Positions 1 to 64,000 of a stretch of DNA of 64,000 nucleotides are shown here, one piece after another. Within the stretch, counting starts at the first letter, position 1, and each line of letters opens with the position of its first letter. The notes under the pieces are model-generated. The model did not search any database. It worked only from the letters and a program-made list of their open reading frames with translations, and had not been told where the DNA came from. Source of the DNA: a virus (taxonomy: Duplodnaviria > Caudoviricetes); the IMG/VR virus record IMGVR_UViG_3300012344_000020, positions 25,414-89,413 of that record; one strand, given 5' to 3'. The position numbers and the translations under genes were made by a program.

Positions 1-2
1 CC

Positions 3-269
3 AAGGACTCCGACAATGCAGAGATAAGCCAGGCGTGCGAGAAGATAGACGCCATCTTCCACCGGGTGAGCAGGGCAGAGTTGGCTCTTGCCAAGGCAGA
101 GGACAGAAAAGTTTCCGAGAAATACCTGAAGCGTATGGCAGTACGCATCACACGCAGTGTAATGAAGGGTATAAAAGGTGTCGATGTTTCCGATATCACT
201 TCCGACATCAAGCGCCGCAAGGACGGTACTTATCTGGTAAGTATCACAATAGCCTCCGATCATGAGTAA
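3..269 (+). CDS. hypothetical protein, 5'-partial
   Basis: Frame is open from position 3 to TAA at 269, overlapping the next ATG at 262. Confidence 0.6.
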   Translation, partial: KDSDNAEISQACEKIDAIFHRVSRAELALAKAEDRKVSEKYLKRMAVRITRSVMKGIKGVDVSDITSDIKRRKDGTYLVSITIASDHE

Positions 270-888
270 GGGAATGTATATACCTCGTGAGGGCGACATC
301 GTGGCTTGGAACAACGAGAGCAAGTGTACCAGCATCGCCGTCATGATGAACGAGGATGAGTTTAGCGTCTGTCTGAATTTCCGCGGTCGCAAGGACGAGG
401 AGAGTCGTATCTGGGAGTGGGACAACGTTCCTACAGACAAAACTCTCCGTCGCGCCGACAAACTGGAGATGGCTTGGCTTTTTGCCGAGCTCATCGCCCA
501 GGGATATGAGTTCAGGGCTGAGGACGGCAAGGTAACGGTGAACATCTGTCCTGAAGAAAACGACGGAGACAATGAACCGGAGCAGGAGCCCGAAGTGCAG
601 GTGCGCTGTGTGTTCCTTTCGCGCAACGACCGCTTCGCCAAGTATATCTACGAACTTGCCAAACTCTATCAGCAGCAAGGCTCGTTCCGCAACATGTCGG
701 AACTGGCACGCCGAAACAATATCACGTCCATCAAGAAGGAGACATGCTTCCGTATCGGACTGCCCAATCTCCTTTCTCCCGAATGGCTCACGTCATCATC
801 CGGCATTAAGTTTTGCAATGAATTGTACGAATATGCCCTGCACCACACGCAGCGTTTGCCGTTGATACCTCAATCCGCAAGAAAATGA
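262..888 (+). CDS. hypothetical protein (208 aa)
   Basis: ORF coupled to both neighbours; ATGA overlap at 885-888. Confidence 0.75.
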   Translation: MSKGMYIPREGDIVAWNNESKCTSIAVMMNEDEFSVCLNFRGRKDEESRIWEWDNVPTDKTLRRADKLEMAWLFAELIAQGYEFRAEDGKVTVNICPEENDGDNEPEQEPEVQVRCVFLSRNDRFAKYIYELAKLYQQQGSFRNMSELARRNNITSIKKETCFRIGLPNLLSPEWLTSSSGIKFCNELYEYALHHTQRLPLIPQSARK

Positions 889-1961
889 AACTAAACCTAA
901 GTACACCACCGCAACAAGTCATCGACACTCTCGTAAGGGAGTGGCCGATGGCTTCGGCAGCCTACGTTCAGCATCATGGGGGAATGAAGGCTTACGACCG
1001 CAAGCAGGATGAGTTCCTGCAAAACGCCTTGCGCACAGAGAAGAGCAGCGTGCATGACGATTTCTACATGGAAATGCCCGATGGCAACAAGTGGTGTGTA
1101 TTCGAGCACACCGTCTTCGACCACGGCTATGTACATACCTGCCACTATGCTTTTTGCTATTGGCTCACTCAGCCCTACGGAGGAATATTCTTCAAGATGA
1201 ATCAGCCGGTAGCAGGAGAGAAGGACATGAAGCCGGGTTTCGTCTGTTACGACAGCCACTTCTTCGAGCGGCTCTGCGAGCGCGGCATCTATCAATGGAA
1301 TGGGCTAAAAACCTTCATACAGTTCATTGCCGACAATCACGCCAATACTATTTATTGTACCGACCGTGATAACAACAAATGGGATATTCGCATCAGTCAT
1401 GCCATCGGTCGCGGTTTCCAGCACAAGGATTGTCCTACGGCATATTACATCAAGACCGTCCTCGATGACGAGCAATTAACACGCTCGCAACGGCAGGCGA
1501 CATCTGTGGGCAGGCGCACCGGCGATTCCATCAACAAGTACATCTCTCTTCCGCTTGCGGATATGTTCCAGCGGTTGCAGGCTAAGATGATGGCAGCGAA
1601 AGCCAATGGCACACTTGAGGATTTCCGTAGTGAGTATATCCGCGACATCGCCCACATGCTGCATATCTCGCAAGAGGAAGCGCAATATCTGAACGGCGTG
1701 TACGAGCTTATCCTCGGTGTCATCCTTGAGATAAAGCCTTCGGTCAATCCTTACATAAATCGGGATTTGCCCATGCAGTGTTTCTGCAAGGCGATAAACC
1801 TTCTTAACCGTTGGAAGGATGCGCAGTCTGACGATGGAGGCAAGCTCGATTTGGTGAATGGCATTTGCGCCGTAAACAAGCAGCAGTCGTTGCGTATCAG
1901 CAAAGGTGCTATCATACGGGCAATAAATGACAGATTAAAAAGAGCAGAAAATGAGTTTTAA
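885..1961 (+). CDS. hypothetical protein (358 aa)
   Basis: Long ORF overlapping both neighbours; no recognised motif. Confidence 0.8.
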   Translation: MKLNLSTPPQQVIDTLVREWPMASAAYVQHHGGMKAYDRKQDEFLQNALRTEKSSVHDDFYMEMPDGNKWCVFEHTVFDHGYVHTCHYAFCYWLTQPYGGIFFKMNQPVAGEKDMKPGFVCYDSHFFERLCERGIYQWNGLKTFIQFIADNHANTIYCTDRDNNKWDIRISHAIGRGFQHKDCPTAYYIKTVLDDEQLTRSQRQATSVGRRTGDSINKYISLPLADMFQRLQAKMMAAKANGTLEDFRSEYIRDIAHMLHISQEEAQYLNGVYELILGVILEIKPSVNPYINRDLPMQCFCKAINLLNRWKDAQSDDGGKLDLVNGICAVNKQQSLRISKGAIIRAINDRLKRAENEF

Positions 1962-2670
1962 CAATACCCGTACATTCCGCAAGCCCACGGAGAAAGCGAA
2001 GTGGCAGGTGCCGACGCGACCGCACAACGGCACCGGACCTATGGAGTATTACCTGGAGGGAGAACTGAAGGAGAAGTTCTGCAAACTGTTTCCCATTCAT
2101 TCCAACCGCAGGATATGCACATGGTTCGGTCTGTCTTTTTCCACTTGCCACCGTTTTGCCCGTGAGTTGGGGTTGCAGAAGGACATGAAGGCTATCTGTC
2201 GTGAGCATGCACGGGACATCAAGAAGACTTGTGAGAAGAACGGCTATTACGATTCCATCCGTGGTAAACGACCGTCGGACGCTTGCCTCGAAGCCACACG
2301 CCGACTCCGTGCAGAGGGTTTCCATCCTTTAAAGCAACTGAAGAAGAAGAATCCTCGCAAATACAAAAAGGTGATGGCAAAACGTGGCGAACGCCATAAG
2401 GAGCTTTGGGAAAGTGAGAAGCGGCGTGCGCTCTATGGCTTGGAACAGAAAACCAACCTCCGTATCAATCTCAACAAATTGAGCAGTACGGCAGGGTCAC
2501 AGAAGCATCAGATGATAAAGAAGCGCAACTACTTCGCCGATCCCGACCACACGTCCTGGGTATGCTACGACAGCCAGACCGACCGTTCGCCACGAATGGA
2601 GGCTACTGCCATCAAACACGGACTGCGGATAGTGCAGGGCAACGATGTGGACGAGACAACAAATGATTAA
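1951..2670 (+). CDS. basic protein with probable HTH segment
   Basis: ICTWFGLSFSTCHRFARELGL resembles an HTH; K/R-rich. Confidence 0.65.
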   Translation: MSFNNTRTFRKPTEKAKWQVPTRPHNGTGPMEYYLEGELKEKFCKLFPIHSNRRICTWFGLSFSTCHRFARELGLQKDMKAICREHARDIKKTCEKNGYYDSIRGKRPSDACLEATRRLRAEGFHPLKQLKKKNPRKYKKVMAKRGERHKELWESEKRRALYGLEQKTNLRINLNKLSSTAGSQKHQMIKKRNYFADPDHTSWVCYDSQTDRSPRMEATAIKHGLRIVQGNDVDETTND

Positions 2671-2920
2671 AATTTTAAGCAGTGATATGAACGCACATAC
2701 CCCACCAACCTGCGCTCGCTGTGTGTCGTATGACCACAACGGGTGTACCTGCCGAGAGCAAAGCTCGGAGATGTATCAGCACGACCTCTCACCCTTTCAT
2801 GTGGCGTGTCCTAAATATCTCTCCGTGTCGTATGTCTACGGCAAGGCTCCGAAACGCAAGAAGTGGCACAAGGTGAAGACGATGGACGACATCGAGACTC
2901 CCGGTGCACGCTTCTATTAA
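2663..2920 (+). CDS. small Cys-rich (putative Zn-binding) protein
   Basis: CARC..GCTC..C pattern; ATG at 2663 overlaps the upstream stop. Confidence 0.6.
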   Translation: MIKILSSDMNAHTPPTCARCVSYDHNGCTCREQSSEMYQHDLSPFHVACPKYLSVSYVYGKAPKRKKWHKVKTMDDIETPGARFY

Positions 2921-2958
2921 CAATGGAAATAAAGGCATTATATGATGCGTATGAAACG

Positions 2959-3140
2959 AACATCGGAAGCAACAGAAATGACGGAAGATTTCTTAAACAT
3001 CAAAAGGAACAAAAGAAGCAAAAAGTTCCGTTCATTCCGTTCATTCCGATGTTAAAGAAATATCATGGCACACGCTTTTCGTTTCTTTTGATGTAAACAT
3101 CCCGATGCGAAAAGGTTCGTTTCATTCGCGTTATTCGATG
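2959..3140. repeat. AT-rich palindromic element (dispersed family)
   Basis: AACATCGGAA (2959-2968) and TTCCGATGTT (3044-3053) form a perfect inverted pair; 9-bp TTCCGTTCA/TTCGTTTCA units; second partial copy up to about 3140. Confidence 0.7.
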
Positions 3141-3156
3141 ACAATAAAAAACAATA

Positions 3157-3762
3157 ATGATTATGCAGAAAGAAAAGAAAACAACTCCTCAGATGGCTAT
3201 TGCAGCTTTCGAGCAGTCCTGCAATGAACTTGCCCGTCAGGTGAACCACCGCTTGTTTGACGACACGCGCTCATGGTACTGGATAGGCAACGAGATAGGC
3301 GGCTCCTGCGACTTTGATGATGCCGACATCCTCACACCCGAGGAAATGGTCATCATCCTCCAGACGCCCCACTTCACCTACAACGATTATGCCGAGTGGC
3401 GCGATGCCAACATCGAGTATGGCGACACCAAAGGCTACATCAACCTGCGGTCGTGGATCATAGGTTGCCGACACTTTATGCTGGCGGACAAAGCGAAGAA
3501 AGAAACTATGATAGAGCCGTCAGAACTACGAAAAAAGAGCATGGAAGCCTTCGATAATAAATGTCGTGCTTCACTTGAGAAGATACAGCCCGCGCTGCAA
3601 AAGACTGCTGAAAGCGGAAAAACGGAGCTCACTATTTCCGATGTGAAAAAGCATTATCCTGATGTGGAAGATTTGTGTGTAGCATTACAGATGCACGGTT
3701 TCAGAACATTCTATTCAGAGTTTTTCGATAGTTTGACCGTTTATTGGTGTTTTCGCAAATGA
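3157..3762 (+). CDS. hypothetical protein (201 aa)
   Basis: ORF with A-rich leader; its TGA overlaps the ATG at 3759. Confidence 0.75.
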   Translation: MIMQKEKKTTPQMAIAAFEQSCNELARQVNHRLFDDTRSWYWIGNEIGGSCDFDDADILTPEEMVIILQTPHFTYNDYAEWRDANIEYGDTKGYINLRSWIIGCRHFMLADKAKKETMIEPSELRKKSMEAFDNKCRASLEKIQPALQKTAESGKTELTISDVKKHYPDVEDLCVALQMHGFRTFYSEFFDSLTVYWCFRK

Positions 3763-3890
3763 CCACTTACCAACTCTCCGTGCATCCCTTGAGCCATAAG
3801 GTAGAGTGGGGAGGGTGGAAGCCTGTCGCTCCTGCCCTCCGTGCCACCGACTACAAGCGTCCGCACTGTGTCCTTATAACGTATGATTAA
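3759..3890 (+). CDS. mini-ORF A, 43 aa, C5-MTase variable-region-like module
   Basis: MTTYQ...APALRATDYKRPHCVLITYD*; ATGA-coupled upstream; TATGATTAA junction downstream. Below the ORF-track size cutoff. Confidence 0.65.
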   Translation: MTTYQLSVHPLSHKVEWGGWKPVAPALRATDYKRPHCVLITYD

Positions 3891-4029
3891 ACTCTTACCT
3901 TTGAACGTGGATAAAGACCACACCGCCCCGACGGTGCTTGCCGGATATTTCAAGTTCGGCTCGCGCACTTTGTTGCTCGGCAACTACGGCACTACTGGGG
4001 GGGGGGGAATCTGTATTGAATATGATTAA
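3883..4029 (+). CDS. mini-ORF B, 48 aa, G11 tract in frame
   Basis: MIKLLPLNVDKDHTAPTVLAGYFKFG...TTGGGGICIEYD*; G11 at 3997-4007. Confidence 0.65.
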   Translation: MIKLLPLNVDKDHTAPTVLAGYFKFGSRTLLLGNYGTTGGGGICIEYD

Positions 4030-4169
4030 GATAAACTACCACATTCCTCTCGTAGGGGGGGGTACTATCGCAAGTGACCGATGCCTTCAACCGAGGGCCG
4101 CTTTGGCACGTTAGCCGATGTGTGAGGAGCAACGTGCATGATGCAGGAGCGCTCATCTGTTACGAATAA
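4022..4169 (+). pseudogene. mini-ORF C, frameshifted at G8
   Basis: 148 nt; G8 at 4055-4062. G7 or G10 would give ...SRCVRSNVHDAGALICYE*, matching the sibling C-termini. Confidence 0.55.
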
Positions 4170-4184
4170 CAAAAAAGACAAACA

Positions 4185-5560
4185 ATGATAACAAAATTCA
4201 ACTTCAACGACCGCACCATCAAGAGCTATGCCATACGCAAGCTCACGCCAAAGGAGTGTTTCCGGCTGATGGGTGTGCGCGACGATACCATCCGCACGAT
4301 GCAGACCACCGTGGCGGAAATGAAAGAGCGCCGTGGGCAAGCCGACAATGGCGGCAAGCAAAAAGATGCCGACATGGTAATCTCAGCCAGTCAGCAGTAC
4401 AAGCAGGCGGGCAACTCTATTGTGGTGGATGTACTCAAGGCCATCTATGCACAGTTGTGGTACCCCAAGGAGCCGAAGCCGAAGGCGCAGCTCTCCATGT
4501 TTGACGATTTCTTTCCCGAGGATGCGCTGCCGCAGATGCCGGTGGATGCTAACCATGGCGAGAAGGTCATCATCACCACTTTCAGCGGCTACGACTCGCA
4601 GCTCATGGCTGCCGACGCCTTAAAGGAGGAACATCCCGATTTCCGCTGGACGTGTATAGGGCGGAGCGACATCGACAAGTATGCCTGCCAGATGCACGAC
4701 CTCGTGTTTCCGCAATATGCCGACCGCGCCCTTGGCGACATCACCAAGATAGACTGGCACAGCGTGAAGCAGTCGCTCGAAGGTCGCGAGGTAGACCTCT
4801 TCACCTATTCCTCGCCCTGTCAGGACATCAGTCAGGCGGGCAAGCAGATGGGACTGAAGGAAGGCTCCGACACCCGAAGCGCATTGCTCTTCGGCGTGTG
4901 GCGGATGCCATTGATGTATTGCGACCCAAGTATCTGTTGCAGGAGAATGTGGCGGCACTGGTGAGCGAGAAGTTTATGCCCGACTTTCAGAAGTGGCTCG
5001 CCAAACTCGAAAGTCTGGGATATGTGAACCGCTGGGCACGGCTCAATGCCAAGGACTACGGTGTGCCGCAAAACCGCGACCGCGTGTTCTGCCTCTCCAT
5101 GCGCCGTGATGTGGCTTTCGACTATCAGTTTCCCGAAGGCTTCCCTTTGCAGACCAGGTTGGAGGATGTGCTTGAAGAGGAAGTGACAGAAAGGTTTTTC
5201 CTCAAAGACAATGCCGTGGAGAAATTCCTTAAAGCCAACGACACCGACAAGGCTCTCTTCATGCAGTTCGACCTTCCGCCTACACACGATGCGGCAATGT
5301 TCCTCAAGACGTGGCTCCAGATGTGGATGCGTGGTGATTATGGCTTTGATGATTCTTGTTATGAAGAAGAATGGTTTGAAGAAAACGGATATACGTATTG
5401 GGATTTAACGCCATCGGAACTTCAAGAAACATTAGAAAATATCAAGGAAGATTTGTGCCAAGCGCATTTGGCGTTTAGCAATAAAGAACTGATGGATGAA
5501 GAGTTTTCCTTGTTGTTCCAAGAAAACATGAAACGCCGTCCGAAAGATGAAAACCGATAA
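4185..5560 (+). pseudogene. circularly permuted C5-cytosine DNA methyltransferase, frameshifted near 4890
   Basis: N-terminal IRKLTPKECFRLMG and QYKQAGNSIVVDVL (motifs IX/X), then TFSGYDSQ (I) and YSSPCQD (IV) in frame 4185..4964. RPKYLLQENV (VI) and QNRDRVF (VIII) lie in frame 4652..5560. Confidence 0.85.
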
Positions 5561-5716
5561 TCCGCCAGAAAGGGTAATCCGCCCCATCGTTCTCGGCCAA
5601 TACTCGCCCTCGCAGAACGGCATCATCGTGTCGCCGCACGGCATAGCCCTCTGCATAAGTGGGGGGGTAGAGGACACGATGTGGATAAACCAAAGATATT
5701 GATTGAGTATGACTAA
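5547..5716 (+). pseudogene. mini-ORF D, frameshifted at G7
   Basis: 170 nt; G7 at 5661-5667. G8 gives ...GIIVSPHGIALCISGGGRGHDVDKPKILIEYD*. Confidence 0.6.
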
Positions 5717-6026
5717 AACGCCCACCTATAAGCGCGGCACGTTCACCAGAAACGGAAAGACCTACGGCATATATCCCGATGGTTCTACCTACAGGATATA
5801 TGCCGATAACAACATCCCTTTCCTTCAGATAGTGGATGTCGGAGGCAGCACGTTCCTCCGTGTGCGCCAGGCTACGGAGCAAGGCTATGCCGACTGTCCC
5901 GTCTTCGGTGTGTGCGACATCAGCTATCCCTCGTCAGCCTTGCGCAGGGCGAGAACGGTAGATGGTGGCCGGCTGGCCAACGCCCTGACGTGCGGGCAGC
6001 AGTTGGCGGTGTTTGTAGAATTATAA
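5709..6026 (+). CDS. module E, 105 aa, MTase insertion-like domain
   Basis: LRVRQATEQGY...DISYPSSALRRAR...ANALTC resembles the IRQATxKGY...YPxSxTRRGRV segment of large phage C5-MTases. Confidence 0.7.
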   Translation: MTKTPTYKRGTFTRNGKTYGIYPDGSTYRIYADNNIPFLQIVDVGGSTFLRVRQATEQGYADCPVFGVCDISYPSSALRRARTVDGGRLANALTCGQQLAVFVEL

Positions 6027-6032
6027 AGAATT

Positions 6033-6163
6033 ATGACGAAATATCTGTTTTACCAATGTCCAAGAGGTGAAAATCGGGGGGTATTCTCTCGCAGAGCATC
6101 TGTCCTACCATCACCATTTGCAGTTGGGCGTGTAATTGTTTTTTGATAAAAGAGTATGACTAA
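6033..6163 (+). pseudogene. mini-ORF F, frameshifted at G6
   Basis: 131 nt; G6 at 6076-6081. G7 gives FYQCPRGENRGGILSQSICPTITICSWACNCFLIKEYD*. Confidence 0.55.
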
Positions 6164-6308
6164 ACAAATTCCATTCGTGCAACGCTCGGCATGTCTGAGT
6201 ATTCGGGGGGGGTACTCCACGGCAATCTCCTCTCGCTACGACGGTTGGGCAGGCTTGTTTGGCAAGAACCACGGGCAGCACACTATGGTGCTGGTGGCGT
6301 ATGAGTAG
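6156..6308 (+). CDS. mini-ORF G, 50 aa, G8 in frame
   Basis: MTKQIPF...SIRGGYSTAISSRYDGWAG...MVLVAYE*; G8 at 6205-6212. Confidence 0.6.
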   Translation: MTKQIPFVQRSACLSIRGGYSTAISSRYDGWAGLFGKNHGQHTMVLVAYE

Positions 6309-6486
6309 GCACAGAGCGGTGCTTGTGCATTACCGCACGGAGGAAGCGAAAGCCTACCGCCGCGAGCATGGCGACCGTGGCGGATGCCGGTATCAAGACA
6401 AGCTGCACCGTATGAACCCGCAGCCGTGGAGCAACACAGTGAGTACAGTAACGAAAGACAACCTGTTATGCGAAGAATATACATAG
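6301..6486 (+). CDS. mini-ORF H, 61 aa
   Basis: RTEEAKAYRREHGD...SNTVSTVTKDNLL, an MTase variable-region-like motif; coupled start. Confidence 0.65.
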   Translation: MSRHRAVLVHYRTEEAKAYRREHGDRGGCRYQDKLHRMNPQPWSNTVSTVTKDNLLCEEYT

Positions 6487-6639
6487 CCGCTTCTCGCGGT
6501 CGCGACCCGCTGAATCCTACCGACCGCAAACACTCGGTGAAAGGACGCAGTGAGCAGCGGTTTTAGATTAATGGGGGGTACGAGCAACGCCCTTACCTCT
6601 GTCGGCAAAGACAACTTAGTACTGATGGCGTATGATTAA
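6468..6639 (+). pseudogene. mini-ORF I, in-frame TAG (6564-6566) plus frameshift at G6
   Basis: AASRGRDPLNPTDR...QRF*IN, then GTSNALTSVGKDNLVLMAYD* in another frame; G6 at 6573-6578 (G5 or G8 restores the frame). Confidence 0.55.
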
Positions 6640-6811
6640 GCGATATTACATCGGTTGGGTGCGCAGCGGAAAGGACGGCCACGGACTCGTCAAGAGCCGA
6701 CCGCGCAAGCATATTGCTAATGCCGTAACCGCCTCGCCACCCGGCGGCTTTGCCGACCCTCGCGACGGACTGGGCAACACTACTCCGCATGTGGTGATGG
6801 TGTTTGAGTGA
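6632..6811 (+). CDS. mini-ORF J, 59 aa
   Basis: IANAVTASPPGG...GNTTPHVVMVFE*; starts at a TATGATTAA junction. Confidence 0.6.
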   Translation: MIKRYYIGWVRSGKDGHGLVKSRPRKHIANAVTASPPGGFADPRDGLGNTTPHVVMVFE

Positions 6812-6852
6812 AGAACAACAACAGTAAAGAAACAACTAAAATTTATAGAGCA

Positions 6853-7353
6853 ATGAGTATTTACACGCAATATGAAAAGATTAAGTCGTTATGGCATCCC
6901 ATAACTGACGAGGACTTCAATATTGATTTCAGTATTCCCTTTGTCCTGTTTTCTGATGAAGGCAGTATTCTGTACTTTAATCCGAAGCGTGATAAGTTGG
7001 ATGACATTTGGGATGACATGGTTCTTTTCGAGGAAGACGGAAAGACGATGACCGAAGAATTTAAAGATCACATGCGCAGCTTTGAATTCGGTTATATGTA
7101 TCTCGATGATGAGTTTTATCGTGCGATAGACAATTTCCGACACAAACATCTGGAAGACGTAAAGGCGAAGAACGAGAGAGCCAATGTTTTCGTTCAATAT
7201 GCGAACAATGATTTCCGTGTTCTTGATGTTTTTGACTTTCGGCAGGATGGCAGTCCGTACCGGGATTGGAACACATCGGATGTGGCATATTTCGTAAACC
7301 TGGATAGTGTGCCTGCCACAAGTTTGAATGGCCTTTTTCTGCAAATGGATTAA
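6853..7353 (+). CDS. hypothetical AT-rich acidic protein
   Basis: ATG at 6853 follows the ATTTATAGAGCA leader. Confidence 0.7.
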   Translation: MSIYTQYEKIKSLWHPITDEDFNIDFSIPFVLFSDEGSILYFNPKRDKLDDIWDDMVLFEEDGKTMTEEFKDHMRSFEFGYMYLDDEFYRAIDNFRHKHLEDVKAKNERANVFVQYANNDFRVLDVFDFRQDGSPYRDWNTSDVAYFVNLDSVPATSLNGLFLQMD

Positions 7354-7379
7354 GAACAACTTAAATTTATAGAGCAATT

Positions 7380-7856
7380 ATGAAAGAAAACAAAGGACTA
7401 TACAATGCGCTCATCCGCAGACTGGGCGAGATGGTGAAAGAGAATGTGGAACTGGAGCAGCGTGTGCATCAGCTCACGGGTGAGTACAACCGTGTGGTGA
7501 AGCAGGCGAATGAGAAGTCTGTGGATTCTCTGATGAGCGAAAACGAAAGTTTGAAAAAGCTAAGCAATCAACTTCAGATAGAGCGCAACGAGGCGCGTAC
7601 CAGTGTGGCCGAATACAAACACCACGAAGCGGAACTACTCAATGCAATTAACCGACATTGCGAATCCGACATCATGAAGTGTGGTGAAACCTGTCCGAAC
7701 AAACCAGGATGTGATGTAGGCTCAAAAGATTGCTGTGCTTGTAAGCATGAATTAGGACAAAAGAAATATCTTAGCGTTTACTTTATTTTTTGCGCCTACC
7801 GCTACGACAAGCAGCAGGAGGAAGAAGCAAAGGAAAGAAATAATGAAGATGAATAG
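7380..7856 (+). CDS. coiled-coil protein with Cys-rich C-terminus
   Basis: Heptad-rich N-terminus; CGETCPNKPGCDVGSKDCCAC. Confidence 0.7.
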   Translation: MKENKGLYNALIRRLGEMVKENVELEQRVHQLTGEYNRVVKQANEKSVDSLMSENESLKKLSNQLQIERNEARTSVAEYKHHEAELLNAINRHCESDIMKCGETCPNKPGCDVGSKDCCACKHELGQKKYLSVYFIFCAYRYDKQQEEEAKERNNEDE

Positions 7857-8013
7857 CCACCTCCATACACATTGCCTCGGCATGCTCACCGTGCCGCCCT
7901 ACGACCGCAAGTTTGAGCAGTCGCGCAGAGTGTTCTCCCCGAAGGGCGTTGCGCCTACGGTGTATACCTTCGGGGGGGGCAACCTTGAGATAAAGATATT
8001 ATTGGAATTGTAA
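7843..8013 (+). CDS. mini-ORF K, 56 aa, G8 in frame
   Basis: EQSRRVFSPKGVAPTVYTFGGGNLEIKILLEL*, a classic MTase variable-region repeat; G8 at 7972-7979. Confidence 0.65.
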   Translation: MKMNSHLHTHCLGMLTVPPYDRKFEQSRRVFSPKGVAPTVYTFGGGNLEIKILLEL

Positions 8014-8042
8014 AACGAACATATAAACATTTATAGAGCAAT

Positions 8043-8444
8043 ATGGGCAAATTCGCAACGAGAAAGGTTTTGAGGGAGTTGTGCTCCCGTAACGGTCTCA
8101 CGTTGTATAGACACAGGCTTGACGGAGCGTCTTATCAGATGTGTGCAGGTGGGTATGTGGTAAACGGATATACCACACGACATCCTGCAATGGATGTACT
8201 CTATGAAATGCAGAAGAAGATGATACATTTGCTGAAGTATGGAGACAAAAACGACAGCGGACATGATGATGATATTTCTTGGCATAAAGAGAAACATGTG
8301 ATAGAACCTCTCAGCAAACCTTTGACTGGATATTGCTGCGGCAAGGTCTACACTTTGCGAAGTCCCGAAGACGATGCCGACCTGCAAGAGTATTTTGACC
8401 TTCAGGGATTATATAAAACGAATATAGAAAAATTTACAGAGTAA
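8043..8444 (+). CDS. hypothetical protein (133 aa)
   Basis: ORF after an ATTTATAGAGCAA leader. Confidence 0.7.
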   Translation: MGKFATRKVLRELCSRNGLTLYRHRLDGASYQMCAGGYVVNGYTTRHPAMDVLYEMQKKMIHLLKYGDKNDSGHDDDISWHKEKHVIEPLSKPLTGYCCGKVYTLRSPEDDADLQEYFDLQGLYKTNIEKFTE

Positions 8445-8448
8445 AACA

Positions 8449-8682
8449 ATGGAACAATTCAAACCTATCAAGCCGTGGAAGTTCTATCTTCTGTGCGGCA
8501 CACCGTTCTACCTGCTGTTGGTTCTGAAGATCACGGGCATGGTGAACTGGTCGTGGTGGCTGATAACGCTGCCCGTGTGGTTGCCCTTGGCGGTGGCTGC
8601 GCTGCTGCTGCTCATGCTCGCCCTGCTGGTGCTTTGGCCGAGAGGCAGGCGAGGGCATGTCCTTAGGGATTTATGGAAATAG
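8449..8682 (+). CDS. small phage membrane protein (LKxxGxxxWSWW family)
   Basis: LKITGMVNWSWWLITLPVW plus hydrophobic helices. Confidence 0.7.
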   Translation: MEQFKPIKPWKFYLLCGTPFYLLLVLKITGMVNWSWWLITLPVWLPLAVAALLLLMLALLVLWPRGRRGHVLRDLWK

Positions 8683-8692
8683 TGTAACTTTG
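8658..8692 (+). promoter_or_regulatory. promoter motif TGTCCT-N21-TAACTTTG
   Basis: Bacteroidetes -7 box TAnnTTTG at 8685, with TGTCCT starting exactly 27 nt upstream, as at five other sites. Confidence 0.6.
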
Positions 8693-8719
8693 CAGGTAAG
8701 GTATTCAAAGGATAAAACT

Positions 8720-8801
8720 ATACCTATTGTTTGACCGCAACAATACCTATTGTTTAGTCATAACAATACCTATTGTTTGTGGCAAACGATAGTAATAGTT
8801 T
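8720..8801. repeat. three ATACCTATTGTTT direct repeats at 23-bp period plus one degenerate inverted copy
   Basis: Copies start at 8720, 8743 and 8766; the inverted variant spans 8784-8801. Confidence 0.85.
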
Positions 8802-8845
8802 ATTTGGGTAAATACCGAGTATAAATCATTAAACCTTTAACAACT

Positions 8846-9319
8846 ATGGGAATGACCCTGAAATTGTCGAAGTCGAAAGCCATTAACCCTTCCACCAAGA
8901 AGATGGGCTATCGTACAACCGTTAAGTCCAACGGAAAAGCAGACATGGACTCTTTGCTGGCGTCTGCAAGTAGAAACACTACCATGCACAAGGCTGAGCT
9001 CCGCATGGGCTTTGAACTGATGCTCGATGCTATCCGTGAGGCTCTGACAGCAGGAAAGAATGTAGAGCTGAAGGGTATCGGCAACATCGGCTTCTCTTGC
9101 AGCGGCGCATGGACGGAGACAGCCGATGAGCAGTCGACAGTGGAGCACAAGATTGGTGTGGCTTTCTATCCAAGTCAGGAGGTTCACGCTGCCGTGGCTA
9201 CTGCCAAGACTTCATGGACCAAGGACGGTGAGGGCGACGAGCCTACACAGGACGGTGGCGGTTCTTCAACAGGTGGCACTACCACCAAGCCTGGCGATAG
9301 CGGCAATCTCGACGGATAG
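8846..9319 (+). CDS. HU/IHF-like DNA-binding protein (Bacteroidetes HU-HIG type)
   Basis: IREALTAGKNVELKGIGNIGFS; Gly/Asp-rich tail typical of the family. Confidence 0.8.
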   Translation: MGMTLKLSKSKAINPSTKKMGYRTTVKSNGKADMDSLLASASRNTTMHKAELRMGFELMLDAIREALTAGKNVELKGIGNIGFSCSGAWTETADEQSTVEHKIGVAFYPSQEVHAAVATAKTSWTKDGEGDEPTQDGGGSSTGGTTTKPGDSGNLDG

Positions 9320-9493
9320 TCCGTAAGGCCGCAGAACGGAATTGTCCCGAAGGCCAAGGGAACGTAGTCCGGCTCACATGATGCAGTCGCCGTACAACGT
9401 AAGCAACGGGTGCTGGTGCAGACGCATGACACAGAAGGAAAACTTATACCACTGCACAACTTTTTTGGAAACGAAAATTTATAGAGCAAAACA

Positions 9494-9700
9494 ATGGAAA
9501 AAGACGTAAAACCTTATCTCGAAAAGGCCAACGAGATATTGTATGTCCTGCAAAAGGACGGACCAAATAAACCTATCGAACATACCACCGTTATAGGCTT
9601 GGTGGCTGCAAGGTTGGTGGAAGCGTGTGTAGAGAATGGCGAAGACAGGCAACAGGTGATTGATGCCATCTGCCAGAGTGTGAAAATATTTAGCAAGTAA
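9494..9700 (+). CDS. small hypothetical protein (68 aa)
   Basis: ORF after an ATTTATAGAGCAA leader. Confidence 0.6.
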   Translation: MEKDVKPYLEKANEILYVLQKDGPNKPIEHTTVIGLVAARLVEACVENGEDRQQVIDAICQSVKIFSK

Positions 9701-9821
9701 GCGGCAACGAAGATATTTTAGGATGAATAACCACATAAAACGCAAATTTTAACTTTTGCCATAAATTGCGAAGTTTATGGGAGGGAGGGGTTCGTCGGGA
9801 TGACGCGCTCCTCTTTTTTGT

Positions 9822-9985
9822 CATCTAATGAATCTAATGAAACGAATGGTTCTCAACATCGGAAGAAACGGAATAAACGGAAAGGTTCGTTTCATTCGTG
9901 TCATTCGATGACAGAAAACATTTTCGTTTGTTTCGTTCTTTTCGATGTTCAACAGAAACATTCGTGCTATTCGTGTTATTCGTTG
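9822..9985. repeat. AT-rich palindromic element at a convergent gene junction
   Basis: AACATCGGAA at 9855 and TTTCGATGTT at 9940-9949; 9-bp TTCGTGTCA/TGAAACGAA units. Confidence 0.7.
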
Positions 9986-9987
9986 TT

Positions 9988-11982
9988 TTATCTTCCGCTT
10001 GGCATAAAAGCCCAACGCATCCGTCCGCGGAACAATTTTAGTCCGAGGTAGAGCGTGTCGAAGGCATCGGTGAAGTCGGTGCGCTGCTGGAGAGGCAGGT
10101 TGTCTTCGGCTTCCGGCTTTTTCTCTTGCGATTTGTCTTTATGAAAACCGCTGTAGTCCATCTTCACCTCGCAGAGCTGCATGGCGATGATAAGGTCGGG
10201 ATTGTTCGTCTGGTTGATGCGGATGGCAGGGCAGGTGAGACCCGCCAGCGCCTCGTTGATAATCTTGTGTTTCACCACATGCTTCTCCGGCACACCCATG
10301 TCGATGCCCTGCACGTTCCATCCGTAGCGTTGCAGTTCGCTGATAACCGTCATAAAGAAACGCTCGTCGGTGGCGGCATACGACGCACCCTGCTTGGCAG
10401 TGGCATCGTAGAAATAGACCACATCACGGTTGACGGCACGCTTGGGCGCATAGTAGTTGCTGAAATCCTGAATCAGCTCGTGCAACTTGCGCTCGTTCTT
10501 CACATACATCGACTTGATAATGTTCAGCGCCAGCACACCGTCGCGCTCATACTGCTGCCCGATAACCATCGTGTTGATGTTGGCGTTGTAGTCGAGGGCG
10601 ATATACAAGGGCAGCGAAGGGTCGCAGTCGGCATCCAACCGGCAGTCGTTGCGCTCGGACAGTTCCTTCAGGTCGGGCTGGTACGACTCTGCCGTAATCT
10701 TCTTGCCGTCGATGATGCCCGTAGCCTTCTCCGTGCGAAAGGTAGCCTGCGAGAGTGGGTCTATCGTGTCGGGAATGTAACCATGGACATGATCAATGTC
10801 GAGGTTGGAATAGAAACCGTCATTCGACTTCTTGATTTTTATGTTCAGAATTGACACGGCGAAAGTGTAGGCAGGCAGGTCGCGCTTCATCTGGCGGATA
10901 TAGTCCTCACCGAGAATGTCGATATTCTCCAGCGTACTTGCCCGGCGCACCACAAAGGCAGATCGGCGCAGCTCGCGCAGATAACCCTCCTGAAACTTCT
11001 TCGACCGCAGGAACATCTGCATCTCAAAATCCTCTTCGGGCGTAATCAGATACTCATAGTCGTAGATGAGTTCGGCGTCCTCCTGCGCCACCAGTTTGTA
11101 CGACACAGCCATCTGCACCATAGCCTTCGTGACGTGCAGGCCGTGGTTGGGCATGATGCGGAACTGCCCCTCGTGCTTCATCATCTTCAGTGCTACGGCG
11201 CGTATCATCTGGCGCACCTCTGCCGGGACGACATGCACCGAATGGTTGGTCTTCTTGGCATTGTAGAGCATGTCGTTGTAGCATATCACCTTGTCGGCAT
11301 AATCCTCCAACTGCTCCTGCACCCATCGGTAGGTCTTGCCTTTAAACTGCCCTGCCTCTATCTCAAGGTCAAGTTTTTCTTCTTCCTTTTCAAGCCAAGA
11401 ACCCTTGGCAGTGAGCGAGGCATCGCTGACGTAGCGGGTGGACTTGTAGAGCGGATTGTAGTCAGTAAAATTGATGTCGCCCGTGGGGTGGGTCTGACCC
11501 GAAAGGGCGGGCGTAAACTCCTCGTCAATCTTCTTCTTGGGGAAGAAACGGCACTCGTCGCCCACGGCAGCCGAGAAGGTGTAGGAGTTGGCAGAGGCAG
11601 TCTGCGCCAGCGAAATCATCGCCCACTGCGCTCCGTTGGCAAACCAAATGATGTTGTCGTAGTTCTTGGGCTTGAAGATGCTTGGGCGAGCGTGTTTAGG
11701 CGGTCGTCCCCAGCCCATGTGTATGCCGATGGTGAAGCCAAACATACGCTCCATGGCCGCCATCGTGCCTGGTATGGTCTTGCTATATCCCTGCTGTCGG
11801 CTCACGGCAAGCCATGCGCCCAGCATACCCGGCATGGAGTTGGAACACATCCATACATAGGGTGCCACCAGTCCGTCGGTCTTGCCCACACGACGGGCGG
11901 CAATGTCGCGCTCGTCCTTGGCACCCATGTAGAGCGACTGCTGCTGAAAGCGGGTGAGGTAAATTTGATGTGGTTGCTGCAT
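9988..11982 (-). CDS. terL: terminase large subunit
   Basis: Walker A AARRVGKT, Walker B AAVGDE, nuclease IALDYN...DFTDAFD; 664 aa. Confidence 0.85.
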   Translation of the reverse strand: MQQPHQIYLTRFQQQSLYMGAKDERDIAARRVGKTDGLVAPYVWMCSNSMPGMLGAWLAVSRQQGYSKTIPGTMAAMERMFGFTIGIHMGWGRPPKHARPSIFKPKNYDNIIWFANGAQWAMISLAQTASANSYTFSAAVGDECRFFPKKKIDEEFTPALSGQTHPTGDINFTDYNPLYKSTRYVSDASLTAKGSWLEKEEEKLDLEIEAGQFKGKTYRWVQEQLEDYADKVICYNDMLYNAKKTNHSVHVVPAEVRQMIRAVALKMMKHEGQFRIMPNHGLHVTKAMVQMAVSYKLVAQEDAELIYDYEYLITPEEDFEMQMFLRSKKFQEGYLRELRRSAFVVRRASTLENIDILGEDYIRQMKRDLPAYTFAVSILNIKIKKSNDGFYSNLDIDHVHGYIPDTIDPLSQATFRTEKATGIIDGKKITAESYQPDLKELSERNDCRLDADCDPSLPLYIALDYNANINTMVIGQQYERDGVLALNIIKSMYVKNERKLHELIQDFSNYYAPKRAVNRDVVYFYDATAKQGASYAATDERFFMTVISELQRYGWNVQGIDMGVPEKHVVKHKIINEALAGLTCPAIRINQTNNPDLIIAMQLCEVKMDYSGFHKDKSQEKKPEAEDNLPLQQRTDFTDAFDTLYLGLKLFRGRMRWAFMPSGR

Positions 11983-12022
11983 AGTTCATCTAATTTTGTT
12001 TGTGTTTATGTAGTGGAACAAC

Positions 12023-12360
12023 AAATATCACGAATGGCACGAATGTTTTTTTAGAACATCGGAATTTACGGAATAAATGGAAATCGTTAGTGATATTGGC
12101 AACATCGAAAGAAACGAAAGAAACGAAAACATTCCGTCAATTCCGCTTCTTCCGATGTTCATTATATATTCCGTCAATTTCGTTTCTTTCGATGTTCATT
12201 ATATATTCCGTCAATTCCGTTTCTTCCGATGTTCATTATATATTTCGTTTAATTCCGTTTCTTTCGATGTTCATTATATATTCCGTCAATTCCGTTTCTT
12301 CCGATGTTCATTATATTCGTGACATTCGTGTTATTCGTTGTTCCTTATATCATTCGTTGT
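12023..12360. repeat. palindromic-family element containing five 37-38-bp tandem repeats
   Basis: Unit ATTCCGTCAATTCCGTTTCTTCCGATGTTCATTATAT at 12131, 12168, 12205, 12242 and 12280; no spacers. Confidence 0.85.
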
Positions 12361-12583
12361 CGCTTCGATGTCCGATGTGCCACTTGCAGCACACCCTGCA
12401 CTGATACGCCCTATACCCCTGCGCCACGAGTCGTGGTTGTTGGTTGAGCCATTCGTAGGCATCATCCTCCGTCTCGTAGCTCACCTTGGCCTTCCACCCG
12501 TGCGAACTCTTGCGCGTCCAGTGTTCAGGGTCGGGACGGAAAGGCGGACGCTTGTTGTGGTAGTGGCTATGGTTCCGCTTCAT
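12350..12583 (-). CDS. small putative Zn-binding protein (77 aa)
   Basis: AYQCRVCCKWHIGH; ATG at 12583 overlaps the end of the upstream gene. Confidence 0.65.
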   Translation of the reverse strand: MKRNHSHYHNKRPPFRPDPEHWTRKSSHGWKAKVSYETEDDAYEWLNQQPRLVAQGYRAYQCRVCCKWHIGHRSDNE

Positions 12584-13361
12584 CGTCGCTCCTTCCCTCC
12601 ATCGGCATTTCAGCCTCACGTTCCTTGCGCTCATCCTCCTTCTCCATATACTCAAAGTAGTCAGGCTCCTCCTCACTGCTGTCGTTGGCAAAGAGGGCGT
12701 CATCATCCATATCCTGCAAGTCCTTCTGCGTAAGACCATACTTGCGGGCCATCTTCCGCTTGTACTCATCGGTGTAGTTCACGCGGTCGCGCTTCACAAT
12801 CGACACATCCTGCGTGATGGCAATGCGGCTCATGTCCGGCATCTCGTCCGTGGCATCCTTCTCCTCCAGAAAGTTGCCGTACACATTCGCCAACGCCTGC
12901 ATACCTTTGTCCACAGCTCTATCGTTGTTTTGCTGTTTGCCCGTGCGTATCAGCCACTCGGCCGAAGAGAGATACATCGCCTTGTGGCGCGGACTCTCAT
13001 CGGTCATAAAGAAGCGTATCAGATGGTTGCACACCGCTACATCATTATTCAACTCCGTGACGGTGCGCGGACGGATATTGCCCTCATCGTCCAGTCGGAT
13101 GTTGAGCGCAATTATCATGGCCTGCGCCTCCTTGTTGCCCTGCGAGGCTTGGTTGAAGAACAGCTCATAGTCGCGTCGGGCAATGTTGCGGCAGGTGGTG
13201 CGCGGATCAATGTCCTTGTTTTGCACCCATCGCTTGTAGAACTCGGCACATATCTGCATACGGTATCGCTGCTCCAGCTTGGGAAACGCCGTCTCAATCG
13301 ACGTGCCGCAAGCCAGCCACTTGTCGATGCGCTGAAGAGTGCCTTGGGTTATCTGACTCAT
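12567..13361 (-). CDS. hypothetical protein, candidate terminase small subunit
   Basis: Position upstream of terL in the same operon; helical with an acidic tail. Function inferred from position only. Confidence 0.45.
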   Translation of the reverse strand: MSQITQGTLQRIDKWLACGTSIETAFPKLEQRYRMQICAEFYKRWVQNKDIDPRTTCRNIARRDYELFFNQASQGNKEAQAMIIALNIRLDDEGNIRPRTVTELNNDVAVCNHLIRFFMTDESPRHKAMYLSSAEWLIRTGKQQNNDRAVDKGMQALANVYGNFLEEKDATDEMPDMSRIAITQDVSIVKRDRVNYTDEYKRKMARKYGLTQKDLQDMDDDALFANDSSEEEPDYFEYMEKEDERKEREAEMPMEGRSDDEAEP

Positions 13362-13394
13362 ATATCTGTTTGTGTTTTATGTTGCTCTGTCTTT

Positions 13395-13620
13395 AACATC
13401 GAAAGGAACGAAATCAAACGAAAATCTTTTTAGTCATCGAAAGTAATCGAGATTTTAGTCATCGAATGAATCAAATGAATCGAACCTTTTCGTTTCTTTC
13501 GTTTCTTTCGATGTTTCCCTTATTCGTGTCATTCGTGTCATTTGATGTTTTCATCTTATCCGTCTCATCTGCTTCTTCCGATGTTCTTCTCGTTCGTGTC
13601 ATTCGTGTCATTTGATGACG
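13395..13620. repeat. AT-rich palindromic element
   Basis: AACATCGAAA (13395-13404) and TTTCGATGTT (13506-13515) form a perfect inverted pair, followed by TTCGTGTCA units. Confidence 0.7.
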
Positions 13621-13644
13621 ACTCCTTTTTGATGTTTCTGCAAG

Positions 13645-13679
13645 CAAAGTTACTTAATCTCTTTTCCCCCATACGGACA
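13645..13679 (-). promoter_or_regulatory. promoter motif TGTCCG-N21-TAACTTTG driving the terS?-terL operon
   Basis: Reverse-strand -7 box at 13652-13645, with TGTCCG starting 27 nt upstream (13679). Confidence 0.55.
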
Positions 13680-13705
13680 TGCCCCGCACCCCACGTTCCT
13701 AATGA

Positions 13706-13740
13706 TGTCCTTACCCTGCGAACAATAAACCTTACCTTTG
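13706..13740 (+). promoter_or_regulatory. promoter motif TGTCCT-N21-TACCTTTG driving holin-tail-TMP
   Basis: TGTCCT at 13706 and TACCTTTG at 13733. Confidence 0.6.
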
Positions 13741-13787
13741 GCGTATATTTTAAAAGGATAACACAAAAACAAAAACAAAACACAACT

Positions 13788-14339
13788 ATGCAAACAGCAG
13801 CTCCCACAATTACCCGCATCGTAGCCGGACTAATCGGCGTGCTATGGTGCTACATCGAACCGTCACTCAACTACATCGCAGTATGTTTCTTCGCACTCAT
13901 CCTCGATTGCTACACCGCATGGCGATGCAACCGGCGCATCTACACGCGCTACCGAGAGGCTATCAAGCGCAACCCCAAGTGCAAGATGGACGGCAAACTG
14001 CGAAGTAAAAAGATGGCAAAGATGGTGCAGGACTTCTCTGTGCTCATCATGGCTATCTTCCTTGCCGTGGTAATCGACCGCGACCTCTTGGCCCACATGG
14101 GTGAACTCCACCTTGCCAACTATCTGGCGGTAATCTATTGCTCCGTGCAGTTCGTGAGCATCCTCGAAAACGAAAGTACCTGCAATGGTGCGGCATGGGC
14201 AAGAGTGATGCAGAAGATAGTGGCGGACAAAACCGAACGACACTTCAACATCAAGCTCAAAGAACTCATGGAGGAGGAGAGGGAGATTGAGAAAGACTCG
14301 ACAACAAATGACACGAATGACACGAATGAAGATGATTAA
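13788..14339 (+). CDS. phage holin (family 4-like)
   Basis: Two to three TM segments; LILDCYTAW...S..KM..E..SILEN pattern; ATG at 13788 after an A-rich leader. Confidence 0.7.
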   Translation: MQTAAPTITRIVAGLIGVLWCYIEPSLNYIAVCFFALILDCYTAWRCNRRIYTRYREAIKRNPKCKMDGKLRSKKMAKMVQDFSVLIMAIFLAVVIDRDLLAHMGELHLANYLAVIYCSVQFVSILENESTCNGAAWARVMQKIVADKTERHFNIKLKELMEEEREIEKDSTTNDTNDTNEDD

Positions 14340-14440
14340 AACGGTATTTCTTTCTACAGATAACACTGATTTTACGGATAAAATATCTGTTATATCCGCG
14401 TTATCCGTAGACTTGAAACAACAATAAAACTCAGCAGACT

Positions 14441-15031
14441 ATGACAATTAGCAATATCCTCGAACATTGGGCCACCATCTACAAGCCCCTGTCGCACAAA
14501 CCCGAAGGCACGTTGAGCGAGCAGTCGTTCTTCCGTATTCTTGACATTGATGAGGAAAACATCTTCAGCCGCAATGCCAACATCATCCATTCTCCTTGTA
14601 TGCTACACCGTGTAGTGTCGAGTGGCGAACTGGTGAAGCCTACGCTGACGGAAGTAACCCATCAAGTGTGCTTCCTTATAAAGGTAAAGGACACAGCACA
14701 GAAACTCGGCAGGCACGACGGACTGAAACAGCAGATGGCGGCCGACGAACTGATGGAGATTTGTGAGGACTTTATTTCCTACATGATACGTCTGCGCAAG
14801 ACGCAGGTATGCCCAGTGACAGGCGTGTCGTTCAAAAGCGAAACGCAGTTGGCTATGGAACTGTCGGCTATCGACACCGACTCCTTCGCCTATGGCGTAA
14901 ATCCCTTCTTCCGCGGTCCGCAATGGCTGTTGGCAGATTGCTATTGGAAGAGCGTAAAACCACTCTACAATTTCGACTGCCTTGTGGATAGCAAGTATAT
15001 TCTCCCCGCACCCCCAACCGATAAAGAATAA
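14441..15031 (+). CDS. hypothetical virion (tail terminator-like?) protein
   Basis: 196-aa ORF between holin and TMP; function inferred from position only. Confidence 0.55.
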   Translation: MTISNILEHWATIYKPLSHKPEGTLSEQSFFRILDIDEENIFSRNANIIHSPCMLHRVVSSGELVKPTLTEVTHQVCFLIKVKDTAQKLGRHDGLKQQMAADELMEICEDFISYMIRLRKTQVCPVTGVSFKSETQLAMELSAIDTDSFAYGVNPFFRGPQWLLADCYWKSVKPLYNFDCLVDSKYILPAPPTDKE

Positions 15032-15037
15032 TGCGCC

Positions 15038-15592
15038 ATGCCAATACGTACTAAACCGATAAAGAACCCTTGGGCACCGCTAAAGGATGTGGCTGGCGTA
15101 TATCTGAAGCAAGCCATCACCGATATAGAGGTAAACTTCCTCACGCAGCGCATTTACCCTACGGAGGTGTACCGAGGCTATGAGAAGGTGAACGAATACC
15201 GAAAGAAACACAATATGTGGTTCTCTACTGGCGGAGGTGCCAAATCGTTTGAGGGTACGGTGTACAAGGCAGACGAAAAGACAGGCGACCTGATGGTGGG
15301 TATTCGCTATAATGACTATCTGCGGTATGTGGATATTGGTGTGGGTTTGACGGGTAGGCCCGACGACCCAGACGCGCATATCACTGCCGACAAGGTAGAC
15401 CGCACGAAACGAGCCAAGTTTAAGTCGCGCTACATCAGCAAGTGGGACAGACTGAAGGGTAAATCACACCGCCCTGCCATCATGCGAACCGTGCGCCGAC
15501 TGAAAATGCGCTACGAGAATCATCTGGCCGACTACTACGGCTATCAGGGTCTACTTCAGATAATGAACGCTTTGGAGATCGACACGGAATAA
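15038..15592 (+). CDS. hypothetical basic protein (tail completion-like?)
   Basis: 184 aa, directly upstream of the TMP. Confidence 0.55.
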   Translation: MPIRTKPIKNPWAPLKDVAGVYLKQAITDIEVNFLTQRIYPTEVYRGYEKVNEYRKKHNMWFSTGGGAKSFEGTVYKADEKTGDLMVGIRYNDYLRYVDIGVGLTGRPDDPDAHITADKVDRTKRAKFKSRYISKWDRLKGKSHRPAIMRTVRRLKMRYENHLADYYGYQGLLQIMNALEIDTE

Positions 15593-15628
15593 CCTTTTTT
15601 CTTAACAGACAAAAACATTAAGCATAAT

Positions 15629-18600
15629 ATGGCTAAACAGACAACAGAAGCAATCATCACGCTCAACGGCAAACAACCGCTTGAGGTGCTTAATCAACTC
15701 CATAACGCTGCCGAGAAGATAAAGCAGGCGATGGAGGCGACGCAGCAAAAGATGAACGGCATGAAGCCGAATGATGATGCGTACAAGCAACTCAACGCTA
15801 CGCTAAAGGGACTGAAGGAGCAGTACAATCTCCTCAGTTCTGCCCAAGTGAAGGATATTGAAGCCACACAGAGACTTCAATCGGCCGTGGATAATCTTGC
15901 GTCCACATCACTGAAGAACCTGCGCAAGGCTCTTGGCGATGGCAAGCGACAGATTGAGGGACTGAGCGAGGCAGAACTTGAACAGGCTAACTCTATCCGT
16001 GAGTTGATGAAAACCGTAGGCGACCAGATACGTCTGCTTGAAGGCAAGTTCGTGAAGATACGCGAGGGCTTGGCTTCTATCGGTACGCAGAGCGACCAGT
16101 GGCTCAGTAAGGCTATCGACCAGCAGAAGGAACTGATGTCGTCTACCCGCCGTGGTACTCAGGAATACAAGGAGCAGGAGCAGGTATTGCAGATGCTCAC
16201 CTCTGAGCAGAACAAACGCAATGCGGCTATCTCGGCAGAGGCAACGGCACGCAAGCAGGCGCAATTCAAACAGCAGGTAGCTTCGTCGCGCCAAATGCTT
16301 TCGTCGGGCAACCTTGGCAACTATTCTCAATCGGAAATTCAGACTTCCATCAATACGCTCCGCCAGGCGCAGAGCCAGACTGCAATGGGTGGCACGGAAT
16401 GGAAGCAACTGGCTGACGAGATAAAGAAAGCCGAAGCGGAACTTGACAAACTGCTGGGCAAGACGAAGGAAGTGAAACAGCAAATGTCGGAGGGCGAAGC
16501 CAAGGGTATTCTTGGCGATATTGGTAGCCATACGGAGCAGGAAGTGCGCGAGGCTATCAATGCGCTCAAGATGTTGCAGTCTACGGTGAACGTGGGCGGC
16601 ACGCAATGGAACGCCTATGCTGCGGATATAGAGAAAGCCGAAACGGAACTGGGCAAGCTGACGGGTAAGATTAAGGAAGTAAAGGCTGGAATGTCGGAAA
16701 GCGGGGCGAAAGCCACTATTACTTTTATGGACAAGAACTCCGAAAGTAAGGTGCGCGAGGCTATTAATACGCTTCGTTCTCTTCAATCGCAAACTGAACT
16801 TGGCAGTACAAAGTGGAAAGATTATGCCGACCGAATAAATGATGCAGAGCAAAGACTTGCGGAATTGACGGGCAAGGCAAAAGGAGCGAAACAAGAATTG
16901 TCTCGCATGGATGTGAACGATAGGTTGCTCGATCTTAGTAATCAGTCAGAAAAAAGTCTAAAGGAAATGCTTGACTGGCTGCAAAAGGCTAAGTTGGAAC
17001 TTAATCCGTACACACAAGAGTGGAGTCGCGTTGCAGATGAGATTGATAGAGTAAAGCAGCGTATGGCAGACGTGCAAGCCAATACTCCATATATTCGCAA
17101 TGAGCAATCGGCTCAGAACATAGCTCGACAGAATCAACTGCAATTTCAGGATGGCACCACCCACGATGTAACCCGGCAGGATTTGCAGTGGTCGAAAGAC
17201 TATCTGCAAAAGCAACTCGATGTTACGCCGGTGGCGGACACTGCCAAGATTAAGTATATACAAGAGGCTCTCGACTTGATAGACGAGCGCATGAAGGCTC
17301 TTAACGGCGACACGGAGAAGGCTACCATGTCGGCTGACAAACTCGACGATGTGCTCAATAACATGAAGTCCGCTTCGCTTTCCGAACTACGCGATGCTTC
17401 CGCCGAACTGAAAAAGCAGCTTGACGGTCTTGCTCCTTCCTCTGACGATGCCAAGAAGATAAAGAAGCAACTGCAAGACCTCGACCGCGAAATAAAGCAG
17501 GTGGAGGACGATATAGTGGACGTGAACGATGTCATCGCCCGCAGCAAGAACGGCAAGGCTTCTATCTCTGAACTGAAGCAGGCATACAAACAACTCGAAG
17601 CCGAACTGGAAAAGGTTGAAACCGGCGCAAAAGAGTTTGCAGAAAAACATAAAGACCTTGAAAATCTCCGTAAGAAAATAGACGAAGTAACTGTTTCCGC
17701 TAAAAAGCAAGGCGGCGCATGGAACACTGCACTCAAAAATCTGACGGCGTATGTGGGGTTGTTCCAGGTGTTCAACAAGGTAAAGGATGTTGTTACTGGA
17801 GCTATCAAGAAGAACTTTGAGTATTCAGGCTCCTTGACTGATATTCGTAAGGTGTCGGGTCTGACCATGGAAGAGGTTAATAAGCTCTCTACTGAGTTGG
17901 CGAAGATTGATACCCGAACCAGTGTGGAGGGTCTGGCCCAGCTTGCTTATCAGGGCGCGAAGCTCGGTATGGGTAAGTTTGGTGTGGATGGCATGAAGCA
18001 GTTTGTGGCTGCTGCCGACCAAATCAACGTAGCTATTGGCGAGGAAATGGGTGAAGAGGCATTGCCTGCACTTTCAAAAATGGTGGAGACGATGGGGCTT
18101 ATCCCGAAGATGGGTATCGAAAAAGCCATGCTCGCTACAGGTAGTGCCATGTTTAAGCTGTCTTCCACATCTACCGCTACATCTGGTAATATCGTTGAGT
18201 TTGCCAAGCGACTGACGGGTGTAAGCCGTACTGCCGGTATCACGACCGACCAGTTGCTTGCCCTCGGTTCAGCTTCCGACTCTCTCTTCTTGATGCCGGA
18301 AGTGAGTGCTACTGCCATGTCTAAATTTATTGTAGCATTACAGAAGAATCACAACCTTATCGAAAAAGATTTGGGTATTCAGCAGGGCACTATCAAGAAT
18401 ATGTATGCCGCCGGTAATGCAATGGATGCCATTGTTCTCGTACTTGAAAAGATGCGCGACAAGGGAAACATGAACGCCCTCGGCAGTATATTTAAAGACC
18501 TCGGTTCGGATGGCCAGCGACTGGTTACGGCAATGGTTACGATGTCGAAGAATGTAGATGTACTGAAGGATCATCTTTACGAGTCGCAAGAGGCTTTTGA

Positions 18601-21600
18601 GGAAGCTACAGCAGTAACGTCGGAGTATGAGATGCAGCAGCAGAGTGCCATCGGTATTCTTGAACGTGCCAACAACCTTTGGGAAAAGGCGTTTGTAAAT
18701 CCCGAAGGTGTGGATATGGTGAAGAACATGGCACAGGCTTGGTATGACATGTCGGAGCTGATGACGCAAAGCCCCATCTTTAAAGGAACTTTATCCGCAG
18801 CTTTGTCGCTTGTGATTGCATCTGTCAAGACGTTAGTCGTTTTACTCCCTGCATTGATAAATTATATTGTTGCTTTGGGCGTATGGAAGACGATTACATT
18901 CTTGGTTACAATGGCGAAATCTATTTGGGCAGCAGTAACAGCGCAGAACGCTTTGAATGCTGCGTGCAAGGTTAATCCTTATGTGGCCCTTGCTTCTGTA
19001 ATAATGACTGCGATAGGTATTATTGCGGGTTTCGCTAATAAAGCTAATGAAGCGGCTAAAGCGCAAGAGGAAGCTGCAAGAAAGGCTAATGCTTGGAAGG
19101 ATAAACTTAAAGATGCGGAGCAACAGACGGATAATATGACCCGTAAGCTTCACTCTTATAAAGTCGCTCTCGAACAGGTTAATTTATCTCAAAAGGATAG
19201 AAATACGCAGATTGCCCGTTTTAATAGAGATTTTAGACAATACATATCAAAGCTCGGTATTGAGATTAAGAGCGTGAGTGATTTACGTAAGCATTATTCC
19301 GCTCTTGCCAATGAAATCCAAAGGGCTACTTATTACAGATTGCGTGAGGAAGCAAAACAGGATGCCTTGCCCGAATTTCAGAAGGATCGCTTAAATGCAG
19401 CCGACCTTCTGAAAAAATATATAAGCGAAAAAGATTATAAATATGGAGGTTTTTCTGTAAAGGACGTCATTCGCTGGTTTGCTAAAGGCGCAGATGCTAA
19501 TGCGGCATACAAATACATGATACAGGGTTCATTGAAGAATACCTATGTAGGACCAAGAAAGGTGAATCCTAACGATATAAAATTCAATTATTCTACCGGC
19601 GAATACACTTACGACCATAAGGGACCGTATGGTCCGACGAGGGATAGGGATAAGGAACTGTTGGATAGACTTCATTATCTTTATAATGCTACGCAGAGAG
19701 AATCTAACAAGGAGAAGGAAATTGATGAATATTTCAGTCCGTTTGTTCCGAAAGATTACACTCCATGGGTAGACGATGAGCCTGGCACTCTTGAAAATGA
19801 CGCACCCGACAAGGATGCTATCCGTCAGCAGAAGCAAGAGGAGCGCGACCGCAGGAAGGCGTGGCGCGAAGAACTGAAGCAGAAGCAGGACGAGGCGAAT
19901 GCCATCATGGATGACGTGCGCAATTTTTACGAGCGTCAAATCAACCAGAAGATGGAGGATGCCATTGCTCTCGGAATGGATAAGACAGAGCAAGATCTGT
20001 TCATTGAGCCTGTACGCAAACGTATGAATGAGGCTCTTGAGCAGGTACGCCTTGCCATTGCAGGGCAAAAGAACACCTGGGAGCAGTTTAAGCAGACAAT
20101 GGATAAAGATTTGATTGAGAAGACCGATGCAACGGGCGTCAATCTATCCAAGGGTTTGCTGAGTAATATCCAAGGTAACAATATTGATGCGCTTAGGAAT
20201 CTGATGGCGCAGTTGTCTAAGAATCTTGGCATTCCTATGACATCTACGACAGCACAGATTTTTGCCAAGGCTTCGAAGAATGAGCAAGGCAATTTGTCTC
20301 TTACCGCCAAGCAGCAGGAGGCTCGTCGTAAGGTAGCGCAGGAACATGATTACACTGGGGTGGTCAAACATAACATGTATGATGACTTTAACACGATGGG
20401 ATACGCCAACCCTAACGCGGCAGAAGTTGCAGATAAGGTCGCTTTCGATAAACGTAAGGCTAATATCATCGCCATGTACGAAAAGGCTCGCAAGGATATA
20501 TCCAAGATATATGAAACAGATGTGAGCACAGAAGAGGGTAGGGGCTTGTTGATGCAAATCCTCTTTGGTGAAGACCCCGACGGTATGGCTGCTCGTATTA
20601 AGGCTACACTCGGCAATGAAACGAGCGACTGGCAAGCCTTCTATCTTAAACTTCTTCAGTATTCTGACGAATATACAGAGGCGATGAAGAAGCAGTATGA
20701 CGACCAAAAGAAGATTGTCAATCAGATGTGGGCTACCAACAAGCGCAACCTCGCCCAGCAGGAGGCTATCCGTAAGATGCAGAACGAGAGTGATCTTTTC
20801 AGCAAGCGTACCAACCTTCTCTCTAATCTCGGCTTGGCAAATCTTACTGCCGACCCCGAAATAGAGTTAATGAAGGCGCGTATGCAGGCGGCTGAAGACT
20901 ATTACGCTTTCGTGAAAGCTAACACGCAGAATATGCAGCTTATCAGAGAGGCTGATGATGCTCGCCAGCAAGCCGAACTAAATTACGCCAACCAGATGGC
21001 AACTGCCATGAAGTCGCGCTTGTCGCAGATGAAGGAACTGGTGCAGCCTATCGAGAACTTCGGCTCTGCCGTTGGCCAGGCTCTTGCCACCATGAAAGAT
21101 GATGCCGACAGTGCAAACGAGGCTATCAAGTCTGCCCTCAAGTCCATGCTTGAATCATGGGGTAAGATGGCTCTCAACGATGTGAACACGCAAATGTGGA
21201 AGGCTATCAATGATGCCGGAGCCAAGCGAGGCAAGGCGAAAGCGCAGCCGGACATTGATGCTGCGCGCAAAAATGCGGATGCCAATGCCGTGAAAGAGAA
21301 TCTTTCGGATATTGGCACGGCTGGTAATCCTGCACACGTTATTGTGGATAACGGTATTTCGGTAGATGCCAACGGTAATCCTGCCGCTCCTAACGCTAAC
21401 GGGAATGGTAATACAGAAGGAGTACCACAACCTTCCACACAACCGACCGAGCCACCTGCCGCATGGCAAAAGCGAAACCCGGGCAAAACGATAGACGATT
21501 ATAATCGTGAGGTGCAGGGTATAGCAGCGCAAGCCGGCAGTGGTGTCGCTGACGTAGTGACAGGTAACGGTTCAATGGGTGATGTCGGCGCGGGTGCAGT

Positions 21601-22651
21601 GTCTGCTGGCGCAAATGCACTGCTCAATGCTCCTATTGGCGGAAAGTCGTCTGAGGATAAGGAGAAAGACAAGCAGCGCAAGGCGGAAAAGAAGCACCAG
21701 AAAGAACTGAATAAGGAAGTAAAGCAGGGAGTAAAGGAACGTGAGAAGGAAAACAAGAAGGGTGTAGAGAATATCACGAAAGACTCTGCGGAAGCTGGCA
21801 AGGAACAGACAAAGCTGGAGGAAACAAAGCAGAATACCACCAATGCTATTGTCGAGACTGGTTTGAACACTACTTTCGTCAAGAAGCAGGAGAACGATGC
21901 CGCTGTCGTAGAACAGAGCAAGAATACGGCACAGGTTGAGAACACATTCTCTATTGTCGGAGCTATCGGCAAGTGCTTTGAGTACTTGGGCCCTATTGCT
22001 GGTCCTATTGCCGCTGCCTCGGTTATGGCTATTCTCACTGGTTTGATGCAGTGGGGTCTGAATGCAGCTTTTGGCGGCAGTAAGAAAAGTAGTTCTTCAT
22101 CCACCAAGAACACCAAACTCGTTTCGGGTATGCTTACCTACGATAGCGGTAACGTGCAAGACCTCAAGCCATTCGTTGGCGACAATGGCGAAGTGTATTG
22201 GGCAACGGAGCAGGATAAGCCGCAGGGCGGCGTTAATCTCCTTACCACGCCCACCGCTACAACTATCAATGGCCAACGTTCCCTCGTAGCAGAGAATGGT
22301 CCGGAATTGGTAATCGGCCGTGAAACCACCAAGGCGATGATGATGAACAACCCATCCCTACTGAAGGCACTCGTCAATTACGACAGCAATTATTCGGGAC
22401 GCAACGCGGCCCGCAGAACATTTGATGAAGGCAACGTGGGCGAGTCGGTTGGTAATTTCGCGTCAGGCGCGTCAGCGACTGACGACCTTATAACCAACAA
22501 CACTGCAAGCAATGCGGCTCTCCTGCAAGCCGTAAACGCCCTCCTTCAGCGTCTTAACGAACCTATCTCCGCCAAGATAGATATGTATGGCCGTGGTAAT
22601 CTCTACGACAGCATGACCAAGGCCAATCAGTTTATGAAAGGCAAGGTGTAG
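15629..22651 (+). CDS. tail tape measure protein (TP901-like core), 2340 aa
   Basis: SLTDIRKVSGLT..EV..L..EL..IDTRTS..GLAQLAY core; long coiled coils; central hydrophobic Ala-rich segment. Confidence 0.9.
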   Translation: MAKQTTEAIITLNGKQPLEVLNQLHNAAEKIKQAMEATQQKMNGMKPNDDAYKQLNATLKGLKEQYNLLSSAQVKDIEATQRLQSAVDNLASTSLKNLRKALGDGKRQIEGLSEAELEQANSIRELMKTVGDQIRLLEGKFVKIREGLASIGTQSDQWLSKAIDQQKELMSSTRRGTQEYKEQEQVLQMLTSEQNKRNAAISAEATARKQAQFKQQVASSRQMLSSGNLGNYSQSEIQTSINTLRQAQSQTAMGGTEWKQLADEIKKAEAELDKLLGKTKEVKQQMSEGEAKGILGDIGSHTEQEVREAINALKMLQSTVNVGGTQWNAYAADIEKAETELGKLTGKIKEVKAGMSESGAKATITFMDKNSESKVREAINTLRSLQSQTELGSTKWKDYADRINDAEQRLAELTGKAKGAKQELSRMDVNDRLLDLSNQSEKSLKEMLDWLQKAKLELNPYTQEWSRVADEIDRVKQRMADVQANTPYIRNEQSAQNIARQNQLQFQDGTTHDVTRQDLQWSKDYLQKQLDVTPVADTAKIKYIQEALDLIDERMKALNGDTEKATMSADKLDDVLNNMKSASLSELRDASAELKKQLDGLAPSSDDAKKIKKQLQDLDREIKQVEDDIVDVNDVIARSKNGKASISELKQAYKQLEAELEKVETGAKEFAEKHKDLENLRKKIDEVTVSAKKQGGAWNTALKNLTAYVGLFQVFNKVKDVVTGAIKKNFEYSGSLTDIRKVSGLTMEEVNKLSTELAKIDTRTSVEGLAQLAYQGAKLGMGKFGVDGMKQFVAAADQINVAIGEEMGEEALPALSKMVETMGLIPKMGIEKAMLATGSAMFKLSSTSTATSGNIVEFAKRLTGVSRTAGITTDQLLALGSASDSLFLMPEVSATAMSKFIVALQKNHNLIEKDLGIQQGTIKNMYAAGNAMDAIVLVLEKMRDKGNMNALGSIFKDLGSDGQRLVTAMVTMSKNVDVLKDHLYESQEAFEEATAVTSEYEMQQQSAIGILERANNLWEKAFVNPEGVDMVKNMAQAWYDMSELMTQSPIFKGTLSAALSLVIASVKTLVVLLPALINYIVALGVWKTITFLVTMAKSIWAAVTAQNALNAACKVNPYVALASVIMTAIGIIAGFANKANEAAKAQEEAARKANAWKDKLKDAEQQTDNMTRKLHSYKVALEQVNLSQKDRNTQIARFNRDFRQYISKLGIEIKSVSDLRKHYSALANEIQRATYYRLREEAKQDALPEFQKDRLNAADLLKKYISEKDYKYGGFSVKDVIRWFAKGADANAAYKYMIQGSLKNTYVGPRKVNPNDIKFNYSTGEYTYDHKGPYGPTRDRDKELLDRLHYLYNATQRESNKEKEIDEYFSPFVPKDYTPWVDDEPGTLENDAPDKDAIRQQKQEERDRRKAWREELKQKQDEANAIMDDVRNFYERQINQKMEDAIALGMDKTEQDLFIEPVRKRMNEALEQVRLAIAGQKNTWEQFKQTMDKDLIEKTDATGVNLSKGLLSNIQGNNIDALRNLMAQLSKNLGIPMTSTTAQIFAKASKNEQGNLSLTAKQQEARRKVAQEHDYTGVVKHNMYDDFNTMGYANPNAAEVADKVAFDKRKANIIAMYEKARKDISKIYETDVSTEEGRGLLMQILFGEDPDGMAARIKATLGNETSDWQAFYLKLLQYSDEYTEAMKKQYDDQKKIVNQMWATNKRNLAQQEAIRKMQNESDLFSKRTNLLSNLGLANLTADPEIELMKARMQAAEDYYAFVKANTQNMQLIREADDARQQAELNYANQMATAMKSRLSQMKELVQPIENFGSAVGQALATMKDDADSANEAIKSALKSMLESWGKMALNDVNTQMWKAINDAGAKRGKAKAQPDIDAARKNADANAVKENLSDIGTAGNPAHVIVDNGISVDANGNPAAPNANGNGNTEGVPQPSTQPTEPPAAWQKRNPGKTIDDYNREVQGIAAQAGSGVADVVTGNGSMGDVGAGAVSAGANALLNAPIGGKSSEDKEKDKQRKAEKKHQKELNKEVKQGVKEREKENKKGVENITKDSAEAGKEQTKLEETKQNTTNAIVETGLNTTFVKKQENDAAVVEQSKNTAQVENTFSIVGAIGKCFEYLGPIAGPIAAASVMAILTGLMQWGLNAAFGGSKKSSSSSTKNTKLVSGMLTYDSGNVQDLKPFVGDNGEVYWATEQDKPQGGVNLLTTPTATTINGQRSLVAENGPELVIGRETTKAMMMNNPSLLKALVNYDSNYSGRNAARRTFDEGNVGESVGNFASGASATDDLITNNTASNAALLQAVNALLQRLNEPISAKIDMYGRGNLYDSMTKANQFMKGKV

Positions 22652-22724
22652 GACGTTAAGTCTTACAAGGCTATCACAGACAACAATTCTTTAGCCATGA
22701 TAAATGATATGTAAATTAGGTTTG

Positions 22725-22759
22725 AGACCGCTCCGCCGTGATGGTGTGGCGGTCTTTTC
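22725..22759 (+). terminator. intrinsic terminator after the TMP
   Basis: AGACCGC...GCGGTCT stem followed by a T-run. Confidence 0.7.
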
Positions 22760-22789
22760 TTTTATTCTAATCTTTCGTTGATATTGTTC

Positions 22790-23380
22790 TAATCTTTCAC
22801 TGGGTATTTTGCACCCGTTTAGAAGTGCGCACTTTAATTTTTACTTTGCACTTCTGTAAATCGTTGATAATAAAGCATTTCCGTATTACGAGCACTTCAA
22901 AAGTGCAAAAATGCACCAAAATCCGCTACTATATATATAATTTTTCGACCATTTCTTTTTATCCCCAAAAACAAAAACCCCGAACCTCAAACGATAAGTG
23001 AGTAGCAATCACGGCTATGCCGTAAACTATTGATAATAAAGTATTTACATTGCAGAGAAATAAAGCAGTCAGTGGCGAAAAATCGTGTAGAATGGTTATA
23101 TTTCTTTCTTTCTTTTATATTTTTTGTTGCTTTTACGCTCGTATAAAGTAAAAAAACAACTCCTTTTTTGCACTTTTAATAAGTAAGTAATTGAAAATTC
23201 GGGAGTTAGATGGATTTTGAGTATGCACAAACGTAGCTCAAACCATGCACTTGACTTGCACTTTTGAAAGTGAGTTTGCACTTTTGGAAGATACAAGTTG
23301 GAAAATCAAAAATGGAGTTTGCACTTTTGAAAGTGAGTTTGCACTCCTGAAGGCGCAGAAGTGCAAACTTGCATTTCGGG
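22790..23380. repeat. AT-rich non-coding region with about 12 TGCAC/GTGCA motifs and a 27-bp direct repeat
   Basis: TTGCACTTTTGAAAGTGAGTTTGCACT at 23256-23282 and 23319-23345; TGATAATAAAG occurs twice. Confidence 0.7.
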
Positions 23381-23384
23381 TGAT

Positions 23385-24290
23385 TTAGTAGGTCTTTTCC
23401 AGTTCGTTGATATAAGGAATAGCCTCCTGGCGGATGATGTCGAGAAGTATTCGAGCTGAGCGTTTGAGCGGCACATCCTTCATCCAGTGGGCATTGCTCA
23501 TCAGTTCGTTTTCAAGTCCGATGATAGGCTTCGCCACCAGGGTAGGGTGGTTCTTCAGATAGAGTTTGGACATGAAAGTTACGCTTTGCGTTTCCTCGAC
23601 GATGGCAAGATCTTCGTCGGGATCACTCACTATGCACTTCACGTTGAGTTTGGTGAGGTCGTGTTGCAGGTATCGCTGAAAGGTATTGAACACTCGGTCG
23701 CCTACGTCCGGCATAATGACGCTATGTCGGAGGATGTCGCTGTACGACACCTTGGGCAGTCGGGCGAGTGGGTGAGTATTTCGCATCACGGCATAGATAT
23801 GGAATGGTATGCACGGCACTGATTCTATACCCTCATGACCATAGGCGGTATTCATGGTAAAGGCAATGTCGAGCTCGTGATTGCGCAATAAGCGGTTCAG
23901 ACTGGAGGCTTTGGTCAGTTCGGCATTGAGCTGGACATTAGGATAACGCTCCATAAAGATGAGCGCAGCCACACGGATATAGGGAGCAATGAACGAACCG
24001 ACACCGATACGCAGTTCGCCTGTCATGCAGTTGTTGAGCGCATGAATATGTTCCTTGCAGTCCTCTGTCTGTTTGATTATCTCTTTGGCTCGTGGAAGCA
24101 AGGCTTCGCCATTCTCGGTGAGTGTGATGTCGTGAGAAGTACGGATGAGCAACTTGCACCCCAGTTCATCCTCCAGGGCTTTGATGTGTTGGCTGACGGC
24201 AGACTGAGTGATGCAACATCGTGTGGCGGCAACAGAGAAAGAAAGATTTTCCGCCACGAAAACAAAAGAACGTAAATGTCGTAGTTCCAT
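23385..24290 (-). CDS. LysR-family transcriptional regulator
   Basis: MELRHLRSFVFVAENLSFSVAA...TQSAVSQHIKALEDELGCKLLIRT HTH; 301 aa. Confidence 0.95.
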   Translation of the reverse strand: MELRHLRSFVFVAENLSFSVAATRCCITQSAVSQHIKALEDELGCKLLIRTSHDITLTENGEALLPRAKEIIKQTEDCKEHIHALNNCMTGELRIGVGSFIAPYIRVAALIFMERYPNVQLNAELTKASSLNRLLRNHELDIAFTMNTAYGHEGIESVPCIPFHIYAVMRNTHPLARLPKVSYSDILRHSVIMPDVGDRVFNTFQRYLQHDLTKLNVKCIVSDPDEDLAIVEETQSVTFMSKLYLKNHPTLVAKPIIGLENELMSNAHWMKDVPLKRSARILLDIIRQEAIPYINELEKTY

Positions 24291-24322
24291 AGTCGTAGTT
24301 TTTAGTTGAAAAAATCTAATTG

Positions 24323-24330
24323 CAAAGGTA
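24323..24330 (-). promoter_or_regulatory. -7 box TACCTTTG upstream of lysR
   Basis: Matches the Bacteroidetes TAnnTTTG consensus; lacks the upstream TGTCC element. Confidence 0.45.
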
Positions 24331-24409
24331 GATAAACTTTGCTTATCACAAGACGATAATCAAAAAGAAATGCTAATAGAAAGATAAGCGAGCGATGAAG
24401 GAACAACGG

Positions 24410-24447
24410 AAGTCCCCTTGCGGCAGGTGAGTGGCGCAAGGGGACTT
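24410..24447. terminator. 13-bp perfect hairpin between the cassette and lysR
   Basis: AAGTCCCCTTGCG / CGCAAGGGGACTT; weak U-tail. Confidence 0.55.
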
Positions 24448-24461
24448 GATTATCTCTATAC

Positions 24462-24959
24462 TTACATCATTGCGTGCATGGCTGTATAGTCCCATATCTT
24501 GGTGCAGTCATCGTCCCCTTGCCAGTCGGCATCGCAGAAATAGAACAGATAGGCTGCACGTATGATTTCCTCGTCCTTCATGTTGGTGCATAGGTCGGCA
24601 TACATGGAGTTGAAGGCAACGTATTTGTCCCATCCGTTTACTTTCGGGTGGAACTCCATACCGCGTGTGGCTTCCTCTATCTTTGCCCGCGTCCAGTGAG
24701 GACCGTGCAGGGTAGGCTGTCCCTCCTCGTCAAGTTCGCCATACTCCAGGCGGTTCACGTCGTGGTTGGCAAACTTCTCACTGTAATGTCTGTCGTATAG
24801 CACGGCATGTTGGTGGCGCATGATACGCCAGTAGACTTCCGGATTATCATTTTTGATAATTTCGAGGTCGCACGACATCTGCTCAATGGCAGCGTTCATC
24901 TTCTTCTCGGAGGCTACGCCTGTGGCGCGAGCCTGTTCTATCAACTGAATATACTTCAT
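24462..24959 (-). CDS. hypothetical helical protein
   Basis: Start MKYIQ at 24959 preferred (alternative 24965); the track's start lies inside a repeat. Confidence 0.75.
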   Translation of the reverse strand: MKYIQLIEQARATGVASEKKMNAAIEQMSCDLEIIKNDNPEVYWRIMRHQHAVLYDRHYSEKFANHDVNRLEYGELDEEGQPTLHGPHWTRAKIEEATRGMEFHPKVNGWDKYVAFNSMYADLCTNMKDEEIIRAAYLFYFCDADWQGDDDCTKIWDYTAMHAMM

Positions 24960-24977
24960 AATCATTATGTTTTTATT

Positions 24978-25182
24978 GTCATCGAATGACACAAATGAAA
25001 CGAATGATTAAACATCAAAAGAAACGAAAGAAACAAAAGTTTTACGTTGCATTTTCAATATCAAAGGAAACGGTATTGGCGCAAAAAGATTTGTTTCATT
25101 CGTGTCATTTGATGACATATTTTTTGTTTCTTTTGATATTCCGTTACTTCCGATGTTCGCGTTATTAGTCTCATTCGATGAT
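24978..25182. repeat. AT-rich palindromic element inside the cassette
   Basis: AACATCAAAA at 25011 and TTCCGATGTT at 25148; TGACACAAA/TGAAACGAA units. Confidence 0.65.
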
Positions 25183-25190
25183 GTCTTTTG

Positions 25191-25325
25191 TCAACAATTC
25201 GGGCATACGCCCTTAAACTTTGGTATCACCGGCACCGAGGTAGCGAAATTCGTAGGCCGATGAAAGTTGGAAGAAAGTTTATCCAACTTTCTTTCTTCTT
25301 TCTTCTTTGTCTTTTTCTCCTCCAT
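25191..25325 (-). CDS. 44-aa peptide ending in CPNC
   Basis: MEEKKTKKKEERK...FKGVCPNC*; overlaps the upstream gene end; below the track cutoff. Confidence 0.5.
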   Translation of the reverse strand: MEEKKTKKKEERKLDKLSSNFHRPTNFATSVPVIPKFKGVCPNC

Positions 25326-25590
25326 ACAATATAGTGAATTTTCGTTGAAGATACAACAATAACAATCCAAACCAATTAGACAAGTAAGCCATCAGTATGG
25401 CAAGGAATACCGCAGTGATGATGTCGGCACCCATATACAATATGCCTGCCATTGCCGACCAGAACGTAAGGCACTGGCTGCATGACAGCACCTTATCCAC
25501 CACCTCGGCAATGGCATGCGCCAGTCCGAGATGATGAATGAGATTGACCGATACCATCAAGACAAGACTTGTCAATACAAGCATGATCAT
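25279..25590 (-). CDS. small membrane protein with CxxC (CSQC)
   Basis: ATG at 25590 overlaps the upstream TGA; LSCSQCLTFW plus hydrophobic helices. Confidence 0.7.
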   Translation of the reverse strand: MIMLVLTSLVLMVSVNLIHHLGLAHAIAEVVDKVLSCSQCLTFWSAMAGILYMGADIITAVFLAILMAYLSNWFGLLLLYLQRKFTILYGGEKDKEERRKKVG

Positions 25591-26021
25591 GCCGTGGCGA
25601 TGGTTAGGGTGAGAGGCACGTCCGACACAAATGTCTTGCTGCATGAGCAGCAAGCAATGCGTGCGATGCCGTTCTGCACGGTGCCGATGGAAGGTGTAAC
25701 ACTACTGATGGCGGTTGCACTGAATACAGGAATAGTAAAATCCTGGCTCACCACCTGCGAGCGCGTGCAACACGTTCCGCAGTTGCAAGGCACATAGTTG
25801 ATGACACCTTCCACATGAAGCACCACCAAGTATTGCGATGTGCCAACGTTTGCAATGCTCTTCACCGAGAATGCAGGAGCGAACACGGGCGTTTCGTCCA
25901 CACAAGCGGGAGTGCAGAGCTGTTGGGTGATGTTCACGTCGTAATAAGGAGCAGTGGCAGTTGCGCCCACTGCAAGTGTGGCTGTAATGTTAGCCGGAAT
26001 AGAACGTTTGTTCATAGTCAT
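25587..26021 (-). CDS. Cys-rich beta-type protein
   Basis: LCTPAC, CNCGTCC and CCSCSK motifs; start MTMNKR at 26021. Confidence 0.75.
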   Translation of the reverse strand: MTMNKRSIPANITATLAVGATATAPYYDVNITQQLCTPACVDETPVFAPAFSVKSIANVGTSQYLVVLHVEGVINYVPCNCGTCCTRSQVVSQDFTIPVFSATAISSVTPSIGTVQNGIARIACCSCSKTFVSDVPLTLTIATA

Positions 26022-26087
26022 TGTTTTCTGTTTTATTATAGCGACGAAACGTAGCCGCCGCATGTGTTGATAACTCTGTTGATAACT

Positions 26088-26510
26088 CTATCTCTTCACC
26101 TGGTAATGCTCCGCATTTTCCACAGGAAGATTCTTTTGCAGCAGGTCGGCCAATTCGTCGAGGTCTTCCTCGTCAAACGTGATTACGCCTTCAAGGATAG
26201 ATAGCGGACCATTATAGCGCACCTTCTCCACAATGTCGTGAGCCATCTGCGGGATGCTCTCATCAGGTATCTGTCCGAAATACTTAGCCAGCATCGGAGT
26301 AACCAGCGAATTGACCACCGGCTGAATAAGCGGTTCAATATCCTTCTGGAGATTGTATGTTCCGCTTACAAGTCCCATTGAGCCGATGGTGGCTTGCAAT
26401 GACTGGAGCATAGGCAGACGCATGATGTTGCCGGCGGCAATCTGCGAAATGGCAGGTCGTGCCCATTCCGACACGACCGCTGCCAAGATTTGTGAGTTGG
26501 AATATTCCAT
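26088..26510 (-). CDS. hypothetical protein (140 aa)
   Basis: Co-oriented ORF in a tight operon. Confidence 0.75.
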   Translation of the reverse strand: MEYSNSQILAAVVSEWARPAISQIAAGNIMRLPMLQSLQATIGSMGLVSGTYNLQKDIEPLIQPVVNSLVTPMLAKYFGQIPDESIPQMAHDIVEKVRYNGPLSILEGVITFDEEDLDELADLLQKNLPVENAEHYQVKR

Positions 26511-26523
26511 ACCTTACAAGTGT

Positions 26524-27033
26524 TTATGCGTTGCAACCGCAACCGCACCCAGTCTGACACACATTCGATGAAGGCACAAAGAGTTTGGTGACGCTCGACA
26601 GCGAAGCCACCTGCGACTTCAGCACGTCGATATTTGCATTGGCGGCTGCATTGTAAGCCATCTGCTGTGCGTTGATAGCCTGCTGTGCATCCTTGTTGGC
26701 GTTCACCTTGTCTTCAAGGCGGTTCACCTTACCGTCAATGTACTGCGTTACTTCCACGAGTTTCTTGTCGGTGTAGTTCTCACTCTTCTGAATGGCAAGT
26801 TCCGTCTTGAGCGTAGAGTTTTCCTGAATAAGATTAGTCTCACTCTTTGTTACGAACCTTGCGTCAGGGTCATTCGGGTTGGCAGTCATCTGTCTGCCAC
26901 CACCAAGACCGCCGAGCAATGCGCCACCACCGAGAAGGCTGGTAGCCAATCCTGCGATACCGAGACCGAGAGCCGTATTGCCCAGTCCCTTGCTGGCAAC
27001 ATCATAGTCGCCGTTTTGTGTTTTAATCTGCAT
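26524..27033 (-). CDS. Gly-rich hydrophobic, coiled-coil protein with CGCGC tail (ASKG..LGLGIAG family)
   Basis: ASKGLGNTALGLGIAGLA; C-terminal CQTGCGCGCNA. Confidence 0.75.
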   Translation of the reverse strand: MQIKTQNGDYDVASKGLGNTALGLGIAGLATSLLGGGALLGGLGGGRQMTANPNDPDARFVTKSETNLIQENSTLKTELAIQKSENYTDKKLVEVTQYIDGKVNRLEDKVNANKDAQQAINAQQMAYNAAANANIDVLKSQVASLSSVTKLFVPSSNVCQTGCGCGCNA

Positions 27034-27272
27034 AGTTGTTTGTGTTGTTGATTTCGTTCAATATTGAACTTGTGGCAAAGGTATATATATAAAGGTAGGA
27101 GTGAAAGGAGCGGTGATGAATAAAACTTATGGGAGTATCACAGATAAAATGATGCTAATAGAAGTATAAATGTTAAATAAATCTTTGACCGACAAAGTTT
27201 ATGGTATATAATTTTGAAATATCAAATATATATTTTAATTTTGTACCCAATTAAACTTTGAGTGTCAAAGAT

Positions 27273-28346
27273 ATGTTTGAAGAGCAATGTTCCATATACG
27301 CCGACGCCCTCGACAACGTAGGTCGATATGTAGACCAGGAGACGGGCGAGTGCATACAGCAGATGTCTATCCGTGATTTTTGCCTTACGGACAGATGGCG
27401 GCCGTATGTAGAGCACTTGCGTGCCTTGCGTCAGGAATATGGAGCCAAGGCAAAGAAGATGCCGGAGTATATCGACACCAAGAAGAAACTGCCCGGTGCC
27501 ACACTGAGCGGGCTCTTTGAGATACGCAATGACGAGTGTACACGCAGGGACGGCAGCAAGTTTATTGCGCCCGTGTCGCGTCGTGAGACCCATCTGAAGC
27601 AGCACACCGGTTGGCTGGCCATCGACATCGACCTGGCGGACAATGCCCATCTGTCCAACTTCAACAATGTGCAGATGCTGGTGCGTTTCCGTCCTGAGAT
27701 AGCCTTGTTGATGCGCTCATGTTCAGGCACTGGCTTCTTCGGACTTGTGCGCCTTGCCTATCCCGACCGCCACAAGGAGCAGTTCAAGGCATTACTCAAG
27801 GAGTATGCAGCCTTTGGCATCATGCTCGACAAGCAATGCGGCAATATCGGTCGTGTGCGCTTTGCCTCGTGGGACGATCCGCAGCATATATATATAAATG
27901 AGAAGGCAATAGCTTATAAAGGTTTGGAGCAAGATGTCCCGCAACTCGTTCCACAACCGCAGCAACATTATGCACAGATACCTGCAAGCCATTATTCGCA
28001 ATCGGCTGACCATTCAGCCTTCTGGCAGAACCAGCGCGTGCAAGACCGCCTTGTGGAGCTTTGCGTACAAGCGATGGTGCAGCGTGGCGTGAACATCACG
28101 GAAGATTATGACGATTGGGTGAAGGCAGGTTGGGCACTAAAGGGGCATCCCTATGGCGAACAGCTTTTTCACAGTCTGTCGTCAATGAGCAGGAAGTATA
28201 ACGCTGCCAACACCGCCCATAAGTGGCAACAGCTCGGACAGAGCAACACCGTGAGTGGCAACTATATCATCCATGCCTGCAAGGAGACGCTTGGAGAAAT
28301 GGAATACAGTCAAATAAGAAGAAAGGTTTGGGAGGAAATGAAATGA
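27273..28346 (+). CDS. primase-like protein (VirE-N/BT4734-like plus PriCT-2)
   Basis: HTGWLAIDID, SCSGTG, RVRFASWD; C-terminal YDDWVKAGWAL...LFHSLS..SRKY. Confidence 0.8.
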   Translation: MFEEQCSIYADALDNVGRYVDQETGECIQQMSIRDFCLTDRWRPYVEHLRALRQEYGAKAKKMPEYIDTKKKLPGATLSGLFEIRNDECTRRDGSKFIAPVSRRETHLKQHTGWLAIDIDLADNAHLSNFNNVQMLVRFRPEIALLMRSCSGTGFFGLVRLAYPDRHKEQFKALLKEYAAFGIMLDKQCGNIGRVRFASWDDPQHIYINEKAIAYKGLEQDVPQLVPQPQQHYAQIPASHYSQSADHSAFWQNQRVQDRLVELCVQAMVQRGVNITEDYDDWVKAGWALKGHPYGEQLFHSLSSMSRKYNAANTAHKWQQLGQSNTVSGNYIIHACKETLGEMEYSQIRRKVWEEMK

Positions 28347-29113
28347 TAGAACTGAATAAAATATATAATGAGGATTGCTTGGAAGGTATGCAACGCATAC
28401 CTGATGGGAGTGTGGATTGTATTATTTGCGATTTGCCCTACGGAGTGCTTAATAAAAACAACGAAAATGTCAGTTGGGATAGTATTCTTCCTCTTGAAGA
28501 ATTATGGAAGTATTATTTGAGAATAGCAAAAACAAATTCGGCTTTCATTTTATTTGGGCAGGGAATGTTTACTTGTCAATTAATGATGAGCAAACCAGAA
28601 ATATGGAGGTATAACCTTATTTGGAATAAGCAAAGAACAACAGGATTTCTTAATGCAAAAAGACAACCATTAAGACAAACAGAAGTAATATCTGTATTCT
28701 ATCGTGAACAGCCAGTTTACAATCCTCAAATGCGAAAATGTGCTGTGCATGAGCGAAATCATAGTCGCGGAAAGCAGGAAGGACTTTCTACAAATAGATG
28801 TTATGGTAATTACGGAAAGGCAAGAGATATTGTTTCCGATGAAAAATATCCAACCGATTTAATCTCATTTCAGAGAAATGTACACACAGGGGTTCATCCT
28901 ACCCAAAAGCCGGTAGACCTTGTTCGTTATCTTGTGCGTTCCTATACTAATGAGGGAGATATTGTCCTCGACAACTGCATGGGCAGTGGCACCACAGCCA
29001 TCGCCTGCATCAAAGAGAAGCGCAACTTCATCGGTTTTGAGTTAAACAAAGAATATTACGACATGGCTTGCAAACGAATAGATAATGAATTAAGACAACC
29101 CACTTTATTTTAA
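28343..29113 (+). CDS. N6-adenine/N4-cytosine DNA methyltransferase (beta class)
   Basis: IYNEDCLEGM, DLPYG, HPTQKP, VLDNCMGSGTT; ATGA overlap with the primase. Confidence 0.9.
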   Translation: MIELNKIYNEDCLEGMQRIPDGSVDCIICDLPYGVLNKNNENVSWDSILPLEELWKYYLRIAKTNSAFILFGQGMFTCQLMMSKPEIWRYNLIWNKQRTTGFLNAKRQPLRQTEVISVFYREQPVYNPQMRKCAVHERNHSRGKQEGLSTNRCYGNYGKARDIVSDEKYPTDLISFQRNVHTGVHPTQKPVDLVRYLVRSYTNEGDIVLDNCMGSGTTAIACIKEKRNFIGFELNKEYYDMACKRIDNELRQPTLF

Positions 29114-29118
29114 TATAT

Positions 29119-29640
29119 ATGCGACTAATCACCATAACAGGCCCCAGCGGTGCGGGCAAAGACACCGTGGCACGGATGCTGTCGGAAATGACCGACTGGC
29201 CCGTGATATGTTCCTACACCACGCGCCCAATGCGCGAAGGTGAGCAGGAAGGCAGAGAGCACCATTTCGTAAAGGAGTGCAATGTACCCCACTCGGATAT
29301 GATGGCATACACTCAGTATGGCGGATATGAGTATTGGACTACGAAAGAGCAAATCGCGGGTACTGCCATTTATGTGATAGACGAGGAGGGACTGCGCAAC
29401 CTGTACAGTCATTGTCCCGATATGCCGACGATACATCTTTATTTGGATGTAACTGAGGGTGTGCGCCGTGCAAGAGGCGTTTCAGAGGAGCGCATCGCAC
29501 GCGACAAACGCAGACAGTTGCTTCCCGAAAAATTCTATCAGTACTTCATTCACAATATGGATAACAAGGAAATATTGAGATTAAAGGTACGAAAGTTTTA
29601 CGATTGGTTAGGCATCCGATGCCGTGATTTATTCAGATAA
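29119..29640 (+). CDS. gmk: guanylate kinase-like NMP kinase
   Basis: GPSGAGKDT P-loop; SYTTRPMREGE.EGREHHFV. Confidence 0.85.
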   Translation: MRLITITGPSGAGKDTVARMLSEMTDWPVICSYTTRPMREGEQEGREHHFVKECNVPHSDMMAYTQYGGYEYWTTKEQIAGTAIYVIDEEGLRNLYSHCPDMPTIHLYLDVTEGVRRARGVSEERIARDKRRQLLPEKFYQYFIHNMDNKEILRLKVRKFYDWLGIRCRDLFR

Positions 29641-29729
29641 CATCCATAAGGCAAGCGTCAAACAAGATGTACAACATCAGTACAACGTGAGTACAGGATA
29701 AACGGTTATCCGTAAAAGAGAGAATGAAT

Positions 29730-30086
29730 ATGGCAAAAGTACGACCGGCATCGCCCTTCGCTTCCATTTCCGGCAAGCTCAGCAAGAGAGACAAATCGTA
29801 TCTGCGCACCAACAAGCATACGGGTAGGGTGTCGGTCTGCTATGTGGACAATCCGCATCAAGGTCCCTGGAGCGAGAAGCAGACCGACCATCGCAAGGCT
29901 TTCGCTCTGCGCAGCAAGACTGCCTCGCAATGGCTGAAGGACAACGATCCGAAGCGCAACGGAGGCAATGCCACAAAGCAATATAAAGCCATGCTTCGCA
30001 AATACAATGCGCAGCACAACATCGGCAATATCTTTGCTTTTGTGGCTAAACATTATAAGGATGGAGCAATTCAATCTTTTATATAA
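29730..30086 (+). CDS. small basic hypothetical protein
   Basis: MAKV...SISGKL; K/R-rich. Confidence 0.65.
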   Translation: MAKVRPASPFASISGKLSKRDKSYLRTNKHTGRVSVCYVDNPHQGPWSEKQTDHRKAFALRSKTASQWLKDNDPKRNGGNATKQYKAMLRKYNAQHNIGNIFAFVAKHYKDGAIQSFI

Positions 30087-30132
30087 TATATGTTCTACAC
30101 CCTAAACAACAAACTAAGATACACATCAGAAT

Positions 30133-31032
30133 ATGAAGTTTACAGACCCAACAGTGGAATGGTGGCAGCAAGAAACCATCGCACAGCATATTGCCCGAGT
30201 AGGACGGATATGCTACAAGAGCGAGGGTAAGCAGCCCGATCCCGAATTAAGTGAGGAAGAAGCTAAAGCCTTCATACAGAAACGCGACGAGGAGCGCAGC
30301 AAAGGTTTCTGGGACAGCGGGCATTGCTCCATGTACCGACATGGCACCTGCTATTTCTTCGTGCCCAACGAGAAGATGCTGCACACCGTATATGCGTGGT
30401 CGCTTATGGTGGCATCGCCCTATATATCATACGAGGTGAAGGGTAATAAGGTATGGATAAGCACCAATATGCAGTTTCTTTGCGAGCAAGGGCAACTGAT
30501 GCAGATGCTGTCGCCCTATGGCGTGAGCGAGGAAGAGTATATCAAGAAGGCGATGAAGTGCAAGTGCAATGAAGCCTTGTGGCTCCTGCGCATGACCTTT
30601 GTCGTAACCACACAGATAAGCACATCGCGCGAGCTGAACCGCACATCGCCCAATGCCATTGCCGAACAGAGCACACGCTACTGCAACCTGGAGAAGAAAG
30701 GTGGCGTGCAGGTGTGCGAACCAAGATGGTATGCAGCCGGCACACGCTGGCAAAGGTTCCTTTACAGGACGGCTTGCTCCATCGGCTCGTGGTTATACAA
30801 CCGACTGCTGAAGTCTGGCTTGAAACCGCAGGACGCACGCGGCATCCTTCCGCTCGACACCTATACCGTGGTGGCTTACACATACAGTATCAAGGAATGG
30901 AAGAACATCATTGATTTGCGCTGGCACGAAACGACAGGCAAGGCGCATCCTAATGCCAAGTATGTGGTGGGCGACATCCGTAATATCATCAATAAAAGGA
31001 TGAAAGAGTATATTCCCGATTTTGATATATAA
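30133..31032 (+). CDS. thyX: FAD-dependent thymidylate synthase ThyX-like (degenerate signature)
   Basis: RVGRICYKS, SRELNRTSPNAIAEQSTRY, PQDARGILP, HP.A. Confidence 0.8.
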   Translation: MKFTDPTVEWWQQETIAQHIARVGRICYKSEGKQPDPELSEEEAKAFIQKRDEERSKGFWDSGHCSMYRHGTCYFFVPNEKMLHTVYAWSLMVASPYISYEVKGNKVWISTNMQFLCEQGQLMQMLSPYGVSEEEYIKKAMKCKCNEALWLLRMTFVVTTQISTSRELNRTSPNAIAEQSTRYCNLEKKGGVQVCEPRWYAAGTRWQRFLYRTACSIGSWLYNRLLKSGLKPQDARGILPLDTYTVVAYTYSIKEWKNIIDLRWHETTGKAHPNAKYVVGDIRNIINKRMKEYIPDFDI

Positions 31033-31071
31033 ACCAAAAAGTTGAACAAAACGCAAATTATTTGCTTTAAA

Positions 31072-31518
31072 ATGAAAATGCTATTCAAGAAAACCAACGA
31101 GAATGCACAGATACCATTCAAGGCAGACGGTCACGAGGCTGATTTTTGTTATGATTGTGTTGCAGTGAGTGAGGAGGAGATTGCTCCTAACGTGTGGAAA
31201 TATGGTCTTGGCTTTGCGCTCCAGCCAGTGAACGATTTTGACGGACACAATATCCGTGGAATAAATGTGCGTCCTCGCTCGTCGATATGGAAAACGGGTA
31301 TGGTGCTTTCCAATTCTACGGGTACTGTTGATGAGATTTATACAGGCGAGATTTCCGCCGTGTTCTATCATGTCATGCCCAATATGCCACGCTATAAGGT
31401 TGGCGACAAAATTTGTCAGCTTTGTTTGGAGCGTACCGAGGCTTTGGAGTTTGTGGAAGTCAAAGAACTTCGCAAGACTGCGCGAGGTGAGAACGGATAT
31501 GGCTCATCAGGCAAATAA
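31072..31518 (+). CDS. dut: trimeric dUTPase
   Basis: RPRSS, GTVDEIYTGEI, RGENGYGSSG. Confidence 0.9.
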   Translation: MKMLFKKTNENAQIPFKADGHEADFCYDCVAVSEEEIAPNVWKYGLGFALQPVNDFDGHNIRGINVRPRSSIWKTGMVLSNSTGTVDEIYTGEISAVFYHVMPNMPRYKVGDKICQLCLERTEALEFVEVKELRKTARGENGYGSSGK

Positions 31519-31524
31519 TAGTCT

Positions 31525-31704
31525 ATGCCGCGCCGTATCAACAAGGACTGCCCGTTCACGGCAGAAGAGATAGACGAGTTTCACGCTATGCTTTATAGCG
31601 TGAACACGTCGTTTCATTGTGCAAATCCGGCTCCTGTGAGTTGGCTGAAAGGCTATCAGAATTACAGCAGCCGAATTGCAATTAATAACGATTATGATAA
31701 ATAA
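31525..31704 (+). CDS. 59-aa hypothetical protein
   Basis: Fills the gap between dut and the next ORF; below the track cutoff. Confidence 0.45.
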   Translation: MPRRINKDCPFTAEEIDEFHAMLYSVNTSFHCANPAPVSWLKGYQNYSSRIAINNDYDK

Positions 31705-31718
31705 ACGATTTCACGACC

Positions 31719-32672
31719 ATGAGCAAGAAGAATAAACCTACCCCGGCAAGTGAGGCTCGCCAACTCGAAAAGGCGAAGGCGCAGCCTACTATCTATACGT
31801 TCAATTTCAAGGATGTGCCTGCCGACAAATATACGGAAGCCCTAAAGGTGCTGTTTGCCAATCCCGACTTTGCCGAAGCCGTGGAGAAGCGTAACACACT
31901 GGTGAAGTCAGCCGGTCGCATACCGCGAGGCACGTCGCAGATGACATCCATCATCAATGCCATTCAGCAGCGCGACCGCAAGTTGACTGACATCATGTAT
32001 TCCACTGTCGTACAAATCAACCTGCACTCCAACGAGGGCTGCGACTTCATATCGTTTGCCAATCTGCTGAAGTACTACGTCGACTACTCCAAGGAGGGTA
32101 TGCGTGAGAATGTGGGCAAACTGGCTGCCAACCTCGACAAGATTACATTTCTTGCCGATATGCTCGAAAGTGTGCTGGTAGACGTGAAATCGGATATGCG
32201 CACGGTGTTCGGACCCACCATTGAGTTCAACCAGTTTGATGCCGTGCAGCAGGTGTTGACACAACTCCGTGGCTTCTTCAAGTCTACACGCAGCGGGGAT
32301 GCCGACAAGCCGGAATCGAAACTCTACTTCGACTATTCCGACTCCATCAACGAGTATCTGGAAAAACGTCTGAAGACCTACACCGACAAATACCGCAAGC
32401 TGCACCCTATCCCCAAGGCTTACACTGCCGAGGATATGGTGAACGCCGTGCATGAGATATTCCATGTTGACCACCGCCTCGCCAAGGCTTTCATCAAGCA
32501 CACTGAGTCGGGCGGAGCCTATATTGATGCCACTGCCCTTGCTTTCAATCTCAACGCCGAGCAGACGCAGATGATAGACAAGCTCACGGGCAAGGTGGAG
32601 AAGAAGGATGCACTCAACTACTCTTTTGCTATCACGGATGCCGTGATGAAAACTTACTCTGAAACAAAATAA
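31719..32672 (+). CDS. hypothetical helical protein (317 aa)
   Basis: Long ORF in the operon. Confidence 0.8.
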   Translation: MSKKNKPTPASEARQLEKAKAQPTIYTFNFKDVPADKYTEALKVLFANPDFAEAVEKRNTLVKSAGRIPRGTSQMTSIINAIQQRDRKLTDIMYSTVVQINLHSNEGCDFISFANLLKYYVDYSKEGMRENVGKLAANLDKITFLADMLESVLVDVKSDMRTVFGPTIEFNQFDAVQQVLTQLRGFFKSTRSGDADKPESKLYFDYSDSINEYLEKRLKTYTDKYRKLHPIPKAYTAEDMVNAVHEIFHVDHRLAKAFIKHTESGGAYIDATALAFNLNAEQTQMIDKLTGKVEKKDALNYSFAITDAVMKTYSETK

Positions 32673-32678
32673 ACACTT

Positions 32679-33413
32679 ATGCCAAATATCTACCTTCGTC
32701 TGCCTGTGAGCCGATGCCAGTATTTCCGGCACCGCGACCCGAACCATACGCTTGCCAAGAACGAACCTGTGGTTTTCAGCTCTTATATGCCTGAATATTT
32801 CGCTATGCGCAACGCATTGAGCAATGCCGGTGCCATTACGCAGAATGTAAACCAGCAGTGTTTTTCCCATCAGCAATGGCGCAACATGATGAACGGTAGG
32901 CATCCGCTTGGCGGCGACGTGCTTGTGAAACGCGACAACACGGAATATCTTACCTTTGCAGAGGTGCAACGGCTCAACGGCTATAAGGATTACAGCAAGA
33001 GCATCAACGAGGACTATCTTTGCATCAAATTGCCTACCGAGATTGAGGTGGTAGATACCGTGCGTGTCGTTACGCCGACATGGAACCTCGACAGAATCGG
33101 AACGTACAAGTTGATTGAGTTGCTGAACAACGATTTCAAACGGTGTATGGTGGAATGGGTGTTGTCTACCTTTGATTACTGCACTGCAAACGGCAAGATT
33201 ATAGCTCGCAGCAAGTCGGCTATGATGGAGCGTTTTCTGATGCGTTACGGCATCGACCCGTCGCAGGAAGAGAAGGACAACATGCGCCGCATAGTGGAAA
33301 GATGGCTCAAGGCTGAGCATAGCTTTTTCCGTTCATATTCGTGTCTTGACATGCAGTATGTTGACGATAACGAGCGAAAGCATCATATTGATGAAATTCA
33401 ATGGATAGAGTAG
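32679..33413 (+). CDS. hypothetical protein (244 aa)
   Basis: Long ORF in the operon. Confidence 0.8.
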   Translation: MPNIYLRLPVSRCQYFRHRDPNHTLAKNEPVVFSSYMPEYFAMRNALSNAGAITQNVNQQCFSHQQWRNMMNGRHPLGGDVLVKRDNTEYLTFAEVQRLNGYKDYSKSINEDYLCIKLPTEIEVVDTVRVVTPTWNLDRIGTYKLIELLNNDFKRCMVEWVLSTFDYCTANGKIIARSKSAMMERFLMRYGIDPSQEEKDNMRRIVERWLKAEHSFFRSYSCLDMQYVDDNERKHHIDEIQWIE

Positions 33414-33479
33414 AAATGCTTTATTAGTGTTAAATTGAATGTGAAACTATATTAAAAAACAAGCAAAATTATAATACCT

Positions 33480-33971
33480 ATGGATTTACCCGATAATTGC
33501 CGAGAAATATTCCTCGAAGGCGTGACAGACGCTTATGTCTATCCGCGAAGTGGTAGTCAGATATCTGTGCCGTTCAGCATGGCGCAGATACTCCAAATCA
33601 ATAACTGCAAGTTTGCCGATGCCCTCCTTCATATTGGTACTATTGATGGGGCAGAAGTAATCGCCGAGAGTTTATCGGCAAAGTCTACTGTCAGTAGAAC
33701 TGGTTACGGTGCATCATTTTCGCTCGATATTAGTGCTACAATAACTGACGGAAAGACTAATGTGCGTGAAACGCAACGTAAAATAGCCATCGAACAGCAG
33801 GATTGCTATATTGTTCTCAAGCGAGAAGACGGACAATTCTATCTCTGCTATTCTCTACCTGGTACGTTTGCTTTTAATGCAACAACCACATCGGCACAGA
33901 CCAGTGAACAGATGTCGCTGTCTGTGTCGTGCAAGTCAATGTCTGATTTTATTCCTATAACAATACTTTAA
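33480..33971 (+). CDS. hypothetical protein (163 aa), possibly tail-tube-like
   Basis: Beta-strand-rich pattern loosely like 37273..37827; inference only. Confidence 0.6.
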   Translation: MDLPDNCREIFLEGVTDAYVYPRSGSQISVPFSMAQILQINNCKFADALLHIGTIDGAEVIAESLSAKSTVSRTGYGASFSLDISATITDGKTNVRETQRKIAIEQQDCYIVLKREDGQFYLCYSLPGTFAFNATTTSAQTSEQMSLSVSCKSMSDFIPITIL

Positions 33972-34010
33972 GATTCAGTTCTATTTTCTAAGAAACTTTC
34001 ATATCTACCG

Positions 34011-34041
34011 TGCCGTTGTCCGTGAGGATAGCGGCATTTTT
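34011..34041 (+). terminator. intrinsic terminator
   Basis: TGCCGTTGTCC-GTGA-GGATAGCGGCA followed by a T-run. Confidence 0.75.
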
Positions 34042-34075
34042 GTCCTAATGCCAAGATGTTAGCCCCGTACCTTTG
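34041..34075 (+). promoter_or_regulatory. promoter motif TGTCCT-N21-TACCTTTG for the head operon
   Basis: TGTCCT at 34041 and TACCTTTG at 34068. Confidence 0.65.
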
Positions 34076-34148
34076 CAATAGACAATTTGAGGGCATTTCC
34101 CAAGGTAAGGGGATTGTTTCAGGATAACAACACAAACACAAAACTTTA

Positions 34149-35792
34149 ATGAAAGGCTTATACGAAATTCTAACTGAAAAGAAGTGGATGGTCAGTCCTG
34201 ACTTCGTGCATGGCATCCGCAAAGCCTTGGAGCAGAACCTGAACACGCACGCGGCTTTCAGCAAGCCGGAGAAAACGTGCGGTTTCGTTTTTGCCGTAGC
34301 AGCCGATGGCTCGATTTACTATCCGGAGGAATATCAGATTTCGGAGGACGGACAGCAGGCGAAGTCTAACTGGGCACTCGAATATGAGGAGGAGCAGACC
34401 TTTCCTTTCGTTTCGGTATTGACCATCGACGGACCTATCACACGCAATGGTGGCGGTTGCTCGTATGGCTCTATCGATCATCGCGACATGATGATGCGTG
34501 CTGCCAACCACCCACTCTGCTGCGGACACGTCTTTATCATTAACACACCGGGCGGTTCGGCATGGGCAAAGAACGACTACCAGCAGGCTATCGACTATGC
34601 CCATTCCAAGGGGCAAAAGGTCTTGGCTTTCGTTGATGGCATGTGCGCTTCGGCAGGTATGTATCTCGCGGCTCTTTGCGATGAGCGTTACTACATGCAC
34701 CCGAAGAACGAGATTGGTTGCATCGGTGTGATGGCGGCTTTCTATACCGAGGCTGACGGAAGCACCAACAAGTTTACCAACGAGACGTACCACGAGCTTT
34801 ACGACCCTGAGTCGTTTGACAAAAACCGTGAGTTACGCGACATTGCCAACGATGGCAAGACGGAGGCTCTGGTCAGTGAACTTGCCGAACTTGGTGTGGA
34901 GTTCCGTGCTGTCGTAAAGGCGGCTTGCCCTAATGCCACTGACGAGCATCTGCACGGCAAGGTGTTCAACGCCGAGGATGTGAAGGGTATTCTGATGGAC
35001 GGACAGTCAGACTTCATGTCGGTCGTTCAGCGTGCCTTTGCCCTGCATAATGGTACGGCACAGCCTATCGAGCGCAACACGCCCGATGATGAACCGCAGA
35101 ACGAGCCGGAGCCAAGCACCGAACCCGCAAAACCGGAGGATAACTCAACCAACACAAAAACTTCTATTGATATGCAGAACTATCCATTTATCAATGCTGC
35201 TTGCGGCATGAAGGAGGGTGAGATTACGGTCAAGGAAGAGGGCGCATTTATGAATGCACCTTTGCTTGACGCTCTCGAAGCTTCTCTTGCCGACAACAAG
35301 CAGAAGGTGGCTGATGCCGAGCAGAAAGCCACCACAGCGGAGCAGTCCCTCGCAGAGATGCAGGGCCGTCTTGACGAAATCTCCGCACAGCTCACAGCTG
35401 CCAACAATGCCAAGGAGGACGCAGAAAAGGCTCTTGCCGACGCTAAGGAGGCACACAGTAAGGAAATCGAAAATCTCAACACTGCCCACACCGAGGCTAT
35501 TGCCAAGAAGGACGAGGAGATTGCGCAGCTCAACGAGGGCAAGCAGAATGTCGAAAAGGAATTGACTGGCTCTAAGGAGGCGCTTGCCGCTGCCGAGCAG
35601 AAGATTGCCGACAAGGACGCTCAGATTGCACAGCTCACCAATGAGCCGAGCGAGGAGCAGAACGCTGGCGAGGCTCCTGCCAACAACGGCGAGGGCGCAA
35701 AGGTGCAGTCGCTCCGTGAGTTCGACCCGTCGGGCTACAAGACCAATACCGAGCGCAAGGCTGCCTTCGAGCGTTTCAAGCGTGGTGAGTAA
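34149..35792 (+). CDS. S49 (SppA/ClpP-like) prohead protease with C-terminal coiled-coil scaffold
   Basis: INTPGGSA, MCASAGMYLA, IGCIGV; long heptad C-terminus; directly upstream of the capsid gene. Confidence 0.85.
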   Translation: MKGLYEILTEKKWMVSPDFVHGIRKALEQNLNTHAAFSKPEKTCGFVFAVAADGSIYYPEEYQISEDGQQAKSNWALEYEEEQTFPFVSVLTIDGPITRNGGGCSYGSIDHRDMMMRAANHPLCCGHVFIINTPGGSAWAKNDYQQAIDYAHSKGQKVLAFVDGMCASAGMYLAALCDERYYMHPKNEIGCIGVMAAFYTEADGSTNKFTNETYHELYDPESFDKNRELRDIANDGKTEALVSELAELGVEFRAVVKAACPNATDEHLHGKVFNAEDVKGILMDGQSDFMSVVQRAFALHNGTAQPIERNTPDDEPQNEPEPSTEPAKPEDNSTNTKTSIDMQNYPFINAACGMKEGEITVKEEGAFMNAPLLDALEASLADNKQKVADAEQKATTAEQSLAEMQGRLDEISAQLTAANNAKEDAEKALADAKEAHSKEIENLNTAHTEAIAKKDEEIAQLNEGKQNVEKELTGSKEALAAAEQKIADKDAQIAQLTNEPSEEQNAGEAPANNGEGAKVQSLREFDPSGYKTNTERKAAFERFKRGE

Positions 35793-35859
35793 GGCATTCC
35801 TTCCATACTAAAAGTTCTTTTCATTCATAAGTAATAACAACACAAAAACACAAAACACA

Positions 35860-37158
35860 ATGGCAACACTTCCAAAAGATTTTATCGGCATTGACGCGCT
35901 TCAGCACGTTGCCGAGCAGGTGAGCAAGGAAATCCTTATGGGTCCTGGCTATACCGACGCAGAGGAAATGGATCGTCTTGGTATCAACACCATCAGTGGT
36001 GTTCAGTTTAAGCGAACCTTCCATCTGTTTATCCGTAAGGGTGGTACAACCCGCCGTAAGGATGTTCACAGAGAGATTAACAGCGAGGCTGGATTCCTCA
36101 AAGAGCGTACACTTGTCGCCAAACTCTCGTGGGATAAGTTTCCTGCCAATATCGATGACTTCTGTGAGACAGTATTCGGCACGGATGCGCAGGGTCAGTT
36201 CCCGCTCTCGGCAGAGGCTACAGAGGCAATTCTGAAAGACTATGCAGACAACCTCGCTGCTTGTCTGTGGTTTGGCGACATTTCGCTGGATAATGGCGAT
36301 GACAAGGTCCCTGCTCGTGACCAGGCTATGGCCCTCTACGATGGTTTCCACACTTGCATCAAGCACGACATCGAGGATGGTCTTATCAGCGAGACTAATG
36401 GCAACCTCGTTCATTGCGAGGCTATCACGGCTCCGGTTGACACCGACGACACCACTCCTTATGACAATTTCATAGATTGGCATAGAAGATGGGATGAGCG
36501 TCTGCGCAAAGTTCCTACCCGTGTATTCATGAACGAGGAAACAGCCATGAACATTGCTTCTGGTTACGCCAACAAGTTCCATGGCAATTTCCGTGTAGAG
36601 TACAATCAGGGCGACAACTTCAAGCTGCCTGGCTTGTCTAAGGTTACTATCTGTCCTATTGCCAACTTTGGCGAAGGCGACCGTATGTACGCTACTGTTG
36701 ACGACAACTTTGTTTACGGTGTAGACACTTTGAGCAATCAGCAGTATGTCAGCGTGCGCCTTGGCTCCGACAGAGACCACCGAGACCTCAGCTTCCAGAT
36801 TCAATCAATCCAAGGCTGTGGTATAAGGTCTTTCCTGAAATCGAGTCTGGCTGTCAGCGACGGTTCGCTCGCTACTCCTGAGTATGTTGCTGGCGACTAC
36901 GACAACACTAACCTTGTTGTGACTCTCGCAGGTACTGATGGCAATACTCCTGATGGTAAGGTCAAGGTTAATAATACGGAATATAAGAAGCCTGTTGAGA
37001 CTTCAGTAAACGATATTATCTCGCTTGAAGCCACTGATGGTACTTCTTATGTATTCTCCCACTGGAGCAACGGCAAGACCGACAAGACGATTCAGCTCAC
37101 TGCCACCGGCATGAGTATGGGTCTGACTGCTTTCTTCAAGAAGAAGAACGGTCAGTAA
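35860..37158 (+). CDS. major capsid protein with C-terminal Ig/InlB-B-repeat-like domain
   Basis: Position after the protease; size; C-terminal LEATDGTSYVFSHWSNG. Confidence 0.75.
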   Translation: MATLPKDFIGIDALQHVAEQVSKEILMGPGYTDAEEMDRLGINTISGVQFKRTFHLFIRKGGTTRRKDVHREINSEAGFLKERTLVAKLSWDKFPANIDDFCETVFGTDAQGQFPLSAEATEAILKDYADNLAACLWFGDISLDNGDDKVPARDQAMALYDGFHTCIKHDIEDGLISETNGNLVHCEAITAPVDTDDTTPYDNFIDWHRRWDERLRKVPTRVFMNEETAMNIASGYANKFHGNFRVEYNQGDNFKLPGLSKVTICPIANFGEGDRMYATVDDNFVYGVDTLSNQQYVSVRLGSDRDHRDLSFQIQSIQGCGIRSFLKSSLAVSDGSLATPEYVAGDYDNTNLVVTLAGTDGNTPDGKVKVNNTEYKKPVETSVNDIISLEATDGTSYVFSHWSNGKTDKTIQLTATGMSMGLTAFFKKKNGQ

Positions 37159-37194
37159 CCAACGGCTTTATTCACAAGCTCTATAAATTTCCAC

Positions 37195-37240
37195 GGGTGG
37201 CGGGTAACTTGACCCGACCGAACATAGCCAACCGCCACCC
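37195..37240 (+). terminator. branched stem-loop/terminator between capsid and tail genes
   Basis: GGGTGGCGG/CCGCCACCC stem with an inner CGGGT/ACCCG hairpin, then TTTCTTTT. Confidence 0.55.
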
Positions 37241-37272
37241 TTTCTTTTAACAACGCAAAAACACAAAATATT

Positions 37273-37827
37273 ATGTCTGAAACAGTAACATGCCCTCAGC
37301 TCGCCGACATTCTGAACGATAACGAATGTTTGGAGAACCTCGCCGGACTTGGTTCTGACGTGTATATCGGTTTGAAGAGTGAGTTGCAGGCTCCTCTCGC
37401 AGCAACCGACAACCTGTATGGCACTCCTACTTTCCAGAACGGAAAGGGTCTTTACAAGGTGCAGTGTAAGGACGACTCACAGCAAATCCAGGGTAGCTCA
37501 CTCGGCTATCGTAAGGGCTTTGAGCTTACTTGTACTTTCGTTGTAGACTCGGTTAATCCCGCAGCCGGTAAGTTGGCACGCGCCATCAACAACCGCGACA
37601 TCTTTATCATTGCCAAGGATGGTAAGTACTCGCAGATTATGTACGACCCAAGCCGTAAGGTTAAGTTCGATTCAGGCGGTATCAAGACCGACACGGGTGC
37701 GAAGCCTGAAGACGATCGCGCTACTACTTACGAGGCAAAGCTCTCGCCTGTAGACTATCCTAACCTTTACGTTACGGAGCCTACATCTGATGGTTGGGAC
37801 TCTTTGCTTGCTTCTGCGGCAAAATAG
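37273..37827 (+). CDS. major tail (tube) protein
   Basis: 184 aa; ENLAGLGSDVYIG...TTYEAKLSP pattern; position after the capsid gene. Confidence 0.6.
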   Translation: MSETVTCPQLADILNDNECLENLAGLGSDVYIGLKSELQAPLAATDNLYGTPTFQNGKGLYKVQCKDDSQQIQGSSLGYRKGFELTCTFVVDSVNPAAGKLARAINNRDIFIIAKDGKYSQIMYDPSRKVKFDSGGIKTDTGAKPEDDRATTYEAKLSPVDYPNLYVTEPTSDGWDSLLASAAK

Positions 37828-37958
37828 TAGGCGGCACGGATAAACAGAGCGGAGCCGATGTCGCCACCCCAACGTCTAAGTCAGAAAAGAAGAGTGTAGC
37901 GACACCTTCATCTGACGCTGACGACGAATAATCGCTCACACCAATTACCAAACATCAT

Positions 37959-38004
37959 AGCCTCGGTATCGTGCCTTTTACAGGTGCAGATACCGAGGCT
38001 TTTT
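37959..38004 (+). terminator. intrinsic terminator
   Basis: AGCCTCGGTATC / GATACCGAGGCT 12-bp stem plus T-run. Confidence 0.8.
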
Positions 38005-38035
38005 CGTGTCCTAAAGCGAATCGCAGAATGGGTGA

Positions 38036-38070
38036 TGTCCTTATGTCGCAAGGCAAATTGGCTACCTTTG
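38036..38070 (+). promoter_or_regulatory. promoter motif TGTCCT-N21-TACCTTTG for the lysin-portal operon
   Basis: TGTCCT at 38036 (second copy at 38007) and TACCTTTG at 38063. Confidence 0.65.
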
Positions 38071-38108
38071 AAGTGGAAATTAAAAGTGAAACACAATACA
38101 ATTAAGAT

Positions 38109-38663
38109 ATGGCAAAACTTGAACCTTTGGCAAAGTTCATCCTCTCGTTTGAGGGAGGTTATGTGAACAGCAAGATAGACCGTGGCGGCGCAACCAATAT
38201 GGGCGTTACCATCGCCACATGGCGTGCGCAGGGATATGACAAGAACGGTGATGGAGTGATAGACGTGAAAGACCTCAAACTCCTCTCCGTGGCGGACGTT
38301 ATCAACATCATGCGCAAGAACTATTGGAACCGCTGGAAGGCTGACCAAATCAACGACCAGAGCATATCCAATACTTTGGTTGATTGGACTTGGGGAAGCG
38401 GACGCAACGGTATCGTCATTCCGCAGCAGATGCTTGGTGTAACGGCAGACGGCATTGTTGGCCCGAAGACCATCAAGGCACTCAATAGCGTACCTGCAAA
38501 AACATTCTTTGAGCAGTTGCGGAAGCGCCGACTGAAGTATATCGACAATGTAATAAAGGCTGATCCACGACAGAAGACGCATAAAGCCGGATGGTATCGC
38601 CGCGTCAATGCCATCAACTACGGTTTTCTGGTAGACAACAAGGGACACCGCATTACCTGGTAA
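38109..38663 (+). CDS. endolysin, glycoside hydrolase family 108 with PG-binding domain
   Basis: FEGGYVN..IDRGGATNMGVT; DGIVGPKT; GWYRRV. Confidence 0.9.
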   Translation: MAKLEPLAKFILSFEGGYVNSKIDRGGATNMGVTIATWRAQGYDKNGDGVIDVKDLKLLSVADVINIMRKNYWNRWKADQINDQSISNTLVDWTWGSGRNGIVIPQQMLGVTADGIVGPKTIKALNSVPAKTFFEQLRKRRLKYIDNVIKADPRQKTHKAGWYRRVNAINYGFLVDNKGHRITW

Positions 38664-38690
38664 CACTCACTCATCATCAAGAAGCGACAA

Positions 38691-39728
38691 ATGACAAGAA
38701 CGAAACGAATAAATCTCACGCTGCCCAAGCACTGGAACCAATGCACCACCGAGCAGTTGGAACTGATTGCCCGTGTGATGCAGGAGCAGATACAGAGGCA
38801 AGACCGCTATCATCCCTTCTCCATGGAGAATGTGAAGTTGGCGATGTTCTTTGCCTTGTCGGGCATACAGATAGTGGAAGGTCCGAATCCGCGTGTGCCG
38901 GTGGAAGAGCAGTACTACACTTGCCGCTTCCTGAAGGATGGCAAGCATGGCGACACCTTCTCGCTCTACCTTTGGCAAATCAACTATTGGCTCTCGCCAC
39001 AAGCCAAGACTCGCGACAAGGAGTCGGCTGAATACATTGCGCAGGGTGCAGGTATGCTCGACTGGCTCGACAATGAGCGCGGCATGTTCCTCACACGCTT
39101 TCCCTACCCCACCACGAAACGCCGCAAGGCATGGTGGCGCATGAGGAAGGAGTTTCAGGGTGCATTTCCCGACCTCGACGGTTTCTCTTGGGCGCAATAC
39201 CGTTTTGCCTCCGACACGATGGGCAGTTACACGCGGATAAGCAACAACCTGCTGAAGATGCAGCAGATGGGCAAGTTCAGCGAGGAGCAGCTCTTGAAGC
39301 AGGCGCAGAGTGCCGACCTTGCCAAGGCGATGTTCCTGGCTACTATCTTCAACGCTCGCACTAAGTATATCGACACCAACACGGGTATGGTGAAGCACGA
39401 CTTCCACTACGAGAGCAACCAATGTTCCGACAATGCGCAATACTTCCGCCACTTTCCCGACCACCAATGGCAGGTCATTCTCTTTTGGTGGACGGGCATG
39501 ATGCACACCCTTAGCAAGCGTTTTCCGCATGTGTTCAAGGTGCAGAAGGTTGGAACAAAGAAGCCGAGCACTCCACTCGAAATATACACTGCCACCACAG
39601 CCACCATGCAGAAGTATGCCGGACTGACCGAAGACCAGGTGAACCACCAGTCTTACTCGCTTGTGCTGGAACACCTCGAAAGGTTGTCGAAGGAAAACGA
39701 GGAAATGGAGAAGATAAGGAAAAAGTAG
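38691..39728 (+). CDS. hypothetical protein (possible tail assembly chaperone)
   Basis: 345-aa ORF in the late operon; function unassigned. Confidence 0.6.
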   Translation: MTRTKRINLTLPKHWNQCTTEQLELIARVMQEQIQRQDRYHPFSMENVKLAMFFALSGIQIVEGPNPRVPVEEQYYTCRFLKDGKHGDTFSLYLWQINYWLSPQAKTRDKESAEYIAQGAGMLDWLDNERGMFLTRFPYPTTKRRKAWWRMRKEFQGAFPDLDGFSWAQYRFASDTMGSYTRISNNLLKMQQMGKFSEEQLLKQAQSADLAKAMFLATIFNARTKYIDTNTGMVKHDFHYESNQCSDNAQYFRHFPDHQWQVILFWWTGMMHTLSKRFPHVFKVQKVGTKKPSTPLEIYTATTATMQKYAGLTEDQVNHQSYSLVLEHLERLSKENEEMEKIRKK

Positions 39729-39729
39729 A

Positions 39730-40020
39730 AATGTACGGAAGTACGATGGTACGAATGTACGATACTACGAATGTACGAAAGCGAACATCAGATTGAACAG
39801 ACTGAATAGATGATTTTAGAACATCAAAAGAAACGAAAGAAACAAAAGATTTTCGTCAACAACAGAAATCTCGGAATACGCAGAAATGTTTTCGTCATCA
39901 AATGAAACGAATGAAACGAACCTTTCCGTTCATTAAGTTTCTTTCTATGTCAAAAACCTTTTTGTTTATTTTGTTCCTTTTGATGTTAAACCATTCGTTT
40001 CATTCGATTCATTCGATGAT
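39730..40020. repeat. GTACG(A/G)A 9-bp array plus AT-rich palindromic element
   Basis: GTACG units at about 39732-39777; AACATCAAAA (39820-39829) and TTTTGATGTT (39978-39987) form a perfect inverted pair. Confidence 0.7.
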
Positions 40021-40056
40021 ATTATAAACAATAAAACACAAAAAACACAAAGCACA

Positions 40057-41814
40057 ATGGCAAACACAGTAAGCAACTTGCAAGAGCTCCAAGAACGTAG
40101 TGAGGAGTTACACAGAGCTGGCTATGTGGCTGTCCGTCCTGGCGAGTTCTGTTCTCCCAAGACAGGCGGCAAAGCCTTCTCGTGGAATGACTATGTTCAC
40201 TCTATGCTCATCAGCGAAGCAGGCATGACCGCACAAGGCACGTCTGGCTCATCGGCGGCACGCCAACAAATATCCACCATCTTTGCCTCCAGCGGTGGCG
40301 AGAACCTTGCCAAACCGAAGGGCGAGGGCACCGACGGACTGGGATTTATGGAATGGGGTGTGGGCAACCGACTGCCTAATCTCATCTGGATGCTGTCGCG
40401 TATGTCGCCTTTCACGGCTGCGGGCATCGACTTCATCAAGAAGATATTGGTGGGACATGGCCCGGTGCCTAAATACCACTACACGCAGTATGTGGGTGGC
40501 AACATCACGGAGAAGTACATCCCGTTTGAGAATGCAGGTGTGTTGCTCCGTGGCATGATAGCCGACCTCAAGGCGAAGGAAGCCGAAGCACAGACAGCCA
40601 ACGGCACGGACGATCCTTTGACAGATGTTGTCAAGACAGCCACCGGCAATGAAGACTCGGAGGAGATGAAGGCACTGAAGGATGCGCTTGCCAAATGGGA
40701 GCAGACTTATGCTGAACTGCGCCAGTTTATCATCGACAACGACCTTATGGACACCTACCTTCAGTTGGGTGGCGATATGTCGCTCATGTCGCAATGCTTT
40801 GTGGAACTGCAACTCAACCAGCGCCAACTGGGTGCCGACGGCCATCCCGTGCCTACATCGCAGTGGACTCCAAAGGTGATTGGCATCAAGCCGCGCTCAG
40901 TGTTCACTACCCGACTGGAGCGACAGGACGCGCAATACCGCATCAACTATGCTTATCTCTCTAACCAATGGCTCGACTCTACGCAGACCACAAGCGTGAT
41001 GAAGCTGGAAGACCTGAAGATTGCTGCCGTGCCTTATCTGCCCACAGCCACTGCCGTGCGCGACCTTCAGCGCATTGTGCGTGAGGCACGCCAGGGACGT
41101 GTGAGCCGTAAGAACCGCCCTACCCGATTTATCATGTCGCCGCGCGACTTTGGCGGTCCTTACTATGCCGATGCCCTTTGGCACAGCATCTTTGCCGGAA
41201 GCATTTTTGAGTATGCCTTCACCATCGTGGACGACCGACTTACACGCAAGCGCAACAGCAACATCATCGGTCGTGTGATATACATTCATCAGGATTATGT
41301 AGACCGCCTTTGCAATCAGGCTGCGCAGGAGGACAAACAGGTGTCGCCTCGCGATGTGATGAATAAGGTGTTTACCGAAATCAACCAGTGGCTCAGCAAC
41401 AGCGACAATGCTGGTCAGACTCTCTTTGCTTCCACCTTTGTGGGTAGCGACGGCAAGGACCACAAGGCTTGGGAGATTGTGGAGATTGAGACGAAAGCAA
41501 AAGACCGCAGTGAGGCAGAGAAAACTGAATTGCAGGAAATATCGAGCATCATCTTCTTTGCCATGGGTCTTGACTCAAAGCTCATCGGCAACACACCCGG
41601 CGATGCCACATCATCTGGAGGCACCGACCTGCGCGAGCGTTTCCTCGTCAAGCAAATTCAGTTTGCACCTTTGCAGCAACTCATGCTCCGTCCGCTGGAG
41701 GTGATAAGCCAGTTCAACGGTTGGGACGAGCATCTTGTCTGGCAGATTGACCGCGAGGTATTGACTACGCTTGATAACTCTAAAACGGGAGTGACAAGGC
41801 AAGGGCAGGGATAG
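40057..41814 (+). CDS. portal protein
   Basis: 585 aa; WGVGNRLPN, IIFFAMGLDSKLIG..PG...SGGTDLRE motifs typical of Bacteroidetes phage portals. Confidence 0.8.
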   Translation: MANTVSNLQELQERSEELHRAGYVAVRPGEFCSPKTGGKAFSWNDYVHSMLISEAGMTAQGTSGSSAARQQISTIFASSGGENLAKPKGEGTDGLGFMEWGVGNRLPNLIWMLSRMSPFTAAGIDFIKKILVGHGPVPKYHYTQYVGGNITEKYIPFENAGVLLRGMIADLKAKEAEAQTANGTDDPLTDVVKTATGNEDSEEMKALKDALAKWEQTYAELRQFIIDNDLMDTYLQLGGDMSLMSQCFVELQLNQRQLGADGHPVPTSQWTPKVIGIKPRSVFTTRLERQDAQYRINYAYLSNQWLDSTQTTSVMKLEDLKIAAVPYLPTATAVRDLQRIVREARQGRVSRKNRPTRFIMSPRDFGGPYYADALWHSIFAGSIFEYAFTIVDDRLTRKRNSNIIGRVIYIHQDYVDRLCNQAAQEDKQVSPRDVMNKVFTEINQWLSNSDNAGQTLFASTFVGSDGKDHKAWEIVEIETKAKDRSEAEKTELQEISSIIFFAMGLDSKLIGNTPGDATSSGGTDLRERFLVKQIQFAPLQQLMLRPLEVISQFNGWDEHLVWQIDREVLTTLDNSKTGVTRQGQG

Positions 41815-41863
41815 GGTATTGGCATACCTCATACATAACAATGAGCATTGCTTGTACATAACT

Positions 41864-41944
41864 ATACCTATTGTTTTGACTAAACTATACCTATTGTTTT
41901 GAATAAACTATACCTATTGTTTTGAAAAACTATACCTATTGTTT
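41864..41944. repeat. four ATACCTATTGTTT direct repeats at 22-23-bp period
   Basis: Copies start at 41864, 41887, 41910 and 41932; same core as at 8720-8778. Confidence 0.85.
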
Positions 41945-42002
41945 GTATAAGGTCATGCGCATCATTTGAAAAAAACGAGTAATCAATAAACGCAATAATA
42001 AT

Positions 42003-43067
42003 ATGATACTATCCACCAACGAGGAGCTTCGCCTTCACATCCCCAGTAACGCCATCGACGAGGTGAACCTGCTGCAAGGCATCCTCGACAACAGCGAAAA
42101 GGACTTGCTGAAAGACAAGCTCGGCAATGCGCTCTACACGCGCCTTTGCGAATATTACGCTTCCATCACGCCGCAGGACTTCTACCTTGATGTTACCAGC
42201 GGCACATACACGCAGCACCCTTGGGCAGAACTTCTGCTTAATGCCCAGCGCATGATAGCCAACGATGCCATGGCCCGCTATGCCTATCAGCAGGCTATCA
42301 GCGTGAACGGTGCCGGGGTGAACATGGCTTCAAGCAGCGACTACAACACCGCCACCACACAGATGCTCGACAAGGGTGTGCAGGGCTACCGCAAGGAGGC
42401 TATGGTGTCGCTCAACAACCTCTTGCTCCTGCTTGAGAATTGGGCTGAGACCATCAACACGCCTATGCCTGCCGATGAGCAGAATACGGACGAAAACGTA
42501 CCGACAGAGGGAGAAAGTGTACCGAAAGATGATGATGGCGTACAGAATACTGACGAAAGTGTACGCAACAGTGAGATTGAGGAAATCACGACGCTGTGGC
42601 AAGAGTCGAAGTACTACTATGCCCACAGCGACTTGCTCATACCCAACTGCCGTATGCTTCAGCACTTCATCGACATCTATGACAACCGCGACAAGTTTAT
42701 CCGACTCTTGCCCGACCTGCATTTCATTCAGGACGAATACATCACCGAGGCAATAGGCGAAGACGAACTCAACCGCTTGCTCCAGTCTGCCGACAATGCC
42801 GACCGCACGCTGCTCCGCAAGGTGCGCCGCTTGATGGTGGCTTATCTCGAAGAGCGCACCCCCGTGCTCTCCATCGACAAGACTCGCCGACAGTCTGCCC
42901 ACGACGAAGCCGTGTCGCTCAAGACTTCTATCCTCGCCCTGCTCAAAGCGCGTGAGGATGCCGCACAGCCCGACACGTCTGCCGACACCACCACGGAAAC
43001 CGAAAGCGAAGGCTTCAAAAATAATCAGGAAGGCTCACGAATGTTCGTGTCGCCAATGTTGTATTAA
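42003..43067 (+). CDS. head-tail adaptor-like protein (DUF6712-like)
   Basis: Follows the portal; MILSTNEELRLHIP...AE..L...LG..LY pattern; internal acidic low-complexity insert. Confidence 0.55.
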   Translation: MILSTNEELRLHIPSNAIDEVNLLQGILDNSEKDLLKDKLGNALYTRLCEYYASITPQDFYLDVTSGTYTQHPWAELLLNAQRMIANDAMARYAYQQAISVNGAGVNMASSSDYNTATTQMLDKGVQGYRKEAMVSLNNLLLLLENWAETINTPMPADEQNTDENVPTEGESVPKDDDGVQNTDESVRNSEIEEITTLWQESKYYYAHSDLLIPNCRMLQHFIDIYDNRDKFIRLLPDLHFIQDEYITEAIGEDELNRLLQSADNADRTLLRKVRRLMVAYLEERTPVLSIDKTRRQSAHDEAVSLKTSILALLKAREDAAQPDTSADTTTETESEGFKNNQEGSRMFVSPMLY

Positions 43068-43092
43068 ACGAAAGAAACAAATTTATAGAGCA

Positions 43093-44455
43093 ATGATAAA
43101 CTCAGAGTTGAATTTCAAGTTGGAGGATGTCTTACCAAATTTCTCCAATGGCTTGCAAAAGAAAATCCTTTATAGCATAGACCTCTTGCAAAAGGCAGAA
43201 CGTTTGGCTATGGCTTATGATAGCGAGAACGGGTATTTTCTTGCTTTCAGTGGCGGAAAGGATAGCCAATGCCTCTATCATGTGGCAAAGCTGGCTGGTG
43301 TAAAGTTCCAGGCACACATGAACCTCACGAGTGTTGATCCACCCGAAGTGATACGTTTTGTGAAGAAGCAATATCCCGATGTAGTGTTGGCAAAGCCGAA
43401 GGATAGTATCTACAATATTGCCGTGCAGCGCAAAATATTACCTACAATGCGTGTGCGCTGGTGTTGTGCCGAGTACAAGGAAACGGCAGGCGCAGGAAAG
43501 GTTACGTTGATTGGCGTACGCCATGCCGAGAGTACCCGTCGGGCAAAACGCAATGAGGTGGAGATTAACAACCATTCTTTCAGTGGCAATTTGGAAGGTT
43601 TGGAAGAATACCGTAAGGAGAAAACCGCCAAGGCTGAACGCCGCAAGGAAAAGACGGAGCAAGAGCTGGTAACTATTGTAAATGCAAAGGGCGAGCGCAC
43701 GCTTGGTTGTATTCACGGCAAGGAGTCTTTGCTTATTTCGCCCATCATTCATTGGAGCGAAAGCGATGTATGGGAGTTTCTGAATGTACTCGGAATCGCC
43801 CACTGCGAACTTTATGACCAAGGCTTTAGACGTATAGGTTGCATCCTCTGTCCGATGTCGCAACCCAAGCAGAAACGCAAGGAAATAGAGCGTTGGCCTC
43901 ATGTAAAGCGTGGTTGGATTAAGGCTATCAAAGCTATCCGAAACGGGGGGGGGATCAACAAGCAAACCTATCACCAATTCGGGGGGGGGGGGGCACGGGG
44001 GTGACGCAGGTGGTCGGGGTGCGCGGGGGGGGGGGGGGGGGGTACGCAGACCTTCAAGGACGGTTACATTTGGTGGAACATCAAGTCCGACATGGTGCCG
44101 TGCAGGAATGTCAGAGGGATGCTCAGGACGGAGAATACGAATGGCGGCCTAACACCAATGGCTACTTCATCAACGGCAAAGCCATGCGAGCAGCAAACGC
44201 CTTCACCCCCCCCCAAACCAGCGGACAAATCGCGGATTGTGGGCAATGCAAGACCCGACTTTCGCATCTGCAAACAATGGATGCGCGAACAGCAAAACTG
44301 GGTTTTCAGAAAGCTCCTCGTCTGATCGCTTGACTGAGGAGCAAGAAAACGAAATAGCGGAAAACATCTTCGATTGGTGGATTTCGGGCAAATCATACAA
44401 GAAATGGTATAGCGAGAAATTCCTTCAGCAGAAGTTGAATTTTGAAGAAGATTAA
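43093..44455 (+). CDS. PAPS-reductase-like (PP-loop) protein with a homopolymer-interrupted C-terminal region
   Basis: AFSGGKDSQC, RWCCAEYKE, GVRHAES.RR, RIGCILCP. As sequenced it stops at 44004. The probable terminal segment ENIFDWWISGKSYKKWY lies in another frame beyond the G9, G13, G18 and C9 tracts. Confidence 0.8.
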
Positions 44456-44476
44456 CTCATTAAAAACTCAACATTT

Positions 44477-45541
44477 ATGATGGACGAAATAATCAAAACC
44501 CTCACTCCTGCCCTGTCAGCGCGTATGCTGACATCAGAGCAGCGAGAAGCATTTGAGCAAGGACTGACCTTGCTTGAGGACGTTACCAAGGCACGGAGTT
44601 TTGTGCGCGACAGCCGACGGTTTAAGGATTATCACCGCCGTGTGCGCCAGCTACTCACTTATCTGCAAACGCTCGACACCACCACGGCACAACTATCGCA
44701 GAAGCGACGTGTGGGCAGACCTACCAGAGAAGAGCAAGCCTACTATGCCCAACTGCAAAAGCAAAAGGCATTGCAGGACGCACAGAACAGTCTGTTTCCC
44801 GAACTGAAGCCTGACGTGTCGCTCCAGCCGCTCACCTACAACGGCATCGTGGCAGACCCAAACGGCGAGAGCATTGCCGCCACCATGCCTACACTGAAAC
44901 AGATTCGGGTGTTCCTCTCTGCCCGGTTGCAGGAGCAGGTGAACGGCATACGCGACCTGCGCAACGAAATGGCATCGAAGGCAGAGCAGGCCAAGACGAT
45001 GGCGGAAGCCAACGAGAAGGCAGGAAAGACCGTCTACACTGAGGAGGAGATAGCCGAACTTGCCACCCGTGCCGTGGAGATAGAGAGTCACTTGCTGCCC
45101 GACATCTACACTGCCGTTGACCGTGAGATGGGCGAGGTGTACCTGCGCCTCAGTCAGCGCACCGGCGACCCCGAATACATCGCTTATGTGGAAAAGACAT
45201 TCAACATCGACCCGCAGAAACTGCGCACTCAGTTTAAGCCTTTTTACGAGAAAGCCCAGCATCGCGACCCACTCTTCGCACAATCCGTAGCCGACAAGAT
45301 TGCCTACGACCGTCCCGAAGTGAAGGCGGCTCGCGAAGCAGCAGCCCAGCACAAGGCAGAAGCCGATGCCCTTATCAAGTACATCTGCCGCAAGGACAAA
45401 CCCTCTACCAAGGCTCGTGTGAAAGGACTAAAGGAGCGCATCGACAAACTGCGCAACGAATATGCCGACATCGTGAAGGAGGATGAACTGATGGGCTATG
45501 AAGCCATACTCACCAAGACGATTGAGGAAGCGGGAGCATAA
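44477..45541 (+). CDS. hypothetical helical protein (354 aa)
   Basis: Long ORF. Confidence 0.8.
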   Translation: MMDEIIKTLTPALSARMLTSEQREAFEQGLTLLEDVTKARSFVRDSRRFKDYHRRVRQLLTYLQTLDTTTAQLSQKRRVGRPTREEQAYYAQLQKQKALQDAQNSLFPELKPDVSLQPLTYNGIVADPNGESIAATMPTLKQIRVFLSARLQEQVNGIRDLRNEMASKAEQAKTMAEANEKAGKTVYTEEEIAELATRAVEIESHLLPDIYTAVDREMGEVYLRLSQRTGDPEYIAYVEKTFNIDPQKLRTQFKPFYEKAQHRDPLFAQSVADKIAYDRPEVKAAREAAAQHKAEADALIKYICRKDKPSTKARVKGLKERIDKLRNEYADIVKEDELMGYEAILTKTIEEAGA

Positions 45542-45593
45542 AGCGAGGAAAGAAAAGGAAAGGAAAGAAAAACGAAGGAAAGGAAACAAAGAT

Positions 45594-46262
45594 ATGGAAA
45601 AGGACGCATTTCAAGAATTAAAGGATATTTGTACGGGAGCTTGCCATGAAAGGCACGCCTGCACTCATGGCTTTAAGCAGATGATAAATTCGGAAAACGT
45701 GAGCCAGATGATGGGTACATGGCGACAGTATTGGGACGACTTGACCAACAGTATGTATGTAGACGTTATCCGCAAAGAGTTGCCTGCGATATATTCAGAG
45801 TTGAAAGCCGAAATGAATAAGGCTGGCATCTATCTGAATGAATGTCCGTCGCAAGCACCGCAATACGTCCGTGTGATCGTGACAGACAATGAAGAACCTG
45901 TGAAGATATTCGGTGAAGCCCAATGCTATGTTCTTGGCGAGGCTAAGGTTATAGCCTTTGGCAGGTCGCGTGTCTACAACAACAGTTTCAATGCGCCTGT
46001 CATGCTTTACGAACATTCGTATGGAAAAATTATGGCTGGCAAGGCATCCGTCTACAATCATGCTTCCGTGCAGGGTAATTGCGAAATCATCTTGCACGAC
46101 AAGGCGCAGTGCGACGCTTTTGGTGGTACGGTGAAAGGCATAGGCTATCTGCGCATCAATGCTTACAATGACACAGCAGTCAATGCCATATCAAGCCGAT
46201 GTGTCAATCTGTATGGAAATGCTACATATTCCAAGTTAGAACTAAAAACCGCTGACAGATGA
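45594..46262 (+). CDS. hypothetical protein with a short beta-repeat C-terminal half
   Basis: ATG at 45594; repeated V.AYG/ASVY-type hexapeptide-like units. Confidence 0.7.
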   Translation: MEKDAFQELKDICTGACHERHACTHGFKQMINSENVSQMMGTWRQYWDDLTNSMYVDVIRKELPAIYSELKAEMNKAGIYLNECPSQAPQYVRVIVTDNEEPVKIFGEAQCYVLGEAKVIAFGRSRVYNNSFNAPVMLYEHSYGKIMAGKASVYNHASVQGNCEIILHDKAQCDAFGGTVKGIGYLRINAYNDTAVNAISSRCVNLYGNATYSKLELKTADR

Positions 46263-49009
46263 AATCTCATATAACTATCAGAGCAAGGGGGAAAGACCGT
46301 GTGCTAAGGGACGATATTTCCCTTAGCGTGGAATTTCAGAACCCGATGTGGAACGACACAGAAATATTCTCCTATCCCGTGGATTTGCCTTTTGAGGGCA
46401 ACCGCGACATTATGAAGAACGTAGACGACTCCAATTCGGATATTCGACCTATCACGCTTGAACATGAACCTATGCAGATATATGTTGATGGCGTGCCGTT
46501 TGCCAGTGGTCCTATGGTTATTTCCGAGGACGAGGAACTGACTGACGGTTTGTCTGTCAATGTAGACTCGGCAGTGGATAGTTTTGATACGATGATAAGC
46601 GACTTGAACTGCAATGACATCCCCATACCCGAAAGCGATTGGCCGAGTCTTATTATCGGCGAAAAGATTTCGGATGTGTACGTCGAGATGCAGTATAAGT
46701 TTAATGTGTATATCTACGACAAGAGAGGCAAGAGTAGTTCGACAGAGATAACCAAATATTTCCCTGCCCAAACAGCATCTGCTACATTCGAGCCACAAGC
46801 TCTTGGCTTTTCCTACCCTGGAAAGTGCAAGACAACCGGTTCCATGCAAGTGGCGGTAAAGAAGAATGAAATTTCTTATCGTGATGGCATCAAGGTAATC
46901 GTGCCGGAAGAGGAAGAAAGCTATATCAATGTTACTGACGAATACTTAGGCAATGCCCGTGGGTCGGCAATGGGACCGGCAAAGTTCTGTAATGCGCGTG
47001 TCTGCTACAAACATTACGACAAGGATGATGATGGTTCTACTTCCGACAGTGTGGTTCTTGTGGATGACGGCAAAGGCGGACCTGAAGATAGAGGCCCTTA
47101 CTGGGTGTTGGACGCGAAACGTCCGCAGTCGGGCATTTGCTTCTATGTGCTGTATTTTCTTGAATGTCTGTTCAAATATCTTAATGTGGCTTACGATATA
47201 GATGTACTGAAGGACATTGAGGACTTGAAACACCTTTGTTTCTTTACTACAAAGTGCTCTTATCGAACAACCGACCCTCTGTATACTTCTTCTTATAAGG
47301 ATAAGAACGGCAACAAGGTTTACAATCCTTTCTTTACACATACCGTAGGCACAAAGGATGCCGATAAGAAAGTGGAAGATGCAGAGAGGAAAAAGCTATT
47401 TACGGAGGTGAACGAGTGGTTGAGCAGCAGAGGATGTGGCGGACAACTTGAACTTGAAAATCCTGAAGGAGTAGAGATAAATGAGTTTACGCTTGGCACG
47501 TCATTGTTTGGTACCAATACTTACAAGCTGGGCGACAACGCCGACAAAATAAAGGTAAATCCCACTTTGCTTTATGCCAAGGCGACAGCACAGATACGAA
47601 ATATGATTGCCGATGAAGGCAATTTTCCCGAAATGTCTGTATCGTCTTTGCTTGAGTCTTTGGAAAATATGTTTGGCATTAAGTTTCATTACGATTATGA
47701 GCGGAAAAAAGTTACCGCATATTTGTATCGTGATGTTTTGCAGACAACGAACACTCCTCGCACATTACATGCTCAGGTAAACTCTATCCATAAAGTAACG
47801 GAGAAGATTACCGGTGTACGTATTGGCTATTCGGACGAGTCGGATTCTAAAGAACAGAAGAATAATATCAAAAACAAAGTAAAGGATTATGACACAGCGT
47901 ATGACTATATTGATTACCCCGACCCTGCATCGGCTGACAAGGCAAAGACTACTATTATTGACAAAAAGTATATAGACATCTTCAGAAATCCTAATCACGG
48001 TGATATGCACGTCTATATCGACCAGCGCACGGGTAATGCTTACCGCATAAAGGTAGACAGCAATTATACTGACGTGAACGATATGCACCCCGTATTGTTT
48101 GAAGTTGGAATGTTCAAAGGTGTAGAAGAGGGCGATTGCTCTGCGCGAAATGATGATTTTGTACAGGAGTACATGTCTGACTTTGTGCCGATGCAGTTCA
48201 ACGATGTAAACTATCAGCGTGAGAAGGAATATGTTGAAACTGGCGGAACGCTTGTGTCTACGGATAACATTGTTGTCGAAACCATCAATGCTTCAGCGAA
48301 AACCCCGCTTTTGGCTGCGTATATGGATGATGATATGGAACATGAGTTTGTGGAGCAGCGCATACGACAGAACCTTGCCGGTAATTATGTAAACGCTTAC
48401 CTTACTGAGGTGCTGAAATGCAAAGAATCGTATGACCCTACAAAAACAGATGATGGCAATTCGCCTTTGCAGTCATACGACTGGGGATATGCTATCGCCA
48501 TGATGCGCGGAGGTGGAAGCGACGCTACCTATGAGCAGTATGATTCCAACTACGACGGATTTGGCAACAACAAGTGGAGAATGAAATCGGGCGAATACGC
48601 TTTGACTTCCGACTCTATCGGACCGTTTGGTGAGCTGTACGATTATAACGGAGTGGCTCAAGGTGGATTCGGCGAGCACTTCTCGTTAAAGCCGCGTGCT
48701 TACAAACAGCCATCATGGGCAGATCATCCGCTTTGCGATGCTGACAGATATGAGGACGGTGAGCGCATCCGTATTCAGTCAAGAGGATATGTCGATACCT
48801 TCCTGAAGGAGTTTGTTTACTTCCTTCTCAACCGCAAGAAGTACCGCATCATTTGTCTTGCCTCCGTAGCGCAGATAGCCGACATACCTAACCACTGGAA
48901 GGAATGGTGGCTCATCGACGGCAAGAAGTGTCTTATCAACAAGGTTTCTACCGGCATCACCGTAAAGGACGGTATGGGCGAGGTGGAACTTGAAGTATAT
49001 AGCTTGTAA
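46259..49009 (+). CDS. minor tail/baseplate protein (916 aa)
   Basis: N-terminal SVEFQNPMW...FSYPVDLP typical of Bacteroidetes phage tail proteins; position. Confidence 0.65.
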   Translation: MKSHITIRARGKDRVLRDDISLSVEFQNPMWNDTEIFSYPVDLPFEGNRDIMKNVDDSNSDIRPITLEHEPMQIYVDGVPFASGPMVISEDEELTDGLSVNVDSAVDSFDTMISDLNCNDIPIPESDWPSLIIGEKISDVYVEMQYKFNVYIYDKRGKSSSTEITKYFPAQTASATFEPQALGFSYPGKCKTTGSMQVAVKKNEISYRDGIKVIVPEEEESYINVTDEYLGNARGSAMGPAKFCNARVCYKHYDKDDDGSTSDSVVLVDDGKGGPEDRGPYWVLDAKRPQSGICFYVLYFLECLFKYLNVAYDIDVLKDIEDLKHLCFFTTKCSYRTTDPLYTSSYKDKNGNKVYNPFFTHTVGTKDADKKVEDAERKKLFTEVNEWLSSRGCGGQLELENPEGVEINEFTLGTSLFGTNTYKLGDNADKIKVNPTLLYAKATAQIRNMIADEGNFPEMSVSSLLESLENMFGIKFHYDYERKKVTAYLYRDVLQTTNTPRTLHAQVNSIHKVTEKITGVRIGYSDESDSKEQKNNIKNKVKDYDTAYDYIDYPDPASADKAKTTIIDKKYIDIFRNPNHGDMHVYIDQRTGNAYRIKVDSNYTDVNDMHPVLFEVGMFKGVEEGDCSARNDDFVQEYMSDFVPMQFNDVNYQREKEYVETGGTLVSTDNIVVETINASAKTPLLAAYMDDDMEHEFVEQRIRQNLAGNYVNAYLTEVLKCKESYDPTKTDDGNSPLQSYDWGYAIAMMRGGGSDATYEQYDSNYDGFGNNKWRMKSGEYALTSDSIGPFGELYDYNGVAQGGFGEHFSLKPRAYKQPSWADHPLCDADRYEDGERIRIQSRGYVDTFLKEFVYFLLNRKKYRIICLASVAQIADIPNHWKEWWLIDGKKCLINKVSTGITVKDGMGEVELEVYSL

Positions 49010-49031
49010 ACAACACAAACACAAAAACAAT

Positions 49032-50096
49032 ATGGCAAGAACAATAAACCTTACATCGGGCAGCATCTTCAACGGCAACCCTATCACGTTTCGCATTCAG
49101 CCTAACGTGATAGGTGGCACACCGTCCTTTCATCGCGTCATTCTTGAAGTAACCTGCGGCATGAGTGGCGGTAACTACGAAACCATCAAGATGTCGGCAC
49201 CCGTAGAAAAAGAAGAGAATACGGAGGATAATGTTGTGAATATCGACATATCCTCTGCCCTGCGCACCTTCCGCGACAGTTACGAATACTCTGCCGAGCC
49301 GACCGCTTATCCTTTGGTGAAATTCTACTTGAAGGTGTACGACGAGTATATGCTTGATGGCGAAGTGAAGACGATGGGCGAAATCATCTACCCTGCCAAG
49401 ACCCAGGACAGCGACGAGCAACCCGTCTACTGCACCATCTTTGGCGCATACTCCGACCTCGACCGACTCATGTCGACCGGCTCCAAGGACACCACTACCC
49501 TATCGCGCAAACCTACCGATGCTCCCCACCTCGCCTTTGTGGGCGAACAGATAGCCTACACCCCACCCTACGCCACGGCACAATCGCTGCTCGCCAGCGC
49601 CAACCTTGAGCAACCCGCATCGAAGGTGGAAACCATCGCCAAGGAAGGTCAGCAGACCCTCGGCGGACAAAGCATCTACGCCCTGCCTGCCACCGAAGCC
49701 AATATGCGCCAAGTGTTCCGCTTCATCAATTCGTTTGGTGTATTGGAGAGCATCAGTGTGCCTCGTGTCTACAGCAAGAAACTCGCTGTAACGTCCAGCA
49801 GCTTTGTGGTGTCGCGGCAGGAAACGTTCAATACCTTCAGTCGTGCCACCATCAAGAAGCAGAACAACCAGGAGTCGTGGCTATTCCAGACCGACCCGCT
49901 CACCGAGTCATGGCTGTCATGGTACTTGCACGAGTTCCTTATGTCGGAACATATATGGATAGACATCCAAGGCCGCTTTATTCCCTGCACCATCACACCC
50001 GAGGAAGAGACCACCTTCCTTTCGCGCACAGAGCAGAACGCCTACACAGTGTCATTCACTGCCGTGCTTAATATCAACGGCAGTCCGATAGCATGA
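49032..50096 (+). CDS. minor tail protein
   Basis: FRFINSFGVLES...SWYLHEFLMSEHIW motif; position. Confidence 0.6.
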   Translation: MARTINLTSGSIFNGNPITFRIQPNVIGGTPSFHRVILEVTCGMSGGNYETIKMSAPVEKEENTEDNVVNIDISSALRTFRDSYEYSAEPTAYPLVKFYLKVYDEYMLDGEVKTMGEIIYPAKTQDSDEQPVYCTIFGAYSDLDRLMSTGSKDTTTLSRKPTDAPHLAFVGEQIAYTPPYATAQSLLASANLEQPASKVETIAKEGQQTLGGQSIYALPATEANMRQVFRFINSFGVLESISVPRVYSKKLAVTSSSFVVSRQETFNTFSRATIKKQNNQESWLFQTDPLTESWLSWYLHEFLMSEHIWIDIQGRFIPCTITPEEETTFLSRTEQNAYTVSFTAVLNINGSPIA

Positions 50097-50144
50097 TATT
50101 TTAATTGTCTCTGATTTTACATATTACGTGAAAAACACTTTGCA

Positions 50145-50179
50145 CCCGAAGCTTCCGTGATGGCGACTTCGGGCTTTTT
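50145..50179 (+). terminator. intrinsic terminator
   Basis: CCCGAAG...CTTCGGG plus CTTTTT. Confidence 0.7.
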
Positions 50180-50201
50180 CATGTCCTTACGCGCAAGGGC
50201 A

Positions 50202-50236
50202 TGTCCTAACCGCATATTTGCTTTTCTCTATCTTTG
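50202..50236 (+). promoter_or_regulatory. promoter motif TGTCCT-N21-TATCTTTG for the tail-fibre/DGR operon
   Basis: TGTCCT at 50202 (second copy at 50182) and TATCTTTG at 50229. Confidence 0.65.
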
Positions 50237-50263
50237 CTGTCAGAAAAAAGAACAAATACGCAA

Positions 50264-53200
50264 ATGACACAAGCAAGACCGCAAGACTATTGGATTTCGC
50301 CCAATGCACTCTACATCGAATTGAATGCAATGAGTAATCCTGACTATATACAGGCATCGTGCGTCAGTGGGGCGCAGATACTTGTGTATATCAATGGTAT
50401 TATATCCTATGACGCAGGCCACAACTATCGCCGTTGGACGTTGCAGGCCTCGCCTACGGTGTTCAATACGTATACCGAGAAGTATGTCTATGCTGCCATT
50501 CCGCGTGATATGAACAGCAGCAAGCCTGCTTTTGTGGTCTTCCCATCCGAGGAGATAGATGTTTACGGCAAAAACTCCAACGAAGCGCAAATAGGTTCCA
50601 CCGACTATTACTATATCTTCCTGCAAGGCATTATCACTTCTTCGGGCGACAACGGCACTGTCCTGCGCGATTGGGCGCAGGGGCACAGCATCGTTACCGG
50701 CATGTTGTCGTCTGACGAAGCCATAGCAGCCAAGGGCGACGAAAGCGAATGGTACAAGTATTCTTCCGTTGACCAGACTACCACGTTCTTGAAGAACCTC
50801 ACCATGAAGGCGGGTACTTGGTTTAAGGATTTGTTTGCCAAAAACTTGCAAATCAAAAGTGGCGGAAACTTGTCTTTTGAGGATGATAATGTCAATATTA
50901 CAGGTCTTGCAAAAGACAATACAGACGTAGCGTCGCAAAACAAATTGGTCACTCCAAAATTCATGGATGACTATGCTTTGAGCAGCGGTCATGATGACAC
51001 AGCGAAGGGACGCATCACGTTTGAACAGGGGCTCACGTCGGACGGAGACGCGGACATCAATGGAGACGAGAGGGTCGGTGGTGACGAGCGCGTGGAAGGC
51101 AACGCAGAGGTAGACAAAGACCTCGGCGTGCATGGTGACGCGACTGTTGACGGCAATCTCAACGTGGGTGGCGAGACATACCTGAAAGACCTCACGGTAT
51201 CGGGCTCGGCTCACTTCTTTGAGCTCGTGATAGACAAGATCAAGGCGGCTGGCGGCACATACATCTTCTCTGCGGCAAACTCGTTCAATGTGGACAGGGT
51301 GGTTGCAGGCAACAATGTGGTGCGTCTCTACTGGCTGGCCGAGAATGGCGGCAAGGGAAGCATGAACACGTGGGAGGTGGGCGATCAGGCAATCAGCATG
51401 GATTTCAACCGTGCGAAGGTTGGGGAGACCTTCAGCGCGAGCAACAAGTATTGGTGGGCGTTGGTCACGGCGACAAGCGGAGATACGCCCGAGAGTGTGG
51501 AAGAGGAGAACGGCACCAAGCATCTGTACCACTGGATAGAGGTCAGCACGTTGGAGAAGGCCGACGGGTGTACCGTGGAAGCGGAGGTGGGCGATGCCGT
51601 GGCGCAATGGGGAAGCCGTAGCGCAGACAAGAAACGACAGGCCGCTCAGATGATTGCCGCCTACAAGTCGCCCGACACGGGCGTGGAAGCTCCTTGCTGG
51701 GTGCAGTACGTAGGCATCAACTCTTTCACCATCACCGAGGACAACCGTCTCAATCGCGTGGCTTACAACGGCAATGTCTTCAAGGGGTCTTTTGTCGCGA
51801 CAAGCGAGGGCGAGCAAGGGCGTGACCTGCTCGAATGGCTGGAAAGCCTTCAACGCGAGAATGACACGCACTTCGACATCTGGTATGGTGACGAGGTGCC
51901 CTCCCTGGAGAACGAGCCTGCCGTAGAGTGGACGACGGACAGCAAGAAGGCCGAGCACGTGGACGACCTCTATTTCGACCGCTCGGACACGGCGAAGAGT
52001 GATGGCGGGCACTGCTACCGCTTTGTCGCAACAACCAAAGACAGCCTTACGACTTACACCTGGGAGGACTATACCGACCACGACACGCTGAAAGCCCTCA
52101 CCAAGGCGCAGAACATCGCTGACGACGGGGTTGTCACCGCAGGGACGGAGAAGATGCAGCTGCTCATCACGCTCAAGAACATGCAGTCGGAGTTCTCTTC
52201 CTTCAGCGAGCCGACGACCGATAGCTCCGTGAGCTACACGCAGGCCTACGGGGCGTACAAGAAGGCCTACAACAGCTTCGTGTCGGCAACGCAGGACATC
52301 GTGAGTGAAGCTAATATCGGCAAGGACACCATCCTGTCCGACATCGGCCTTACGTCAGAGAGCTACGTGAACCTTTACTACAACTACTACTCCACGCTCG
52401 GCAAGATGCTCGAAGCCAGCGAGGCCAGCATCAAGGCGAGCATCAGCACGATAGGCGGCAGGATAGAGATGGCCGTCACGAAGAACGGCTTGAAGACCGC
52501 AGGCATGACGGTGGAGGACGAGCACATAACGCTTGATGCCAAGAAGACGACTGTCAAAGGCGACCTCACCGTGCAGGGGGCCATCACGGACAGCACAAGC
52601 TATGTGGGCATGGACGGCTCCTTGTGGTCTCCCAATGAGGTAGGCGAGTTGGAGAAGTCTTCCGCCAACCTCTTGGTGGGCGGCGGCAATACCCTCTTTG
52701 TGCCCGTTGATATGTCCACCATCAAGAGCGTGCAGATACAGACCGCAGACCCGTCACTTGTTTCAGACGGCAATCCTACCAACGCAAGCACGGCGCTCGT
52801 GACGCTCCCGATGTATGACGCGGTGGATCTCGGTTGTGGCGTGACGATGCCTGCATACCGTCGGTCGGGCACGCACGTGCTTGTCCGCAACGCCTTCTCG
52901 CTGTCCTACAACCAGTGGAGCAAGGGTGACGGATGGACAAACGGAGACCTGCGGAGAAACATCGCCTCTGCCGCAGTCTACATCTGCACAGACCCTCGCA
53001 CGTTGGCGTTAAGCAACTACTCGGCTTCCGCTCCTGCCATCACCGCTGACGGACGTGGCGACGGCGGAGCGACGGCCGACTACTTCAAAGGCTGCATGTC
53101 GCTCAACGGGAGACGTGGGAGGTGGCTTGTCCTGCTTCCAGGCCAGCAGGTGGAGCTTGTATCAGTCATCACCATGTGGCAGACGGGCACCAATACGCCC

Positions 53201-53473
53201 GTGCCCTACCTGTCATGGTATGTTGCAGGCGGTGACGGGATGGACTGGTTGGAGAAGACCGTCTCTTTCCGTCCCGACGGCACGGGCTACACCGAATACG
53301 ATGCCGTGTTTCGCTCGGCCGTTACAGGAGGCGAGCATTTCGGCATCGGGGGTATCGACAAGTACGCGGACGCTTTCTTCGGCTACCCGAAGTTGAGCGA
53401 CGCGTCGAACCTCTCCGAGCAGGTCGTGGTGACACTCTCGGCAGACAGCAAGCCTTACATCACAATCGAATAG
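50264..53473 (+). CDS. tail fibre/minor tail protein (1069 aa)
   Basis: DDTAKGRITF, LTVSGSAHFFELVIDKIKAAGG, GD.VAQWG, W..DS.K..H..DLY motifs common in Bacteroidetes phage tails. Confidence 0.7.
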   Translation: MTQARPQDYWISPNALYIELNAMSNPDYIQASCVSGAQILVYINGIISYDAGHNYRRWTLQASPTVFNTYTEKYVYAAIPRDMNSSKPAFVVFPSEEIDVYGKNSNEAQIGSTDYYYIFLQGIITSSGDNGTVLRDWAQGHSIVTGMLSSDEAIAAKGDESEWYKYSSVDQTTTFLKNLTMKAGTWFKDLFAKNLQIKSGGNLSFEDDNVNITGLAKDNTDVASQNKLVTPKFMDDYALSSGHDDTAKGRITFEQGLTSDGDADINGDERVGGDERVEGNAEVDKDLGVHGDATVDGNLNVGGETYLKDLTVSGSAHFFELVIDKIKAAGGTYIFSAANSFNVDRVVAGNNVVRLYWLAENGGKGSMNTWEVGDQAISMDFNRAKVGETFSASNKYWWALVTATSGDTPESVEEENGTKHLYHWIEVSTLEKADGCTVEAEVGDAVAQWGSRSADKKRQAAQMIAAYKSPDTGVEAPCWVQYVGINSFTITEDNRLNRVAYNGNVFKGSFVATSEGEQGRDLLEWLESLQRENDTHFDIWYGDEVPSLENEPAVEWTTDSKKAEHVDDLYFDRSDTAKSDGGHCYRFVATTKDSLTTYTWEDYTDHDTLKALTKAQNIADDGVVTAGTEKMQLLITLKNMQSEFSSFSEPTTDSSVSYTQAYGAYKKAYNSFVSATQDIVSEANIGKDTILSDIGLTSESYVNLYYNYYSTLGKMLEASEASIKASISTIGGRIEMAVTKNGLKTAGMTVEDEHITLDAKKTTVKGDLTVQGAITDSTSYVGMDGSLWSPNEVGELEKSSANLLVGGGNTLFVPVDMSTIKSVQIQTADPSLVSDGNPTNASTALVTLPMYDAVDLGCGVTMPAYRRSGTHVLVRNAFSLSYNQWSKGDGWTNGDLRRNIASAAVYICTDPRTLALSNYSASAPAITADGRGDGGATADYFKGCMSLNGRRGRWLVLLPGQQVELVSVITMWQTGTNTPVPYLSWYVAGGDGMDWLEKTVSFRPDGTGYTEYDAVFRSAVTGGEHFGIGGIDKYADAFFGYPKLSDASNLSEQVVVTLSADSKPYITIE

Positions 53474-53478
53474 CAGTC

Positions 53479-53754
53479 ATGGCAGAGAATATCAACATAG
53501 TTATCGGCAATGTGGTGCGCCAAGGAGGTGTGGCTCGTGTGCGCGTGTCGTGGCCGACAAGCACGGTCAACAAGCTACAGGTGAACGAATGGCCCGTACT
53601 GCTCAACGCCCTGACCAAGACCGCATACGCCGACGCGACAAAGAACAACGGCTTCACCTACACTTTTCCTTTTGCCCTGTCCAAGGGTACTGGCTTCCCT
53701 TATTGCCTGCCCATGGAACTCGAAGAGGAGGTGGCGGTGGCCGTGCTCGGATAA
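53479..53754 (+). CDS. small hypothetical protein (91 aa)
   Basis: Tightly packed; duplicated FTYTFPF/FPYCLPM motif. Confidence 0.6.
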   Translation: MAENINIVIGNVVRQGGVARVRVSWPTSTVNKLQVNEWPVLLNALTKTAYADATKNNGFTYTFPFALSKGTGFPYCLPMELEEEVAVAVLG

Positions 53755-53781
53755 ATAACCTACTAAAGACAATATACGGAT

Positions 53782-54000
53782 ATGGCATTGAACATCAAGA
53801 ACAAGAATACAGGTGACTTGCTCACGGCCACGGAGTTTAACATGTTGGTTCAGGCAGTCAAAAACAATGAGGCAGACATCGCCTCGCTGGGCGACAATGC
53901 GGTGAAGATGGTGGCCCTCACGCAGGCCGAATACGACAAGATGGTGACGGGCGGCACGCTCGACGCCAATACTTACTACAACATCTTGGAGGAGGAGTAA
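53782..54000 (+). CDS. small tail-associated protein (72 aa)
   Basis: KNTGDLLTATEFN; LTQAEYD.M...DANTYYNI. Confidence 0.7.
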   Translation: MALNIKNKNTGDLLTATEFNMLVQAVKNNEADIASLGDNAVKMVALTQAEYDKMVTGGTLDANTYYNILEEE

Positions 54001-54004
54001 GCGT

Positions 54005-54181
54005 ATGATCATCAAGCAAGGCAAGGAACTGTCGGCCCGCTACCTCGGCACAAAGGCTATCGAAGCCGTGTACCATGGTGCGGTGCTCGTGTGGGAGGCT
54101 ATCTCCTCCTGCTTTGGCAGCGGCATGTGGATAAACGAACGTCCGTGGAGCAACACCGACGGATGGAGGAACGACAAGTAG
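54005..54181 (+). CDS. 58-aa tail-associated protein
   Basis: AVYHGAVLVWEAISSCFGSGMWINERPWSNTDGW; below the track cutoff. Confidence 0.6.
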   Translation: MIIKQGKELSARYLGTKAIEAVYHGAVLVWEAISSCFGSGMWINERPWSNTDGWRNDK

Positions 54182-54204
54182 AACAAAGAAAAACGAAGAT
54201 ATAT

Positions 54205-57200
54205 ATGGCAAAGAAAACATCACCTAACAGCATCACGTCGCTCACCGACGACTGGGCGAACGATGCAGCGAACGGCTTGCCTTTCAGCGGCCAGGCCGTG
54301 CAGGACTTCATCAAGAAGCAGTTCGGCTCGAAGGTCGGCACATGGTGCTGGTCGCCAACCGTTGACGCAAGCAACTTCTATCACATCTGGGGTTTCGCCA
54401 CGGAGGCCGACAAGCAGGCTTATCTCGCTGACCCCGACGGCAACGCTTCGCTCCTGTTGGCCAACGAGGCCTTGCCTATCTCCACCGTGCAGGGCGACAG
54501 CTACGGAGCGTACCTGTTCACCGACGCAGGCGTGGCAACCGACTATGTGGTGAGTGGCGACAAGATGACCGTCAACCTCCGCTTCTCCGCCGTGCGCAAC
54601 TCGAGCGGTGACCGATTGAACGTGGGCGTGCCGGGCACGCTGGTCATCCAGCGCAAGACGGCATCATCGGACTGGACGACCGTGGAGACGCGCAAGGATG
54701 TGCTGACGAGCACCGACTATGCCGACACGACGGCCTACACGTCTGTTGACATCGGCTCGGCACTGAAATCGGGTGCGCAACAGATACGCATCCGTGCCTA
54801 CTATACCTACGAGGCGGACGACGGCTCGCAGAAGACGGCCACCTCAACGTATGTGTCCATCGGCAGCTCTATCACCAAGACGACGCTTGACCTGGAGTGC
54901 CAGCAGAACTGGCAGACACCGATACTGGCGAGCGTCTATGCGGAACGCGGCTTCCCCGTCAGCTACATGGTCTACGGCGCCGTCCCGAAGACGCTTCATG
55001 TGGAAATCACGGGAGGCAACGGCAAGACGCTGGCCGCAGACTATCCTCTGTCGGCAGACCAGGATTCGGCCACCGTCTCCAAGAGCATCACCGACGCAAC
55101 GGACACCTACAAGCTCTTCAAGCATGGCGTGCGGACGGTGAAGGCATGGCTCACCTGCGATGACGGCATGGGCGGCACTATCTCGTCACGTGTGCTCGTC
55201 AACCGCTTCATGGTGGTCAACCCGACCGCAGCGGCCGACAAGACCACTCCTTACCTCTTGTTGCAGAACATGGTGGGAACGGCCGACAACTTCGCGCAAG
55301 CCGACCTCTGCCAATACTCGGTCTATTCGCCTGGGGCGGACGGCACGACGAACAACGGCTCCGACGTGACGGTGATCTTCTATCTGACAGCCTATGCCGA
55401 GAACTTTCCTGCCGATAACCCCGAGCAGTATTTCCGCATCGAGAGCACCGCGTCGCCAGGCACTCGCTACACGCTCAACACGACTATCGAGATTGAGACG
55501 GAGGACGAGGAGCAGACGACAATCCCTGCCTATTTCCGCGTGTGGCGCAAGGATGGTGACAGCGAGGTGAACTTCCTGCAAAGCAGCATCGGACAGGGTA
55601 ATATCGTCATACAGGTGGACAACTCGGAGAGCTACGCCCCGAAGGCCGGAGCGGACTTCGTTCTCAACCCGAAGAACCGCAACAACTCGGAGGCCAACCC
55701 GAAGACCATTGTCAACGCCAAGACGGGCAAGACCGTTGACAGCACGTGGACGGGCTTCGGTCTTGTGAAGGACGGGTGGGTCACCTCTGACGTGGACGGG
55801 CAGCGTGTGCTCCGTGTGCCCGCTGGCGCAAAGCTCAACTTCAAGTACAACCCGTTTTCGCAGTTCCTCACCACGCCCGACTCGGCCTTGGAGATAGAGC
55901 TGGACTTCATGGTGCGCAACGTGACCGACGAGGACAGCCCGATCATCAGCCTCTTTGAGAACTTCTCTGCACAGGATGCCGACGGCAACACGACAACGCA
56001 GTTCCGCGGCCTGAAGATACAGCCTATCCATGGCGAGATACACACCAAATCGAACTATGTGTCGTCGGAGACCGATTTCGCATGGAAGGAGGGCGAGCGG
56101 ACGCACGTCTGCATCAACATCCACAATGCGGTCGCTCCAAACAAGGGTGACGCGCTGGTGCCTGCATCAAGCAGCTACGACACGTCGGCCACCAAGATAG
56201 CCCTTGTGCGCATCTTCATCGGTGGCGAGATACGCCGCGAGTTCAAGTATTCCATCACCGATGCTGCGGAGTTCTGTACGGGTGCCATGAGCAATGGCGG
56301 TTTCACAATCGGGCAGGACGGGGCGGACATCGACATCTACTCCATCCGCATCTATCAGAACACTGCCTTGGAGGCTTCCGACATCCTGGCCAACCACATC
56401 TCAACGCTTCCGACCACCGAAGAGAAGCGCGCCATGCGACAGGCCAACGACATCCTCACGGGCGGCAAGGTGGACTTGGAGAAGTGCCGTGCGCTGGGCA
56501 AGCGTTGCCTGGTGTGGCACGGCACGGAGCCTTACAAGGAGAATACGTCAACGCAGAGGGGCTACTGGGAGGTGTTCCAGTACGACGCTCGCGGCAATTA
56601 TCTTCCCGAATATTCGGGTACGCTCTGCAAGTCGTCGGCTGCGCTGGAGACCAAGCGACAGGGTTCCACGGCAAACACCTACTACTACTCAAATATCCAG
56701 ACCAAGATGTCGGACGTGACAGAGACCATCACGGTGCCGTTGAGCGAGCTTCATAGCTCCATCACCTATGAGGTGAAGACCGTTCAGGGCGAGGACGGCA
56801 CGGAGAGCAAGGTGGTCGGCCTGAAAGGCGGTTGCCTGGGCAAGAACTTCCCGACAGCGGAGACGGCCGTGGACTACGCTTATGCGGAGGTTGACGGTGC
56901 GCCTGCTGTGGTCGTGCCCGACGGATGGGTGGACGGCAACGGCAAGTACAGGGGCGTGGGCTACATCGTGGCCGAGGGCACGCCTATGGCGCAGAAGCTC
57001 GTCAACAAGATCAACTACGCCTCGTCCATGCAGAGCCACCTCACGGGCGTGAACAACCTCTACAACGACCTGCACAAGGCTATCGTGGGCAAGAACTCCT
57101 TGCAGGAGGCCTATCCCGAAGCTCGTGTGTCCAAGTACACGGAGCCTTTCCTCTACTTCACGCAGGCGCTCGACAGCGACACGCCTGTCTATCGTGGCCC

Positions 57201-60200
57201 ATGCACCTTCGGAGCTGGCAAGATGGACAAGCCGACATGGGGCTATGTGAAGAAGCTCCACCCGATGTTCACCATGATTGAGGGTTCGGACAACAACTAC
57301 GAGCTGACCGACATGCGCGTGCCCTTCACGTGGGGTGACGCAAGCTGCCCCGAGGCCATCACGTACAGCGCGGACGACGAGGGCTTCTTCTACAACGGCA
57401 AGCAGTGTCTTGACTTCGACGCTGGCAAGACCGACGATGACGGCACGCCCGACCAGAAGCTCATCACGGCCATACAGGGGACGTGGAACTTCCTCTATCT
57501 CCACTCTCCGTTCGTGAAGTATTACAAGGGCACGTTCGACGCTTTCCAGAAGTCGGACGCTGCCAAAGACACCTTCGCCAAGTATTGGTGTACGGACGGC
57601 AGCGAGGCGTACAGGCTGAAACGTTATGACTTCGCCAACAACAGATGGGTGGACGCTGGCCTGTGGGACAGCACGGCCAAGGCGTGGAAGGTGATCGACC
57701 TCCGCACGGACGAGATTACGGCTTCCACCTACCAGTCGTCGGCCAACCAGTCGGAGTATGCCGAACTCAACAAGGAGCTGTGCGGTGCCATCGTGGCGCA
57801 CGCCAAGAAGTACCTCGGCTTCTACTTCCGCATCGACTCGCTGAAGCTGTACTACTCGCTCATCATCCATCTGCTGGCCGGAACGGACTCCTGCTCCAAG
57901 AACACGTACTACGTGCTTGACCCGAAGCCCGTGGAGGTGACCATCGAAGGTGAGACGCGCACCTGCTACCTCTTTGAGTTACACACGGACGACGTGGACA
58001 CGATGATGCTCATCGACAACAACGGGCGCTTCACCAAGCCTTACTACATCGACCGCATGCACCCCTATGTGGACGGCGACACCACCACGGAGAAGTACGA
58101 GGGCATGCACAACGTGCTCTTCACGCTCTGCGAAGACATGTGGGAAGGCACGAAGGAGCTACAGGGCATGGTCAAGCAGATCTTCACGGCCATGGAGAAG
58201 CAGCCGTCGGAGAGCGACTATATCGAGGGCATGCCTACCACCATCTCAAAGGCTTCTGTCTACGGCTGCCTGTGGAAATACGTATATTACGTTCACAAGT
58301 ACATCCCTCAGATGGCTTTCAACGAGGCGGCGCGCATCCGCTACGAATATCCCGAGATGATCGGTTTCGTGTCCTACGGAAGTGGTGCCCGTGGCGTGAG
58401 GCCCATCACGCAGTCGAACGGCTCGCTGCTGGAGGCGGAGCTCCAGTTCATCGAGCGCAGGCTGGTGCTCATGTCCAGCTATGCGGCGTGGGGGCCGTTT
58501 GCGGACGGCAAGACGGGCAACCTCGGCATTAGCGATGTGTCGGAGAGCTTCTCCATGCAGGCGTTCCACACGCCCGACACGGCCAGCTCGCAGAACGACT
58601 ATGCCTTCACGGTGAAGCCGCACCAGTACCTCTACCCGACGGGCATGCTCGGCCAGACGGTCATCGACCCTCACGTGCGCGTGGCACCTGGGGAGGCCTA
58701 TCGGCTGGAACTCGGAAGCACCACGTCAAACGATACGGGTATGTCGGTGAGCGGCATCAACTACTACCGTTCCATCGGCAATGTTGGCGACCTGTCCACG
58801 ACCCCCGCCAACACCATCACGGTGAACGGCAAGCGTCTGACGGAGTTTGTGGCCGAGCCGAGCAAGACCTACACGGACAGCACGACGGGCAAGCCCACTC
58901 CTGCCTTCCGTCCAGGTGCCATCGTCATATCGGCAAAGAACATCTCCAATCTTAGCCTTCGCGGATGCTCGGCGACAAGCGGAGCGATAGACCTCACGCA
59001 GCTGTCGCGACTGAAGACGGTGGACGTGCGGCAGACCAAGCTGTCTGACGTGACTTTGCCCGCTTCGCATGTCCTGTCTTCCGCCCTCTTGCCTGCCACC
59101 ATCTCGTCGGTGGACGTGGAGAATCAGGAGAACCTGTCTGTCCTGCAACTGGAAGGCTACGGCAACCTCACCCGTTTTGTGGTGAAGAACAACAAGCTCG
59201 TCGACACCTTCGCCCAAGCTACGGCTTTGCTTGCCGCCAAGCCTTCGGGGTTGAAGACCGTCACCTTGACCGACCTCGCATGGAACACGCAGGGGCGGCA
59301 GTGTAATATGGACTTGCTGATGTATCTCGCCAGCTTGAAGGCAAATTTGACGGGCATCATCTTCATGCTTGCCGCAACGTCCGACCGCGCCCTGTCGCTG
59401 GCCGACAAGGAGATGTTGTGCGCCCTCTATGGCAATATTGACTCCACGGTCAACGCTCTCTATATCAAGTATGACGTGAGGGCTATCAACAGCATCTCTA
59501 TCTCGGGAGAGGCGTTTATGACCACTGCGGGCAAGGACTATCGCTTCTCCGTGGTGCCGTCGCCCGTGACGGGCAACAATGTGGCCATCAAGGACGGACG
59601 GCTCGACATCGCATGGAGCATTGCCGATACGGCCGACAGCTACGCCCACTGGGCTGACAGCGACGGCCTGCTGCACGTGGACAAGCTCTCCGACCCTGCC
59701 CTTGACCTCAAGCACACCATGACAGTGAAGGCTGTCACAACCAACGGCACGCTAACCGCGCAGAAGAAGGTCGGTTTCTATCGTCACATACCCGTCGTGG
59801 GCGACTTCGCCTATGCCGACGGCACGTTTGACGGGGAGTGGGACGAGGAGCGCACGTTCATCGGGCTGGTCTTCATGCGTCTGCCCATCTACACGGGGTC
59901 GAAGATCACGGCCTATGACGTGCGCGTGGTGGCCGCCGAAGACTTGAAGATGGTATCGGGCGGCGACAATCCCATCACGTGGACGACTCACCGATGGGGC
60001 CTCTATCCCGATGACCTGAACGGATGGCTGTCGGAGGAAGCGAACATCGAGAAGGCGAGCGGAGTGAAAGACGCTTTCGACATCGACGAGCTAAAGAACT
60101 TCTCCTCCCGATGGGGCGGTGCCAACGATTATGACGGCGGCTACCACACGGTGCCGTCGTGGGCGACGGACACGGTGCTTGCCAATACACCAACGAAGAC

Positions 60201-61212
60201 CTACGCCACGTACAAGGCGACATGGGACGCTTACTACACTGCGCTTGACGCACTCTATGCGGCCATACAGGCGGCGAACCCAAGCTACTCCTACTCGGCA
60301 GACAACCGCAAGAAAGACGACAAGCTCTACACCATCGCCGAGGGCGGCACCATCCTTGCTGCCAACAAGGACACGATGACGCAGGCATGGGTGAGGGCAC
60401 GCTCCTGTTACAGCGAGTTCACGTCGGCGGCCAGCTCCAACGGCCTGTCATCTTCGGGCGAGTACACCGCTTTCGTGGCTGCCTACCAGTCTGTATCTGA
60501 CATGCTCAACAACGGGGAGAGCTACACGACAACGAGCGACGAGACAAAAGGCCCATCATGGTGCCAAGGCTTCAACTATTATTATCTTGACGACATCACG
60601 TATCTTGACGACAGTCAGACGGACGGCTACAAGGTGCTTCCTTCCACCTGTGCGGCCGGCGACTACAACGGCAAGGACTACACGGCCAAGATTGTGGCTC
60701 ACGCCCGCAAGGTCGTCAACGGCTATCTCTCGGAGAGTTACCCGACGACCTTGCAGGAGCTGGCTGACGCTATGGCCGCACTGCGCAACGCCAACGCGTC
60801 GGTCACCAATCCCTGGCGATACGAGGAGTTCTACTATCCTGCGGCCTACGGCTGCTACCTGTACGAGCCGACAGCCGACACGCTCAATGCCGCATGGCAG
60901 AAGGGCAACTGGTATCTGCCCTCCGAGGGCGAGCTGACAAGGCTGTACAATTTCTATCGCCTCGGACAGGACATAGAGAACGCCGCTGACGGAGCTACGG
61001 AGGCGCGCACGCCCATCTTTGCCAATGCCAACAAACGAGCAGCCAAGACGGTCTTCAAGATGGGTAACTACTGGGTCGTGTGGAGTAGCGTCGAGTACAG
61101 CCGTAACTTCAGTTGGCACGTGCATTTCACTTCGGGTTTCGTCAACAACTGGGCCAACAAGTACACCAATGGCTACGTTCGCCCGTGCTCGGCGTTTATC
61201 TTTACACTTTAA
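54205..61212 (+). CDS. DGR target: 2335-aa multidomain receptor-binding/tail protein (LamG-like, CotH-kinase-like, LRR, C-terminal CLec)
   Basis: Start MAKKTS at 54205; C-terminal WYLPSEGEL...WSSVEYS...YVRPCSAF; VR at the 3' end. Confidence 0.85.
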   Translation: MAKKTSPNSITSLTDDWANDAANGLPFSGQAVQDFIKKQFGSKVGTWCWSPTVDASNFYHIWGFATEADKQAYLADPDGNASLLLANEALPISTVQGDSYGAYLFTDAGVATDYVVSGDKMTVNLRFSAVRNSSGDRLNVGVPGTLVIQRKTASSDWTTVETRKDVLTSTDYADTTAYTSVDIGSALKSGAQQIRIRAYYTYEADDGSQKTATSTYVSIGSSITKTTLDLECQQNWQTPILASVYAERGFPVSYMVYGAVPKTLHVEITGGNGKTLAADYPLSADQDSATVSKSITDATDTYKLFKHGVRTVKAWLTCDDGMGGTISSRVLVNRFMVVNPTAAADKTTPYLLLQNMVGTADNFAQADLCQYSVYSPGADGTTNNGSDVTVIFYLTAYAENFPADNPEQYFRIESTASPGTRYTLNTTIEIETEDEEQTTIPAYFRVWRKDGDSEVNFLQSSIGQGNIVIQVDNSESYAPKAGADFVLNPKNRNNSEANPKTIVNAKTGKTVDSTWTGFGLVKDGWVTSDVDGQRVLRVPAGAKLNFKYNPFSQFLTTPDSALEIELDFMVRNVTDEDSPIISLFENFSAQDADGNTTTQFRGLKIQPIHGEIHTKSNYVSSETDFAWKEGERTHVCINIHNAVAPNKGDALVPASSSYDTSATKIALVRIFIGGEIRREFKYSITDAAEFCTGAMSNGGFTIGQDGADIDIYSIRIYQNTALEASDILANHISTLPTTEEKRAMRQANDILTGGKVDLEKCRALGKRCLVWHGTEPYKENTSTQRGYWEVFQYDARGNYLPEYSGTLCKSSAALETKRQGSTANTYYYSNIQTKMSDVTETITVPLSELHSSITYEVKTVQGEDGTESKVVGLKGGCLGKNFPTAETAVDYAYAEVDGAPAVVVPDGWVDGNGKYRGVGYIVAEGTPMAQKLVNKINYASSMQSHLTGVNNLYNDLHKAIVGKNSLQEAYPEARVSKYTEPFLYFTQALDSDTPVYRGPCTFGAGKMDKPTWGYVKKLHPMFTMIEGSDNNYELTDMRVPFTWGDASCPEAITYSADDEGFFYNGKQCLDFDAGKTDDDGTPDQKLITAIQGTWNFLYLHSPFVKYYKGTFDAFQKSDAAKDTFAKYWCTDGSEAYRLKRYDFANNRWVDAGLWDSTAKAWKVIDLRTDEITASTYQSSANQSEYAELNKELCGAIVAHAKKYLGFYFRIDSLKLYYSLIIHLLAGTDSCSKNTYYVLDPKPVEVTIEGETRTCYLFELHTDDVDTMMLIDNNGRFTKPYYIDRMHPYVDGDTTTEKYEGMHNVLFTLCEDMWEGTKELQGMVKQIFTAMEKQPSESDYIEGMPTTISKASVYGCLWKYVYYVHKYIPQMAFNEAARIRYEYPEMIGFVSYGSGARGVRPITQSNGSLLEAELQFIERRLVLMSSYAAWGPFADGKTGNLGISDVSESFSMQAFHTPDTASSQNDYAFTVKPHQYLYPTGMLGQTVIDPHVRVAPGEAYRLELGSTTSNDTGMSVSGINYYRSIGNVGDLSTTPANTITVNGKRLTEFVAEPSKTYTDSTTGKPTPAFRPGAIVISAKNISNLSLRGCSATSGAIDLTQLSRLKTVDVRQTKLSDVTLPASHVLSSALLPATISSVDVENQENLSVLQLEGYGNLTRFVVKNNKLVDTFAQATALLAAKPSGLKTVTLTDLAWNTQGRQCNMDLLMYLASLKANLTGIIFMLAATSDRALSLADKEMLCALYGNIDSTVNALYIKYDVRAINSISISGEAFMTTAGKDYRFSVVPSPVTGNNVAIKDGRLDIAWSIADTADSYAHWADSDGLLHVDKLSDPALDLKHTMTVKAVTTNGTLTAQKKVGFYRHIPVVGDFAYADGTFDGEWDEERTFIGLVFMRLPIYTGSKITAYDVRVVAAEDLKMVSGGDNPITWTTHRWGLYPDDLNGWLSEEANIEKASGVKDAFDIDELKNFSSRWGGANDYDGGYHTVPSWATDTVLANTPTKTYATYKATWDAYYTALDALYAAIQAANPSYSYSADNRKKDDKLYTIAEGGTILAANKDTMTQAWVRARSCYSEFTSAASSNGLSSSGEYTAFVAAYQSVSDMLNNGESYTTTSDETKGPSWCQGFNYYYLDDITYLDDSQTDGYKVLPSTCAAGDYNGKDYTAKIVAHARKVVNGYLSESYPTTLQELADAMAALRNANASVTNPWRYEEFYYPAAYGCYLYEPTADTLNAAWQKGNWYLPSEGELTRLYNFYRLGQDIENAADGATEARTPIFANANKRAAKTVFKMGNYWVVWSSVEYSRNFSWHVHFTSGFVNNWANKYTNGYVRPCSAFIFTL
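61087..61197 (+). repeat. DGR variable repeat (VR)
   Basis: 111 nt; differs from the TR at 11 positions, all of them TR adenines. Confidence 0.97.
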
Positions 61213-61222
61213 CCTTTATCAA

Positions 61223-61243
61223 GGCGGCCATTTCAAGGCCGCC
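61223..61243 (+). promoter_or_regulatory. GC hairpin downstream of the VR/IMH (DGR target-recognition element)
   Basis: GGCGGCC-ATTTCAA-GGCCGCC, 10 nt after the target stop codon. Confidence 0.8.
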
Positions 61244-61249
61244 GCCACA

Positions 61250-61723
61250 ATGCAAAAAACAGAAGAACAAATAATCATGAACACGTTGACGGAAGACATC
61301 TACAAGGGAGCGGAAGCTGGCAAGCAAGCCCAGGCGAGGAAGCGCACGACGGCGCAGCTTCCCGTCTTCAGGGAGTGCGCTAACCTGCTGTATATGATTA
61401 TGCAGGTGATGTATCATGCGCCACGAAAGATGACAAAGCCGCTCGACGAAGCCGTGGACTGCGCTACGGAGCTACTCCGTAGCGTGGCTATGGCCAACGA
61501 GGTGAGAGGGGCTGAGCGAGTGAGCTGTATCAATATAGGGCTGTCCAACGCCAATACGCTGAACGTCCTTGTATGCTCGCTCGGATTTCTTGGTGCCATC
61601 AGCAAGCAAACTGCCAAGGACTTCAAGAAGAGAATTGGCAGGGTGCTGGCGCAGTTGATAGGATGGCGTGAGTCCGCAACACAGCAGGGTCATCCCGTGC
61701 CGACGAAAGGAGGCGCGCGATGA
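61250..61723 (+). CDS. avd: DGR accessory variability determinant (four-helix bundle)
   Basis: QLPVFREC..L...IG..LAQLIGW pattern; lies between VR and TR. Confidence 0.85.
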   Translation: MQKTEEQIIMNTLTEDIYKGAEAGKQAQARKRTTAQLPVFRECANLLYMIMQVMYHAPRKMTKPLDEAVDCATELLRSVAMANEVRGAERVSCINIGLSNANTLNVLVCSLGFLGAISKQTAKDFKKRIGRVLAQLIGWRESATQQGHPVPTKGGAR

Positions 61724-63180
61724 GGGTCTGTGGGATTTCAGTAAACGGGGGACTTGCTGGATATGGTGTGACAGCCATGTCGAGCAACGAAGATGCAAAG
61801 TCCTTGGAGAGCGTCGAGAACAGCCGTAACAACAGTTGGAACGTGAATTTCACTTCGGGTAACGTCAACAACTGGAACAACAAGTACAACAATGGCTACG
61901 TTCGCCCGTGCTCGGCGTATGCTGATTTCAAAGCGTTCCTTGATTCGATGCGGCTTGCCTATTCCGATTGTCTGAAAGGCAAGCGAAGCTCGGCGCAGGC
62001 ACTCGAATACATGCCTATTGCGACGGCGGACATTCCCAAGCTCGCATGGGAGGTGTGGACGAGAGCCTATGAGCCGAGTCCGTCAACGTGCTTCATGGTT
62101 ACTTTCCCGAAATTAAGGGAGGTGTTTGCGGCGGCGTTTCGCGACAGAATCATCCATCACTGGATAGCCATTCGCATGATTCCCCTCTTCGAGGAGCGGT
62201 GCCATGAGCTGGGCGACGTGAGCCATGCCTGCCGAAAGGGCTATGGCACGAAGACAGCGGTGGAGCAGGTGCAAAAGGGTATGCTTCGCGTGAGCGACCA
62301 CTTGCAACGGGAGGCCTGGGTGTACAAGGGCGACATCGTGGGTTTCTTCATGAATATCAACAAACGGATACTCTTGGGCGAACTGCACTCGCTCATCGTG
62401 AACAGGTATAAAGGCACCGACATCGACATACTGCTCTACCTCGTGGAGAAGACCGTCTTCCATTGTCCGCAGAAGTCGTGTTGCATACGCTCGCCCGTAG
62501 ACATGTGGAAAATCATTCGGCGCGACAAGTCCCTGTTCTTTGCCGACGACAACAAAGGCGGGCCGATAGGCAATCTTACGGCCCAACTGTTCGCAGGCTA
62601 CTACATGTCGTTCCTCGACGAATACGTGGAGGATCTGTTCAAAGGGAAGACTTATTCCTATACGAGGAGTGTGGATGATTTTGTCATCATCTGCACGGAC
62701 AGAGTTTTCCTGCGACATGCCATCCGGCAGATAGCTGACTTTACTTCTGCGCAGATGGACATAGAGTGCCATTCGGACAACATCTACTTCCAGCCTGTCA
62801 GTCACGGGGTGAAGTTTCTTGGGCAGTGCATCTATCCGCATAGGCGATACACCATCAATAGGACGATAGGCCGTTTTATAAGCAAGGCGAACTGGTGCCT
62901 AAGAGAATGCGAGGAGGATATGACGGAAATCAGGCGCGAGTATTGGGGACAGGTGTTCAACTCCTACTTCGGCTTTCTGACGCAGACGAATGAGTACAAC
63001 ACTCGAAACAAGATTTTCAAGATGCTGACGCATGAGTGGTACCAGCATTTCAGCATAACGAACAAAAAGAAAGTAACCGTTAAACACAGAAGATTATGGA
63101 ACAAGAACAACAACAACAGAAAATGTACGTCATCCACACGCACTGCTACGGCGAGCGGCCGCACGACAACTATGCGGTGA
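61720..63180 (+). CDS. DGR reverse transcriptase (TR in frame at the N-terminus; alternative start 61948)
   Basis: AY..C.KGKR, PKLREVFAAAFRDRIIHH, ACRKGYGT, KGDIVGFF, PIGNLTAQLFA, YTRSVDD, VKFLG. Confidence 0.95.
   Translation: MRVCGISVNGGLAGYGVTAMSSNEDAKSLESVENSRNNSWNVNFTSGNVNNWNNKYNNGYVRPCSAYADFKAFLDSMRLAYSDCLKGKRSSAQALEYMPIATADIPKLAWEVWTRAYEPSPSTCFMVTFPKLREVFAAAFRDRIIHHWIAIRMIPLFEERCHELGDVSHACRKGYGTKTAVEQVQKGMLRVSDHLQREAWVYKGDIVGFFMNINKRILLGELHSLIVNRYKGTDIDILLYLVEKTVFHCPQKSCCIRSPVDMWKIIRRDKSLFFADDNKGGPIGNLTAQLFAGYYMSFLDEYVEDLFKGKTYSYTRSVDDFVIICTDRVFLRHAIRQIADFTSAQMDIECHSDNIYFQPVSHGVKFLGQCIYPHRRYTINRTIGRFISKANWCLRECEEDMTEIRREYWGQVFNSYFGFLTQTNEYNTRNKIFKMLTHEWYQHFSITNKKKVTVKHRRLWNKNNNNRKCTSSTRTATASGRTTTMR
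61810..61920 (+). repeat. DGR template repeat (TR)
   Basis: 12 AAY codons in the VR frame; otherwise identical to the VR. Confidence 0.97.
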
Positions 63181-63725
63181 CGATGGCCGACGGTAACATG
63201 GCCGTCTTCGAGGAACCGACCTACGAGGCAATGCTCGAGGCCATGGGTAAAAACGGATATATCCTGCTTGATACCATCGGGTATGTGATGGATCAGCTCC
63301 CAATGTACACGCCCACTACGTCAGGCTATACGGAAGAGGTGTGGAAGAAGGGACTGGACTTTGCCAAGGAAATGGCCACGAGGGCTATCAACGCCTACGA
63401 CTCCTCCTCTGCGGTGAACAGCTTCCTGCTCAACGGCAAGAGGGTGTGGCTCGACAAGGCTACCCGTGTGGGGCTGATGAACTCCACCACCATCGCCAAG
63501 GCTATGGGCAGCAAGACGACCGACCTGTGGCTGGGCGAGACCAAGATTACGGTGGACTGCGACAAGGCCATACAGCTGCTGTCGACACTGGAGATGTACG
63601 CCCTGGAGTGCTTCAATGTGACGGCAGCGCACAAGAAGGCCGTGAGCGAGATGACAAGCCTGGAGGAGGTGATAGGCTACGACTTCACCAAGGGCTATCC
63701 CGACAAACTGAAGATGGAGGTGTAG
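63123..63725 (+). CDS. tail-associated protein (DUF4376-like)
   Basis: AINAYDSSSAVNSF...WLDKATRVGL...LEMYALECFNVT..HK.AV...YD...GYP.KL. Confidence 0.7.
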   Translation: MYVIHTHCYGERPHDNYAVTMADGNMAVFEEPTYEAMLEAMGKNGYILLDTIGYVMDQLPMYTPTTSGYTEEVWKKGLDFAKEMATRAINAYDSSSAVNSFLLNGKRVWLDKATRVGLMNSTTIAKAMGSKTTDLWLGETKITVDCDKAIQLLSTLEMYALECFNVTAAHKKAVSEMTSLEEVIGYDFTKGYPDKLKMEV

Positions 63726-63728
63726 GCC

Positions 63729-64000
63729 ATGGAGATGCTGATGCTTTTTGCCTTCGTCCTGCTGGCCGGACTGCTCATCATGACAGGCGTGCGCTATGGC
63801 GTGCCCTGCATGGTGAGCGACATCTACTACCAGATGGGCGGCCGTGACGCTTACGGGTGGGTCTTCTCACTCACGATGGGCTTTGTGGCGTTGTTTGCCT
63901 TGGCGGCCATGCTCGACAGCGAGTGGGGTGCGGACTGCCTGGCGTTCATCGGGTGCGGTGGACTGGCCTTCGTGGCCGTGGCTCCCAACTATGCGGACGA
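63729..64000 (+). CDS. membrane protein, 3'-partial
   Basis: Consecutive hydrophobic helices; ..PCMVSDIYY.M motif; runs off the window. Confidence 0.7.
   Translation, partial: MEMLMLFAFVLLAGLLIMTGVRYGVPCMVSDIYYQMGGRDAYGWVFSLTMGFVALFALAAMLDSEWGADCLAFIGCGGLAFVAVAPNYAD

What the first reader, a model, noticed from the sequence alone, without database searches (positions are those of the whole stretch)
3759..8013. Split, circularly permuted C5-methyltransferase surrounded by 11 free-standing variable-region mini-genes
Seen: the MTase core (4185-5560) has motifs IX-X at its N-terminus, ahead of I, IV, VI and VIII, and has no fused variable region. Eleven ORFs of about 43-105 aa surround it: A-C directly before motif IX and D-J directly after motif VIII, which is where a variable region sits in the canonical order, plus K at 7843. 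Each carries one motif resembling those seen fused in the variable region of large phage C5-MTases (APALRATDYKRP, PLNV..APTV.AGYFK, IVSPHGIA...GGG...PKI, QATEQGY..YP.S..RRAR, CPTIT..SW, SNTVSTVTKDNL, SRRVFSPKGVAPT...GGGN.EIKI). Most end in a shared hydrophobic-x-Y-[D/E]-stop. Established: permuted C5-MTases (e.g. M.BssHII), two-subunit ones (M.AquI, M.EcoHK31I) and multispecific phage MTases with interchangeable TRDs (SPR, phi3T) exist, and the layout fits permutation by duplication. Inference: one catalytic core may be completed in trans by a library of small peptides, giving plug-in specificity or regulation. I am not aware of such an arrangement being described.
Basis: partly seen in the sequence, partly recalled or inferred. 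Interest (0 to 1): 0.88.

Follow-up and report, generated by a model that had tools for sequence, protein, structure and literature searches.

The report
Phage methylase with detachable recognition mini-genes
A family of roughly 100-kb phages carries a cytosine DNA methylase core that has lost its DNA-reading domain, flanked by 6-14 tiny, separately translated genes that each encode one such domain; this would be a new way to build a many-target anti-restriction enzyme, though in this window the core gene itself is broken.

Summary
Window 3759-8013 holds a circularly permuted C5-methyltransferase core (motifs IX-X, then I-VIII) with no target-recognition domain (TRD). Around it lie 11 mini-ORFs of 43-105 aa.

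Eighty related IMG/VR phage contigs (core 70-82% identical) show the same layout:
- About 70 have an intact 432-467 aa core, never fused to a module.
- Mini-ORF ends of the form hydrophobic-x-hydrophobic-x-[YF]-[DE]-stop number 498 on the forward strand and 10 on the reverse.
- There are at least 16 module families.
- dN/dS is 0.07-0.25 in frame and about 1-3 out of frame.
- 86% of junctions are TATGAnTRR, where the ATG inside Tyr-Asp/Glu starts the next gene.

The modules are true TRDs. They match the stretch between motifs VIII and IX of hundreds of full-length PF00145 enzymes. A distant phage (Dulem virus 40) carries the same TRD types fused in one protein.

So the stops are a maintained design, not decay. 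Trans-assembly of core and module, and any resulting methylation, remain untested because the complex predictor was unavailable.

This window's copy looks switched off or decaying. The core has a 2-nt insertion and four modules are out of frame, three of them at poly-G tracts.

First-stage notes on this same stretch flagged the same features. I found no published description.

The parts
3759..3890 (+). Module A (43 aa, family 3, ...APALRATDYKRPHCVLITYD*). Intact. Its ATG overlaps the TGA of the upstream ORF 3157-3762.
   Evidence: The family is present in 42 loci, with dN/dS 0.13.
3883..4029 (+). Module B (48 aa, family 15, ...APTVLAGYFKFG...TTGGGGICIEYD*). In frame. Contains a G11 run at 3997-4007.
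4022..4169 (+). Module C (family 5). The N-part MIKINYHIPLVGG is in frame 2 and the C-part ...SRCVRSNVHDAGALICYE* is in frame 0. The frames change at the G8 run 4055-4062, so it is out of frame here.
   Evidence: L001 is also shifted at this tract but by a different step.
4185..5560 (+). Permuted, TRD-less C5-MTase core. Motifs IX-X are at the N-terminus, followed by I, IV (SSPCQDIS), VI (QENV) and VIII (QNRDR), then a roughly 75-aa helical tail. It is broken by a 2-nt insertion at about 4890-4893 (frame 0 to frame 2).
5547..5716 (+). Module D (family 1, ...IVSPHGIA..GGG.GHDVDKPKILIEYD*). Its start overlaps the 3' end of the core by 14 nt. It is out of frame at the G7 run 5661-5667.
   Evidence: Orthologues with G5 or G8 are intact; those with G7 are truncated.
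5709..6026 (+). Module E (105 aa, ...RVRQATEQGYADCP..SYPSSALRRARTV...FVEL*). Intact. Residues 48-100 match the variable region of PF00145 enzymes.
   Evidence: AF2 model of the module alone: pLDDT 80, all-beta.
6033..6163 (+). Module F (...CPTITICSW..FLIKEYD*). Out of frame at the G6 run 6076-6081. It is intact in L001.
6156..6308 (+). Module G (50 aa, family 2, ...RGGYSTAISSRYDGW...MVLVAYE*). In frame. Contains a G8 run at 6205-6212.
   Evidence: dN/dS 0.17
6301..6486 (+). Module H (61 aa, ...YRTEEAKAYRREHGDRGG...SNTVSTVTKDNLLCEEYT*). Intact.
   Evidence: coordinates; orthologues
6468..6639 (+). Module I (family 0, subtype c). The N-part MRRIYIAASRGRDP... is in frame 0 and stops at 6566. The C-part ...GGTSNALTSVGKDNLVLMAYD* is in frame 1. 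It is out of frame near the T4 run and the G6 run at 6573.
   Evidence: This type is 60% identical to residues 254-301 of a canonical 368-aa MTase.
6632..6811 (+). Module J (59 aa, family 4, ...GLGNTTPHVVMVFE*). Intact.
   Evidence: dN/dS 0.25
7843..8013 (+). Module K (56 aa, ...SRRVFSPKGVAPTVYTFGGGNLEIKILLEL*). In frame. Contains a G8 run at 7972. It is separated from J by two unrelated ORFs (6808-7353 and 7380-7856).

Best explanation
This is a modular, multispecific cytosine-5 DNA methyltransferase system of a clade of roughly 100-kb phages known from metagenomes.

One polypeptide carries all the catalytic and cofactor motifs in permuted order (IX-X-I...VIII) but has no target-recognition domain. 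Instead, the TRDs are encoded as a polycistronic string of 6-14 mini-genes of 40-105 aa on both sides of the core.

Each mini-gene is translated on its own. Coupling is by termination and reinitiation at an 8-nt overlap, ATGAnTAA, whose ATG lies inside the conserved C-terminal Tyr-Asp/Glu codons of the previous module.

Inferred steps:
1. Each mini-protein folds as a small beta module.
2. It docks non-covalently on the core, probably by pairing its conserved C-terminal strand (hydrophobic-x-hydrophobic-E-Y) with the core's N-terminal hairpin next to motif IX.
3. This rebuilds the small domain, so that one catalytic core methylates as many sequence motifs as there are expressed modules.
4. The phage DNA is thereby protected from many host restriction systems.

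Poly-G runs inside many modules probably switch individual specificities on and off by slippage.

Shown: the anatomy, its conservation, selection on the peptides, their TRD homology, the coupling junction, and G-run polymorphism that tracks frame status.

Inferred: binding, methylation, specificity and the anti-restriction role.

The copy in this window (frameshifted core, 4 of 11 modules out of frame) is likely inactive or decaying.
For: 1. The core is a permuted C5-MTase without a TRD.
- PF00145 hits both halves.
- phmmer against PDB places core residues 16-60 on M.MpeI 333-377 and residues 171-328 on M.MpeI 94-255.
- Against a canonical 368-aa enzyme (P0114), core 133-366 matches residues 10-227 and core 13-105 matches residues 298-368.
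- Foldseek top hits are M.HhaI and M.MpeI.
- About 70 of 80 relatives (one search lists 72 with a stop-to-stop frame over 430 aa; one search finds 70 distinct MIT[KR]-started cores) have an intact 432-467 aa core, with all catalytic motifs invariant in the 35 aligned. None is fused to a module.

2. The modules are TRDs.
- The family I(c) profile hits 707 longer proteins, mostly PF00145, at 50-65% identity.
- It maps to residues 254-301 of P0114, which is exactly the gap left by the core.
- Module E matches the variable region of PF00145 proteins.
- Dulem virus 40 has the same TRD types fused in one 373-aa protein that ends in motifs IX-X, next to a separate I-VIII subunit.

3. The modules are maintained as separate genes.
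- Strict motif ends: 498 forward against 10 reverse.
- At least 16 families.
- The order is syntenic but presence and absence vary.
- dN/dS is 0.07-0.25 in frame and about 1-3 in the other two frames, with dS up to about 1.3.
- All three stop codons are used (TAA 338, TGA 94, TAG 66), and the 2340-aa and 2373-aa ORFs of the window are open under table 11, so no recoding is involved.

4. Translational coupling.
- 427 of 496 ends have TATGAnTRR.
- Tyr is coded by TAT 427 times and by TAC 28 times.
- 366 of these ATGs open an ORF of at least 25 aa, median 50 aa.
- A second, more divergent array (L085) uses the same Tyr-Glu ATG with the stop three codons after the Glu codon.

5. Module E alone gives a confident all-beta model (pLDDT 80).

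6. Precedent, from PMC3404938 and PMC5944983.
- M.AquI and M.EcoHK31I work as two polypeptides.
- Fragments of M.SssI complement each other, and distal splits need a short overlap.
- Here the module's C-terminal strand and the core's IKSY strand both align to the same VVENY of P0114, which is such an overlap.

7. G-runs.
- 7 of the 10 runs of six or more Gs in the 64-kb window lie in this 4.2-kb array.
- Run length varies from 3 to 11 among orthologues, and the out-of-frame lengths coincide with truncated ORFs.
Against: - No direct evidence exists that a module binds the core or that any methylation results.
- Separating a TRD from the enzyme at both of its ends has no experimental precedent. 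For M.SssI, splits in the distal variable region complemented poorly (PMC3404938).
- The core has its own confident C-terminal helical bundle (model residues 366-435). This could be a recognition or dimerisation element of its own, which would make the core self-sufficient.
- The 80 relatives are one clade of metagenomic contigs, so the counts are not independent events.
- In this window the core is frameshifted and 4 modules are out of frame, so this particular locus may do nothing.
- The structural search with the module E model found no solved TRD.
Confidence: 0.6

Rival explanations
1. The modules are joined to each other or to the core during translation, by programmed +1 frameshifting or bypass at the TATGAnTAA junctions. 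The real product would then be a classical single-chain multispecific MTase like that of SPR or Dulem virus 40.
For: - Every downstream module lies in the +1 frame relative to the previous one, at a nearly invariant 9-nt junction.
- A stop in the A site is a known trigger of +1 shifts (established knowledge: prfB).
- Fused homologues exist.
Against: - The P-site codons (GAT, GAC, GAA, GAG) cannot re-pair in the +1 frame (inference from the sequence).
- The junction carries a perfect ATG, with strong TAT-over-TAC bias, which fits reinitiation.
- In L085 the stop lies three codons after the Glu codon while the ATG is kept.
- 6-14 serial shifts would give a negligible yield.
- The core-to-module and module-to-core junctions are not of this type, and the frame relation between module C and the core differs between the window and L001.
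- No natural fusion was seen in about 75 loci.
Confidence: 0.07
2. The mini-proteins are functional but do not serve the phage core. For example, they could bind or poison host C5-MTases or restriction enzymes, or occlude sites on DNA. The core would then act alone through its C-terminal helical domain.
For: - The peptides are under purifying selection, but nothing ties them physically to the core.
- The core has an extra, confidently modelled helical tail that comes in several variants.
- Module E is predicted to fold on its own.
Against: - Modules always flank the core on the same strand. The first downstream module overlaps the core's stop by 14 nt.
- Together, the core and one module account for the full canonical enzyme, with a duplicated boundary strand.
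- The fused Dulem virus 40 homologue places the same TRDs in an MTase subunit.
- No TRD-only protein with an independent function is known (my knowledge).
Confidence: 0.15
3. The region is a decayed multispecific MTase gene. The stops and frameshifts are pseudogene damage, and the mini-ORFs are not genes.
For: - In this window the core carries a 2-nt insertion and 4 of 11 modules are split across frames.
- A distant relative has the TRDs in one ORF.
Against: - Stop positions, the junction and the frames are conserved in 80 loci at dS up to about 1.3.
- dN/dS is 0.07-0.25 only in the module frames.
- The motif-stop count is 498 forward against 10 reverse.
- The core is intact in about 70 of 80 relatives.
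Confidence: 0.03
4. The modules are silent cassettes that are moved by recombination into an expression site, in the manner of a shufflon or pilS-type gene conversion.
For: - The layout is a cassette-like array with a short shared junction sequence.
- Content varies between genomes.
Against: - No core in about 75 loci contains a TRD slot or a fused module.
- The modules share no DNA repeats beyond about 9 nt, and there are no inverted repeats.
- Each module has its own start codon and is under selection in place.
Confidence: 0.03

Closest known systems
Multispecific C5-MTases of Bacillus phages (M.SPRI, M.Phi3TI, M.H2I, M.Rho11sI)
   Same: - One catalytic framework serves several short TRDs of about 40-50 aa, each giving an independent specificity. 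This is a phage anti-restriction function (established knowledge).
- The TRD sequence types here, such as xxRGRxxxxQRxEIxxxxxNxLTSVxKDN, belong to the same kind as those found in full-length enzymes.
   Different: - There the TRDs are concatenated in one polypeptide, in canonical motif order.
- Here each TRD has its own start and stop, and the core is permuted and has no TRD at all.
Dulem virus 40 (PP511379.1) split MTase: XCD03592.1 (motifs I-VIII) plus XCD03591.1 (tandem TRDs followed by IX-X)
   Same: - It is the closest deposited relative of the core (41% identity).
- It carries the same TRD types in series, with matches to I(c), E and K/D modules.
- It is already a two-chain enzyme.
   Different: - Its TRDs are fused to each other and to motifs IX-X.
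- The motif order across its two genes is canonical.
- Its function has not been tested either.
Two-subunit C5-MTases M.AquI and M.EcoHK31I, and engineered fragment complementation of M.SssI, M.BspRI and M.HhaI
   Same: An active enzyme assembles from separate polypeptides split in or near the variable region. Distal splits need a short overlap (PMC3404938).
   Different: - Those systems have two fixed halves and one specificity.
- Here the detached piece would be the TRD alone, free at both ends, chosen from a library of 6-14.
Natural circularly permuted C5-MTases (M.BssHII, M.Alw26I, M2.Eco31I, M.Esp3I, M2.BsaI)
   Same: Motifs IX-X precede motif I, and the permutation point lies in the variable region (PMC5944983).
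   Different: - Those enzymes keep the TRD in the chain. Most are Type H (TRD-IX-X-I..VIII).
- This core starts after the TRD and has no TRD at either end.
Type I R-M specificity (HsdS) subunits and phase-variable mod/hsdS loci
   Same: - Works like these systems: a separate specificity subunit serves a catalytic subunit.
- Homopolymer tracts change expression.
   Different: - The enzyme class is unrelated (N6-adenine MTases).
- HsdS is a large two-TRD protein.
- No such subunit is known for C5-MTases (my knowledge; none found).

Membership tests
C5 DNA methyltransferase (PF00145), core | Pfam PF00145 match above the gathering score | tested here: met
   77 and 81 bits for the two halves (cut-off 22). 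PDB C5-MTases at E 3e-27. Foldseek hit to M.HhaI at E 1e-10.
C5 DNA methyltransferase (PF00145), core | Catalytic and cofactor motifs are present: I (FxGxG-like TFSGYDS), IV (PC), VI (ENV), VIII (QxRxR), IX (RKLTPxEC) and X (GNS) | tested here: met
   All are invariant in 35 aligned cores. They are present in the window's two frames.
C5 DNA methyltransferase (PF00145), core | Uninterrupted reading frame in this window | tested here: not met
   There is a 2-nt insertion at about 4890-4893 relative to 5 relatives. About 70 of 80 relatives are intact.
C5 DNA methyltransferase (PF00145), core | TRD between motifs VIII and IX in the same polypeptide | tested here: not met
   Residues 228-297 of the canonical P0114 have no counterpart in the core. 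The core's C-terminal tail is a helical bundle.
Circularly permuted C5-MTases (M.BssHII type) | Motifs IX-X are N-terminal to motif I | tested here: met
Circularly permuted C5-MTases (M.BssHII type) | The TRD is retained in the chain (Type H or J of PMC5944983) | tested here: not met
Multispecific phage C5-MTases (SPR/phi3T type) | Several TRDs homologous to those of monospecific enzymes | tested here: met
   at least 16 module families
Multispecific phage C5-MTases (SPR/phi3T type) | The TRDs are contiguous within one polypeptide together with the catalytic motifs | tested here: not met
   Stops after every module are conserved in 80 loci.
Multispecific phage C5-MTases (SPR/phi3T type) | Methylation of several distinct target sequences | not testable with these tools
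   Needs co-expression and 5mC mapping.
Multi-subunit C5-MTase (M.AquI-like) | Physical association of the separate polypeptides into an active enzyme | not tested
No biochemical data exist.
Phase-variable (homopolymer) methyltransferase loci | A homopolymer tract inside the coding sequence whose length differs between strains and sets the frame | tested here: met
   G-runs of 3-11 occur among orthologues. For family 1, G5 and G8 are intact and G7 is truncated. Seven of the ten runs of six or more Gs in the window lie in the array.
Phase-variable (homopolymer) methyltransferase loci | Length heterogeneity within one population (switching) | not tested

The most novel reading that the evidence does not exclude
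C5-cytosine methyltransferases can work like Type I systems. A TRD-less catalytic core would be programmed in trans by a genome-encoded library of free mini-proteins of 40-105 aa, each a specificity subunit. Each would be translationally coupled to its neighbour, and many would be individually switchable by a poly-G tract. One phage would then have a combinatorial, evolvable set of methylation specificities against host restriction.
Probability: 0.5. Interest if true: 0.9.

Novelty: new variant of a known kind. Interest (0 to 1): 0.82.

Why it matters
- **Enzymology.** If the modules work in trans, this would be the first C5-MTase with detachable specificity subunits. It would also be the smallest natural DNA-sequence-recognition modules known to programme a methylase.
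- **Phage biology.** It would explain how large gut phages keep up with the many restriction systems of their hosts: they could gain, lose or switch 50-aa genes instead of evolving whole enzymes.
- **Open question.** It would give a natural system in which to study how tandem TRDs of multispecific MTases engage a single catalytic domain.
- **Applications.** It would offer a ready-made parts list (at least 16 TRD families and one core) for programmable 5mC writers.
- **Gene calling.** These ORFs get no Pfam hit, and many are below the minimum lengths often used for gene calling (my knowledge).

Tried and rejected
- **Pfam scan of ten modules at E up to 10:** no hit. TRDs are too short and variable for PF00145, so homology was shown by profile and phmmer searches instead.
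- **Structural search with the module E model:** Foldseek against PDB gave nothing at E 0.001 or better. VIA-align wide gave a best Z of 2.3. This is uninformative about TRD identity.
- **blastn of the region against GenBank phages:** no match.
- **PHROGs on nine window proteins:** only a head maturation protease hit.
- **Stop-codon reassignment:** rejected, because all three stops are used and the long ORFs are open under table 11.
- **Recent tandem duplication of the modules:** rejected, because there is no DNA similarity beyond the 9-nt junction.
- **Natural module-core fusions:** searched for and not found. The in-frame upstream extensions are off-frame junk.
- **Context of distant stand-alone hits P0137 and P0177:** the contigs were too short to tell.
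- **Literature searches**: no description of this arrangement was found.

Full report
**What is in the window**

The ORF listing and a three-frame read confirm a C5-methyltransferase gene at 4185-5560 flanked by eleven short ORFs. A-C lie upstream (3759-4169), D-J downstream (5547-6811), and K at 7843-8013.

Eight modules end in hydrophobic-x-[YF]-[DE]-stop. E ends in VEL, K in LEL and H in EEYT.

Successive modules overlap by TATGAyTAA or TATGAGTAG. The ATG that starts the next module (MIK.., MTK.., MSR..) therefore lies inside the Tyr-Asp/Glu codons of the previous one. Module D starts 14 nt before the stop of the core.

Both halves of the core hit PF00145, but the gene is broken. Aligned with five relatives, the window has a 2-nt insertion at about 4890-4893, between motifs IV and VI. 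Modules C, D, F and I are also split over two frames. C, D and F split at G8, G7 and G6 runs, and I splits near a T4 run.

**The core is permuted and lacks a TRD**

- For the intact orthologue in L001, phmmer against PDB aligns residues 171-328 to M.MpeI 94-255 and residues 16-60 to M.MpeI 333-377.
- Against a canonical 368-aa enzyme (P0114), core 133-366 matches residues 10-227 and core 13-105 matches residues 298-368. Nothing covers P0114 residues 228-297.
- An AF2 model (pLDDT 70) shows an N-terminal beta hairpin, the MTase fold, and a confident C-terminal helical bundle in place of a TRD.
- Foldseek returns M.HhaI, M.MpeI and M.HaeIII.

**Relatives**

A peptide-pattern scan of IMG/VR returned 80 loci with cores 70-82% identical, on contigs of up to about 110 kb.

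- About 70 have an uninterrupted 432-467 aa core. All catalytic motifs are invariant in the 35 cores aligned.
- None of them has a module fused to the core at either end.
- All have the mini-ORF array.
- Over the 81 sequences, 498 forward stop-to-stop segments end in hydrophobic-x-hydrophobic-x-[YF]-[DE], against 10 on the reverse strand.
- C-terminally anchored clustering gives at least 16 families with five or more members.
- The order is broadly syntenic, but families come and go. Each phage has 6-14 modules.
- Stops are TAA 338, TGA 94 and TAG 66. The window's 2340-aa and 2373-aa ORFs are open under table 11, so recoding is not the explanation.

**The mini-ORFs are genes**

- Pairwise Nei-Gojobori dN/dS within eight single-type families is 0.07-0.25 in the annotated frame. 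In the two other frames it is about 1-3, with one exception of 0.36. dS reaches about 1.3.
- Of 496 strict ends, 427 carry TATGAnTRR.
- Tyr is coded by TAT 427 times and by TAC 28 times.
- 366 of the embedded ATGs open an ORF of at least 25 aa, with a median of 50 aa.
- Residues 2-3 of the modules (I/N/T/S followed by K/N/D/E/R) are simply what the overlap dictates.
- A more divergent array on a Logan contig (L085) keeps the same Tyr-Glu ATG but places the stop three codons after the Glu codon, giving ...EYEER* followed by MKN....

I read this as termination-reinitiation coupling of a polycistronic string.

**The modules are TRDs**

- Pfam finds nothing in them.
- A profile of family I(c) finds 707 longer proteins, mostly 300-1000-aa PF00145 enzymes, at 50-65% identity over 82-91% of the module.
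- In P0114 the match is at residues 254-301, exactly the gap left by the core.
- The window's module E finds many stand-alone proteins of 60-130 aa. More weakly, it matches the variable region of PF00145 proteins.
- The module's last strand (VYLEY) and the core's IKSY both align to the same VVENY of P0114. The boundary strand is therefore duplicated.

This overlap is of interest because engineered M.SssI fragments split distally need a short overlap to complement each other (PMC3404938).

**A fused relative**

The best GenBank phage hit to the core is Dulem virus 40, at 41% identity. There, one gene encodes motifs I-VIII. The next gene encodes a 373-aa protein with a series of TRDs followed by motifs IX-X. 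Its TRDs match module types I(c), E and K/D.

This shows the common origin of the modules with a classical multispecific, two-chain enzyme. Because the close relatives keep the stops under selection, the split state is derived and maintained, not decay.

Bacillus phage Deep Blue merely has tandem canonical MTase genes. That is a plausible raw material for permutation.

**Poly-G tracts**

Seven of the ten runs of six or more Gs in the 64-kb window lie in this 4.2-kb array. The other three cluster at 43945-44042.

Among orthologous modules the run length ranges from 3 to 11. In family 1, G5 and G8 copies are full length and G7 copies are truncated. This fits slippage-driven on/off switching. Heterogeneity within a population could not be tested.

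**Mechanism and its limits**

The best-supported reading has three parts:
- a TRD-less catalytic core;
- a library of separately translated TRD mini-subunits that complete the small domain in trans;
- a resulting multispecific anti-restriction methylation.

Binding and activity are inferred, not shown. The complex predictor was unavailable. Module E alone gives a confident all-beta model (pLDDT 80) but finds no solved counterpart.

The rivals (serial +1 frameshifting into a fused protein, a function independent of the core, pseudogene decay, and cassette recombination) are weighed in their own section. Decay and recombination are contradicted.

**Comparison with what is known**

- Natural permuted C5-MTases keep their TRD in the chain (PMC5944983).
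- M.AquI and M.EcoHK31I are fixed two-chain enzymes (PMC3404938).
- SPR-type enzymes have fused TRDs (my knowledge).
- Four literature searches found no description of free TRD genes.

I class this as a new variant of a known kind.

**This window's copy and the scan's earlier notes**

For this particular window, the broken core and the four out-of-frame modules suggest a copy that is switched off or decaying.

First-stage notes on the same stretch list the same array, junction and G-tract ideas. They are unchecked readings and not independent evidence.

Noticed in passing
window 43945-44214: G9, G13 and G18 runs (43945, 43981, 44025) and a C9 run (44206) sit at the 3' end of a PAPS-reductase-domain ORF (42952-44004, PF01507 at E 5e-21) and in the next ORF (44001-44333). 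This may be a second homopolymer-controlled locus, possibly for DNA modification.
   Followed up: partly
L082 (Dulem virus 40, PP511379.1) 3022-4962: A split multispecific C5-MTase. A 258-aa subunit carries motifs I-VIII. A 373-aa subunit carries about six tandem TRDs followed by motifs IX-X. The record annotates them only as two methylases.
   Followed up: partly
L085 (Logan SRR29277923 contig) 158-1590: A divergent array of at least seven TRD-like mini-ORFs ending in ...EYEE[RIVHQS]*. The next start is at the ATG inside TATGAA. No core lies on this 1.9-kb contig.
   Followed up: partly
core residues about 366-441 (alignment A4 columns 400-470); window about 5290-5557: The C-terminal helical bundle of the core comes in at least four sequence variants among relatives, while the rest of the protein is about 90% conserved. 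Its role is unknown; it could be a docking platform, a dimerisation element or a DNA-binding element.
   Followed up: no
P0130 (117 aa): A database protein joins the core's N-terminus (MITKLNFTDRTIKSYAIRKLTPKECFRLMGVRDNVIGT) directly to an E-type module. It may be a deletion variant or an assembly chimera.
   Followed up: no
window 6808-7856: Two ORFs (181 aa and 158 aa) with no Pfam or PHROG hit are inserted between modules J and K. The second is Cys-rich (CGETCPNKPGCDVGSKDCCACKH).
   Followed up: no
window 5709-5850 (module E residues 1-45): The N-terminal half of module E (YKRGTFTRNGKTYGIYPDGSTYRIY) forms beta hairpins with a GxxYxxxxDGxxY rhythm like cell-wall- or choline-binding repeats. 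It is absent from the shorter E-type homologues.
   Followed up: no
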